Shown here piece after piece: positions 1-34,707 of a stretch of DNA of 34,707 nt. Source of the DNA: an uncultured Desulfovibrio sp. (lineage in GTDB: Bacteria; Desulfobacterota; Desulfovibrionia; Desulfovibrionales; Desulfovibrionaceae); assembly GCA_947176055.1 (NCBI GenBank), contig CAMWPE010000001.1:1-34707 (forward strand), in the 5' to 3' direction. The translations under genes and the position numbers were made by a program. The notes beneath the pieces are model-generated. The model worked only from the letters and a program-made list of their open reading frames with translations, had not been told where the DNA came from and did not search any database. Every line of letters starts with the position of its first letter. The stretch's first letter is position 1.

Positions 1-186
1 GCCCAGGATCATGTCGGTCCTTTCGCCGATGGCGCCTTCCCAAAGGGTATGCACGTCGGACGTGCAAATGGCCAGGGAGAGCGGACGGCAAATCGCGTCC
101 ATCGGGCCGCATTTGGGCCGGTCTTTCTCGATCCAGCCCGACTCGCCGATCTTCTTCATGGCGTAGCCTTTCATTTTCTCGCTCAT
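1..186 (-). CDS. adh: Zn-dependent NAD(P) secondary alcohol (isopropanol) dehydrogenase, N-terminal part; runs off the window edge
   Basis: Not in the ORF track; translated by hand: MSEKMKGYAMKKIGESGWIEKDRPKCGPMDAICRPLSLAICTSDVHTLWEGAIGERTDMILG. This closely follows the Thermoanaerobacter/Clostridium NADP-ADH N-terminus (MKGFAM..GWIEK..CTSD.H...EGAIGER..MILGHE). AAGGAG SD lies just upstream of the ATG at 186. Confidence 0.88.
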   Translation of the reverse strand, partial: MSEKMKGYAMKKIGESGWIEKDRPKCGPMDAICRPLSLAICTSDVHTLWEGAIGERTDMILG

Positions 187-426
187 AAATTCTCCTTAAC
201 TTATATTTATCAAGGATTCCGCGGCCGGAACCACTCCGGAGCGTTTTCCTCTTCCGGTCTTTCATTCGTCCGGAAGTATCCGGACGCTTTTAAAAATTAT
301 TAAAGTTTCCCGCCGATTGCAAGAGTCGCGGCGGAAAACCGGACGCGAGATTAAGCCGTGTTTAATTTACGCGCCTTTTCTTGCGCCCCTGTTCCCGCGG
401 CGCTAAACTGCGGCTGGGAGAATTGT

Positions 427-2406
427 ATGGAGACCGGCTTTTTATTCGAAATCGTCGTTATTTTCCTTCTGTCCATAGGCGTCGCCCTTGTCTGCAACCG
501 CCTGAAACTGCCCGCCACCGTGGGCTTTTTGCTGACCGGCGTTCTCTGCGGTCCGTCCGCCCTCGGAGTCGTGCATGATCACGAAGCCATCGATCAGGTG
601 GCGGAGCTGGGCGTGGCCATGCTGCTCTTCACCATCGGCATGGAATTGTCCGGCGAGGCGCTGAATCGCCTGAAAAAGCCGGTATTTTTGGGCGGAAGCC
701 TGCAAATAGGTCTTACTATAGCCGCTGTAGCCTGCGTCAGCATGCTCCATAGCGGAAGCTGGCGCCTTGGCGTTTTCTGGGGCTGTCTCGTCGCCCTCTC
801 TTCCTCCGCCATTGTCCTGCGCATCCTCCAGGAAAAAGGAACAAGCGCCACTCCCGCTGGGCGCCTGACTCTCGCGATTCTGGTGTTCCAGGATATCATG
901 GTCGCGCCCATGCTGATCTGCGTGCCTTTGCTCGCCGGCACACTGGATTTAAGCTGGCACAAGGCGCTTATATCGACATTAAAAGTGGTGGGCGCCCTGA
1001 CCGGCGTGTACCTTTTCGCGCGTTTTGGCTTGAACAGATTCATGGAGGCGGTGATGAAAACCCGCTCTCCCGAAATCGTCTTGCTGACCACCCTGGGCCT
1101 CTGTCTCGGTATGGCGCTTCTTACCAGCGAGCTGGGTATGTCCCTCTCCCTGGGCGCATTCCTAGCCGGACTGCTCCTGGCCCGCTCCCAATACAGCATG
1201 AGCGTCATCAGCGGCATCCTGCCCTACCGCGACGTGTTCATGAGCGTCTTTTTCATTTCCGTCGGGATGATGTTGAATCTAAATTATTTCGCCCAGCACT
1301 ATGTCCTTATCATCGCAGGAACGATAATCTTTATTCTCTTAAAATCTTTCCTGACCCTTCCCGCCGTGCTGATTCAGCGTTACCCCTTGCGGACGGCGAT
1401 TCTTGTGTCTCTCGTTCTCGCGCAGGTAGGAGAATTTTCTTTCGTGCTGGCCGCGCAGGGTCTGAACGCGAAATTATTCGATATGGACTCCTACCAGACT
1501 TTTCTGGCCGTCAGTGTGCTTACGATGATGCTGACCCCCGGCATGATCGCTATAGCCCCCAAAATCGCAAACAAATTTGGCAAGAAAAGAATCCGCCCCG
1601 TATCCGGGGAGAGCGAAGGCGAAAAGGAGATGGAAGATCACCTGATTATCGTGGGCTTTGGCATCAGCGGCAAGCATCTGGCCCATGTGGCTAAGGAGTC
1701 CGGCATCCCGTACACTATCCTGGAAATGAATCCGGAGACTGTGAAACGCTATAAGGACAAGGAGCCGATATCCCACGGCGACGCGACGCAACCGATAGTG
1801 CTCGAGCACCTGGGCATCGAAAAAGCGCGGGTTTTGTCCATCGTCATCTCGGATCAAAGGGCGGTCAAGGCCATCACCGCCCAGGCTAAAAAGCTGAATC
1901 CCAATGTCTGCGTCATAGCCCGGGCCCGCTTTTTTACGGAAATTCCCCAGCTTCGGGCCTTGGGCGCCGACGACGTGATCGCCGAAGAATTCGAGACCTC
2001 CATCGAAGTCTTCAGTCATGTCCTCGCCCAGTATCTCGTGCCCCGCCAGGATATCGAAAATTACGCGGCGCATTTTCGCCAGGCCAATTACAGGATGATC
2101 CGCCGCATGAGCGACGGCGTGGACGCGCTGGGCGAAGTGGCGGGCAGGTTGCCGGATATGGGCGTGCAGACAATGCGAATCGCGCCGGGCTCTCCTCTCG
2201 CGGGCCAGACTCTCGCCGAGTCCCGGATCCGGCCAAAATACGGCCTGACCGTGGTCGCGGTAATGCGGAACAAGGAAATTTTCCCGTCGCCGGCCGCCGA
2301 TTTCCGGCTCGAGGCCGGGGACATTGTCTATCTCTTTGGCAAGAAAGAAAAAATGTACAAGGCCAGACCGGCCTTTTCGGCGAAACCCGCCGGGGGAACA
2401 GCCTGA
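427..2406 (+). CDS. Monovalent cation:proton antiporter-2 (CPA2, KefB/KefC-like) with TrkA-N and TrkA-C domains
   Basis: Many TM helices with GxxxLLFxIGxE, LVFQD and AQVGEFSFVL motifs. IIVGFGISG Rossmann (RCK-N) and a C-terminal RCK-C. Start moved to ATG 427, preceded by GGGAG. Confidence 0.9.
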   Translation: METGFLFEIVVIFLLSIGVALVCNRLKLPATVGFLLTGVLCGPSALGVVHDHEAIDQVAELGVAMLLFTIGMELSGEALNRLKKPVFLGGSLQIGLTIAAVACVSMLHSGSWRLGVFWGCLVALSSSAIVLRILQEKGTSATPAGRLTLAILVFQDIMVAPMLICVPLLAGTLDLSWHKALISTLKVVGALTGVYLFARFGLNRFMEAVMKTRSPEIVLLTTLGLCLGMALLTSELGMSLSLGAFLAGLLLARSQYSMSVISGILPYRDVFMSVFFISVGMMLNLNYFAQHYVLIIAGTIIFILLKSFLTLPAVLIQRYPLRTAILVSLVLAQVGEFSFVLAAQGLNAKLFDMDSYQTFLAVSVLTMMLTPGMIAIAPKIANKFGKKRIRPVSGESEGEKEMEDHLIIVGFGISGKHLAHVAKESGIPYTILEMNPETVKRYKDKEPISHGDATQPIVLEHLGIEKARVLSIVISDQRAVKAITAQAKKLNPNVCVIARARFFTEIPQLRALGADDVIAEEFETSIEVFSHVLAQYLVPRQDIENYAAHFRQANYRMIRRMSDGVDALGEVAGRLPDMGVQTMRIAPGSPLAGQTLAESRIRPKYGLTVVAVMRNKEIFPSPAADFRLEAGDIVYLFGKKEKMYKARPAFSAKPAGGTA

Positions 2407-2534
2407 AGGCTCGCGACTTATAGCGTGTTTCGCCTGAAATTATCCCTTAACGGCGAGACGATTTCCTTTGGGGATAAATTCCCGCGCGGCTTGCCCCGCT
2501 CCGCTTCGCGCGGCGAAGCCCCCATGGCTAGTAA

Positions 2535-4184
2535 CTATTTTATTCGCCGCCCGCTTGAATCCGGAGGCTCGAGGACGATGAAATGGGGCGTTTCGTCGAT
2601 GATTTTCCAGTTTTTGCGAATTAGCTGGGGAATGCCGTAGGCGGCGCGCTCGTAATGGTCCGCCCGGACGGCGTCCATCTGATCTTTTTCCATGAAAATT
2701 TTTAATTCCTTGTCCAGGGCCTCTTTATAGAATTTTTCGATTTCGCCGTTTATTTCCCAATCGATGAGCCAGTCCGAGCCGTAAACGGGATAATCGGCGT
2801 TTAAAAAGTAGGAGAGTGTAAAGCCCGGCAGGGTCTTGTAACCGGGACCGTATTTGGCCCGCAATTGTTTGAGTTCCGCCAGTTTCGCGGCCATCTCGCC
2901 ATCGACCATAACCCCGGAAGCGCGCGGAAAGATCTCGCCCGCGTCGTATTTAAAATCGGAAAAATTCAAGGTCCGGATCGGGAAGACATAAGGATAGCGA
3001 TAACCGGCCCCAAACATGACGAGCCCGCAAAGGAGGGTCGCCCAGGCCAGCGCGTTAACCCTGGTCCGGAAAAGCGGCGCGAAGAGAAAGAAACTGAAAA
3101 CCAGCGGCGTCGCGAAGAAAGCCGGTATTTTGTAACCGCCGCTTACAGCTACCGACCAGGAGACGACGAGCGCCGCGCAAAGGCCGACGGAGCCCGCGAA
3201 TTTTTGCGGCGTCCGAGTCCAGGGCTCGAGCAGGCGACCTGGAAAAAACGCGGCGATTCCGCCCAGAATCATAAAGAGCGTGGGCCAGGAAGCGCCGAAG
3301 CCTATCCATGTTTTTTGGGCGAAGACATTATAGATATACCAGGCCGCGAGAAAAACAAGATAGACAAAACACGGCGAAAGGGGAGGCGGCGGAGATTTTT
3401 TTAAGAGCTTCAAGACGGCCCAGGGAAGGAGGGCGCAGAGGGGAATCAACCAGTTTTGCCGCAAGTAAATCAAGATTCCCGCGTCCAGCGCTTCGGCTAT
3501 GGCGAGTTGCCCGGTCGTCATGGCCCGGAACTGGGCGAAGGCGCCGTTGTATATTAGCCAACCTATGGCCAGGCCAACGGTAAGCGCGAGGGCGAAAACG
3601 AAATAACAAATTTTCTTCTTGCCGCTTTTGAGGACAATCAGGAGAATCAGGACAGCCGCGGGGACGAACAGGAAGGATTGTTTGCAAAGGAGGGCGCAAG
3701 CGGCCAGGATCCCCGCCGGAAAGGGATAGCCCGAAACCGCGGCCAGGAGCGACGCGGATGCGAACAGAACTCCGTCCGGCGTATGCCAGGGCATGGCCGG
3801 AAAGGAATGGACGCCGAAAACGAAGCCGCAGGTCGCGAGCGGGGGAAGGGACAGACGAAGTTTATTGAAATCGAAAATTTTGGCCAGATAGAGCGCTCCG
3901 AACCAGGAAGACGCCAGCATCGAAGCCATGAAGCCCAGTTTTCCGCCCAGAACGAGCCATTTTTCCGGCGTCGCCGCCATCCAGAGCGCGTGCCAATATA
4001 GAGGCAGGGCCGGTTTGATATAGGCGAAGTCGCGATAAGGAATCTGACCGTTCAGGACGCGCCACCCGTAGCCGTAAAAATAGCCGAAATCCGTCGTGTC
4101 CATGCCGTAAGGCGCGTAAAAAACCGCGTAAAATACGGGAATCAGGACGGCCGCGAGCCATGGAAGCGCGTTCTTCGCATTCAT
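2535..4184 (-). CDS. Polytopic membrane protein, putative GT-C-like (ArnT/PMT-type) glycosyltransferase
   Basis: 549 aa. First loop D.G....G.RVLNGQIPYRDF..IKP and an LLCKQ motif resemble GT-C proteins. About 12 hydrophobic segments and a soluble C-terminus. Confidence 0.55.
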   Translation of the reverse strand: MNAKNALPWLAAVLIPVFYAVFYAPYGMDTTDFGYFYGYGWRVLNGQIPYRDFAYIKPALPLYWHALWMAATPEKWLVLGGKLGFMASMLASSWFGALYLAKIFDFNKLRLSLPPLATCGFVFGVHSFPAMPWHTPDGVLFASASLLAAVSGYPFPAGILAACALLCKQSFLFVPAAVLILLIVLKSGKKKICYFVFALALTVGLAIGWLIYNGAFAQFRAMTTGQLAIAEALDAGILIYLRQNWLIPLCALLPWAVLKLLKKSPPPPLSPCFVYLVFLAAWYIYNVFAQKTWIGFGASWPTLFMILGGIAAFFPGRLLEPWTRTPQKFAGSVGLCAALVVSWSVAVSGGYKIPAFFATPLVFSFFLFAPLFRTRVNALAWATLLCGLVMFGAGYRYPYVFPIRTLNFSDFKYDAGEIFPRASGVMVDGEMAAKLAELKQLRAKYGPGYKTLPGFTLSYFLNADYPVYGSDWLIDWEINGEIEKFYKEALDKELKIFMEKDQMDAVRADHYERAAYGIPQLIRKNWKIIDETPHFIVLEPPDSSGRRIK

Positions 4185-4279
4185 GGCCCCTTTATGCCAG
4201 AATAGTCGTCGTCAGGCAAAAAGCGGGTATTTTACAATCGCGAACAAAAAATATATGCTGGGCCAAAACGAGGCTCCCA

Positions 4280-4756
4280 GTGAATGTCGCTCGCGAAGTT
4301 TTTGTATGCCGCAAATGCGGCCATTGTTGCCAGGGGAAAGGGGGCATAGCCCTGTCGGACAAGGATCTGGGGCGCCTGGCCGATCATCTGGAAACGACCG
4401 TAGAAAAATTTATCGAAGAATACGCCGAAATTTCCAATGGCAAATTGAAAATCCGTTGCGGCGAGGACGGCTATTGCGTCTTTTTCCGCGCGGGAACCGG
4501 TTGCGCGGCGCATGTCGCGAAACCTGACATCTGTCGCGCGTGGCCGTATTTTCGCGGCAATCTCGAAGATCCGGTCAGTCTCGATCTCGCGAAGGATTTT
4601 TGTCCGGGAATCAAAAACGACGCCGGTTTTGCGGAGTTTGGCCGCGCCGGACTGGCCTATCTGCGGGAAAACAATCTGGTCGCGACGGATGCGAAAAAGG
4701 GCCCGAATTCTCTTGTGATCGATATAAAAGCCGTAATGGCCAACTGGAACGAATAA
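4280..4756 (+). CDS. YkgJ/UPF0153 family cysteine-cluster (CxxCxxCC) protein
   Basis: CRKCGHCC ... CVFF ... C ... KPDICRAWPY ... CPGI. Likely GTG start at 4280 after GAGG. Confidence 0.85.
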   Translation: MNVAREVFVCRKCGHCCQGKGGIALSDKDLGRLADHLETTVEKFIEEYAEISNGKLKIRCGEDGYCVFFRAGTGCAAHVAKPDICRAWPYFRGNLEDPVSLDLAKDFCPGIKNDAGFAEFGRAGLAYLRENNLVATDAKKGPNSLVIDIKAVMANWNE

Positions 4757-5577
4757 TGGCGCCAAGACGTACACGCCAGTTAAGCGTCAAAGAATGCTAT
4801 GAAATACTGAAGCTGGAAAAGGGCGCGGATCTCCAGACCTTAAAGACGGCTTACAGGCGTCGCGCTTTCGAGTTGCACCCCGATCTGAATCCCGGCAATC
4901 CGGAAGCGGGACGGCAGTTCCAGTTGCTTAACGAAGCCTACGTGGCCTTGAGCGCCATCCTCAAGCCGGCCGCGGAAAAGAAAGAAAAAGCCGCCCAGAC
5001 CAAAACGGAAACCGGTCGTCAGGCCCAGGATTCCTCCGGTCCCAAACAGGAAGAAAAAAAGGAAGAGCCCAAACAGGACAAAGAAACCTCGCGGGCGAGC
5101 GCCGCTTACGCCGAACAGGACGTGTTGCGCGATCTCTTGAACGATCCTTTCGCACGCCGCGTGTTCGAAGATATTTACAGCGAGCTGGCCCGCAAGCATG
5201 AGCCGGAAAAAGAGCGGCCGTCGGAAGCCGCCCATAAACCAGCGCCGGAGAAAAAACCGGCGCCTCCGGCCGAAGCGCCGCGCAAGCCTGCGCCCTTATG
5301 GAACACCGGCGACGAAAAGGGCGTGGCCGGAATGTTGAAAGGCTGGTTCCGCAAACAGTTCGACGAAGAGCAAACCCTCAAAATGCCGGCCGCGCGCTTG
5401 CGCCCCGGCGCCAAAATCCGTCTCCAAATCCGCAAGGGTTTTTCCGAAGACGCGACCTCCGTGGAAGTGACCCTGCCGCGCGATTTTTCGGTGGGCAAAC
5501 CCATGCGCCTGCGCGGCCTGGGGAAAAAAATGGGCCGCTGGCAAGGCGATTTATACCTCACTATCTATAACGAGTAA
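4756..5577 (+). CDS. J-domain (DnaJ-like) protein with a partial DnaJ C-terminal domain
   Basis: YEILKL..AYRRRAFELHPDLNP..FQLLNEAY J-domain with HPD. C-terminal VEVTLP..G..MRLRGLG..GDLYL. ATG overlaps the upstream TAA (TAATG). Confidence 0.85.
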   Translation: MAPRRTRQLSVKECYEILKLEKGADLQTLKTAYRRRAFELHPDLNPGNPEAGRQFQLLNEAYVALSAILKPAAEKKEKAAQTKTETGRQAQDSSGPKQEEKKEEPKQDKETSRASAAYAEQDVLRDLLNDPFARRVFEDIYSELARKHEPEKERPSEAAHKPAPEKKPAPPAEAPRKPAPLWNTGDEKGVAGMLKGWFRKQFDEEQTLKMPAARLRPGAKIRLQIRKGFSEDATSVEVTLPRDFSVGKPMRLRGLGKKMGRWQGDLYLTIYNE

Positions 5578-7112
5578 TGCCGCCGACCCTGGCCCGCCGC
5601 TATTTCTTCAAGCTTGTTTCAAACCTGGTTTCCGTGCCCGTCTATTTAATCATGGAAGCCGTCCTGCCCCGCGCGCTGGGCCCGCGCGTTTACGGCGATT
5701 ACAATTTTGTAACCAGTATCTTTCAGCAATTTTCCGGCTTCCTCGATATGGGGACGTCGACCTGCTTTTACAACGATCTTTCCCGTCGCCCCAATGACGC
5801 GGGTCTGTTCGCCTTTTACCTGCGCGTCATGCTGATTATGTTCGGCGCGCTTGTCGCCGCCGGTTTTCTATTGCTCTGGCCGGAGGTCGGCGAGCTGATA
5901 ATCCCGGATATCCCCCTCTGGTACGCCCCCCTCGCCGCGCTCTGGGCTTTTCTTACCTGGCAGGGCCGGGTACTGCGCTCCATGAACGACGCGGCCGGCG
6001 AAACTGTCGCCTCCGAACTTTGGCGCTCGGCTATTTCTGTAGCGGCGGCGGCGGCCCTCGCGATCCTTTTCTTTGCGAACTGTCTGGATATAACAACGCT
6101 CTTCCTGCAACAGTACGCATTCCTGGGCTTGCAGGCTTTCGCTTTCTGGCGGATCATCCGGGCGTACTGGGGGAAACGCGACGTTATTGTATCCGCCTCC
6201 CTGCCCGCGGGCGCCGCGAAAGTTTACGGACGGCATTTTTTCGATTACTGTCATCCGCTGTTCGCGCAGGCTCTCCTCTCCTTCCTGGCGCTGACCTGCG
6301 AAAGATGGCTTTTGCAATGGTTTGACGGCGGAACGCAACAGGGCTTTTACGCGCTCTCCCAGAAGATCAGCATGGCCTGTTTCCTCTTTGTCTCCGCCAT
6401 GACCCCGCTGCTGACGCGCGAGTTTTCGATAGCCTGGGGCAAAAAGGACCTCGCCTCCATGGGGTCGCTCCTCTCCCGCTTCGCGCCCCTCCTCTACGGC
6501 GTGGCCGCCTACTTTTCCTGTTTTACCGTAGCGGAGGCGGGGGCCCTGATCGATATTTTTGGCGGCCCGGAATTCGCGGCCGCGGTCCTGCCGGCGCAAA
6601 TCATGGCTTTCTATCCCCTGTGCCAGGCTTATGGCCAGATGGCCGGATCGATCTTTCACGCGAGCGGCAAGACCAGGATACTCCGCGATATAACCGCTCT
6701 GGAATGCGTTTACGGACTGACCCTGGCCTGGTTGTTTATCGCTCCCGGCCGGCTGTGGGGTTTGAACATGGGCGCGGCCGGCCTAGCTCTCAAAACCGTC
6801 GCGGCCCAGTTCGTCACGGTAAATCTCTATCTCTGGCTCGCCGCCCGCATTGTCCCATTCCGCTTCTGGCTCAATTTGCGCCGCCAGTTCGCGATTGTCC
6901 TCGTCCTGCTCGCCGCCGCCTTCGCCTGTCGCGAAATATCGTCGCTCGTCGCGCCGGAAGCCTTTTTCCTGTGGCGTTTCATTCTTTCCGGCGTTCTTTA
7001 CACCCTGATTTACGGCGCGATAGCCCTGGCGTTCCCCTCCTTGTTCGGGCTGACGCGCGCCGAATCGCGCGAGCTTTGCGCCCGTTTCATGGCAAGACGC
7101 GAAAAAGACTGA
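5577..7112 (+). CDS. Wzx/MATE-like (MOP superfamily) polysaccharide flippase
   Basis: PRALGPRVYGDY..., LDMG, and G.YALSQKI signatures. About 12-14 TM segments. TAATG coupling with the J-domain gene. Confidence 0.8.
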   Translation: MPPTLARRYFFKLVSNLVSVPVYLIMEAVLPRALGPRVYGDYNFVTSIFQQFSGFLDMGTSTCFYNDLSRRPNDAGLFAFYLRVMLIMFGALVAAGFLLLWPEVGELIIPDIPLWYAPLAALWAFLTWQGRVLRSMNDAAGETVASELWRSAISVAAAAALAILFFANCLDITTLFLQQYAFLGLQAFAFWRIIRAYWGKRDVIVSASLPAGAAKVYGRHFFDYCHPLFAQALLSFLALTCERWLLQWFDGGTQQGFYALSQKISMACFLFVSAMTPLLTREFSIAWGKKDLASMGSLLSRFAPLLYGVAAYFSCFTVAEAGALIDIFGGPEFAAAVLPAQIMAFYPLCQAYGQMAGSIFHASGKTRILRDITALECVYGLTLAWLFIAPGRLWGLNMGAAGLALKTVAAQFVTVNLYLWLAARIVPFRFWLNLRRQFAIVLVLLAAAFACREISSLVAPEAFFLWRFILSGVLYTLIYGAIALAFPSLFGLTRAESRELCARFMARREKD

Positions 7113-7229
7113 TCAGTCGTCGCGCGACTCTTTATTTTCGCGGGGAAAAACTTTATATTGCCTTTGTTGATCCCGCGCGGAAAGAGCGACTCGCGGGATC
7201 TCTCGCTACGCGCTTATTACGGAAGCCTT

Positions 7230-7424
7230 ATGGAAATAATTATCAACGGCAAGAGCTCCGCCGGAGCTTTTAAAAACATAAACGATCTGCTTTCCCGCGA
7301 GGATCTCGATCCCAAACTCGTCGTGGTCGAGCTCAATGGCAAAATTCTGCCCAAGGAAGACTACGACAAGCCTCTCCGGGACGGCGACGCCGTGGAAATC
7401 GTCCAGTTTGTAGCCGGAGGCTAA
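7230..7424 (+). CDS. thiS: Sulfur carrier protein ThiS
   Basis: 64 aa MEIIING..VVVELNG..LRDGDAVEIVQFVAGG with C-terminal GG; precedes thiG. Confidence 0.93.
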   Translation: MEIIINGKSSAGAFKNINDLLSREDLDPKLVVVELNGKILPKEDYDKPLRDGDAVEIVQFVAGG

Positions 7425-7517
7425 CGAATCGGTCTCGCGCTCCGCGATTTCTTTTGACTCCGTCTCCCGTCCGCGAAGATGACGGCTTCTCAAATTCTTA
7501 ATTTTTACGGTAAGGCC

Positions 7518-8288
7518 ATGGAAGATCCATTGATTATCGGCGGAGAACAGCTCTCCAGCCGTCTATTTATCGGCACCGGAAAACTGGGCGACGACGCCCT
7601 TATTCCCCGGATCGCCGAAGCCAGCGGCGCCCAGGTCATCACCGTGGCCATGCGCCGGGTCGAAAAGGGACAAAAGGGGATAATGAGCCATATCCCCGCG
7701 GGAATGCGAATCTTGCCCAACACGTCCGGCGCGAGAAACGCCGAGGAGGCCGTCCGCCTGGCGCGGATAGCCAGAGCGGCGGGTTGCGGCGACTGGATCA
7801 AGATCGAAGTCATTTCCGACGCGCGCCATCTGTTGCCGGACGGTTACGAAACGGCCAGGGCTACGGAAACTCTCGCGAAGGAGGGGTTCGTGGTTCTCCC
7901 CTATATCAATCCCGATCTCTACGTCGCCCGCGCTTGCGTAGCCGCGGGAGCGGCCGCCGTCATGCCCCTGGGCGCGCCCATTGGCACCAATCGAGGTCTC
8001 CGGACGAAGGAGATGATCGCCATACTCATCGATGAGATCGACCTTCCAATAATAGTGGACGCGGGTCTCGGCGCGCCGTCCCACGCCTGCGAAGCCATGG
8101 AAATGGGCGCGTCCGCCTGTCTTGTAAACACGGCCATCTCCTCGGCGGACAATCCTCCCCTCATGGGACGCGCATTCGGCGAAGCGGTAAAGGCCGGCAG
8201 GGGCGCCTTTCTCGCCGGTCTGGGCGCGGTTCGCGGCCGGGCGGAAGGCGCCGTAGCTTCTTCCCCGCTTACCGGTTTTTTGCGCTAA
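7518..8288 (+). CDS. thiG: Thiazole synthase ThiG
   Basis: [32 protein letters not shown] and IVDAG.G.PS motifs. Start at ATG 7518 (7479 is an alternative). Confidence 0.96.
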
Positions 8289-8321
8289 AGCTTTTTATTC
8301 TTCATTTTCCCGGACTTAAGT

Positions 8322-9464
8322 ATGCGAAATTTTGAAGACGTTCTCGCCGCGTGGCCAGTAGCGAACCGCGACGAAATTATCGAAAAGACTACCAGGATCG
8401 ACGTTCTCCGGACTCTGGACAAAGCCGAATCGGCCGCCCTTTCGCCCGCCGATTTTCTGAAACTCCTCGCGCCCGCGGCGCTGGACGTTCTGGAAGACAT
8501 GGCCCGTCGCGCTCATGAGCTGACGCTGCGTTATTTTGGCCGGGCTGTCTCTATATTCACTCCCCTCTATATTTCCGATATCTGTACCAATCAATGCCGG
8601 TATTGCGGTTTTAATGCCAAAAACAAACAGCCAAGAAGACATTTGAGCGTCGAGGAAGCGGCGGCGGAAGCCTTCGCCATAGCCGATCAGGGTTTTCAAC
8701 ATATTCTTATCCTCACGGGCGACGCGCCCAAATTGGCCTCGCCTCAATATATCGCCGACGTAGTGAAAAGGATCCGCCATCGTTTCGCCTCCGTTGGCAT
8801 CGAAGTGTATTCGCTTTCCGAAGCCGAATATAAATCGCTCATCGACGCCGGCGTCGACTCCATGACCATGTTTCAGGAAACGTATAATCCGGAATTATAC
8901 GCCTGGCTTCATCCCGCCGGACCGAAAAAAGACTACAAATATCGTCTGAATGCTCCGGAAAGGTCCGCTCGCGCCGGTATGCGCTCCATAGGGGTCGGGG
9001 CGCTCCTTGGGCTTGAAGTTTTCGCCCGCGACGCTTTTGCCACAGGTTTGCACGCCTGGCATCTGCAAAGAACTTACCCCGGCGTCGAGGTGAGCGTGTC
9101 TGTGCCCAGGATTTGTCCTCACGAGGGCGAATTCGAGGTTGCCCAGGGCGTGGACGATAGGCAATTTGTCCAATATGTGACGGCCCTGCGCTGTTTTCTG
9201 CCCCGCGCGGGCATCACCTGCTCCAGTCGCGAGAGCGCGAACACGCGCGATCATTTGTTGCCTCTTGGCGTGACCCGCGTTTCCGCGGGAGTTTCCACAG
9301 CCGTGGGCGGCCGCGCGACGGAGGATCTGCATAATCCGGGTCAGTTCGAAATATCGGACAATCGTTCCCTCGAAAAGATGATGGCGGATCTGACGGCGCT
9401 GGGCTATCAGCCAGTTTTAAAGGACTGGGAAGATCCCGTTGTCCGGGAAAGCGCGGAGCATTGA
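8322..9464 (+). CDS. thiH: 2-iminoacetate synthase ThiH (radical SAM tyrosine lyase)
   Basis: FTPLYISDICTNQCRYCGF (CxxxCxxC), FQETY, HPAGPK, GQFEISD.R and YQPVLKDW; thi operon context. Confidence 0.93.
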   Translation: MRNFEDVLAAWPVANRDEIIEKTTRIDVLRTLDKAESAALSPADFLKLLAPAALDVLEDMARRAHELTLRYFGRAVSIFTPLYISDICTNQCRYCGFNAKNKQPRRHLSVEEAAAEAFAIADQGFQHILILTGDAPKLASPQYIADVVKRIRHRFASVGIEVYSLSEAEYKSLIDAGVDSMTMFQETYNPELYAWLHPAGPKKDYKYRLNAPERSARAGMRSIGVGALLGLEVFARDAFATGLHAWHLQRTYPGVEVSVSVPRICPHEGEFEVAQGVDDRQFVQYVTALRCFLPRAGITCSSRESANTRDHLLPLGVTRVSAGVSTAVGGRATEDLHNPGQFEISDNRSLEKMMADLTALGYQPVLKDWEDPVVRESAEH

Positions 9465-10066
9465 GCGTCGATTGTCTTCGCGATGGCCTCGCGCGTTATC
9501 TGCCGGAGGACAAGCGCGAAAAACTAGCCGCCGCTTCCATCGGAATCGCCGGAGCGGGCGGCCTGGGTTCCAATGTCGCTCTCCTGCTCGCGCGCTCCGG
9601 CATCGAAAAAATGTTGGTCATCGATAAGGATCGCGTAGACGCGTCCAATTTAAATCGTCAGCAGTATTGGCCCAGGCATCTGGGAATGAGAAAAACAGAA
9701 GCTTTGCGCGAGCTTCTCCTGGAACTCAATCCGCGTATGGAAATTGAGATTTACAACGACGAGATCGACGCGGGCAATTTGGATGCGCTGATCAGGAGAC
9801 GCGATATCTGGATCGAGGCTCTTGACGGCGCGGAGCTAAAAAGACGGTTCGCGGAAAGGGCCGCCGCGAGGGCGGCCTTTGTAGCCGCCGCCTCCGGCAT
9901 ATGCGGAATCGGGGGCGATCCATTAATGAAAAGAAAACTCGGGAATTTATTGATCGTAGGCGATTATCAATCTGATCTTTGCGACGCTCCCCCCTTCGCG
10001 CCCAGGGTAATTCAGGCCGCCGCGCTTATGGCGGACGGCGTTCTGGAGTACATTCTCGATTCCTGA
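9461..10066 (+). CDS. thiF: ThiF-family ThiS adenylyltransferase (short form)
   Basis: GAGGLGS and D.DRVDASNLNRQ motifs. TTG start overlaps the thiH stop. Confidence 0.88.
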   Translation: MSVDCLRDGLARYLPEDKREKLAAASIGIAGAGGLGSNVALLLARSGIEKMLVIDKDRVDASNLNRQQYWPRHLGMRKTEALRELLLELNPRMEIEIYNDEIDAGNLDALIRRRDIWIEALDGAELKRRFAERAAARAAFVAAASGICGIGGDPLMKRKLGNLLIVGDYQSDLCDAPPFAPRVIQAAALMADGVLEYILDS

Positions 10067-10070
10067 CGCC

Positions 10071-10928
10071 TTAATTCCGCGAGCGTTTGAAAGCGGCCCA
10101 GAGGCAACTCGCGGCGAACCAGAGGCAGGAGACGAGAATAATCGTCGCGCCGCTCGCCGTAGCCATCCATTCCTGCGCGGACAGCATAAGGCCGATCACG
10201 CTGGAACTGACACTGACCGCTATCGACCACCAGAACAAACCGCGCATACTCCATGCGAGCTTTCTGCCAGCCGAGGCTGGCACTACCAGCATCGCCGTGA
10301 CCAGCAAGACCCCGACGGCGCGAACGGAGAACATCACTACCAAGGCGAGGATGGCCGCGAAAAGATATTGCCAGAGTCCGGCCGACCGGCCTTCGATCCG
10401 TGCCAGGGATGGAGAGAGGGCGACGGCCAGAAGGCGATTCCAGCCCCAAAACTCGAACAGACAGAGCGCGACCAGGAGCAAGGCGAGGATCGTCAATTCG
10501 CTCTCCGTGACAGTGAGAATATCGCCGTAAAGATACTGCTGGATATCCCGGGCCAGGCTGGGAGCGCGGCTGACTACGGCCAGACCGAAGGCGACCACAG
10601 CCGAAAACACAATGCCGATGGCCGCGTCCGGCGACAGCCCGCTTTTTCTCTGCGCCGCCATGATGCCCAATCCGATTACCACGCCGAAGACCAGCACGGC
10701 TGTTTGCGGCGGAGCTCCCAAAATCAGGCCTATGGCCAGACCGGCGAACGCGGAATGACCCCCCGCGTCCGAAAAAAAGGCCATCCGGAAATTCAGGACA
10801 TGAATCCCGAGCATGGCCGTCATTGGGCTCAAAAATAGCAGGCCAAGCAAGGCCTGACGCATGAACCTGGGTTCCAGTGTATCGAAAGGGAGCAAACCCA
10901 GCAAAGCGTAAACGCCGGAAAAATCCAT
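10071..10928 (-). CDS. znuB: Zn/Mn ABC transporter permease (ZnuB-like)
   Basis: RMAFFSDA..HSAFAG, YLYGDIL and VGVLLVTAMLVVPA motifs of the ABC-3 family. Confidence 0.85.
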   Translation of the reverse strand: MDFSGVYALLGLLPFDTLEPRFMRQALLGLLFLSPMTAMLGIHVLNFRMAFFSDAGGHSAFAGLAIGLILGAPPQTAVLVFGVVIGLGIMAAQRKSGLSPDAAIGIVFSAVVAFGLAVVSRAPSLARDIQQYLYGDILTVTESELTILALLLVALCLFEFWGWNRLLAVALSPSLARIEGRSAGLWQYLFAAILALVVMFSVRAVGVLLVTAMLVVPASAGRKLAWSMRGLFWWSIAVSVSSSVIGLMLSAQEWMATASGATIILVSCLWFAASCLWAAFKRSRN

Positions 10929-10930
10929 TT

Positions 10931-11776
10931 TCAGCTCGTTATGTCGCCGTCTATGTTGTCGCTATAGGCCAGATTTCCCAAAGCGCCGCATCCGGCGCAG
11001 ATGGGCCCGGGATTTTCGCACTGATTGGGGTAGAGATGAATCGGCACGCCGAAAAGCTCGAGAAGCGTGGAGGCGGTAAGCGTGGAGCGGGGCGCTCCCT
11101 GGGCGATCATTTCTTTCTTCACGCAGATCACATGCGTGGCGTAATGCGCGGCCAGAGGCAGGTTGTGGCTGACCATCAGCAGGGTAAAGCCCAGCTCGCG
11201 CCGCGATTTATCCAGCAATTCCCAGAAAAGCCTCTCCCCCCGATAGTCCACGCCGGCCTCCGCCTCGTCCAGAGCGAGCAGTCGCGGACGACGTCCCAGC
11301 GCGGAGGCCAGCAGGACCCTTCTTAATTCGCCGCCTGAAAGATCGCCCAGCCGTTGATTTTCAAGCTTCTCCGCGCCAACGAGTTCGAGCAACTCGCGGG
11401 AGCGACGCCGGTTTTTGGGCGAGCAACCAAGCCAGAGCGGTTTTTTTTCCGCGTTGAGGGAGAGAAATTCGTAAACGCGAAGGGGCATTTGCGCGTCCGC
11501 GAAGAGATGTTGCGGAACGTAGCCCAGAACAGGGCGCGTCGCCCGGTCGCCATCGAAGCTCACAAACTCTATATGACCGGAATATTCCGTTTCCTCGAGC
11601 AGGCATCGCAACAATGTCGTCTTTCCGGCGCCGTTGGGACCCACGATGACCGTGGCTCCGCCGCAGGGCGCCGAAGCGGTGATTTCGTCAAGAATCAGAC
11701 GGCCTTCCCGCCTCACGCTCAATCTTTCGAAGCGAACCCCGACGCCGCGCTCGCGGACATCGGCATTAGTTGTCAA
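10931..11776 (-). CDS. znuC: Zn/Mn ABC transporter ATP-binding protein (ZnuC-like)
   Basis: Walker A GPNGAGKTT, GYVPQ, LSGGE signature, LALDE Walker B and VSH switch. Confidence 0.85.
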   Translation of the reverse strand: MTTNADVRERGVGVRFERLSVRREGRLILDEITASAPCGGATVIVGPNGAGKTTLLRCLLEETEYSGHIEFVSFDGDRATRPVLGYVPQHLFADAQMPLRVYEFLSLNAEKKPLWLGCSPKNRRRSRELLELVGAEKLENQRLGDLSGGELRRVLLASALGRRPRLLALDEAEAGVDYRGERLFWELLDKSRRELGFTLLMVSHNLPLAAHYATHVICVKKEMIAQGAPRSTLTASTLLELFGVPIHLYPNQCENPGPICAGCGALGNLAYSDNIDGDITS

Positions 11777-12650
11777 AGGTCCCCTCCAGAACTTTGAGAT
11801 TGTCGTTCATGATCGTCTGATAATAATCGAGCGGGGGATTCTCCGGGCCGCTGGCGCAGGGATCGAGGCGGATAAATTCAATGCCGGTTTCCTTGGCCAG
11901 GGTTCGCAGGAGCCGGTCGTCGAACTGGGAATCCCCGGCCAGAACATGGGGCTTTTTCTCCAGAAGCTCTTTTTTGAGCGAGCCCAGTTTCGCGGCCGAA
12001 TTGCCATGCTCGACCATGACCCAGGCGGCGAGATCGGCGTTCGCGGCAAGATAGGCAAGCGCGTCATGCTCGATGGCTATGCCCTTGTTCTTCGCCTTTT
12101 GGCCGACTTGTTTAAATTTAGCGCTTATTTCTTCCAGGGCCGTCGCGTAAGTCTCCGCGTTTTTGCGGTATAAGCCGCCGTTGGCGGAGTCGGCTTTCGC
12201 GAGGCCTTCGGCTATGTTTCGCGCCATGAGAGCGGCGTCGCCAGGAGCCGCGAAAATATGGGGATTTATATGTCCGTGCCCGTCGGCCAGAAGCTGGATT
12301 CCCGTCGCGGCGTCTATTACCCCGACTCCCGGGGCGAGATTTTTCAGGGTTTTTTCCAGAAATTCCTCGAGCCCGGCGCCATTAATTACGAGGATATCCG
12401 CTTTGGCCAGTTTTTGGGCGTCCTGAGGACGAAGCGCGAAATCGTGCGGACAGCCGGTCGCCGCCGGAATTAACAAAGACACGGTCGCGCCTGGAACATT
12501 GGCGCAAATATTGGACGCGAAAAGATACACGGGAAATGTGGAAGCGAGAACATTCAAATTTTTCTCCGCCGCTCCGGATCTGACCGGTCCGGACGCGAAT
12601 AGAATGAAAAGGGCGCAAACGGCGGACAGCAGGAATCCTTTTCTTGTCAT
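11766..12650 (-). CDS. znuA: Zn/Mn ABC transporter substrate-binding protein (ZnuA/TroA family)
   Basis: Signal peptide; CPHDF, NGAGLE, NPHIF and HDALAYL metal-ligand motifs. Confidence 0.85.
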   Translation of the reverse strand: MTRKGFLLSAVCALFILFASGPVRSGAAEKNLNVLASTFPVYLFASNICANVPGATVSLLIPAATGCPHDFALRPQDAQKLAKADILVINGAGLEEFLEKTLKNLAPGVGVIDAATGIQLLADGHGHINPHIFAAPGDAALMARNIAEGLAKADSANGGLYRKNAETYATALEEISAKFKQVGQKAKNKGIAIEHDALAYLAANADLAAWVMVEHGNSAAKLGSLKKELLEKKPHVLAGDSQFDDRLLRTLAKETGIEFIRLDPCASGPENPPLDYYQTIMNDNLKVLEGTFDN

Positions 12651-13477
12651 TTGTTTTCTCCGTCTTCATTTTGCCATTGGACTAGTTTATTCATTATAAA
12701 ATCGCGAATCGCCGCGCGTTGCTCCCGGCCGGCGCCCTCTATTTTTACAGGCTCGCCGAAAGCGAAGCGGGCGGGTATATCCGGCCTGATCCGGCCCAGC
12801 TCCTTCGCGAGCCTCCCCATGCCCCAGGCATCCGTTTTCAAGGCCAGGGGAATGAGCGGGACACCGGCCCTGGCCGCGAGTTTCTCGCCGATGGTGTTGA
12901 ACTGTCGCGGATCGAATTCCCTCGATCTCGTATGCTGCGGAACCACGACTATGGAAACGCCCTTGTTTAACCGCTCCGTCCCGCCGGAAAGAACAGTCGC
13001 GAGATCCTCGCGCGGATTTTCGCGGCGCACTACCACAGGATCGCGGGAGCGCATGACCGGTCCGAACAGCGGCATGGTTGTCAGGCTTTTTTTCACAACG
13101 AAAGTAACCGGTTTAATCGGGCGGATGACGGCGGGAAGAAAAAATGTCTCCATAACGCTCATATGATTGGCGACGAATACGCATGGTCCTTCGGTCGCGG
13201 CGACCTTGTCCAGACCCTCCACTATCAGGGAACCGCCGATCCTTTCCAGCTCGTCCGCGCACGCCGCGCTGGCGGCCACCCAGGCCGCGTCGTCGCATTG
13301 CCCCGCCGCGCCTTTGCGGAACAGCCATTGCACCGGCCCGGTAATAAGCCGGTAATAAAAATAAAGACTGGGAAAAGCCCTAGCCATGACCGGCGGCCGG
13401 GGGGAGCCGCCCTCGTACCTTTCGCCCCTGCCATATTTGTCCCGCATACGGGGTTCGTTCATCATGGAATCCGTCAT
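12647..13477 (-). CDS. Lysophospholipid acyltransferase (PlsC-like)
   Basis: FVANHMSVME (HxxxxD/E), FVVKKSL and PQHTRS (PEGTRS-like). ATG 13477 overlaps the rarA stop (ATGA). Confidence 0.82.
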   Translation of the reverse strand: MTDSMMNEPRMRDKYGRGERYEGGSPRPPVMARAFPSLYFYYRLITGPVQWLFRKGAAGQCDDAAWVAASAACADELERIGGSLIVEGLDKVAATEGPCVFVANHMSVMETFFLPAVIRPIKPVTFVVKKSLTTMPLFGPVMRSRDPVVVRRENPREDLATVLSGGTERLNKGVSIVVVPQHTRSREFDPRQFNTIGEKLAARAGVPLIPLALKTDAWGMGRLAKELGRIRPDIPARFAFGEPVKIEGAGREQRAAIRDFIMNKLVQWQNEDGENK

Positions 13478-14697
13478 TTTTCGCTGTTCGCGCTGTCGCG
13501 CAACTTGCGCCACCACTGGGATAGCGAGGGCTCGGCCCCGTTTCCCCTTGGCTGGTAAAAACGCTCGCCGATCAGCGCGTCCGGCAAATATTGTTGCGCG
13601 ATCCAGGATTGAGGCCAGTTATGAGGATATTTGTAATCCTTGCCGCAACCTTCTTTCTTTTGCAATTCCGTCGTCGCGTTGCGAAGATGCAACGGGACCG
13701 GCTGTTTTCCGTTTTGACGGATGGAGCGGGCCGCGTTAATATAGGCGGCGTAAGTAGAATTGCTCTTTTTGGCCAGGGCCAGATAGACCACTGTTTCGGC
13801 CAGGGGAATGAAACCTTCCGGCATGCCGACAAATTCCACGGCTTGCTGGCAGGACACGGCGAGATTCAAGGCGTCCGGATCGGCCAGTCCCACGTCCTCG
13901 GACGCGGAAAGTATCAGTCTCCTGCAAATAAACCGGGGATCCTCCCCGCCCTCCAGCAGACAGGCCAGATAGTACAGGGCCGCGTCGACGTCGCTTCCGC
14001 GAATGGATTTGACGAGGGCGGAAGCCAGCTCGTAATGACTGTCTCCGTCCTTGTCGTGCCTCTGAAGAAACTCCGGCAGGGCCGAGCGCAACTCCTGGGG
14101 GGATCTTTGATCTTCCGGCAAAGCCGCCGCGAGCTCCACCAGATTCAGCAGGGAGCGCGCGTCGCCGCCGGCCCGCGCCGCCAGCAACCTCACCGATTCC
14201 GGAGGCAGGGTCGCGCCCAGTTTTTTCAATCCCCTGTCGGCGATCTCCGTAAGCTCGGAATGACTCAAAGGCTCCAGCTTTAGCGTATGCAACCTAGATA
14301 ACAATTGCCTCGTAACGCTGAACGAAGGATTTTCCGTGGTGGTTGCGATAAGGGTAAGCTCGCCGCTCTCCAGCAATGGCAGGAAAAAATCCTGTTGCGC
14401 CTTTGAAAACCTGTGCAATTCGTCAAGGATCAGGATTGAGCGCGATTTCAGGGAAGCCCGGAGCCGGGCCAGCCCCATCTCCGGAGCGGACACGCGAATA
14501 AACGGCAAGCCCGTCGATCTGGCAAGGAGCAAGGCGAGAGTCGATTTGCCGCAACCCGGCGGACCGTACAGGAGGAGGCTGGGCAATCTTTTGCCGCCAA
14601 AGAGATGTTTGAGCCTGGTCTCGAGCTTTTTCTGGCCAATAAATCCGTCGGGCGTCTCCGGACGCAATAGATCCGCCAGCGGCCGGGAATCCGTCAT
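13474..14697 (-). CDS. rarA: Replication-associated recombination protein RarA/MgsA
   Basis: PLAD.LRP, GPPGCGKST, DELHRFSKAQQD, TTENPSF, KSIRGSD, SEDVGLAD and VPLHLRNA. Start 14697 is coupled to the rsmE stop. Confidence 0.95.
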   Translation of the reverse strand: MTDSRPLADLLRPETPDGFIGQKKLETRLKHLFGGKRLPSLLLYGPPGCGKSTLALLLARSTGLPFIRVSAPEMGLARLRASLKSRSILILDELHRFSKAQQDFFLPLLESGELTLIATTTENPSFSVTRQLLSRLHTLKLEPLSHSELTEIADRGLKKLGATLPPESVRLLAARAGGDARSLLNLVELAAALPEDQRSPQELRSALPEFLQRHDKDGDSHYELASALVKSIRGSDVDAALYYLACLLEGGEDPRFICRRLILSASEDVGLADPDALNLAVSCQQAVEFVGMPEGFIPLAETVVYLALAKKSNSTYAAYINAARSIRQNGKQPVPLHLRNATTELQKKEGCGKDYKYPHNWPQSWIAQQYLPDALIGERFYQPRGNGAEPSLSQWWRKLRDSANSEK

Positions 14698-15446
14698 TAT
14701 TTTTCCGCCCGCCGAAAATCTGGATGTCCTGGCAATTGTGAGGCCCACCAATGCAAACCGAGACAAAGCGTCGCCGCGGTTTCGCAACGCAGCACGCGAT
14801 CGCCAAAACTGACGGCGGAGAATCCGGCGCCCGCGAGAAGCTCAAGCTCGGTTTCGTCGAACCCCCCTTCGGGCCCTATGACATAGATAGTGTCGCCCGC
14901 CATACCAAGCCGATCGGGAGAAGCCATCGGGACGCCGTCGCTCTTCTCCCAGGGCTGAATTTTCCAGTCAAAATTCGCCGAAGCGGAGATAATATCCTCC
15001 GCGCCGCGGAAAACGCGGGTTTCCGGCAACCATGGATTATGCGATTGCTTGATTCCCGCGATCAGCTTCCCCCGGACCGCCCGGGCCAAATCCTCGTCCA
15101 GTCGGCCCTGGCCGCGGCGCGCGTCCCAGAGCCAGATCGCCCAGGCGCCAAGCTCCGCGGCCTTCTCCATAAAAAAATCGCGCCGGACGGCTTTGCTCAA
15201 AGCCAGGGCCATGGTCGGCCTTGCCGCGGGCGGCGGAACAAATTTTTCGGAGACTATCCGGAGAGAAACGCTTTTTTTCATTATCCGGGTTATCCGGCAT
15301 CCGGCTATACGGCCCTTGCCGTCCAGGAGCAGGGCTTCGCCGCCTTCCTTCAGGCGCAGAACATGGCAATGCCGGGCCTCGGACTCGTCGAGATCCGGCT
15401 CGTCGCCCCATTTTTCCGGAGGAAGATAAAAAGCTGGGATACTCAC
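14697..15446 (-). CDS. rsmE: 16S rRNA m3U1498 methyltransferase RsmE
   Basis: H..VLRL, EKAAELG, IGPEGGF and LRCETA SPOUT motifs. Confidence 0.94.
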   Translation of the reverse strand: MSIPAFYLPPEKWGDEPDLDESEARHCHVLRLKEGGEALLLDGKGRIAGCRITRIMKKSVSLRIVSEKFVPPPAARPTMALALSKAVRRDFFMEKAAELGAWAIWLWDARRGQGRLDEDLARAVRGKLIAGIKQSHNPWLPETRVFRGAEDIISASANFDWKIQPWEKSDGVPMASPDRLGMAGDTIYVIGPEGGFDETELELLAGAGFSAVSFGDRVLRCETAATLCLGLHWWASQLPGHPDFRRAEK

Positions 15447-17209
15447 GCCGAAACAGCCTCCCCCGCCTTGTCCGCGTCGGAGCGCGCGCGGCGTTTGCAG
15501 ATAGCCTTAACAGAATCCAGAATCGAAACCAGGCGTCCGTAATTCATTTTTATTTCCCGTCCGGATTCCGTAAGCTCGCAATCCGGCGGCGAGAGATAGC
15601 GCCGCTCAAGGTATTTGTCGCAAAGAATGGTTTCGGCGCAACGGATGGCCATTTCCGCCAGCTCGGGAAAATAGTTGCCAAGCTCGAACTGCAAATCTCC
15701 CAGAACCTTGACCGCCAGGCCGATCATCTTGCGGTAGGTGATCCTCTTCCCCTTATGCGTCCGGCGAGTGAGATCCTGAAGAGCGCGGACGCGTCTGGCC
15801 TGCTGAATATAGCTGAAGCGACCGCAGACTTCCTGATGCAGCTCGCGGGCGGAATCGAAGGAGTCCTTTTTCCTGACGTCATTCAGATACCCAGTCAGCA
15901 CTTTGCTTACTTCATGATAAAACTTGTCGTTGTTGCCGATCATGCGCCTATTATGTTTATTTAACCAAGTATAGAGAAATTTCAGCCTTTTTTCGTCCGT
16001 GTCCGTGTTTTCCACAATCTCCGAGCGCTTATATACTATTTTGCCGTAATATTCCCCTCGCACTATATCGTTTAACCGGAGGAACATATCCGTTTCGTCC
16101 TTAATGATATTGAGGCCGGAGAGGATTTCCCCCGTCCTCGGATGGAGAATTTCCTGCGCGGCGACGGACAGGGCGCGATCCTGGCGCAAATTGTCCGGAT
16201 TATATCTGTGCTGGCGATAAACGACGCGGATGATTACGACCCGCCTGTCCTTGTCCAGGAAAAAGCCTTTGCGGTCTATGGTTGAAAAAGCTTCTTCCTG
16301 ATCTTTTCCCACCGCGACGAGAGCTATTTTTTCCACCGTCGGAAAACGTCTGTTTTCGCCGTTGGAAACATAGGTCGTAATCGTCCTGTCCGATTGCCCC
16401 AACACGCGCAAAAGGAAATTTTCGCCCATTTTGTGCAACTTGCGCGCGAAAAGGGCGCTGGATGTGCGTCTTTCGGAAACAATGGGAAACCCGTACAATT
16501 CCATAAGGTATTGATATACGAACATCCTGTTGCGCTCGTACATTTCATGGTCGCCGTAAACGAATTTTCCTATTTTTATTCCGAATCTCTTGAGCTCGCT
16601 GTCAATATCCGAAGGGAAGGACGCGAAGACTCCCGCCAGATGAAACAATTTATCCTTGTCCAGGGCGAGCACTTGAGCCCTGTCCATTTCGAGAAGATAA
16701 GGCAACAGCGTTTCGTAATTGTCAAGCAGGGTAACATCCATGCCCCTGTGAGCGTAGCGGAGTTTATCCTGCATTTTCTTTGGAAGGCGCCCGCACAGGG
16801 CCCGAAGATTCTGGTCAGCCACCTGATTTTCCAGGGGACAACGCGAGCCGTCGCCGGAATCGGTTATGGAATGGAGTTTGTCAAACTGGAAGATTTCGGA
16901 AAAATATTCCAGAGGGCGCGCGAAAGCCACTAGCGAAAAGCCCGGCAACTCGGAATATTCCTGCATCGCGTTTTCGAATGACGGCAACAATTCCCGCGCC
17001 TCCACGAGGGGGTAGCCGGATATTTCCTGATATGGGCGAACCAGGCAATTGCGGATGTGAATGGCGTCGAGAAAAGACTTTAGACTGGCCAGATCTGTCG
17101 CCGCGACGGAGCCATAATCGTTGTTTTTCAGAAGCGGGATGTCGCTGTAAATTTCCTGCCAGGGCACCATTTTTATAATCGCCTTTTTCCAATGGCAATT
17201 TTCGCTCAA
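15443..17209 (-). CDS. Hypothetical soluble protein (588 aa)
   Basis: Long ORF whose stop overlaps the rsmE start. No motif recognised. Start uncertain (TTG 17209 or ATG 17170). Confidence 0.8.
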   Translation of the reverse strand: MSENCHWKKAIIKMVPWQEIYSDIPLLKNNDYGSVAATDLASLKSFLDAIHIRNCLVRPYQEISGYPLVEARELLPSFENAMQEYSELPGFSLVAFARPLEYFSEIFQFDKLHSITDSGDGSRCPLENQVADQNLRALCGRLPKKMQDKLRYAHRGMDVTLLDNYETLLPYLLEMDRAQVLALDKDKLFHLAGVFASFPSDIDSELKRFGIKIGKFVYGDHEMYERNRMFVYQYLMELYGFPIVSERRTSSALFARKLHKMGENFLLRVLGQSDRTITTYVSNGENRRFPTVEKIALVAVGKDQEEAFSTIDRKGFFLDKDRRVVIIRVVYRQHRYNPDNLRQDRALSVAAQEILHPRTGEILSGLNIIKDETDMFLRLNDIVRGEYYGKIVYKRSEIVENTDTDEKRLKFLYTWLNKHNRRMIGNNDKFYHEVSKVLTGYLNDVRKKDSFDSARELHQEVCGRFSYIQQARRVRALQDLTRRTHKGKRITYRKMIGLAVKVLGDLQFELGNYFPELAEMAIRCAETILCDKYLERRYLSPPDCELTESGREIKMNYGRLVSILDSVKAICKRRARSDADKAGEAVSA

Positions 17210-17368
17210 AAATCTTCATTAACGCCGGGCGCCGTTATGAGACAAAATCCCGCTGGCGTCCCGGCGGGATGCCGCGAACCAATATTTTTCCTTATCGACC
17301 CGCTATAATATAAAGCGTTTTCCCGATTTTTTCCAGCCCCGTCGCTACGCGGACAAGACTTATTTTCC

Positions 17369-17397
17369 TTGCGGTAAAACTACCCTTCTGATAAACT
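17369..17397 (+). promoter_or_regulatory. Putative sigma70 promoter for GAF-mreB-suhB
   Basis: TTGCGG, a 17-nt spacer ending in TGA (extended -10), then TAAACT, 35 nt before ATG 17433. Confidence 0.4.
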
Positions 17398-17432
17398 GGT
17401 CAATGGTCGGAACACACTAAACCCCCGGTTGC

Positions 17433-18476
17433 ATGAAATCCATATCTTTAGAAGACCATGTGCTAGGCATCGTCTGCAGCGTGTTTGAAGCCTATTCGGC
17501 CGTGCTCTTCCTGCCGGAGGAAGATGGCGAAAGTTATCGCCTCGCCGCGGCCTTTACCCTGGGCGACGATATCTCTCCAGACGTGACAATTCAGCCGGGC
17601 AAAGGCCTGGTGGGATGGATAATCGAAAATCGCAAGCCTCTTCTTATACCCAATATTGATCAGCATAAAGGCGCCCTGGGTTATTACGATTCGGAGGCTA
17701 AGGCGGGAATAAAGGCTTTCATGGGTTTTCCCGTGCCCACCGGGGGGGCTCTTTGCGTGGATAGCAAACGTCTCTACGCCTTTTCCGAAAGAGACTACAA
17801 GATTTTGCAACTTTTCGCCGAGTTGATAGCGAGGCAGCAGAGCCTCCGCCAGAGCGAGATGGACGGCGATATTCCCCGCTATTTCGCCGAGCTTGGCGTC
17901 ATTCAGGATTTACGCTTTCATTACAAACGCTGGCCGGATTTCCTCAAAAATTTCCTTCGCGCCATGAGCGAGGCCTCGGAATTTGATTATTGCGCTTTCG
18001 CCACATTGCAGGAGGGAGGCGATTATTACACTCTCGAGTGCGAGTCCGCGCCCCTGTTGCTTTCCAATGGCCAGGAACTCCGCCTTCCTTTGGGCAGCGG
18101 CGTCACCGGCTGGGTGTTTCAGTACGAGCAACCCGTTTTCGCGGAGGACGGGAGTATGCCGTCGTCATCCGCCCTTTTCGGCAAGACCGCTGAGATGCCC
18201 GATTTTCCCTCCGCGATGTGCCTGCCGGTGATGATAAACAAAACCTGCCGGGGAGTCTTGTGCATGGCCAATACGGAGCCGCGGACGATAGACGAAAGTC
18301 TCCGCAGCTTCGCCCGTCAGGCTGTCGATCATCTTGGACTTTTCCTGGAAAACATCTATTTTAAAAACCGCTTGCAGAATCTTCTGCCGAAAACCACTCT
18401 TGCCAGGGAAGGAGGCAGAGTCTACGATCCCGACTCAGCTCCCATGCCCCTAAAAAATGACGACTCCCGGGAATGA
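17433..18476 (+). CDS. Tandem GAF-domain protein with no output domain
   Basis: Two GAF-like repeats: PGKGLVGWI...PV..GALCVDS...FSERD and LGSGVTGWV...CLPV...GVLC. Confidence 0.8.
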   Translation: MKSISLEDHVLGIVCSVFEAYSAVLFLPEEDGESYRLAAAFTLGDDISPDVTIQPGKGLVGWIIENRKPLLIPNIDQHKGALGYYDSEAKAGIKAFMGFPVPTGGALCVDSKRLYAFSERDYKILQLFAELIARQQSLRQSEMDGDIPRYFAELGVIQDLRFHYKRWPDFLKNFLRAMSEASEFDYCAFATLQEGGDYYTLECESAPLLLSNGQELRLPLGSGVTGWVFQYEQPVFAEDGSMPSSSALFGKTAEMPDFPSAMCLPVMINKTCRGVLCMANTEPRTIDESLRSFARQAVDHLGLFLENIYFKNRLQNLLPKTTLAREGGRVYDPDSAPMPLKNDDSRE

Positions 18477-19504
18477 TACCACTCTTTGAACGCATCGCCA
18501 GATTCTTCAGCGCGGATATCGCCATGGATCTGGGCACGGCCAACACGCTTCTTTTCACCAAAAAACATGGCATTGTCATAAACGAGCCGTCGGTCGTAGC
18601 GCTGGATAACCGCACAGGCGGCATTGCGGCCATCGGCGCCCGGGCCAAGCAATATCTCGGCAGAACTCCCGATAGAATCCGCGCCGTGCGTCCATTAAAG
18701 GACGGAGTAATCGCGGATTTTGACATTACTCGCGCCATGATTGGCAATTTTATTAAAAGGACCATGACCGGTCTGGCCATAACGCGGCCGGGCATGGTTA
18801 TCTGCATACCCAGCGGCATTACCCAGGTGGAAAAAAGGGCCGTGATCGAGGCGGCGCGTCTCGTGGGCGCGCGTTCCGTCAGCCTTGTGGAAGAGCCGAT
18901 GGCGGCCGCGCTGGGAGCCGATTTGCCTGTGCACGAGCCTGTGGGAAACATCGTCCTGGACATCGGCGGAGGCACCAGCGAAGTCGCCGTCATATCCCTG
19001 AATGGGGTGGCCGTTTCCCGTTCTCTCCGCGTAGCGGGCGACGCCATGAATTTGGCTATTCAGCGTTATCTGCGCGACGTGTTCCATCTGGAGATCGGCG
19101 AAAATACCGCCGAAAATATAAAGATTCTGCTCGGAAGCGCCTGCCCGCAACCCAACGCCCCCACACTGGAGGTTTCCGGCAAGGACGTAGCCCGCGGCTG
19201 TCCCCTCACCATCACCATTACCGAAGGACATGTGCGCGAGGCTTTGAGCGACAGCCTCAAGGCAATCCTGAACGTGCTTTTGCATACCCTTGAGAAAACG
19301 CCTCCGGAACTGGGAGCCGATATCTCCAGAAACGGCCTCTTGCTGGCGGGAGGAGGATCCTTGCTAAAGGGCATGGATCAATTTCTTTCGCGGGAAACGC
19401 GGCTGAAAGTCTTTCTGGACAGCGATCCTCTGACGACAGTCCTGCGCGGAACCGCGAAAACCATGCTGAATCGAGCCAAATATGAACCCCTGTTTATAAA
19501 TTAA
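18473..19504 (+). CDS. mreB: Actin-like rod shape-determining protein MreB (paralog)
   Basis: DLGTANT, NEPSVVA, RPLKDGVIADF, EEPMAAA, DIGGGTSEVA and LAGGGSLL. Confidence 0.93.
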   Translation: MIPLFERIARFFSADIAMDLGTANTLLFTKKHGIVINEPSVVALDNRTGGIAAIGARAKQYLGRTPDRIRAVRPLKDGVIADFDITRAMIGNFIKRTMTGLAITRPGMVICIPSGITQVEKRAVIEAARLVGARSVSLVEEPMAAALGADLPVHEPVGNIVLDIGGGTSEVAVISLNGVAVSRSLRVAGDAMNLAIQRYLRDVFHLEIGENTAENIKILLGSACPQPNAPTLEVSGKDVARGCPLTITITEGHVREALSDSLKAILNVLLHTLEKTPPELGADISRNGLLLAGGGSLLKGMDQFLSRETRLKVFLDSDPLTTVLRGTAKTMLNRAKYEPLFIN

Positions 19505-19516
19505 AGAGTCCCGATC

Positions 19517-20299
19517 GTGAATTATTCAGCGCTTCTCGAACGGACCGTTGAGGTTGCCCGGGCCGCCGGGGACATAATCGCCCGCGCCTGGGACGCGCCG
19601 CGCGCCGCGCGTCATAAGGGCAAGATTGATCTCGTAACGGAGACCGATATCGCCGTTCAGGCCTTTCTCAAGGAACAACTCCGGCCAGTCGCGCCCGGCG
19701 CGGATTTTGTAGGCGAGGAAGGCGAAGATAACAAAAACGTCGATCAGTCGCTGACCTGGATCGTTGATCCTGTGGACGGGACTACAAACTTCGTCCATCG
19801 CCTACCCTTTGTCGCCGTCTCGATTGCTCTCGCCCAGTGTGGCAAACCGGTTCTTGGCGTCGTGTTCGCGCCGAAAACCGGAGAATGCTTTTCCGCCGCA
19901 AAAGGCGAAGGAGCTTTTTTGAACGATCGCGCCATAGCGGTTTCGGAGGTGCGCGAGCTTACGGACGCGGTCGTCGCCACTGGTTTTCCCTATGATGTGG
20001 ATCCCAGTCTCGACGAAATATTGTCCCGCCTGGCGCGAGTCCTGCCAAAAACCCAAGGGTTGCGCCGGTTTGGATCCGCGGCGCTCGATTTGTGCTACGC
20101 GGCCTGCGGCAGAATTGATATTTATTACGAAGCGATACTTAAACCATGGGATATGGCGGCTGGTTGGCTGATTGTCGAGGAGGCTGGGGGAAAGGTTACG
20201 GCCCTGGACGGGACGGAGGCGCGCGCCGGAGGACCGGTGCTCGCTTCCAACGGTCATCTGCATGAAAAAGCTTTGGATATGTTGAATTTAAATTTATAA
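19517..20299 (+). CDS. suhB: Inositol monophosphatase family protein SuhB
   Basis: DLVTETD, GEE, WIVDPVDGTTNF, RRFGSAALD and WD.AAG..IV.EAGG. Confidence 0.9.
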   Translation: MNYSALLERTVEVARAAGDIIARAWDAPRAARHKGKIDLVTETDIAVQAFLKEQLRPVAPGADFVGEEGEDNKNVDQSLTWIVDPVDGTTNFVHRLPFVAVSIALAQCGKPVLGVVFAPKTGECFSAAKGEGAFLNDRAIAVSEVRELTDAVVATGFPYDVDPSLDEILSRLARVLPKTQGLRRFGSAALDLCYAACGRIDIYYEAILKPWDMAAGWLIVEEAGGKVTALDGTEARAGGPVLASNGHLHEKALDMLNLNL

Positions 20300-20809
20300 C
20301 CAGGGCAATTTACCCGAACCGGCGACATATTTGAACAGGGGACAGAAGGCGTAATCGCGGACCAGGAGGGCTTCGTATTCGTTTCGCGCCAGGATCAAGG
20401 TAGCGGAATCGGCCGGAGGCGCGTCGCAACGAGCCTCGTAAACATGCGGAATAGCGAACCCGGTTTCCTCCGTCACGGGAAAAATAATGGGCGGACGCCA
20501 ATCGAGAACGCGGGTCGCCCAGGCTGGAAGAAGGCGTAAGACGGCGTCGTCGGCGCATTCGTCCGCTTGAATAAAACCGAAGGCGCTGAAACCGAATTCG
20601 TTAGCGGGATTGAGGCGCAGAATTTTCCGGCCCTGTTTGTCGTTCAGGAGAAGGGCCGCGCTTTTATGAATGAGTTTTTGACGTTTCACGGCGGCGTATG
20701 GCATCAGGCAAAGCGCGCGTCCGGCCTGATCGAAAACCCGCGTCAGATTATCCGGAAAAAGCCGGTTTTGGCCGGGCTCGTCGCTTTGAGGAGATATATA
20801 ACGATTCAT
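20294..20809 (-). CDS. Degenerate Nudix / type-1 IDI-like protein
   Basis: RVFDQAGRAL..M......QKLIHKSAALLLNDKQGR resembles IDI/Nudix N-termini. Only a partial Nudix box (G-x5-E-x7-R). Start uncertain. Confidence 0.5.
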   Translation of the reverse strand: MNRYISPQSDEPGQNRLFPDNLTRVFDQAGRALCLMPYAAVKRQKLIHKSAALLLNDKQGRKILRLNPANEFGFSAFGFIQADECADDAVLRLLPAWATRVLDWRPPIIFPVTEETGFAIPHVYEARCDAPPADSATLILARNEYEALLVRDYAFCPLFKYVAGSGKLPWL

Positions 20810-21266
20810 GACAAAAAACGGCTCTTCCAGGCCTTTTTTCAGACAACTCGCCGGGCGCGACGCCCGCGCCATGCGCGATCTTGAGGCAACGTGCTTTTCT
20901 TTTCCATGGTCGTACGAACAATGCCTGGGAGCGTTGCGACAGGACGCTTTCGCCGCTTACGGTCTCTGGCGGGCGGAATCTTTGATTGCCTATATTTCCT
21001 GCTACCGTTTCCAGGACGAAATGGAGATAGCGAATTTCGCGGTGATCCCGGCCGAAAGGCGGAAAGGTTTTGGAAACCTTATGTTGCGGTTGCTCTTGCA
21101 AACAGCCCGCGATATGGGTATGCGTAAGGTTACGCTGGAAACGCGCGAGAGCAATTTCCCGGCGATCCGGCTGTACGAAAAACACGGCTTCGAGCCCCTC
21201 GGGCATAGACGCGGATACTATCCGGATACTAATGAAAACGCGTTGATTTTGTGTAAATCTTTATAA
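20808..21266 (+). CDS. rimI: Ribosomal protein S18 alanine N-acetyltransferase RimI (GNAT)
   Basis: LE..CFSFPWS, EIANFAV.P..RRKGFG, LETRESN.PAIRLYEKHGF..G.RRGYYPD..ENA. Confidence 0.9.
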   Translation: MTKNGSSRPFFRQLAGRDARAMRDLEATCFSFPWSYEQCLGALRQDAFAAYGLWRAESLIAYISCYRFQDEMEIANFAVIPAERRKGFGNLMLRLLLQTARDMGMRKVTLETRESNFPAIRLYEKHGFEPLGHRRGYYPDTNENALILCKSL

Positions 21267-21298
21267 TTTAAGCTCCCCCAGGGGGAAAAGGATTCAGG

Positions 21299-22063
21299 AT
21301 GAAAAAGATCATAGCCGCGAACTGGAAAATGCACAAGATTCGTCCCGAAGCCGCGAAAGAAGCCGCGGTTCTCGCCCAGTCCCTCGTCAAGGGGACTCCG
21401 GATAACCGTCTGGTTGTCGTCTTTCCTCCCTATACGGATATCGCCACGGTAGCCGACGCCTTCTCTGGCGTAAATAATCTCGCCGTCGGCGGCCAGAATT
21501 TTTATCCGGCCGAATCCGGTGCGTACACCGGCGAGATTTCCCCGGCGATGCTTCGCGACGCCGGCGCTACCTGGGCCCTTACCGGTCATTCCGAACGCAG
21601 GCATATCTTCGCCGAAAACGACGATATCATAGCCAAAAAAACCGCTTTTGGTCTGGCGCAGGGTTTCAAGATAATGCTTTGCGTCGGCGAAACCCTGAAG
21701 GAGCGGGACGACGGCGAGCTCAAGAGCGTTCTTTCCAGGCAACTTTCCACCGCCATCGCTCCCTTGTCCCCCGCGGAGCGCGACCGGCTTGGCGATAAAC
21801 TGGCGATAGCGTACGAGCCCGTATGGGCGATCGGCACCGGCAAGGTAGCCGAACCGCAAGAGATCATCGACGCCCACGCCGAAGTTCGCGATCTCCTGCG
21901 AGGTCTCGTGGGCGATATGGCCAAAGACCTGCCAATTCTCTACGGCGGCAGCGTGAAGGCGAACAACGCGGGCGCGATTCTCGCCCTTGACAATGTGGAC
22001 GGTCTTCTGGTAGGCGGAGCTTCCCTGGAGGCGACTGGCTTCCTCGAGATTATAGGAGCGTAA
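21299..22063 (+). CDS. tpiA: Triosephosphate isomerase
   Basis: AANWKM, GAYTGEIS, GHSERR, AYEPVWAIGTG, LYGGSV and LVGGASL. Confidence 0.98.
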   Translation: MKKIIAANWKMHKIRPEAAKEAAVLAQSLVKGTPDNRLVVVFPPYTDIATVADAFSGVNNLAVGGQNFYPAESGAYTGEISPAMLRDAGATWALTGHSERRHIFAENDDIIAKKTAFGLAQGFKIMLCVGETLKERDDGELKSVLSRQLSTAIAPLSPAERDRLGDKLAIAYEPVWAIGTGKVAEPQEIIDAHAEVRDLLRGLVGDMAKDLPILYGGSVKANNAGAILALDNVDGLLVGGASLEATGFLEIIGA

Positions 22064-22099
22064 ATCGGCCTCCGCGCGACGATCGATTTGGAGGATTTA

Positions 22100-22615
22100 G
22101 TGCAAACCCTGATTTTAACCCTGCATTTAATTGTCTGCGTTTTGCTGGTGGTTCTCATCCTGCTTCAGTCTGGCAAAGAGGGGATGGGAGTGATCTTCGG
22201 CGGAGGGAATTCTTCCGTATTCGGCAGCGCGGGAGCGGGAGGAATCCTGGCGAAACTCACGGCGCTTATGGGCGTTATTTTCGTCATTACTTCCTTGAGC
22301 TATACCTATGTGACAAGCTCCCACGAGGGATCGGAGTCGCAGATTCTAGACGTGCGGATCGAAGAATCGCCCGAAGACATAGCTCCGGCTACGCCCTCCT
22401 CACCCGCGGCCATAACTCCGGAAAAAGCCGCTCCCGCCGAGAGCGTCGCTCCGGATAAACCCGCGACCGCGACTCCTCCGGCCACGGAACCGACCGTACA
22501 GGACAAAGTCCCGGCGACGCCTCAAGCGACCTCTCCGGCGACCGAATCTCCGGCTCCGGAAACAGCTCCCGCGACGCCCGAAACTCCGAAGCCCGCGGAA
22601 CCAGCCGCGAAATAA
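22100..22615 (+). CDS. secG: Preprotein translocase subunit SecG with a long P/A/T/E-rich tail
   Basis: ILLQSGKEGMG..FGGG..SVFGS.G...L.KLT, located after tpiA. GTG 22100 preceded by GGAGG. Confidence 0.92.
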   Translation: MQTLILTLHLIVCVLLVVLILLQSGKEGMGVIFGGGNSSVFGSAGAGGILAKLTALMGVIFVITSLSYTYVTSSHEGSESQILDVRIEESPEDIAPATPSSPAAITPEKAAPAESVAPDKPATATPPATEPTVQDKVPATPQATSPATESPAPETAPATPETPKPAEPAAK

Positions 22616-22644
22616 CCGTAAGCGTCGACTAAAACGCTTTTAAC

Positions 22645-22671
22645 GCCGGCCGCGAGGCCGGCTTTTCTCTT
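22645..22671 (+). terminator. Intrinsic terminator after secG
   Basis: GCCGGCC-GCGA-GGCCGGC followed by TTTTCTCTT. Confidence 0.8.
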
Positions 22672-22865
22672 CGAGGAGACTTCTCCGGTGTCTCCGCTGG
22701 CTGAAAATCCTTGATAAAAAAATCAAAACGCGATCGCCCGCTAAAAGCTTTTCGCAAGATTTAAATCTATACCCGCGGCAAGATCGCTTATTTTAATGCG
22801 GATAGAACCTGACACGGGAGAGCCGCCTCTCGCGTTCGAAGCCCCGCCTCGCGCTATTTCAGGCC

Positions 22866-22898
22866 TATAAAAATGGGGCGTCCCCGGAAGGACGCCCC
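22866..22898 (-). terminator. Intrinsic terminator ending the rpmE-prfA-orf207-RNA transcript
   Basis: Minus strand GGGGCGTCC-TTCCGG-GGACGCCCC (9-bp stem) followed by ATTTTTAT. Confidence 0.8.
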
Positions 22899-22905
22899 GC
22901 GCTCA

Positions 22906-23072
22906 AAGAAAACTCCGCTCCGGCCATCGCTTTGGACCAATGACCAACGAATAAAAGACCAATGAATGCGGCCTCCGTCGCATGGCGTCGTCGCGACGCG
23001 TAAATGTTTTCATGCTATCGCCTTGATCGCCAAACGGATAGCCGCGAACAGGGCCGACGCGACAGTTTTCTT
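22906..23072 (-). ncRNA. Candidate structured ncRNA or 3' element downstream of the 207-aa helical protein
   Basis: Folded by hand. Closing stem AAGAAAACU/AGUUUUCUU + UCGC/GCGG + UCGGCC/GGCCGG. Internal hairpins at 23014-23042, 22985-22999 and 22966-22983. Unpaired UUGGUC x3 tract. Bounded by the stop codon and a terminator. Confidence 0.6.
22934..22966 (-). repeat. Imperfect 7-nt tandem repeats, (A/G)TTGGTC on the minus strand
   Basis: Plus strand GACCAAT GACCAAC GAATAAAA GACCAAT GAAT. GACCAA occurs at 22935, 22942 and 22957. Confidence 0.7.
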
Positions 23073-23073
23073 A

Positions 23074-23697
23074 TTACGCTTTTGACGGGGATTGCTCCGC
23101 GTCAAAATCTTTTTCATTAAATTCGTCAAAGGCCAGAATTGTTACGGTCCGCGCTTGATTCAGCGAGGCGATTTCGTCGTTGACAGAGGCGAGACTGTTT
23201 TTTAATTCGGCGATTCTCGCGCGCGTCCTGTCCAGGTCGGCTCCGTCGTACATATGGAGCCGCAAGATATAAATCTTGTTGTTTTCCGTAAAGCTTGTCT
23301 TGTAATAATCGGTATTTTTAATAATGGCCGGAAATTCGGCCGCGCTGTCGCCCGCGACCGAGCAAAATTCTTCCAGAATTTCGATTTCCCTCTGGATAAA
23401 TCCGGCTTTGAGCAGTTTCGCGCCAATTCCAAATCGTATATTGGCGTCCTCCGCGATCTTTTTCAGGTAAGCGATATATGCCTGGGTTTTCAGGCAGCGC
23501 GCGAGAGCCTCGTCGCTCTTCGCCTTTTTTTTGGCGATTTTCTCCTGAAATTCGCGCAAGTCCGCGTCGGTGGTGGCCGCGAATATCTCAAAATCGAATA
23601 CCTTGCGGGAATCCGCCAGCTCCTGGCGCAGTTCGCGAAGAGCGCCGCTATGGATTTTGATCAGGCTATGAATACGGGACAGGTTGACTTCTGGCAT
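23074..23697 (-). CDS. Helical coiled-coil protein, DIP1984/DUF6847-like by eye
   Basis: 207 aa with a GAGGAG SD, starting 28 nt after the prfA stop. Long amphipathic helices ending ..AEDAN.. and ..VNDEIASLNQARTVTI. Family assignment is pattern recognition only. Confidence 0.7.
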   Translation of the reverse strand: MPEVNLSRIHSLIKIHSGALRELRQELADSRKVFDFEIFAATTDADLREFQEKIAKKKAKSDEALARCLKTQAYIAYLKKIAEDANIRFGIGAKLLKAGFIQREIEILEEFCSVAGDSAAEFPAIIKNTDYYKTSFTENNKIYILRLHMYDGADLDRTRARIAELKNSLASVNDEIASLNQARTVTILAFDEFNEKDFDAEQSPSKA

Positions 23698-23725
23698 ATC
23701 AGGCTCCTCGCGCGGATCTACGCTC

Positions 23726-24799
23726 TTATCTCTTTTCCGCCTGCTCGCGCAAAGCGGCGGCTTGAGCCGACGTGGCCAGGGCGTCCAGCAACGGCGACAG
23801 CTCCCCTTCCATGATCTTGTCCAGAGAATAAAGCGTTAAATTTATCCGGTGATCCGTGCAGCGTCCCTGCGGAAAATTATAGGTCCGGATTCTTTCCGAG
23901 CGATCGCCGGTTCCTACCTGCGCTTTCCTGTCGGCGGACATTTCCATATTCCGCTTTTCCGTTTCGGCGGCGAGAAGGCGAGAGGCCAGCACTTTCATCG
24001 CCCTGGCTTTGTTTTTATGTTGCGAGCGCTCGTCCTGGCAGGAAACCACTATCCCCGTGGGCAAGTGCGTAAGGCGCACCGCCGACTCTGTTTTGTTCAC
24101 ATGCTGACCGCCGGCTCCTGAGGCGCGGAAAATATCGATGCGCAAATCTTCCGGTTTGATCTCCGCGTCCACTTCTTCCGCCTCCGGCATTACCGCCACA
24201 GTGGCGGCCGAAGTATGGATCCTTCCCTGCGTCTCCGTCGTCGGCACTCTCTGCACCCTGTGCGCTCCGGCCTCGTATTTTAGCCTGCTGTAAACCTTAT
24301 CTCCCGAAATGAGACAGATAATTTCTTTATAGCCGCCGCTGTCGGCCTCGGATGCGCTCAATATTTCGACTTTCCAGCCCATTAAATCGGCGTAGCGCGA
24401 ATACATACGGAAGAGATCGGCAGCGAACAGGGCCGCTTCCTCGCCGCCTGTCCCGGCCCTTATCTCGAGAATGATATTTTTTTCGTCCAGGGGATCGACC
24501 GGCAAAAGGGCTATTTTTAACGCTTCCTCGAGTCGCGGCAATTCTTCTTCCGCCTTCCGGATTTCCTCGTGCGCCATGGCCCTGATATCCGGATCATCGT
24601 CTTTCAACAGTTGGCGATTTTCCGCTATTTCTCCGGCCAATTGTTTGCGTCTGCGAAAAAGCTGGACAATTTCGCGCAGTTCCGCGTGAGCCTTGGCTAC
24701 TTTCTTATATTTTTCCGGATCATTAAATACTTCCGGATCCGCTAGAGAAGCCTCCAGTTCCTCGTACTTTCTCTCCAGCCCTTCGAGTTTGGCAAACAT
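23726..24799 (-). CDS. prfA: Peptide chain release factor 1
   Basis: [21 protein letters not shown] (RF1 PxT motif), GAGGQHVN and RTYNFPQ. Confidence 0.98.
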
Positions 24800-25821
24800 T
24801 ATTTCTCCGTAATAACGGGCTTGAATTCCCTGGAATAAGGCGCCGGAGACACGTCGTAATCGTCGCCTCCTCCGACAGCCTCATTCAGGGCGACCACCGC
24901 GACCTCCAGTTGACAGGCGTCCGGCTCGCGGGTGGTAAGTCTTTGCGTAGCCAGACCGGGAGCCTGAAGAAGAAACGAAAGCCGTCCGGCCGGCAGATTC
25001 GCGCCAAGCCGGATTATTTCGTAAGCGCACGCGCTGATTGGCGCTATAAAGACAAGTTTTAACGCAATAGTCAGAAGATGCTTCGCGACTGGATCCCGGG
25101 GCGTCCAGAATTTTAGAAAAAGAGGGATCAGGAACGACTGCAAAATTATGGCCACGCAAATGACAACCAAAGCGAAAGTGGTGCCGCAACGGGGATGAAG
25201 CCTGCTCCCGCGTCGCGCTCCCCTCGCGCTCACATTCTCGCCCGATTCCCAGGCCTGGATAATCTTGTGCTCGGCGCCGTGATATTCGTATATTCTCCGG
25301 ATCTCCGGAAAAAAACCTATAAAATATATATAGGCCATAAAAATAGCGCATTTAAAAAATCCGTCCCAAAGATGAAAGCTCGCGCCGTCCACATCCCCGC
25401 CCAAGTTAATAAAATGCATGGCGGAGGAGAGAAGATGGGGCGCGAAGATAAACAGGACCGCGGCCACAAGAATGGCGAGCGCGATGCTGACAGCTGTTCT
25501 CCAGGCCCCGCTCCCGTCGCCCGCCGCGCCTTCCGCCAGGACAATTGAGCGGTTAAAGGCCCTGACCCCGTTGATCAGCGTCTCAAGTAGAATGGGGAAA
25601 CCCCGGACAAACGGCCATGAAAGGAACCCCGCCCCGGAGAAGGAAATCCACGCGCTTCTTTCGCCGTATATACTCCCGTCCGGCAGACGAACGGCGAGAC
25701 CGCAACGCGCGCCGTCGCGCAACATTACGCCCTCGAACACCGCCTGCCCGCCTACGGGAGGACGAATGGCCAGACGGAAAGGTAAGTGAAAAATAAGACG
25801 GACTAGACTATTTCTGCTCAA
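24799..25821 (-). CDS. DUF1385 (YqhQ-like) membrane protein
   Basis: [23 protein letters not shown] and Q.LTTREP motifs; typical position between rpmE and prfA. Confidence 0.9.
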
Positions 25822-26020
25822 ATTTGGCGTATTTCTTGCGGAAGCGGTCTATGCGCCCGGCTGTGTCCAGAAACCGTTGCTTGCCGGTAAAGAAAGGATG
25901 ACAAGCGGAGCATACTTCCACATGGAGCTGTTCGCCCTTCGTGGAGAGAACCTGCTCCTGATTGCCGCAAGCGCAGGTTATGGTGGCGTTGTATACTTTT
26001 GGATGGATGTCTTTCTTCAT
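25808..26020 (-). CDS. rpmE: 50S ribosomal protein L31 (Zn-binding type A)
   Basis: [32 protein letters not shown]. Confidence 0.97.
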
Positions 26021-26156
26021 TCCAGTCTCCCTACGCGATATGATCGCGATGAAATTAATCCGGTTGTTTTAAGAAAAAAAACAACCATATTTTTGCCGAC
26101 GGGCGAAACGACGACAAAAACCTGGTCGCTGAATGGCGCCGGTTTCCGGCGTCCGG

Positions 26157-26528
26157 TCAGGCGTTGGCGGCTTTTAACATATCTTCCACAGCCTCTATGG
26201 GGGGCCGCGCGTCCGAAGCAAGATTGCACAGACTCTTCACGGCGAGCATTAACATATCGAAATTCATGGTAAGCGCGTCTTTTCCATTGTCAATTACGCA
26301 CAAATCGCCGTCCACGGAGAGTTTGTAAACGGAGCGGCTGCGTTCCTTCCCGGCTCCCCGGACGATATAATATACTTTTTCGCCAGTGTCCGTAACGTAA
26401 AGTTGCTGCCGGGTAAGGCTGCCGCTTTCCTCGTCAAAATGCGAGCATTCGGAAAAAAGACGTCCTTTAAAGCGCAACGCGTCGCCGTTGTCATGTTTCA
26501 GACTAATATCTTCCATTGTTCTGGACAC
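26157..26528 (-). CDS. Hypothetical protein (123 aa)
   Basis: Plausible beta-rich protein with a GGAGG SD, co-oriented upstream of rpmE. No motif recognised. Confidence 0.7.
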   Translation of the reverse strand: MSRTMEDISLKHDNGDALRFKGRLFSECSHFDEESGSLTRQQLYVTDTGEKVYYIVRGAGKERSRSVYKLSVDGDLCVIDNGKDALTMNFDMLMLAVKSLCNLASDARPPIEAVEDMLKAANA

Positions 26529-26678
26529 GATGCCTCCGGAGAACAGTATTTGATAATTTTTGGAGCATACGGGATCGCTACATTTTTAACAGCTTGCAAT
26601 TTGAATTGTCAAGGTTATATGCTGAATTAATTGTTAGCGATTATCTATCCGGAACAACCGCGTTTACTGGAAAATATA

Positions 26679-27947
26679 ATGACAAGCGCGCCTCGACCCT
26701 CTCGCTCTTTCCGCCTGGTTTGCGAAGAAAACCGCCAAAGCGAAGTCGAAGACCTGCTCGAAGCCGAAGGTTACCGCTTCGAACCGGAGCCATTCTCGCG
26801 ATGGTGCAAAAAACTCGTTCGCGAGCCCGCGCCACTCGGCTCGTCCCTGGCGGCATTCTTCGGCTATATTTATATCCAGGATAGATCGTCCATGTTGCCG
26901 CCGCTCGCTCTCTCTCCGTCCCCTGGCTCGGGTATCCTCGATATGTGCGCGAGCCCCGGCGGCAAAACCGGATTCCTTGGTCAATTGTCCGGCGCGGCCG
27001 GCTTCGTCCTGGGAAACGATCCAAACCAGTCCCGTCTCGCGACTTTGCGAGCGAATATCGCGATTTCCAATCTGCTCCAGGTCTCGACCTGCGCCTATCC
27101 GGGCGAAAAACTTCCTCTCATTCCCGCTTCCTGGAACTATATCCTTCTCGATCCTCCATGCTCGGGTTGGGGCACGGAAGAAAAAAACCCGTCCGTACGC
27201 AGGCTTTGGCAAGGAAAAAAAATAGACAGACTGACAGCCATCCAACGCGCCCTGCTAAAAAAAGCCTCGGAGCTTCTCGCGCCCGGCGGCAGGCTTCTCT
27301 ATTCCACCTGCACTGTCAATCCCGCCGAAAATGAAGAGCAAATCGCCTGGGCCGAGTCCTCCCTGGGGCTTATCCAGGGCGCTCTCGCTCCCTTCCCGGG
27401 CTTCGCGTTCGCGCCTACCCGGGCCGGCTGTCTGCTGGTCGACGGCAAGGAATCGGCGGCGCAGGGCTTCTTTCTCTCCCTCCTGCTAAAGCCGGACGGA
27501 GAAAAACCGGCGCGACGCGAAGAATATTTCGCGGCCAGCCCTCTCCCCGCGAAGGCGATCGAATCGCCGGTCGTTGATCCGTCTCCTCTAGCCAAAGGCA
27601 AAACCGCTATTTTCGGTCAAAAAGTTTACTATTTGCCTGGGCCGGCCTTTGATATCCTGCCGAGAAAGTTCCAATGGAAAGGCTTCGCCCTGGGCAAATT
27701 CCGGCGAACCGGAACCAGCGAAGTTTTCCTTCCGGGAAATCGCCTCCGGCGACTGGCGAATTCCCGGGGACCGAAAGCGGTGTTTGACACCGTCGGCGAG
27801 ATCCGCGACTTTCTGGCAGGAAAAGCCATCCCGGCGAAGGGCGACGAAGTTTCGCTTTTCTGGCGCGATTTGCCCCTCGGCTTCGCCGCGATTAAAAACG
27901 GTCGTCTGATCGCCTCCTTTCGCCAGGCCCTGTCCGCATTAAAATAA
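26679..27947 (+). CDS. RsmB/NOP2/RsmF-family RNA m5C methyltransferase
   Basis: YIQDRSSM, LDMCASPGGKT, ILLDPPCSG and LYSTCT...ENE. Start moved to ATG 26679. Confidence 0.9.
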   Translation: MTSAPRPSRSFRLVCEENRQSEVEDLLEAEGYRFEPEPFSRWCKKLVREPAPLGSSLAAFFGYIYIQDRSSMLPPLALSPSPGSGILDMCASPGGKTGFLGQLSGAAGFVLGNDPNQSRLATLRANIAISNLLQVSTCAYPGEKLPLIPASWNYILLDPPCSGWGTEEKNPSVRRLWQGKKIDRLTAIQRALLKKASELLAPGGRLLYSTCTVNPAENEEQIAWAESSLGLIQGALAPFPGFAFAPTRAGCLLVDGKESAAQGFFLSLLLKPDGEKPARREEYFAASPLPAKAIESPVVDPSPLAKGKTAIFGQKVYYLPGPAFDILPRKFQWKGFALGKFRRTGTSEVFLPGNRLRRLANSRGPKAVFDTVGEIRDFLAGKAIPAKGDEVSLFWRDLPLGFAAIKNGRLIASFRQALSALK

Positions 27948-28057
27948 GAGATTTGGCCGCTGACCTTCGTTTAAAGCCTGAAAAAATTTTAGGATTCAAC
28001 CGCGTTTTGGCTATTGTCAAGGGGATTCGACCAACGCCGACAGAGCCTAATTAACTC

Positions 28058-28086
28058 TTGCTTTTGACGCTCCATTCCTTCATAAT
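28058..28086 (+). promoter_or_regulatory. Putative sigma70 promoter for coaX(-eno)
   Basis: TTGCTT, 17-nt spacer, CATAAT. Confidence 0.4.
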
Positions 28087-28119
28087 TACCGCTTGAACAG
28101 CGGGAGGTCAGCGCCTGCG

Positions 28120-28902
28120 ATGAACGCGGAAATTCTCCTTTGCGATATAGGCAACACCGCTGTGAAAGCGGGTTTCGCGGACAGACGCGCCATCCTGTCG
28201 TCTTTTGTTTTTCCAGCGAAAAACGCGGAGACAGCCGACAGCTTCGGCTTGAAATTGCTGGAAGCCGCGCGTTTTGCCGGCTATAATCCGGACAATATAA
28301 AGGCTTGCGTTGTTTCCTCCGTGGCTCCGGCGCTCAATGGCGTCGCAGCGGGCGCGGCCAGCCGTTATTTCCGTTGTCCCTGTCTTTTCGCTCCGGAGGA
28401 TCTTCCGGCGCCGCTGGAAATAGATTACGCCCGTCCGGCCGAAGTCGGCGCGGATCGGCTTATGGCCGCGTTCGCCGCCAGGCGTATATTTCCGGACAGG
28501 GAATCGTTGATTGTCGTCGATTACGGCACGGCCGCGACTTTTGATTGCGTAAGCGGCATGGCTTACAAGGGGGGCCTGATTTTTCCCGGACCGCAAACGG
28601 CGGTAATGGCTTTGGCGCGAAATACCGCGAAACTGCCGGCGGTCGATTTGAGCGCGCCGCTTGACGGACTGGAAATTGGCAGCGACACGGCGACCAGCGT
28701 CCGTTGCGGCGTTTTGTTCGGCTACGCCTCCCTCACGGAAGGTCTTGTCGCCTTGTTGGCCGGACAGCTTCCTTCGATGCCGCTGACTATCCTTACCGGC
28801 GGCATGGCGAGGATATTGAGCGGACTTTCGCGGATGGAGCATATAGTCGTTCCGGATTTGCCGCTGGAAGGATTGCGCTCGCTCTATTGCGAGTATTATT
28901 AA
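28120..28902 (+). CDS. coaX: Type III pantothenate kinase
   Basis: DIGNT, SSV.P, VGADR, VDYGTAATFD, GGLI.PG and LTGG. Confidence 0.94.
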   Translation: MNAEILLCDIGNTAVKAGFADRRAILSSFVFPAKNAETADSFGLKLLEAARFAGYNPDNIKACVVSSVAPALNGVAAGAASRYFRCPCLFAPEDLPAPLEIDYARPAEVGADRLMAAFAARRIFPDRESLIVVDYGTAATFDCVSGMAYKGGLIFPGPQTAVMALARNTAKLPAVDLSAPLDGLEIGSDTATSVRCGVLFGYASLTEGLVALLAGQLPSMPLTILTGGMARILSGLSRMEHIVVPDLPLEGLRSLYCEYY

Positions 28903-28997
28903 GTATCCGCGAGGGCGCGTGGCCCGCGAAAATAAAGGGAGCGAATCCAGGCTCCGCTTAAAGCGAAACGCGAGACGCGGCAAGGCGACGGTTCTAG

Positions 28998-30344
<1,347 letters not shown>

Positions 30345-30400
30345 CGGACAAAAGCGCGATTAAGCCTTGCCGCTCGCGCGAATTGACATAATTATTCATC

Positions 30401-30444
30401 TTTCCAGACGCCGGTTGAGTTATGACCAAATCGGCGTCTGGAAA
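30401..30444. other. Strong inverted repeat (hairpin) between eno and folD
   Basis: TTTCCAGACGCCG (30401-30413) and CGGCGTCTGGAAA (30432-30444), a perfect 13-bp stem. Confidence 0.7.
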
Positions 30445-30455
30445 ATGGTTTAAAA

Positions 30456-31313
30456 ATGCGGATTCTGGACGGAAAAAAAATAGCGGCCGAAATACGCGCC
30501 GAAGTGGCCGAAGAGATCAGACGCGAGCGCGAGCGCGGCGCGCGGGCTCCTGGTTTGGCCGTTATCCTGGCCGGTGATAATCCCGCTTCGCAAATTTATG
30601 TGCGCAACAAGCAAAAAGCTTGCGAGGAGACGGGAATCGTGTCTCATCCTTTCCTCCTGCCCGCGACCGCTCGGGAAGAAGAAATTATCGGCTTAATCCG
30701 GACATTGAATGAAAGGGACGATATTGACGGCATTCTCCTGCAGTTGCCACTGCCGGAGGGCGTCGATTCCCGCGCCTGCCTGCTCGCAATTGATCCCGAA
30801 AAAGATGTGGACGGATTTCATCCCGTGAATATGGGCAAACTCGCCCTTGGTCTCCCTTGTCTCGCGCCCTGCACTCCCGCGGGCGTCATGGAGCTTCTGG
30901 CCCGGTCGGATCTGTCTGTGAAGGGGAAAAAAGCGGTGATCGTCGGGCGCTCGGATATTGTCGGCAAACCTCTCGCAATGTTGCTCTCCCGGAAGGATGC
31001 GGATGCCACGGTAACGATTTGTCATTCCGGCACGCCGGATCTGGCCAAGGAATGCGCGAGCGCGGATTTTCTTTTCCTGGCCATGGGCAAGCCGGAAGCG
31101 ATAACCGGGGATATGATTAACGATGGTTGCGTGGTCATCGATGTGGGCATAAACAGGACTCCGGAGGGTCTGCGCGGCGACGCGCATTTTGCGAGCGCCA
31201 GCGAAAAGGCTTCCGCGATTACGCCTGTTCCGGGCGGCGTAGGGCCGATGACTATCGCGGCTTTGATGAAAAACGCCGCGCTGGCTTGGAAACGCCGTCT
31301 CGGATCGCGTTGA
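30456..31313 (+). CDS. folD: Bifunctional methylenetetrahydrofolate dehydrogenase/cyclohydrolase
   Basis: ASQIYVRNK, GILLQLPLP, KDVDGFHP, PCTPAG, GRSDIVGKP and TPVPGGVGPMT. Confidence 0.97.
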   Translation: MRILDGKKIAAEIRAEVAEEIRRERERGARAPGLAVILAGDNPASQIYVRNKQKACEETGIVSHPFLLPATAREEEIIGLIRTLNERDDIDGILLQLPLPEGVDSRACLLAIDPEKDVDGFHPVNMGKLALGLPCLAPCTPAGVMELLARSDLSVKGKKAVIVGRSDIVGKPLAMLLSRKDADATVTICHSGTPDLAKECASADFLFLAMGKPEAITGDMINDGCVVIDVGINRTPEGLRGDAHFASASEKASAITPVPGGVGPMTIAALMKNAALAWKRRLGSR

Positions 31314-31338
31314 GTCCCGATTAAACACGGATTTTGTC

Positions 31339-31680
31339 ATGGAAAAGATGTTGCATAAGCTGGCGCGCCAGCTCGATTCTCTGGACGAGGCCTCTCTTAT
31401 GGCGCTCTGGGGAAAATACGCGACAATAACGAGCAGATTCGAGCCGACCGCCCAGTGGGAAGAAGCCGCGCTTATCTTTTCGCTGATTCAGGCCAAACGC
31501 TGGAAGAATCAGCTTTTTAACCATATCTGGAGCAAACGGCGGCAACCTCCAGAGCGCGAGGAAGTTTTTTTTGAGGACGAAATAGACGACGATTCCCCGG
31601 CGCCCGAAGAATTGGCGGAAACGCTGACGGAAAGTCCCCCGCAAAAATGCCGTATACTGCCTTTTATCAGCGACAAATAG
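31339..31680 (+). CDS. Hypothetical protein (113 aa)
   Basis: Co-oriented 25 nt after folD. Helical N-terminus (LA.QL..LDEASL..LW.KY) and an acidic tail. Confidence 0.72.
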   Translation: MEKMLHKLARQLDSLDEASLMALWGKYATITSRFEPTAQWEEAALIFSLIQAKRWKNQLFNHIWSKRRQPPEREEVFFEDEIDDDSPAPEELAETLTESPPQKCRILPFISDK

Positions 31681-31879
31681 TCTTTTATACGCTCCGGCGA
31701 CGAGTCTCAAAACGGAGACGCCGCTTCCTCTCGCGCCAGACGGGGAATCGTTTCCGCGTCCAGCGGGGGACGGCGATTATCGCGACCGGTGGCGAAAAAA
31801 CTTTCTTAATTAGCCGGATTCGTCGCGAATATCGTCAGAGCCGATTAAATATTATTAAATCCGTAAAAACCCGACAGCG

Positions 31880-33046
31880 ATGAACACACAATTTTTGAAC
31901 AGTCCAACCCAGCCGGACACGTTTTTGCTGGTCGACGACGACGATTTCACGCGCGCCCGCCTGGAAATGCGCTTTGAAAGCATGGGTTTTTTCGACGCCA
32001 AGGACGCGCGGGTGCTTACCGCGTCGAATGGCAAAGAAGGCGTGGAGGAGCTAAACGAAAACCAGCGCGAAATTTGCGCCATTATCCTCGACATAAATAT
32101 GCCGGTCATGGGCGGCCTCGAAATGCTTGAGATCCTGGCCAAAAACGAGGTGACGGATAAAATTCCGGTGTTTATTCTCACGGAAGAGAAAGATTACGAT
32201 ACTATACGCAAAGCGTATGAACTCGGCGCGATGGATGTGATATCCAAACAGACGAAACAGACCGTCGAGGAAGAGGAAGCGTACTGGAAGCTTATTTATC
32301 GACGAATAAAATCGGTGCTGGAAGTGTTCGCCGCCAGGAACAATTTTGAACAGAGCGTGGCGCGACAAACCGAAAAATTATCCGAGCAAAACATCCAGCT
32401 GGAGAAGGCGTTCAAGGATCTTGAATTCATGTACAACGGCATGATCGAGGCCCTGGCCACGGCCACCGAATTTCGCAGCGGCGAGTCGGGCGAGCATGTC
32501 CGTCGGATCCATGACATAACGTTGCTCCTGCTTTCGGAAACTCCCCTTGGCAAGGATTATGACGCGGACACAATCTCCCAGATCGCCAAAGCGGCCATCC
32601 TGCACGACGTGGGCAAAATCGCCATAGAAGACAGCATTCTGAATTTCAAAGGCAGATTAAGTCCCGAACAGATGGATATAATGAAAATGCACACTGTGCA
32701 TGGGGAGAGAATGCTAAAGCAGATTCCGCAACTGGCGAATCTGCCATTTTACGGATACGCCAGGGAAATAGCGCGGCATCATCACGAGCGCTGGGATGGG
32801 AAAGGATATCCCGATCAACTAAAAGGCGACGAGATCCCCCTTTACGCGCAAATCGTTTCCGTGGCCGACGTTTACGACGCTCTTGTGAGCGAGCGTGTTT
32901 ACAAGCCGGCTTTTCCCCATGACAAGGCGATGGAAATGATTACAAACGGCGAATGCGGTTCTTTTAATCCGGTCTTGCTGGAAAATCTTAAGACAGTGTC
33001 CGGAAAAATCCAGAAATTATACGCTCATAAGGAGACGGAGGCATAG
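31880..33046 (+). CDS. Response regulator with HD-GYP domain (RpfG-like cyclic dinucleotide phosphodiesterase)
   Basis: REC domain: LLVDDD..ILDINMP..ILT..K. HD-GYP domain: ESGEHV.RI, LHDVGK, HHERWDGKGYP and VADVYDAL...R.YK. Confidence 0.92.
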   Translation: MNTQFLNSPTQPDTFLLVDDDDFTRARLEMRFESMGFFDAKDARVLTASNGKEGVEELNENQREICAIILDINMPVMGGLEMLEILAKNEVTDKIPVFILTEEKDYDTIRKAYELGAMDVISKQTKQTVEEEEAYWKLIYRRIKSVLEVFAARNNFEQSVARQTEKLSEQNIQLEKAFKDLEFMYNGMIEALATATEFRSGESGEHVRRIHDITLLLLSETPLGKDYDADTISQIAKAAILHDVGKIAIEDSILNFKGRLSPEQMDIMKMHTVHGERMLKQIPQLANLPFYGYAREIARHHHERWDGKGYPDQLKGDEIPLYAQIVSVADVYDALVSERVYKPAFPHDKAMEMITNGECGSFNPVLLENLKTVSGKIQKLYAHKETEA

Positions 33047-33047
33047 C

Positions 33048-33407
33048 ATGGACGACGCGCAAAAAAACGCCCTGAAGGACGGAGGAATTAATTACGAGGT
33101 CGCGCTTAACAACTTTATGAACAACGAAACAATGTTGAAGAAGTTTCTCGGGAAATATACTTCCGAAAAGAGTTTTCCCGCGCTTCAGAAAGCCATGGCG
33201 GAAAATGATCATGAGGCCGCCCTGATGGCGGCGCATACGCATAAAAGCGTGTCCGGCACTCTTGGATGCCAGAAGATGAATCAGTTGCTCGCCGAGCAGG
33301 AAGCGGCCATGCGCGCGGACGACTGGGCGAAGGCTTCCGCTCTCATGCCGGAAATAGAAAGCGAATACGAAAAGATCCGCGCCGCGATTAAAGCCGCGGG
33401 GGTATAA
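33048..33407 (+). CDS. Hpt (histidine phosphotransfer) domain protein
   Basis: GINYE.AL..F..N..ML.KFL and AAHTHKSVSG.LG (HxxKxxSG motif); 1 nt after the HD-GYP gene. Confidence 0.85.
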   Translation: MDDAQKNALKDGGINYEVALNNFMNNETMLKKFLGKYTSEKSFPALQKAMAENDHEAALMAAHTHKSVSGTLGCQKMNQLLAEQEAAMRADDWAKASALMPEIESEYEKIRAAIKAAGV

Positions 33408-33627
33408 ACAAAACTCTATTCATTTATCGCGAAAACGCGTCGAACAGAAGGGGGGAACGAGGGGGGAGTGACCGAAGATTCGTCTCGCATCGCTTCCATA
33501 TATGATATGGAGTTATCCGCGGCAAGTTTCGCTTGAAAACAGACCGCGACGGCTACGCGATTTCCTCCGTTGGATAATTATCCCGCTTACCAGGACGCGC
33601 GGGAATCTTCGCGAGCCAGGTTCGTCG

Positions 33628-33670
33628 CGGCGCCCCGGAGCCAGCAAATTCCGGGGCGCCGTAATATTTT
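33628..33670. terminator. Hairpin or likely terminator between convergent genes
   Basis: CGGCGCCCCGGA/TCCGGGGCGCCG 12-bp stem; TAATATTTT follows on the plus strand. Confidence 0.55.
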
Positions 33671-34184
33671 AATCTCCAAGATACGATTCAAGCTTGACGT
33701 TATCGGTAAGTTCGCCGAAGCGCGAAGCGATAGATCCGATTTTTCTTTTGCAGTAATCGCCGCTCCACATCGAATGAAATTTTGGCGAAAAGCGGGATTT
33801 TAAATTTACTTCAAAAGCTCCGTATTCGTCCGGAGATTCTTTAATACGTTTTAAGGATGACAGGATAAATTCAGAGCCATCCCGGGTCCTGATTATAACC
33901 TTATCGTCCTCGAGGCTTGCGGATCCCTCCAGTCTTATTGTATCGGCCAACGGATATCCGTCTTCCTTGCGATAACCGCAGGCTATCTGGAAATCCACTC
34001 CGGTTACGCAGCGCTTATCCGCCGTATCGACGCAATAACGCGCCAGAATTTCAAAACTGGAGTTATCCGCCAGTTTGGTTTGTTTCATGTAAAAGTATTT
34101 CTGCCCCTCATTCCAAACGTTGTCCGCCAGGGAAAAGGACGGGCTCAACAACAATAAAAACGCGATCGCGGCCAATTTTATCAT
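33669..34184 (-). CDS. Hypothetical exported protein (171 aa)
   Basis: Signal peptide MIKLAAIAFLLLLSPSFSLA, 4 Cys and a GGAG SD. Confidence 0.7.
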   Translation of the reverse strand: MIKLAAIAFLLLLSPSFSLADNVWNEGQKYFYMKQTKLADNSSFEILARYCVDTADKRCVTGVDFQIACGYRKEDGYPLADTIRLEGSASLEDDKVIIRTRDGSEFILSSLKRIKESPDEYGAFEVNLKSRFSPKFHSMWSGDYCKRKIGSIASRFGELTDNVKLESYLGD

Positions 34185-34397
34185 AATTTCGCTCTCCGCT
34201 GCATACGACGCTCGAAATTATTCCTTCGCGGCGGCCCTCTGTGAGGGATAATTCAGCGGGCGTTACCGCGTAGTAAAGACGCCATGACGCGATAATAATT
34301 CGCAGGCCCGCGCTATAATCTCCAAAAATATCCTATAGCCTCTTGACAACGCCAGGAATACGAGTTCCCGCGCGCGTAGTTTGGGTTTAAACGCGCC

Positions 34398-34707
34398 TTA
34401 TTGACCGGCGCGTCCGGTCGCTTTTTCAATCCTGGCCAGCGTTTCCTCCTTGCCCAAAAATTCCATTATTTCATTCAGATGCGAGCCGCCCATGAAGCCC
34501 ATCAGCGCCGTTCGCAAGGGAGGAGCGACCTCCTTGAATTTTAGTCCGTTGTCCGCGACGTAGGCGTTCAGGGCGTTTTCAATATTTTCCTTATTAAAAT
34601 CCTTGATTGCCGCGAAAATATCCTTGAGTTTCCGCAGATGTTCCCCCCCCTCACGTTTTAACCATTTTTCGGCGTCTTTCGGATTATACCCGAGTTCGCT
34701 GGCGTCT
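34398..34707 (-). CDS. gltX: Glutamyl-tRNA synthetase, C-terminal anticodon-binding domain (partial)
   Basis: Translated by hand: ...YNPKDAEKWL...ENALNAYVADNGLKFKEVAPPLRTALMGFMGGSHLNEIMEFLGKEETLARIEKA...*. This matches the GluRS C-terminal pattern (PLR.AL.G....P.L.E.M..LGKE..L.RI). Confidence 0.82.
   Translation of the reverse strand, partial: DASELGYNPKDAEKWLKREGGEHLRKLKDIFAAIKDFNKENIENALNAYVADNGLKFKEVAPPLRTALMGFMGGSHLNEIMEFLGKEETLARIEKATGRAGQ

Follow-up and report, generated by a model that had tools for sequence, protein, structure and literature searches.

A gene for a 207-aa helical protein in an uncultured Desulfovibrio sp. is directly followed by a closed, structured RNA candidate that carries a tract of seven-nucleotide motifs, and the same gene–RNA layout was seen at all five of the other homologous loci that we examined. 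The pair is likely an undescribed RNA–protein particle. With a probability of roughly one half, our preferred reading is that the protein, a long form of the DIP1984 fold, would form an oligomer along the heptad tract of its stem-closed RNA and so build a ribonucleoprotein; transcription, processing, oligomerization and binding are the steps that we infer.

The candidate structured RNA and its setting

The window (the whole 34,707-nt stretch that we analyzed) is contig C1 of a 2.35-Mb assembly that is 87% complete. The minus strand carries an rpmE-like ORF (recognized from sequence), then a DUF1385 gene, prfA (release factor 1, identified with Pfam; 23726–24799) and the 207-aa ORF (23074–23697). 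On the 3′ side of that ORF come the 167-nt element, a terminator and the convergent gene secG. The gap from the prfA stop to the start of the 207-aa ORF is 28 nt, with a GAGGAG ribosome site at 23709–23704. Neither a promoter-like nor a terminator-like site was seen on the same strand between the two genes, so co-transcription with prfA is probable; judging by sequence, prfA, the 207-aa gene and the element probably share transcription at the window locus, with the module borrowing that of the prfA operon. Two other minus-strand ORFs were noted in the window: a 123-aa ORF upstream of rpmE (26157–26528), with a weak EXLDI-family match (E = 0.003) below the cut-off, and a 588-aa ORF at 15443–17209.

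The RNA candidate spans 22906–23072 on the minus strand. Its closing stem, P1, has a 5′ arm (23052–23072) that begins inside the second TAA stop codon of the 207-aa ORF and a 3′ arm at 22906–22925. The original prediction had described a stem of about 19 bp with two U-G wobbles at these positions, and P1 was indeed found as 19 pairs (9 + 4 + 6), both wobbles included, with pair probabilities of 0.95–1.0 beyond the first pair. An intrinsic terminator on the same strand (22866–22898), made up of a 10-bp stem at 22898–22875 and a U tail, starts 7 nt past the 3′ arm, which agrees with the proposal that terminator and element are separate. The proposed folding check also came out in favor of structure: the region 22866–23080 folds at −98.4 kcal/mol (z = −5.16), and 0 of 200 shuffles were as stable. 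The 167-nt element without the terminator gave z = −3.76. Its folding energy was −69.2 kcal/mol in the sense direction versus −57.5 kcal/mol in antisense, so that the sense strand is favored by 11.7 kcal/mol.

The interior of the element differs from what had been foreseen. Three inner hairpins (GCUAUC/GAUAGC, GCGUCG/CGACGC and AUGCG/CGCAU) had been proposed; these words exist in the sequence, but their pair probability was 0.00 and forcing them to form costs 9.5 kcal/mol. Instead, the MFE and centroid structures agree on one long irregular hairpin, P2 (23045–22968, minus strand), which occupies the same position in five homologous loci and has pair probabilities of 0.81–1.0 in the three helices checked. 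The apical region of P2 (23013–23000) is a shortened counterpart of a U-rich loop tract in the homologs. The helix listing for the window element held no clear homology-supported tract-to-loop candidate for a pseudoknot.

An Rfam covariance scan of the window returned no matches at gathering score, in line with the earlier view that the element is not a known tRNA, SRP RNA, 6S RNA, tmRNA or riboswitch; at E ≤ 5, a weak match to tfoR appeared alone, at 19 bits versus a cut-off of 70. A multi-copy REP or MITE element, which the original prediction had named as a competing explanation, is ruled out: the element is single-copy in the assembly, versus the many dispersed copies expected of such repeats. 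A look-alike of the terminator, 91% identical, lies at C2:11897–11929 after an unrelated gene, so the terminator is probably of a host type as judged by sequence, which suggests that it was present before the module arrived or was recruited afterwards.

Three DNA-type sequencing runs gave short pieces only. On a related-strain contig with a depth of 3, one P1 U-G pair is changed to U-A, and a heptad A is changed to G at the R position of the motif described below. The two innermost bases of the P1 3′ arm are also altered on this contig, with the partner arm lying outside its coverage.

Homologous loci, the heptad tract and mobility

A first GTDB scan for the gene gave no match. The gene was found in 4 of 111 genomes of the genus. 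An order-wide search gave matches in 3 of 401 genomes, including a weak partial match in a 477-aa frame that was dropped. To these were joined a phage contig and two loci from metagenomes. The locus of genome G080 recurs as L015 and as L016; the contig of G080 itself stops 152 nt past the stop codon. Five independent homologs besides the window come with complete downstream DNA (L007, L008, L014, L016 and the 26% GC phage locus L013), so that the comparison covers six loci in all; L007, L014 and L016 belong to one sub-branch.

All five of the other loci have a closing stem, a long hairpin whose apical loop is rich in U and, right after this hairpin, four to six heptads. This layout, together with the single copy in the window genome, supports the claim of a cognate structured RNA tied to the gene; homologs that lack a structured downstream region, which had been put forward as evidence against that claim, did not turn up among these loci. 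The element measures 167–265 nt across the six loci, with up to four extra hairpins. Folding z-scores for the homologs were −5.44 (L007), −1.88 (L008), −2.98 (L013), −3.21 (L014) and −1.61 (L016), and the sense strand was more stable than the antisense strand in five of the six loci. In L007, L008, L014 and L016, a separate hairpin that starts with TTTC and ends with GAAA or GGAA stands ahead of the closing stem, within the first 50 nt after the stop codon. It is absent from the window and from the phage locus and is possibly a processing or boundary signal.

The stem sequences are unalignable between loci. Within P2, a 7-bp consensus helix has changes on both sides in six of its seven pairs, and 0 of 500 shuffles reached its score; the structure was taken from the same alignment, and the signal is carried by the five homologs alone. 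In the MAFFT alignment, the window sequence is not in register with this helix, so that position, layout and heptad profile are the grounds for treating the window RNA as a putative homolog. A covariance model built from the five homologs did not recover the window element, whether in the window (E ≤ 10) or in the whole genome (E ≤ 5). When the window was included, the model matched the 4 of 111 genomes that carry the protein gene and no others, a result of low sensitivity that follows largely by construction. An Rfam scan of eight related loci found only tRNAs and one c4-2 RNA, none of them on the element.

The heptad tract of the window (22935–22970, minus strand) lies directly after P2 and is supported by leave-one-out and automatic profiles. 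Its five motifs, all ending in UC, are at 22970–22964, 22963–22957, 22955–22949, 22948–22942 and 22941–22935, with spacings of 7, 8, 7 and 7 nt. An unpaired repeat tract had been predicted here; the tract is real, as a 7-nt register that the original prediction had not mentioned, while its unpaired state is less clear-cut, as the thermodynamic model pairs part of it weakly, with an opening cost of about 9 kcal/mol. We infer that the tract would be single-stranded in the RNA. The family consensus is RYYRGUY, in which the last four positions (RGUY) and the 7-nt spacing are kept and positions 1–3 vary freely.

Lag 7 was the best or tied-best among lags 4–11 in all six loci, with P values of 0.067, 0.051, 0.056, 0.31, 0.055 and <0.001, which are marginal in five. 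A hand-phased profile from the five homologs, with the window left out, placed the window tract at rank 1 of 4,677,264 genome positions. Since the hand-phased tracts had been chosen with knowledge of the window, the analysis was repeated with automatic selection and phasing. The automatic procedure gave 5.9 bits at period 7 versus 0.9–2.7 bits at periods 5, 6, 8 and 9, and its profile put the window tract at rank 16 of 4.7 million positions; 12 control profiles from regions after prfA gave ranks of 490–134169. Leave-one-out profiles matched each held-out locus, with P < 0.0005 in four and P values of 0.0005 and 0.0145 in the remaining two.

A more distant relative, in Bradyrhizobium phage BDU-MI-1 (L027), also shows a closing stem, along with six heptads that contain GU, by a motif that was defined post hoc. 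The plain lag-7 test was not significant at this locus (P = 0.14).

The original prediction had the pair hitched to the rpmE–prfA translation operon. That description is right for the window, but it does not extend further: the gene was found in 0 of 17 genus relatives with prfA (three of the 17 loci had less than 300 nt downstream), and the other bacterial copies adjoin an esterase, nitroreductase or LysR gene. A conserved rpmE–prfA link was rejected, given that prfA is followed by different genes within the genus and that the other carriers are at unrelated sites. Because the neighbors of the other copies are unrelated, the module looks horizontally moved and its position after prfA, which is not conserved elsewhere, is incidental. 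Variation after prfA was seen across genus loci L029–L045, and in other families (L046–L057) a prmC-like ORF, recognized from sequence, was noted; the prfA 3′ end looks like a rearrangement point in the genus.

Around the other copies, a region of L007 (10938–14627; genome G115) contains a tRNA, a phage integrase and a c4-2 RNA, a P4-like element, about 3 kb from the module. The phage copy in L013 has tRNAs upstream and an RlaP nucleotidyltransferase directly downstream, and that in L027 has tRNA-Glu upstream and a ppGpp synthetase and RtcB downstream. No RNA-repair genes were found among the ORFs checked in four bacterial neighborhoods.

The 207-aa protein and its fold relatives

AlphaFold modeled the 207-aa protein with a pLDDT of 92.8 from a 60-sequence alignment. 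With this predicted model as the query, Foldseek ranked 3KDQ, the DIP1984 structure from Corynebacterium diphtheriae, first (TM 0.74 by target, probability 1.00, E only 0.093). The same entry, which lists four chains, ranked first in VIA-align, with an rmsd of 2.5 Å over 141 of 152 residues and a Z of 11.1, which falls under the caution line of about 13 for helical proteins. The other VIA-align matches listed had far fewer residues (short generic hairpins) or an rmsd above 5 Å. Structure rows from the ESM Atlas included DUF6847 clusters (TM 0.64–0.76 by target) and unnamed phage clusters. BFVD yielded seven phage proteins at E ≤ 0.001, with two giant-virus proteins just above that value. The fold relatives of the 207-aa protein include proteins of the jumbo phages Erwinia pEa_SNUABM_47, Caulobacter CcrColossus and Vibrio Vp_R1 and of the giant viruses Catovirus CTV1 and Yasminevirus.

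Sequence comparisons gave a different picture. The 207-aa protein had no family in Pfam, NCBIfam, PHROGs or PADLOC scans, and it gave no match at all, and hence none at cut-off, with the DIP1984/DUF6847 profiles (PF20935 and NF038048). Among 60 family members, these profiles gave weak matches in 2 and 3, with best E values of 0.0027 and 0.00059. A PF20935 search of the protein's own genome found nothing, and a profile comparison with a canonical DUF6847 protein was not significant (probability 1.8%). Identity between the long form and canonical DIP1984/DUF6847 is 12–14%. By sequence, the protein had no match in the PDB, where its profile reaches 3KDQ at E 0.15 only. A profile search for relatives recovered 55 representatives at E ≤ 0.001, of which 36 were at 1e-10. 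The window protein had no match in phage and plasmid records, nor did four distant relatives used as queries, and viral contigs searched with three distant relatives gave no match.

Taken on its predicted model, the 207-aa protein is best described as a long-form relative of DIP1984 by fold, and it is not a member by sequence. The model has the whole-chain helical hairpin of the 3KDQ type, and the predicted fold shares with DIP1984/DUF6847 an N-terminal strand and helix, long antiparallel helices and a C-terminal helix that ends in N-x-x-strand. It differs in its length, with roughly 50 additional residues and a conserved YYKxxFT insert, and in scoring below the family cut-offs. At 207 aa (184–236 aa in full-length relatives), it exceeds the 152–164 aa of the canonical proteins and the length of about 150–160 aa that characterizes the family. 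The invariant residues (S7-R8, Y74/Y77, N86, Y132-K133, T137, A177 and N180-Q181) are candidates for contacts with other subunits and with RNA. The pI of 5.8 is atypical for an RNA binder.

PF20935 had seven matches in the phylum, and the two above cut-off were the canonical loci examined, L018 and L019. Both of these genes also have long closing stems downstream. The window family differs from them in its heptad consensus RYYRGUY, and the RNA model had no match at either locus; the lag-7 test behind the two canonical genes was not significant (P = 0.65 and 0.80). About 140–190 nt past the DUF6847 stop, L018 and L019 share a short motif, ACAGGCGTAYTGT, inside the long closing stem, and L018 has an additional T-loop-like hairpin, GGTTCGAATCCC.

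Alternative readings and the proposed particle

Type III toxin–antitoxin systems (ToxIN, CptIN, TenpIN) have repeats, in the form of tandem 35–50-nt pseudoknot units, upstream of a nuclease toxin gene. The module described here is likewise small and patchy and joins a protein gene to a repeat-bearing RNA. By analogy, each heptad might hold one subunit of a toxic helical protein inactive, and loss of the RNA, whether through plasmid or island loss or through phage shut-off, would free the toxin and lead to addiction or abortive infection. This would suit a two-part module that sits at unrelated sites in 4 of 111 genomes of the genus and also on phages, with one copy (L007) close to a tRNA-linked integrase and with several RNA units per protein gene. 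We take septicolysin to be the same protein as DIP1984. One paper calls the septicolysin gene of a plasmid a putative pore-forming toxin whose role is unknown (PMC3358182), which would also speak for a toxin, and another names DIP1984 as a hypothetical plasmid protein (PMC10889530). Nevertheless, the RNA here is downstream of the gene, with no upstream repeats of the type III kind; its motifs are 7 nt long and lie within one closed RNA; and the predicted fold is a helical hairpin without an evident active site rather than a nuclease. No ToxN/CptN/TenpN-type family, nor any other type III toxin or defense family, was found for the window protein in Pfam, NCBIfam or PADLOC, the last of which assigned it 0 families and weakly matched LmuB in 3 of 60 members. 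We consider an RNA antitoxin unlikely. It is quite unlikely that the element is instead a cis-acting 3′ UTR, in which the protein binds the heptads of its own mRNA and sets its stability or termination, with no free RNA and no particle of further function. The element is directly 3′ of the gene and on the same strand in all six loci, as such a UTR would be; in the window it starts at the stop codon, and a strong terminator comes right after the closing stem in three of the six loci. However, closed multi-stem structures of this size, with their extra hairpins, exceed the needs of simple autoregulation, and the separate hairpin before the closing stem in four of the six loci suggests the boundary of a separate molecule.

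GC-rich DNA folds easily, the homolog-built covariance model misses the window element and the stems cannot be aligned, all of which would be expected of an ordinary 3′ region that is a decayed mobile element or a chance structure unlinked to the protein. We find this very improbable in view of the single copy, the z of −3.76, the strand asymmetry, the rank of the window tract (1 or 16 in 4.7 million versus at least 490 for the 12 controls) and the same layout in all five homologs, including a phage of 26% GC. Hardly credible is the idea of an antisense guide or decoy whose UUGGUY heptads pair with, or mimic, seven-base repeats in phage replication-initiator-like genes. A four-heptad pattern does occur in at least 121 viral-contig loci, 107 of the 121 listed being antisense to a long ORF, and six of the eight opposite-strand proteins shown resemble what we take to be phage replication initiators. 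The gene family, however, is present in 0 of the 121 listed loci, so the heptad motif alone is not diagnostic. Moreover, the window heptads end in C and those of phages L013 and L027 differ, which makes for poor complementarity, and heptad positions 1–3 vary freely. The likeness between heptads and phage repeats is most likely a simple-motif coincidence, and the conservation of RGUY and of the spacing is better explained by repeated protein contacts than by pairing with a target. In the viral loci themselves (L058–L178), four-heptad arrays of the ATTGGTY type are common in phages, with about 700 stretches estimated, and several of the proteins opposite these arrays are presumably replication initiators with repeated TNNQEP-like peptides.

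Two kinds of known RNA–protein assembly bear on the ribonucleoprotein that we prefer. Ro60 (Rsr)–Y RNA particles occur in RNA-repair operons. As in those particles, a stem-closed noncoding RNA lies beside its presumed protein, and RtcB or RlaP is found near two phage copies. The window system differs in having no TROVE/vWA fold (the window had no Pfam match to the TROVE domain, and the AlphaFold model is a helical hairpin) and no Y RNA or tRNA-like Rfam match, and the heptad register has no counterpart in Ro60–Y RNA. Among fixed-register RNA readers, TRAP takes 5 nt, the RSV nucleoprotein 7 nt and Cas7 6 nt per subunit. A fixed number of bases per subunit may serve as a working analogy for heptad reading; the folds of these proteins are unrelated to that of the window protein, and they are absent among the structure matches listed.

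The stems keep their structure and not their sequence, while the tract keeps both its sequence and its spacing; the simplest cause would be repeated recognition by identical subunits of the neighboring protein. As a ribonucleoprotein, the system might work as follows. The RNA would be made as the 3′ end of the gene's own transcript, here read through from prfA. The closing stem would hide both ends, so that the RNA survives or is cut out, and the closed RNA would offer the tract in single-stranded form. The protein would then form an oligomer along the tract, with about one subunit per heptad. The weakest step is the role. Most likely the particle would be a horizontally moved accessory with a part in RNA stress or repair, because two phage copies sit among tRNA and RNA-repair genes.

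A bolder version, which we offer tentatively, is that the heptad count sets the number of DIP1984-fold subunits and that this RNA-counted assembly, which would be of a new class, keeps a stress-related or anti-phage effector in store for as long as the RNA stays uncut. The window family would then be the branch with long proteins that read RYYRGUY, within a superfamily that may span gut bacteria, jumbo phages and, as judged by fold, giant viruses.

To our knowledge, the crystal structure of a DIP1984-fold protein dates from 2009, and the fold has no assigned function. We found no literature on an RNA partner of DIP1984/DUF6847; motifs described only in the supplements of papers could escape such a search, while curated ones would be in Rfam. 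If the preferred reading is true, the DIP1984-fold family would gain both a ligand and a direct assay. Pfam and NCBIfam profiles do not pick up the long-form branch, whose heptad also differs from that of the two canonical loci examined; this would provide a natural swap test of co-evolution between protein and motif. The system would also extend to the jumbo-phage and giant-virus proteins of similar fold, and bacteria and phages would have a new kind of ribonucleoprotein, with a dedicated RNA that is read in seven-base steps.
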